From an uncultured archaeon (lineage in GTDB: Archaea > Altiarchaeota > Altiarchaeia > IMC4 > SCGC-AAA252-I15): DNA of 10,140 nucleotides. Positions 1 through 10,140 of the stretch are shown piece by piece. The position numbers were made by a program, and so were the translations under genes. The notes beneath the pieces were generated by a model. It made no database searches, had not been told where the DNA came from, and saw only the letters and a list, made by a program, of their open reading frames with translations. Position 1 is the stretch's first letter. Every line of letters begins with the position of its first letter. Location: positions 1-10,140 of the forward strand of contig CABMCB010000096.1 of the NCBI GenBank assembly GCA_902384455.1, in the 5' to 3' direction.

Positions 1-507
1 ACGAGACTCCTTAAGATGAGCGGACTCACCCAAATCCCCCCCATCAGTCCTAACCAAAGTAAGCTTATGCACCCGCCTAGGCTCCCCATACCTCTCAGGC
101 GCAAAATTCCTCATAAACTCAGTGACAATACGCTGCCCACCAAACAACGCAGAAACATTACCAAACAAATCAGGAAACTCCCCGCCCTTCCCGCCCAAAG
201 CATCCTGCTGCGCAATCGCCACCCTAAGATCACCCTTAAGCCGAGGGTCAACGCCACCAGCCTTAATGTAACTAGCAGCCCGCTCCCTCTCACCGCCAAC
301 ACCAGCCTTCACCCGCGCATCACGCACAACCTCAAGCTCAGACGGAACAACACCCGCCAAATCAGGCTCCTTAACAGGCTCCATCAAACGAATAGTCTCA
401 GCGAGACGATCCAACTCGCTCTTAGGCGTCGGCTCAAAAAGAACACCCAACAAATCCTGCTGAACCATATCCGCAATACCAACAGCAGACCTCTTCAAAG
501 CAGCCAT
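1..507 (-). CDS. Hypothetical protein, 3'-truncated by the window edge (MAALKRSAVGIADMVQQDLLGVLFEPTPKSELDRLAETIRLMEPVKEPDLAGVVPSELEVVRDARVKAG...HLKESR)
   Basis: Manual translation of the reverse complement gives ATG at 507 and 169 open codons to position 1. Composition is protein-like and third positions are consistently G/T. SD-like TGAGGAG (520-514) lies 6 nt upstream. It is absent from the ORF track because no stop falls in the window. No family recognised. Confidence 0.8.
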   Translation of the reverse strand, partial: MAALKRSAVGIADMVQQDLLGVLFEPTPKSELDRLAETIRLMEPVKEPDLAGVVPSELEVVRDARVKAGVGGERERAASYIKAGGVDPRLKGDLRVAIAQQDALGGKGGEFPDLFGNVSALFGGQRIVTEFMRNFAPERYGEPRRVHKLTLVRTDGGDLGESAHLKESR

Positions 508-513
508 AGAGCA

Positions 514-550
514 CTCCTCAATTACACAATAGGAAAACGTAAATTAAATA
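514..550 (-). promoter_or_regulatory. Putative TATA box (TATTTAA, 550-544) and SD (TGAGGAG, 520-514) for the minus-strand gene
   Basis: Motifs read directly from the sequence. Spacing fits an archaeal TSS near 520-525. Confidence 0.45.
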
Positions 551-581
551 GCGACCAAACAAAACACACAACAAAAAATTT

Positions 582-595
582 CCAAAACTTATTAA
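582..595 (+). promoter_or_regulatory. Putative archaeal BRE-TATA promoter of pyrG (CCAAAA-C-TTATTAA)
   Basis: A purine-rich BRE-like element is followed by TTATTAA about 50 nt upstream of the pyrG ATG, predicting a TSS near 613-620. Confidence 0.55.
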
Positions 596-612
596 CCCCC
601 CACACCCAATAC

Positions 613-641
613 ATCAACGTCCCTTCCCAAGGGTGGTTGGT
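613..641 (+). promoter_or_regulatory. pyrG leader hairpin overlapping the SD (GGTGG, 632-636)
   Basis: ATCAAC-GT-CCCTT-(CCC)-AAGGG-TG-GTTGGT gives a 5-bp inner stem, a 2x2 internal loop and a 6-bp outer stem with one G-U pair. Confidence 0.4.
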
Positions 642-645
642 TGCA

Positions 646-2235
646 ATGAACTACGTAGTGGTTACCGGAGGAGTTTTAAGCGGCCTAGGGAAGGGAGTAA
701 CCGTCGCAAGCATCGGCCGCATACTCAAAGACCGCGGATACAACGTAGCCCCAATAAAAATCGACGGATACGTCAACGTAGACCCCGGCACAATGAACCC
801 CTACGAACACGGAGAAGTCTACGTACTCGAAGACGGAAGCGAAACAGACCTAGACCTCGGCCACTACGAACGATTCCTCAACGTAGACCTAACAGGCGAA
901 AGCAGCATCACAACCGGACTAGTATACCAAACCGTCATCGACAAAGAACGAAGAGGAGACTACCTCGGAAAAACAGTCCAAGTAATACCCCACATAACAG
1001 ACGAAATCAAAAAACGAATCAAACGCCTCAAAGACGGAATAGACGTAGTACTCATAGAAGTCGGCGGCACAGTCGGAGACATGGAAAACCGCGTATTCAT
1101 AGAAGCCCTCCGACAACTAGCCCGAGAAAAAGACAACAAAGTAGTATTCGTACACCTATCCTACGTCCCAGTCATACTATCCGGAGAACAAAAAACAAAA
1201 CCAACACAACACAGCGTAAAAGAACTACTCTCACTCGGAATACAACCCGACATCATAATCGGCCGAAGCGAAAAAGAACTCGCAAAAGACGCCAAACGAA
1301 AAATAGCACTCTTCTGCGGAGTAGCCGAAAACGACGTATTTTCCAACCCAGACATAGACGACATATACTGCCTGCCACTCGTCTTCAACAAACAAAACGT
1401 AGGCGACAACATAATAGAAAAACTCTGCCTCAAAACAACACCAAAAAGCTCCTCATGGGAAAAACTAATAGAAAAAATACGCGAACCCAAAGAAGAAGTC
1501 AACATCGCAGTCATAGGAAAATACACCGGCCTAATCGACGCATACCTCTCAATCAAAGAAGCATTCAAACACGCCGCAGTCGCCAACAACTGCAAAGTCA
1601 AACTCACCTGGATAGAAGCCGAAGAAATAAACGGCAACGACATATCAGACTTCGACGGCGTACTAGTACCCGGAGGATTCGGAAGCCGCGGAGTAGAAGG
1701 AAAAATAAACGCAATACAAAAAGCACGCGAAAACGAAATACCCTTCCTAGGAATATGCTTCGGAATGCAACTAGCAGTAGTAGAATACGCCAGAAACATA
1801 CTCGGCCTCAAAAAAGCCGCCTCCACCGAAGAAACGCCCGACACCCCCGACCCCGTAGTAGACTTCATCCCGGAGCAAAAAACAATCTCAAAGAAAGGCG
1901 CCACAATGAGACTCGGCTCCCAAAAATGCCTCCTCAAAAAAGGAAGCATGGCAGCCAAACTATACGGAGCTGAAGAAGTCAACGAACGCCACCGCCACCG
2001 CTACGAAATCAACCCCACATACATACAACGCCTAGAAGAAGCAGGACTAGTCTTCTCAGGAAAACACTCTGAAAAAGACCTGATGGAAATAGTCGAAATA
2101 ACCAACCACCCCTACTTCATGGGATGCCAATTCCACCCCGAATTCAAAAGCAGACTAGAAAAACCAGCACCACTATTCGTAGGCCTTGTGGCAGCCGCAT
2201 TAAAGAGAAAGAAAAACAAGACGACTAAGAAGTAG
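646..2235 (+). CDS. pyrG: CTP synthase (glutamine-hydrolysing), 529 aa
   Basis: Canonical N-terminus MNYVVVTGGVLSGLGKG, plus DPGTMNPYEHGEVYV, DLDLGHYERF, GKTVQVIPHITDEIK, EVGGTVGD and KTKPTQHSVKEL. The GATase part has PGGFG, GICFG (catalytic Cys), ERHRHRYE and QFHPE. SD GGTGG lies just upstream. The ORF-track start at 16 is a spurious extension. Confidence 0.98.
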   Translation: MNYVVVTGGVLSGLGKGVTVASIGRILKDRGYNVAPIKIDGYVNVDPGTMNPYEHGEVYVLEDGSETDLDLGHYERFLNVDLTGESSITTGLVYQTVIDKERRGDYLGKTVQVIPHITDEIKKRIKRLKDGIDVVLIEVGGTVGDMENRVFIEALRQLAREKDNKVVFVHLSYVPVILSGEQKTKPTQHSVKELLSLGIQPDIIIGRSEKELAKDAKRKIALFCGVAENDVFSNPDIDDIYCLPLVFNKQNVGDNIIEKLCLKTTPKSSSWEKLIEKIREPKEEVNIAVIGKYTGLIDAYLSIKEAFKHAAVANNCKVKLTWIEAEEINGNDISDFDGVLVPGGFGSRGVEGKINAIQKARENEIPFLGICFGMQLAVVEYARNILGLKKAASTEETPDTPDPVVDFIPEQKTISKKGATMRLGSQKCLLKKGSMAAKLYGAEEVNERHRHRYEINPTYIQRLEEAGLVFSGKHSEKDLMEIVEITNHPYFMGCQFHPEFKSRLEKPAPLFVGLVAAALKRKKNKTTKK

Positions 2236-2728
2236 CTTCCTTCTGCTTCCGACCCCTCTTAGTCCTCTCGCTTTTAACGTGGTCAAGAAGACTGCGCGGA
2301 ATAGTATGCTCAAACTTAACGACCTCATGAACCGGGTAAACCGTCATGTGGTGGCCGTCAAGCTTCTTAAGGAACTCCTCGAAACCGACGTTCTCCTCGG
2401 CGTTGGGGACGACTACTTTAACGATTATCTTACCGTCAAATGTGCGGAAGACTTTCTGGACCTCCTCATGCTGAGCAATCTCTTCAGCGATTTTCTTGCT
2501 TTCGGAAGGATGAGCGTCAATCATTATGATGCCAAGTTTTAGGCCTAGGTCGTGCGGGTTTATTTTGGCTGTAAATTGGTCTATTACTCCTCTTTCTACG
2601 AGGCGGTTTACTCGCGTAAATACTGTTGTGTGCGGTACACCCAGTTTCTGTCCGAGTTCCCTAAGGCTCATGCGAGCGTCAGATTGGAGGTTTTCTAGAA
2701 TCTGAGTGTCAAGGTCGTCTATTTTCAT
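2225..2728 (-). CDS. Lrp/AsnC-family transcriptional regulator, 167 aa
   Basis: N-terminal HTH IDDLDTQILENLQSDARMSLRELGQKLGVPHTTVFTRVNRLVERGVI, linker FTAKINPHDLG, and a RAM-like C-domain with a basic tail. Overlaps the pyrG 3' end convergently by 11 nt. Confidence 0.95.
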   Translation of the reverse strand: MKIDDLDTQILENLQSDARMSLRELGQKLGVPHTTVFTRVNRLVERGVIDQFTAKINPHDLGLKLGIIMIDAHPSESKKIAEEIAQHEEVQKVFRTFDGKIIVKVVVPNAEENVGFEEFLKKLDGHHMTVYPVHEVVKFEHTIPRSLLDHVKSERTKRGRKQKEATS

Positions 2729-2990
2729 AACGATGCTTTCTTGTATGGGTTTCTAATACAATTGTATAGTGTATTACCGACTTAGTATTTAAATATTATA
2801 CTCAAACACTGTTTTTCTTTAAATACTGTTTTAACACATATTGTACATATAATAGCATGATTATTAAATATTGTTCGATTAAAATGAATAGAAACGTCAC
2901 GGTGGTAAAACTGCCTGCACAACATGGGTCAAGGCAATAAATTGAATACTGTATAGTATATAAGCGTAAATGCCCCATACTATTCTCAAT
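2729..2990. promoter_or_regulatory. AT-rich divergent promoter region between the Lrp gene and the surface-protein cluster
   Basis: TATA-like TATTTAAATA (2786-2795) and TATATAA (2957-2963), palindrome ATACAATTGTAT (2756-2767), and repeated AATACTG/AATATTG half-sites. Confidence 0.6.
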
Positions 2991-3008
2991 ATGTCCTCTA
3001 ACGTCTCT

Positions 3009-3884
3009 ATGAACAAAGGACCGACATTAATGTCAATATTAATCATATTAATGTTTTCCGCAATAACATCCGCAATGCCGACCGTCTACAACATAGACGG
3101 CAACGTCTACGACTCAAGCGGCAACCCCCTAACAGGCGCCGTAGTATCCGCTTGGATAAACGGCACATTAAGGGCAAACTCCACCGCAACTAACCTCAGC
3201 CCAGGATACGAAAGCTACTACAACCTAGACATACAAGGAGACACCCAAGAAGCCAACAACAAAGAAACAGTAACATTCAAAGTAAACGGACGACAAGCAG
3301 AAGAAACTATCATATTCAAAATCAACGGCAACGAAGACAACTACGCCATCCACGTAACAGGAATATCCCCCCAAGCAACATCAACAACTACACTGCAAAA
3401 TACAGCCACAACCAGCACCACCACGACAATCCACACGGAAAACGAAGCAACCACAACAACCAAGCTTACTCAAACAACAAAAACAACGCTCAAAAGCACC
3501 ACCACAACAATACTGCCACCTACAACCCAACCAGAACCACAAACCCCACTAGAGACTACGACAACGACAACAGCAATAGAAAATACTCCCTCAACGACAG
3601 AAGAAACCGCCACCACAACAAGCACACTTAAACCCGCACAACAACCCACAACTCAAATTAACCTATGCTCAGACGGAATCCAGAACCAGGGTGAAGAAGG
3701 AATCGACTGCGCAGGACCATGCCCGAACCCCTGCGGAAACAAAGAAACAACAAAAAGCGAATCTCCCTCAAACACCAACCTGATCATAGGCATATTGTTG
3801 ATAGCGGCAGTATTCTTGTTTGCCCTACTCCTGCTAGCGGTTATACTGCTTAAATTAAAGGCGCGAAAACCCCGGAAAAGATAA
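3009..3884 (+). CDS. Membrane-anchored cell-surface protein: signal peptide, beta-rich N-domain, Thr-rich stalk, Cys motif, C-terminal TM helix with basic tail
   Basis: Signal-like MNKGPTLMSILIILMFSAITSA, domain VYNIDGNVYDSSGNPLTGAVVSAWING...VTFKVNG, Thr/Pro/Glu stalk, CSDGIQNQGEEGIDCAGPCPNPC, hydrophobic LIIGILLIAAVFLFALLLLAVILL, then KLKARKPRKR. The start is uncertain (2970, 2991 or 3009); the TATA at 2957 argues against 2970. Confidence 0.88.
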   Translation: MNKGPTLMSILIILMFSAITSAMPTVYNIDGNVYDSSGNPLTGAVVSAWINGTLRANSTATNLSPGYESYYNLDIQGDTQEANNKETVTFKVNGRQAEETIIFKINGNEDNYAIHVTGISPQATSTTTLQNTATTSTTTTIHTENEATTTTKLTQTTKTTLKSTTTTILPPTTQPEPQTPLETTTTTTAIENTPSTTEETATTTSTLKPAQQPTTQINLCSDGIQNQGEEGIDCAGPCPNPCGNKETTKSESPSNTNLIIGILLIAAVFLFALLLLAVILLKLKARKPRKR

Positions 3885-3939
3885 TGATTCAAGAATTATT
3901 TAACAAACCAAAATGACTCAGAGCCAAAAACTTATGGAA

Positions 3940-3955
3940 CAGTATTTAAATACTG
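3940..3955. promoter_or_regulatory. Perfect 16-bp palindrome CAGTATTTAAATACTG, candidate operator
   Basis: Self-complementary by inspection. It lies 18 nt upstream of TATA-like TTTATAT (3974-3980) ahead of the 4001 ATG. Confidence 0.55.
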
Positions 3956-4000
3956 GATGCTGTAATAATACACTTTATATCCAATGTGGGGGTCTCTTAA

Positions 4001-6457
4001 ATGTTTGTCCGTAATACAGAAAGGAAAGGATACCGACTGAACCAGAAAACTTGCATCATTCTTCTGATGCTTATTCTGACGGCAACTGCCGTCAACGCCG
4101 CCGCACAAACTGCGCCGCCAAACCCAAGCGCCGACACGCAATGGACGGACCCTATGATAAACGGCGCATATGACCCAGCATCAATCTCAACAGACGAGGT
4201 AATAAAAACAGACGCCCCCTCAGACGCCGCCGCATCCGACACCCCCATAGAAAACTTCAAAACCACAGACCAGCAAGTAGACCCCCAATGCTGTAACTGC
4301 TACTACCCAGACCTAACCGTAACAGACATATGGTGGAGCCCCACATCACCCGTCAACGGAAACAGCGTAACAATAACCGCCCGAATATCAAACATACAAG
4401 CAGCAGCCAACGCATACACCGGAACATGGGGAGCAGCCCTCTTCGTCGACGGCACACTCAAAAGCACCACCCTAAATCAACCCACACTAGGACCAGGATA
4501 CTACCGGGACATAACATTCCCAGCACTAACATTCTACACCGGCTCACACACAATACGAGTGGTATCAGACTACTACAACCAAGTCAGTGAATCAGACGAA
4601 AGCAACAACGAAAGAACCGAAACAATGTCGGTAGGAAGCGGACAACAACAACTAATGGTCCAAACAATAATATACAAAATAGACAACACCACCCAAAACA
4701 CATTCGACCCCAAACCAACAATAACCCTCATATCCGGCAGCGGACCAACCAACCACCAAACAGGATACACAAACAACGGCGCAGGCCTATACTGGTGGTA
4801 CGACAGCGGATACTACAACCTAAATTCTCAAGTCCGAATAACCGCTAAAGAACGCTTCACAACCAGCGGAAAAATATACAAACTATTCTACTACATGATA
4901 GACGGCGTCAGAACAGACATACCCGACGCAACAACAGACACGTCACTAACAATAACAATAAACCAATACCGAAGCATATGGTTCGTATACGGAGAACTCA
5001 TATATCCAACAATCACCAACATAAGATTCTCCACAATCACAACAAGCGGACCCAACTACTGCTACGCAGACATATACTCCCGCAGAGGCATACCAACAGT
5101 AAACGAGGTAATCAAAGACCCCTCCAGCACAACAATAGCCTCAGGAGCAGCCCTATACAGCGGAACAGCCACAAACGGAGTCTACAGAAGCTCATCCTTC
5201 GCGGCAGCCCAATGCGGAACATACACATGCCAAGTAACGGCCACCGCATACGGCCTAACAACAACTCAAACAGGCAGCACGTCAGTAAACTCCTGCAGTA
5301 AGCCGGATCTTACTGTCACAGACATTTATTGGGTGCCATCAAGTCCTGTAGCCGGCAGTTCGGTCACAATCTACTTTAAAGTAAAGAACATTGGAAACGC
5401 CGTAGCATGGAGAAACGACAATCAAGGCTCAGGCTTCCTACACAACTTCTACCTGAACGGGGCAATAACCAGCTCTCCCTGGCAGGGAACTGCCATGAAC
5501 CCAGGAGATGAAGTGGCATACACAGCCCACACGTTTACTCCGGCGTCTGCCGCAACATACACGCTAATGGTCGTTGCTGACGCAACACAACGCATTGACG
5601 AATCCGACGAAAGCAACAACGCCCGAACCGAGAGTATGACCGTTGGAACTCCTGGTGCACCCGACCTAATAGTCGAAGACATATGGTGGAACCCGGCGTC
5701 ACCTGTTGTAGGAAATTGGGTTCAAATATCTGCTCGAGTCAGAAACCAAGGTACTGCAGCTTCCGGTGTATGGAGCGTAGCTAACTATATCAATGGTAAC
5801 TTAGATGTCGCAGGCAACAACTACCAGAGTCTTGCCGCAGGCGCCTATCAAGACGTAAGCTTCGGCTCACGTCAATACAACACAGGCGGAACTTACAACG
5901 TCCATGTTATTGCTGATTACCTAAACCAAGTTGTAGAATCCAATGAAAACAACAACGACCGTACCGAGTATATGATTGTAGGCAGCCCTCCAAGCGGTTT
6001 GACAATATCCATCAACAGCGGTGCAACTTACGCGACTTCACCATCAGTCACCTTATCGCTTTACGCTTACGGCGCAACAGAATGCCACTATAACAACGAC
6101 GGGGGCGTCTGGAGCGCATGGGAACCTTACACAACAACTAAAGCGTGGACATTAAACAGCGGAGACGGCACACACACAGTAGGATACATCTGCAGAAACT
6201 CGGCAGGAGAAACCTCAGCAGTCTACGACTCAATAATACTAGACACAGGGGCGCCATACGGTCTGACCATCCTGATTAACGGCGGAGCAGCATACACAAC
6301 CTCGACTTCAGCCACCTTAACGTTGAATGCTTTCGGAGCCAGCGAGTGCCGTTACAACAACGAAGGCGGCGCATGGAGCGCTTGGAGTGCGTACACCACA
6401 AGTAAGGCTTGGACTCTAACCGCAGGCGACGGAACCAAAACCGTCGGCTACCATTGA
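4001..6457 (+). CDS. Giant secreted surface protein, N-terminal part (signal peptide, 3 CARDB domains, Ig-like repeats); ends at an in-frame TGA in mid-domain
   Basis: Signal-like KTCIILLMLILTATAVNAAA, three PDL-x-V-x-DI-x-W...E-S-x-E-x-NN CARDB signatures, and IN-x-GA-x-Y repeats. Its stop falls on a conserved Cys position. Confidence 0.85.
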   Translation: MFVRNTERKGYRLNQKTCIILLMLILTATAVNAAAQTAPPNPSADTQWTDPMINGAYDPASISTDEVIKTDAPSDAAASDTPIENFKTTDQQVDPQCCNCYYPDLTVTDIWWSPTSPVNGNSVTITARISNIQAAANAYTGTWGAALFVDGTLKSTTLNQPTLGPGYYRDITFPALTFYTGSHTIRVVSDYYNQVSESDESNNERTETMSVGSGQQQLMVQTIIYKIDNTTQNTFDPKPTITLISGSGPTNHQTGYTNNGAGLYWWYDSGYYNLNSQVRITAKERFTTSGKIYKLFYYMIDGVRTDIPDATTDTSLTITINQYRSIWFVYGELIYPTITNIRFSTITTSGPNYCYADIYSRRGIPTVNEVIKDPSSTTIASGAALYSGTATNGVYRSSSFAAAQCGTYTCQVTATAYGLTTTQTGSTSVNSCSKPDLTVTDIYWVPSSPVAGSSVTIYFKVKNIGNAVAWRNDNQGSGFLHNFYLNGAITSSPWQGTAMNPGDEVAYTAHTFTPASAATYTLMVVADATQRIDESDESNNARTESMTVGTPGAPDLIVEDIWWNPASPVVGNWVQISARVRNQGTAASGVWSVANYINGNLDVAGNNYQSLAAGAYQDVSFGSRQYNTGGTYNVHVIADYLNQVVESNENNNDRTEYMIVGSPPSGLTISINSGATYATSPSVTLSLYAYGATECHYNNDGGVWSAWEPYTTTKAWTLNSGDGTHTVGYICRNSAGETSAVYDSIILDTGAPYGLTILINGGAAYTTSTSATLTLNAFGASECRYNNEGGAWSAWSAYTTSKAWTLTAGDGTKTVGYH
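4307..5980 (+). repeat. Three CARDB-type Ig-like domains (4307-4633, 5303-5644, 5660-5980)
   Basis: Starts are PDLTVTDIWWSP / PDLTVTDIYWVP / PDLIVEDIWWNP. Ends are SESDESNNERT / DESDESNNART / VESNENNNDRT. Confidence 0.85.
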
Positions 6458-6781
6458 AAAGACGGAGCAGGAAACTTGGCCATACCAGCGTACGACACGA
6501 TAATCCTCGATACTCAAGCCCCAACTGGTCAGTCTATTCTAATTAATGGAGGAGCTACATACACGACGTCAACGTCTGTTACTTTGACTCTTTCCGCGAC
6601 AGGCGCAACTGAATGCCGGTACAACAACAACGGAGGCACTTGGACAGCTTATTCTGCTTACGTCACAAGTAAAGCGTGGACGCTGACAAGCGGAGACGGA
6701 ACCAAGACGGTCGGCTACCAGTGTAAGGATGCTGCTGGGAACGAGGCTTCCCCCGTATACGACAGCATAATACTACAAACC
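5990..6781 (+). repeat. Three tandem 88-89 aa Ig-like repeats (starts 5990, 6254, 6521)
   Basis: Consensus I-x-IN-x-GA-x-Y..GA-x-EC-x-YNN-x-GG-x-W-x-A..KAWTL-x-x-GDGT-x-TVGY-x-C..YD-x-IIL, with periods of 264 and 267 nt. Confidence 0.92.
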
Positions 6782-9700
6782 CCAACAACCACAACTACCA
6801 CAACGACTACCACTACAACTATAACTTCCACCACATCAACTATCCCGCTTCCGGGCGGACAATGCCTAATAGCATCAGTCCCTGCAGTCGGCACCTCAGG
6901 AACAGCCCGCGTAGGCTGCCCCACAGGATACGTCATAATGGGCGGCGGATGGAAAGATTACTGGGGCACAGGAGCCGGCGACGGAAACAACGACATATCA
7001 CGACCAGACGGCGACGGATGGCTCTGCCAGAAAGGCTCAGATCCTCGAACAACATGCTACGCAGTCTGCTGCAGCAGCAGCTACTATGACACCACAGTCA
7101 TTACTCAAACAGGTACGATGAGCACAGGCATAACTGCCACATGCCCGACAGGCTACACCGTAGTCGGCGGAGGATACAACGACATAGTAGCAGGGAAAGA
7201 CGAAGACGCAATCAAACCCTCCGGAAACGGATGGTACTGCTACGACGACCAGTCAACAACAGCCGGCTCAACATGCTACGCAGTATGCGGACGCCCAGCA
7301 CAAACCAACAAACAACTAAGCTGCGTAAACGTAATGCAAGCAGGAATACAGTGGCCAAACGGCATAACAGCCTCCTGCCCAACAGGATATGTAGTAACCG
7401 GCGGCGGATTCACTGACTACTCCACCGGAAACGACGACCAAGACTCAAGCAACCCAGTAAACAACGGATGGTTCTGCCAAGAAGACTTTGATGATTCCGT
7501 CCAAACATCAGGCGAATGCCACGCAAGATGCTGCAAACTAGATACGATAACAACCACCACAACCACCACAACCACCACAACCACCACAACCACCACAACC
7601 ACCACAACTACAACCACGATAACAACTACGACCTCCACTCTCCCTCTCCCAGGAGGACAATGCCTAATCGCCTCCGTTAAAAGCACAGGCACAACAGGGA
7701 CAGCCCGCGTAGGCTGCCCCACAGGATACGCTATAATGGGCGGCGGATGGGGAGGCTACAGCGGCGCAGCTAACGGCGACGGAAACAACGACATATCACG
7801 GCCAGACGGCAACGGATGGCTCTGCGAAAAAGATTCCACAGGAACTGCTACATGCTACGCAGTCTGCTGCGACTCCGACTACTACAACACTACTGTAATA
7901 TCGACCTCAGGTAAGATGAGCACTGGAATACTCGCATCCTGCCCCTCAGGATACACAATCGTAGGCGGAGGATACACAGATATAATACCCGGCTACGATG
8001 AAGACGTGATTCAACCGTCAGGAAACGGATGGTACTGTTACGACGACCAGTCAACAACAGCCGGCTCAACATGCTACGCAGTCTGCGCCAAACCCATCCA
8101 AAGCAACCAACAAATAAGCTGCGTCAACATAGTACAACCCGGAATACAATACCCGACCGCAGTAACAGCTTATTGCCCATCCGGTTACGTAATCACCGGC
8201 GGCGGTTTCGTTGACAACTCCGGCGGAAACGACGACCAAGACTCAAGCAACCCAGTAAACAACGGATGGACCTGCTGGGAAGACTACCAAGACTCCCCCG
8301 TTGTCTCAGGAGAATGCTACGCAAGATGCTGCAAACTAAGCACGCCTACCACAACAACGACTACGACCACTACGACTACCACAACAACTACGACAACCAC
8401 TACAACGACCACATCCACAACGTCAACCACCATCTATATGTGCAGCGGCGACAACGTGCGAATGAAGATAATCTACGATAGAATCTGGTACAACGGAACA
8501 GGCTACGTAACCCCCAACACTTACGTCGGAAACGGAGCGACTGCATACGCTAACAACACGTGGATTCCACTCGTAACTTCCGGCGTCGTAGTCATAGATC
8601 CGACCGTTAACACAAACGTCCCGGGAATGTCCGTCCAAAGACTATTCGACCAAGCGTCATCCAAAGGGAAAGTCATAGTAACACAATACGGATTCCGAGG
8701 AAGTTGGGACTGGGAACACGTCCTTGGTAGACTACAGCTACAAAACGGGATAATAACACAGGTAGTAAACGGTCCTTCAAACAACACTTGGGGCTTCGGA
8801 CCTTATGAAAACCAAGGGGACGGTATTGCCTTGATTAACCCCGGTTCAGACGAGTTCTGGTGGACCCCTAACATAGCCAACATGACGTTCCACACGACAG
8901 TAAACACACACGCAGACACATTCATACTATACTACGACTGCGCACCAACAACCACAACTACAACTACCACAACAACGACTACGACCACAACCACCACAAC
9001 CACTACCACAACAACCACGACGACCATACCACTAACAGCCCCAATCCCAACAGCCATATGGAATACAGACGGCAGCGTAACCGTAATCTGGCCACCAGTC
9101 ACAGGAGCCACATCTTACGTAATCTACGCCACAAACACATGCGGCGGAAGCTACTCGGCAGTAGCATCAGTCACCACGCCAAACTGGACAGATACCACAG
9201 CATACCTATTCAATGAACGCTACTACAAAGTGGCAGCAGCCAGAGGCGCAGAAAACGTAATGTCCACATACGCAGTAGGCAAAGTAGACGTCGCCTTAAC
9301 CGAAGGCTGGAACACAGTCTCCTCACCCGTAATACCAACCAACACAGGAATCAAACCATACACAACCTCAGTACTAGCCTCCTTACACAACCCCGCAAAC
9401 ACAGACTTCGGACCCGGATTCACAGGAAGCTACGACTTCGTAATCGGACCAGTAACAGACGGCTCCACAACACTCGGCTCATTCAACCCATACGTACCAT
9501 CATGGATAGGACAAAACCTACTGAGAATAACCGAAAAAGTCAGCTTCCAAATACTCATGAACCAAGCTGACGTACTAACCTTCGTCGGAAAAGTACCCGC
9601 AACAACAAACATAACCCTACCAAACGCAGGATGGTTCTGGATCGGATACCCATCATGCAGAACACAAACAATCAAACCCTACTCCGCCTCAGTACTACAC

Positions 9701-9928
9701 TCACTACACGACGGAACAGCAACAGACTTCGGACCAGCCTACGACGGAAACTACGACTTCCTAATCGGACCCACAACAGCCGCACAAAAAGGATACCTAG
9801 GAACATTCGACCCATTCAAACCATCATTCCTACCACAAAACCTAGAAAACATGCAACAAGGAAACGGCTACATAATCTACATGAACCACGCAGACACATT
9901 CGTAGTAAACTACGCCGGAGGCCCATAA
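6476..9928 (+). CDS. Giant secreted surface protein, C-terminal part (Ig-like repeat, 2x3 Cys-rich modules, poly-Thr linkers, unknown domain, FN3-like domain, two L-x-x-GW repeats); same frame as the upstream ORF
   Basis: In frame with 4001-6457. It begins mid-repeat at a TTG with no signal peptide, and the intervening codons KDGAGN continue the repeat consensus. Confidence 0.85.
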   Translation: MAIPAYDTIILDTQAPTGQSILINGGATYTTSTSVTLTLSATGATECRYNNNGGTWTAYSAYVTSKAWTLTSGDGTKTVGYQCKDAAGNEASPVYDSIILQTPTTTTTTTTTTTTITSTTSTIPLPGGQCLIASVPAVGTSGTARVGCPTGYVIMGGGWKDYWGTGAGDGNNDISRPDGDGWLCQKGSDPRTTCYAVCCSSSYYDTTVITQTGTMSTGITATCPTGYTVVGGGYNDIVAGKDEDAIKPSGNGWYCYDDQSTTAGSTCYAVCGRPAQTNKQLSCVNVMQAGIQWPNGITASCPTGYVVTGGGFTDYSTGNDDQDSSNPVNNGWFCQEDFDDSVQTSGECHARCCKLDTITTTTTTTTTTTTTTTTTTTTTTTITTTTSTLPLPGGQCLIASVKSTGTTGTARVGCPTGYAIMGGGWGGYSGAANGDGNNDISRPDGNGWLCEKDSTGTATCYAVCCDSDYYNTTVISTSGKMSTGILASCPSGYTIVGGGYTDIIPGYDEDVIQPSGNGWYCYDDQSTTAGSTCYAVCAKPIQSNQQISCVNIVQPGIQYPTAVTAYCPSGYVITGGGFVDNSGGNDDQDSSNPVNNGWTCWEDYQDSPVVSGECYARCCKLSTPTTTTTTTTTTTTTTTTTTTTTTSTTSTTIYMCSGDNVRMKIIYDRIWYNGTGYVTPNTYVGNGATAYANNTWIPLVTSGVVVIDPTVNTNVPGMSVQRLFDQASSKGKVIVTQYGFRGSWDWEHVLGRLQLQNGIITQVVNGPSNNTWGFGPYENQGDGIALINPGSDEFWWTPNIANMTFHTTVNTHADTFILYYDCAPTTTTTTTTTTTTTTTTTTTTTTTTTTIPLTAPIPTAIWNTDGSVTVIWPPVTGATSYVIYATNTCGGSYSAVASVTTPNWTDTTAYLFNERYYKVAAARGAENVMSTYAVGKVDVALTEGWNTVSSPVIPTNTGIKPYTTSVLASLHNPANTDFGPGFTGSYDFVIGPVTDGSTTLGSFNPYVPSWIGQNLLRITEKVSFQILMNQADVLTFVGKVPATTNITLPNAGWFWIGYPSCRTQTIKPYSASVLHSLHDGTATDFGPAYDGNYDFLIGPTTAAQKGYLGTFDPFKPSFLPQNLENMQQGNGYIIYMNHADTFVVNYAGGP
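6851..8338 (+). repeat. Direct duplication of a 690-nt block (6851-7540 and 7649-8338), each encoding three Cys-rich CP-x-GY-x-x-x-GGG modules
   Basis: Offset is 798 nt. Both blocks run from PGGQCLIASV to ARCCKL and carry 16 Cys each. Confidence 0.95.
7550..7608 (+). repeat. Perfect tandem repeat (ACAACCACC)x6 plus a partial copy, encoding poly-Thr
   Basis: Six exact 9-nt units at 7550-7603, read directly. Confidence 0.95.
9296..9913 (+). repeat. Two C-terminal ~108-aa L-x-x-GW repeats
   Basis: LTEGWNTVSSP..IKPYTTSVLASLH..TDFGP..YDFVIGP..LGSFNP..QNL..MNQAD versus LPNAGWFWIGYP..IKPYSASVLHSLH..TDFGP..YDFLIGP..LGTFDP..QNL..MNHAD; period 324 nt. Confidence 0.85.
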
Positions 9929-9929
9929 A

Positions 9930-10140
9930 ATGAACGCAAAAAACAACAAGTTTAGGACAACAGCATTAATCACATTTGCCTTATTGCTGGCAAGTCAAGC
10001 CGCCTCCGCGGTCTCTACTGTTCATAATTTTGACGGTAATGTTTATGATAGTACTGGTAATCCTGTTGTTGGTGCTACTGTTTTGGCGTGGGTTAATGGG
10101 ACAGTGCGTGGGAGTTTTGTTACGCAAAATTTTGGTTCGG
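9930..10140 (+). CDS. Secreted protein, paralog of the 3009-3884 product, truncated by the window edge (MNAKNNKFRTTALITFALLLASQAASAVSTVHNFDGNVYDSTGNPVVGATVLAWVNGTVRGSFVTQNFGS...)
   Basis: ATG 1 nt after the upstream TAA, with GGAGG inside the upstream gene end. Signal peptide ends in ASA, and 22/31 aa are identical to the N-domain of the 3009 protein. Absent from the ORF track. Confidence 0.88.
   Translation, partial: MNAKNNKFRTTALITFALLLASQAASAVSTVHNFDGNVYDSTGNPVVGATVLAWVNGTVRGSFVTQNFGS

Follow-up and report, generated by a model that had tools for sequence, protein, structure and literature searches.

An in-frame TGA at a conserved cysteine position interrupts a large modular surface-protein gene in an uncultured altiarchaeon

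The window analyzed here is a stretch of 10,140 nucleotides from an uncultured altiarchaeon. Of 17 matches that carry an organism name (59-71% identity), 16 belong to Altiarchaeota, Altiarchaeia, or Altiarchaeales and one to a 'Methanobacteriota archaeon'; an archaeal SSU rRNA was found as well, while an ESM Atlas search with pyrG yielded nothing of taxonomic use. Its main feature is a gene at positions 4001-9928 that encodes a secreted, modular surface protein of about 1975 amino acids and is interrupted by one in-frame TGA (Table 1). The ORF list places the reading frames 4001-6457 (818 aa) and 6476-9928 in one shared frame, as an earlier note on this DNA had described. The TGA occupies 6455-6457 on the plus strand and joins codons 4001-6454 to codons 6458-9925; translation across it gives 1975 sense codons and one internal stop. 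Downstream of the TGA there is no stop in 1156 codons, and the other two forward frames hold 81 and 22. An open stretch of this length is far from chance, and it bears out the view that no further lesion follows. The first start codon past the TGA is TTG 6476, which lies within repeat 2. The sequence after it is domain sequence, in agreement with the claim that the downstream part has no signal peptide. The four other stops in the window are, as the earlier note said, TAG or TAA: TAG for pyrG, TAA for 2970-3884, TAA at 9926-9928, and TAG for 2225-2728 on the minus strand. No simple-sequence tract was seen in the sequence at the TGA site, and phase variation through such a tract was rejected on this ground. 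A promoter and terminator scan of 2700-10140 gave nothing above shuffle expectation.

The upstream part matches the CARDB family (PF07705) in three stretches, with 172.3 bits against a gathering score of 22.7 (E 3e-51). Judged by the Pfam gathering score, the product qualifies as a predicted CARDB-domain cell-surface protein. No Pfam family scored above its cut-off for the repeats, the Cys-rich module, the domain at 8261-8899, the C-terminal domain, or the region 4601-5350. The next gene begins 2 nt past the TAA and hence there is no 3'UTR. The order of the gene and this neighbor is the same in three related contigs (G017:C121, G017:C118, and G019:C42).

Table 1. Features of the TGA-interrupted gene and its surroundings (positions in the window).
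Feature	Position	Strand	Basis or content
Upstream gene part, 818 codons	4001..6454	+	ORF list, translation, Pfam CARDB; signal-peptide-like N-terminus, three CARDB domains, further region, repeat 1, most of repeat 2
Repeat 1, 88 aa, FN3/Ig-like	5990..6253	+	Cys TGC 6083, TGC 6191
Repeat 2	6254..6517	+	First Cys TGC 6347; TGA at second Cys position
In-frame TGA at conserved second Cys of repeat 2	6455..6457	+	Alignment column 15 Cys, 1 Val, 1 TGA
Downstream part, same frame, 1156 codons without stop	6458..9925	+	Translation; rest of repeat 2, repeat 3, poly-Thr linkers, Cys-rich triple module (twice), another domain, C-terminal domain
Repeat 3	6521..6784	+	Cys TGC 6614, TGT 6722; AF2 beta-sandwich
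C-terminal module, ~295 aa: one FN3-like unit and a duplicated ~100-aa unit	9038..9925	+	
True stop TAA of the gene	9926..9928	+	
Next gene, start only	9931..10140	+	Signal peptide and domain resembling that of 2970-3884

The TGA comes 264 nt past TGC 6191 and 267 nt ahead of TGT 6722, a spacing that the earlier note had given correctly; in the alignment, these two codons encode the matching Cys of repeats 1 and 3. Repeat 2 was also said to keep the partner Cys, and its codon (TGC 6347) is present. We aligned 17 repeat units, 3 from the window and 14 from other genomes (five related genomes in all). At the column of the second Cys, 15 of the 17 units have Cys, one has Val, and one has the TGA. 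The partner column contains 16 Cys and 1 Val. The two Val residues fall in one and the same unit, as expected of a disulfide pair. Beyond the stop, repeat 2 keeps every conserved residue (D, AGN, D, I, LDT). The AF2 model of repeat 3 (pLDDT 96.8) is a beta-sandwich with both Cys residues in beta-strands, and the top PDB matches in a fold search with this repeat are FN3, PKD, and SiiE Ig modules. The model suggests that the TGA takes the place of a structural Cys, within a spacer of FN3-like fold rather than at a redox center.

The 88-aa repeat is a very widespread tandem module. A search with residues 640-1140, which covered proteins of 1086-3457 aa only, returned 898 proteins, all of them matched through the repeat module with an identity of at most ~54%; the best 120 of the 898 contain 1503 units. 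With its three CARDB domains, its widespread 88-aa repeats, and their FN3/PKD/Ig-like fold, the protein resembles the CARDB/FN3-like surface proteins of archaea and bacteria. It differs from this wide family in its Cys-Cys pair: in the best 120 proteins both columns are hydrophobic (Met in 1015/1503; Phe 596, Tyr 377, Val 174). By sequence comparison, the Cys-Cys pair is a trait of the repeat subfamily of this archaeal order.

The claim that the two ORFs are one gene is supported by a genome of the same family. There (G017:C121), three Cys-Cys repeats are followed by a homologous C-terminal domain in a single open frame with a true TGA as its stop. Because the repeats and the C-terminal domain are uninterrupted in this relative, we regard the window as carrying one interrupted gene. 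A representative protein (P0349) likewise has repeats and C-terminal domain on one chain. The C-terminal module is 55-61% identical to its counterparts in G017:C121, G019:C42, and G017:C118. Among the best 150 representatives, no more than 8 match it over its whole length, and in 7 of these 8 the module is at the C-terminal end of the protein. The AF2 model of the C-terminal domain is confident for residues 1-77 only (mean pLDDT 40.6). By these matches, the last ~295 aa are a lineage-restricted module that ends large secreted proteins of otherwise different build. The earlier note had proposed an adhesive head present only in the long form. A module at the extreme C-terminus of varied secreted proteins does not support that label, and a docking or anchoring role would fit the pattern better than a head.

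No true orthologue was found in the collections searched, and the Cys residues at the column in relatives belong to homologous modules rather than to the same gene. A related-locus search of genome contigs with the C-terminal 335 aa returned no close relatives. In metagenome contigs the Cys-rich module has one related locus (L036; 42% identity, on a 1.7-kb contig). The N-terminal residues 1-640 gave 157 matches among proteins of 1086-3457 aa, via CARDB and with a best identity of 31%. An exact search for the 26-mer that runs up to and includes the TG of the TGA gave 0 matches in metagenome contigs and 0 in genome contigs, in sets from which records of the same or a very near genome may have been left out.

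TGA is a normal stop codon in this genome. Among 1033 ORFs of at least 300 codons, which span 1.52 Mb of the 2.41-Mb genome, 324 (31%) end in TGA, and the reading frame closes after TGA much as it does after TAG: the median number of open codons that follow is 12 for TGA (n=310), 13 for TAG (n=205), and 18 for TAA (n=478). In NCBI tables 4 and 25, TGA is reassigned to Trp or Gly. The present gene shares with such codes a TGA within a coding frame; however, a code in which TGA is reassigned was rejected, given that TGA terminates 31% of the long ORFs here and that frames close after it as after TAG. The count of TGA as a true stop, which the earlier note had proposed, therefore gives a common stop. 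It had also proposed a genome-wide search for TGA codons aligned to Cys. An unfiltered run of this paralog screen gave 369 queries with matches, mostly low-complexity or antisense, and the screen was filtered. It covered 3014 TGA sites with at least 40 open codons on each side, 25 of which had a spanning paralog match. Seven of the 25 align to Cys; six of these seven are antisense to a longer ORF (181-1382 codons), and only TGA 6455-6457 is in the main coding frame. No other coding-frame case was thus found among paralogs. The 14 other largest same-frame ORF pairs are, by eye, ordinary neighbors with their own Met, which makes the TGA site singular in the genome.

A UGA aligned to Cys is the classic signature of selenocysteine, and the machinery listed in the earlier note was searched for in the metagenome-assembled genome (103 contigs, 91.88% complete). 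No match to tRNA-Sec (RF01852) exceeded 47 bits. The best (43 bits, C59:50761-50843) was rejected as a tRNA-Sec, as aragorn calls it tRNA-Ser(TGA). None of the 131 tRNAs has a tca, cta, or tta anticodon, so a UCA-anticodon tRNA is absent from this set; suppressor tRNAs in the three tRNA arrays were likewise rejected, as no stop-reading anticodon occurs there. SelD (TIGR00476) reached at best 32.7 bits against a cut-off of 125. SelB (TIGR00475) reached 164.6 against 242.25 bits, with matches spanning the GTPase part only. PSTK (TIGR03574) reached 58.6 against 290.5 bits, and the sole KTI12-like match is a kinase-HAD fusion. Neither SepSecS (PF05889) nor formate dehydrogenase alpha was found in the genome. 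As the genome is 91.9% complete, this is strong though not absolute evidence that the Sec genes are missing.

No SECIS element is present in the window among Rfam matches up to E 10, where four unrelated sub-threshold matches were seen. Folding of the 66 nt counted from the TGA is less favorable than that of their shuffles (z +1.58); the 5'UTR, which in archaea is a rare site of SECIS elements, and the region past the TAA gave z -0.65 and z -1.27. Together with the missing 3'UTR, these Rfam and folding scans bear out the earlier remark that there is no convincing SECIS.

Dedicated recoding, with UGA read as selenocysteine or as Cys through a special tRNA and factor, is highly improbable, and we consider it refuted as far as the genome and homologue searches reach. 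Archaeal selenoprotein genes, as described in PMC8211752, read UGA as Sec with tRNA-Sec, SelD, PSTK, SepSecS, aSelB, and a SECIS in the 3'UTR. The present gene is like them in its in-frame UGA opposite the Cys of homologous sequences. It is unlike them in that none of the machinery components searched for is present above cut-off, SECIS and 3'UTR are both absent, and the residue is a predicted structural Cys. The lineage, moreover, is outside the Sec users listed in a 2017 survey, which are class I methanogens, Asgard, and the AK8/W8A-19 group only (PMC5424206). The same survey reports the tRNA-dependent SepRS/SepCysS pathway of Cys synthesis in Altiarchaeales, a point in favor of recoding, yet the genome has no UCA-anticodon tRNA and no second TGA/Cys pair in a coding frame. 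Of the earlier options, Sec or Cys recoding is thus the one that fails: relatives have Cys, Sec machinery was not found, and TGA is a common stop. Equally remote is an arrangement of two separate genes, in which the 818-aa protein would be followed by a second protein made from TTG 6476 by termination-reinitiation. A GGAG/AGGA stretch is present 4-12 nt upstream of this TTG, and NCBI nr lists the 818-aa product as a separate protein (a singleton cluster). However, the purine-rich stretch is simply the codons of the conserved D-G-A-G-N motif, and the stop and the TTG both lie within one folded 88-aa domain. The second product would be without a signal peptide, yet of the 8 proteins that carry the C-terminal module in full and were read at the N-terminus, 4 begin with one, and the parts are fused in the same-family relative.

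A consensus or sequencing error, with a true TGC codon (Cys) and an intact gene, is rather unlikely. TGA is one base from the gene's dominant Cys codon (TGC, 46 of 49), the downstream codons and the rest of repeat 2 are undamaged, and the contig comes from a metagenome-assembled genome. Against an error, DNA identity among the three repeats is just 59-67%, on which ground mis-assembly of the repeats was rejected as unlikely, and the long-ORF content of the genome is normal, which speaks against a general lack of base quality. A substitution error in a consensus assembly is also, as a rule, a rarer thing than a segregating nonsense allele. Leaky or programmed readthrough is unlikely as well. 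In it, near-cognate tRNA-Cys(GCA) or tRNA-Trp(CCA) would read a real UGA in some ribosomes; likewise unlikely is its corollary that the short product of 818 aa and a minor one of full length would both be used. It is consistent with the entirely intact downstream frame and with the several copies of each of these tRNAs. A UGA followed by A, as here, is by bacterial data not the strongest context for termination. Against this, no stimulatory structure follows the stop (z +1.58), a stop stands at the column in 0 of the 14 units from other genomes (modules, not orthologues), no match other than the gene's own has a stop within it, and a young nonsense allele accounts for the intact frame no less well. 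The recoding events described as demonstrated in Archaea in PMC8037382 and PMC8211752 are Sec, Pyl, and -1 frameshifting only. We hold it very doubtful that the UGA is real and fixed and is read at low frequency by near-cognate tRNA-Cys or tRNA-Trp, as a stop codon that tunes a two-isoform surface protein. Just as doubtful is the corresponding mixture of mostly free 818-aa CARDB fragment and a little C-terminally docked full-length protein.

The TGA of the assembled contig is probably best explained by a private TGC>TGA nonsense allele. This agrees with the earlier ranking, in which a nonsense allele and an error were held at least as likely as recoding or readthrough. The stop breaks a conserved, folded domain that homologs carry without a break, both flanks are one polypeptide in G017:C121 and P0349, and the downstream part starts in mid-domain. 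The lesion would be young, as the 1156 downstream codons are intact and the differences between repeats 2 and 3 are 14/17/56 by codon position; the intact frame is equally expected under readthrough or a base error. A single C>A transversion, most likely from TGC to TGA, would have occurred at the second Cys of repeat 2. We infer that the population truly carries this base and that termination is efficient, with ribosomes stopping at 6455-6457 as at any other TGA of the genome. The product would be a secreted fragment of 818 aa that carries the signal peptide, the three CARDB domains, and 1.8 repeats. Missing from it would be the conserved C-terminal module as well as the Cys-rich modules and Thr-rich linkers. 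In the cell, the long form may thereby be switched off or the protein unhooked, as with bacterial premature-stop alleles of surface proteins.

The inlA PMSC alleles of Listeria monocytogenes are natural premature-stop alleles of a surface protein (PMC12427964, PMC5131979). As they are described there, the likeness lies in one nonsense codon that hits a large secreted surface protein of modular build, in a gene that is otherwise intact and an allele that is strain-specific, and in an N-terminal part that is made and exported while the C-terminal part is lost, as would be the case here. The differences are that the host is an uncultivated altiarchaeon and that the lost C-terminal module has a presumed anchoring role.

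For biology at large the site carries little weight, as it would show a large and rapidly evolving surface-protein gene soon after a nonsense change, or else one miscalled base. The two deposited ORFs are best annotated as one interrupted gene. The site is also a clean negative control for screens that take a UGA aligned to Cys as a selenoprotein in lineages without Sec machinery. Should the stop be read through, it would matter for the open question whether Archaea have readthrough other than by Sec and Pyl, and a two-isoform protein would be the first archaeal readthrough involving neither Sec nor Pyl. The lineage-restricted C-terminal module, together with the conserved neighboring small membrane protein, may hold giant altiarchaeal surface proteins on the cell.

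The in-frame TGA lies at 6455-6457, where the earlier note had placed it, and the ORFs on either side share one frame of 1975 sense codons. The spacing described there was reproduced, with the TGA 264 nt 3' of TGC 6191 and 267 nt 5' of TGT 6722. The partner cysteine codon of repeat 2 (TGC 6347) is retained. No further lesion follows downstream (0 stops in 1156 codons; 81 and 22 in the other two forward frames), and none of the other four stop codons read in the window is a TGA (TAG, TAA, TAA, and TAG). Because 46 of the 49 cysteine codons of the gene are TGC, a single-base change from TGC to TGA most likely accounts for the site. The rest of the gene is unbroken, and past the stop repeat 2 has kept every conserved residue in an alignment of 17 units; the change is therefore young. 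Differences between repeats 2 and 3 are distributed 14/17/56 by codon position, and the repeat has thus been under purifying selection in the past. The interrupted frame is singular: of the largest same-frame ORF pairs elsewhere in the genome, the 14 inspected by eye are ordinary neighbours, each with its own Met. Neither a second copy of the site sequence nor an orthologue of the gene was found in the collections searched.

Features of the window and of the tRNA arrays elsewhere in its genome (G000)
Feature	Coordinates	Strand	Remark
pyrG (CTP synthase)	646-2235	+	translation
Small secreted, membrane-anchored protein	2970-3884	+	translation
Interrupted surface-protein gene	4001-9928	+	1975 sense codons, one internal TGA
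Repeat 1	5990-6253	+	88-aa tandem repeat
Repeat 2	6254-6517	+	88-aa tandem repeat, holds the TGA
Repeat 3	6521-6784	+	88-aa tandem repeat
Start of second small protein, same kind as 2970-3884	ATG 9931	+	2 nt after TAA
Dense tRNA array, 34 genes	G000:C59:49310-58891	one strand	near-complete set
Dense tRNA array, 30 genes	G000:C38:18856-28629	one strand	near-complete set
Dense tRNA array, about 23 genes	G000:C4:2065-~8700	one strand	near-complete set

Comparison with relatives indicates that 4001-9928 is one gene. In a genome of the same family (G017, contig C121), three Cys-Cys repeats are joined directly to the C-terminal module in one open frame closed by a true TGA, and a small protein resembling 2970-3884 comes next. 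Its C-terminal module is 61% identical to that of the window. The protein representative P0349 also holds repeats and module in a single chain. Since these parts are fused in both relatives, and the downstream ORF of the window begins mid-domain without a signal peptide, two true genes split at the TGA are hardly credible.

The whole C-terminal module (~295 aa) was matched in only eight of the best 150 representatives. It forms the C-terminal end of the protein in seven of these whole-length carriers, and four of the eight have a signal-peptide-like N-terminus. The remaining matches among the best 150 cover only its first FN3-like ~80 residues. Within the module, a unit of ~100 aa is duplicated in residues 78-296, and the model of these residues has a pLDDT below 50 (4-sequence alignment). 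A paralog of the module is present in the same genome, in a 1382-aa frame on contig C94. At four loci (the window, L025 on G017:C121, L013 on G017:C118, and L026 on G019:C42), a large secreted protein ending in the module is directly followed by the small protein gene. The small protein has a signal peptide, a ~95-aa N-domain (alignment A3), and a Thr-rich stalk, with a C-terminal membrane helix in 2970-3884. This conserved pair may be a docking pair.

The upstream part of the large protein starts with a segment resembling a signal peptide and carries three CARDB domains (Pfam). Repeat 3, modeled from the alignment of 17 units, is a predicted beta-sandwich (pLDDT 96.8) with Cys 32 and Cys 68 in strands; among solved structures it comes closest to FN3, PKD, and adhesin Ig modules. 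In the 17 units (the window plus five related genomes), the TGA column holds 15 Cys, 1 Val, and the TGA, and the partner column 16 Cys and 1 Val. A single unit, in G028 (L017), has Val at both columns. The tandem repeat is of a very widespread type: the wide family comprises 898 proteins found, and the best 120 of these contain 1503 units, with Met at one column in 1015 of the 1503 units and Phe (596), Tyr (377), or Val (174) at the other. As both columns are hydrophobic in the wide family, the Cys pair is peculiar to this archaeal subfamily, and its two positions probably touch each other. In this archaeal order, a disulfide seems to have taken the place of a buried hydrophobic pair. Beyond the repeats lie poly-Thr linkers, a Cys-rich triple module present twice, an unassigned domain, and the C-terminal module, none of which gave a Pfam family above the cut-off. 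Window 6785-8920 contains pure Thr runs of up to about 27 residues and the two copies of the Cys-rich unit (~280 aa), each of three similar parts. The only relatives of this segment found are in G001:C19 (48-61% identity, 3447-aa frame) and at L036 (42%).

The alignment of UGA to Cys had suggested selenocysteine or cysteine recoding. TGA is treated as a stop by this genome: it terminates 324 of the 1033 ORFs of at least 300 codons, and the open frame past the stop has a median of 12 codons for TGA vs 13 for TAG. No component of the selenocysteine machinery scored above its cut-off in the genome. The best tRNA-Sec match had 43 bits (cut-off 47) and is called tRNA-Ser(TGA) by aragorn; SelD reached 32.7 bits (125), SelB 164.6 (242), and PSTK 58.6 (290.5, on a kinase-HAD fusion). 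SepSecS gave no match, formate dehydrogenase alpha was not found in the genome, and none of its 131 tRNAs has a stop-reading anticodon. An E-value scan of the window revealed no SECIS element. The 66 nt from the TGA fold worse than shuffles (z +1.58), and the 5'UTR (z -0.65) and the region past the TAA (z -1.27) are unremarkable. [quoted passage not shown] A within-genome screen of 3014 TGA sites with at least 40 open codons on each side gave a spanning paralog match at 25, seven of them aligned to Cys. In six of the seven a much longer ORF runs on the opposite strand, which leaves 6455-6457 as the sole site in a main coding frame. A 2017 survey assigns the archaeal Sec trait to class I methanogens, Asgard archaea, and the AK8/W8A-19 group; Altiarchaeales figure in it solely as users of SepRS (PMC5424206). 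Of the defining features tested, the UGA/Cys alignment is thus the only one that the site shares with selenoprotein genes. With Cys in relatives (homologous modules, not orthologues), no Sec machinery above cut-off, and no other coding-frame TGA/Cys site in a genome that is 8% incomplete, the recoding option of the earlier note is refuted on its own terms, and we consider dedicated recoding extremely improbable.

The TGA is probably a real nonsense allele. Consensus substitution errors are in general rarer than nonsense alleles segregating in surface-protein genes. A consensus base error is rather unlikely, and the long-ORF content of the genome is normal. Repeat mis-assembly is an unlikely source of the TGA, since DNA identity among the three repeats is only 59-67%. 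Leaky readthrough of the UGA with some use is unlikely, and low-level near-cognate readthrough giving two isoforms is decidedly improbable. If true, the latter would be notable, because archaeal recoding is reported as demonstrated only for Sec, Pyl, and -1 frameshifting (PMC8037382).

The window is the complete contig C96 of a metagenome-assembled genome (2.41 Mb, 103 contigs, 50.5% G+C, 91.88% complete, 0.9% contaminated). The CTP synthase is 59-71% identical to database proteins; 16 of the 17 organism-named matches are Candidatus Altiarchaeota, Altiarchaeia, or Altiarchaeales, and the other is 'Methanobacteriota archaeon'. These matches identify the source organism as an altiarchaeon. An archaeal SSU rRNA is also present in the genome. 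In the public collection the pyrG product has 739 aa (P0245; window 16-2235), vs 521-544 aa in homologs, whose match begins at the Met codon at window position 646. Low-complexity sequence makes up the ~210 additional N-terminal residues, which overlap a 169-aa minus-strand ORF (1-507) running off the contig end. The public start is probably called too far upstream. Aragorn found 131 tRNAs in the 2.4-Mb genome, only 42 of them outside contigs C59, C38, and C4. A mobile element or a virus that brings its own tRNA set may account for the arrays. Contig C4 also encodes a polynucleotide kinase-phosphatase-like protein, in which a P-loop kinase and a HAD phosphatase are fused (C4:28596-29477).

Termination at 6455 would yield an exported fragment of 818 aa that comprises the CARDB domains and 1.8 repeats, with linkers, Cys-rich modules, and C-terminal module all missing. 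We suspect that this module docks the large protein to the cell, because it is common to differently built secreted proteins, stands at their very end, and is followed at four loci by the small protein. The earlier proposal of an 'adhesive head' present only in the long form fits this placement less well than docking does. If the module docks, the nonsense allele would release or abolish the surface structure. Among known cases, the site is closest to natural premature-stop alleles of surface-protein genes, such as those described for inlA of Listeria (PMC12427964, PMC5131979). We regard the site as a new instance of known premature-stop alleles, in a little-studied lineage.
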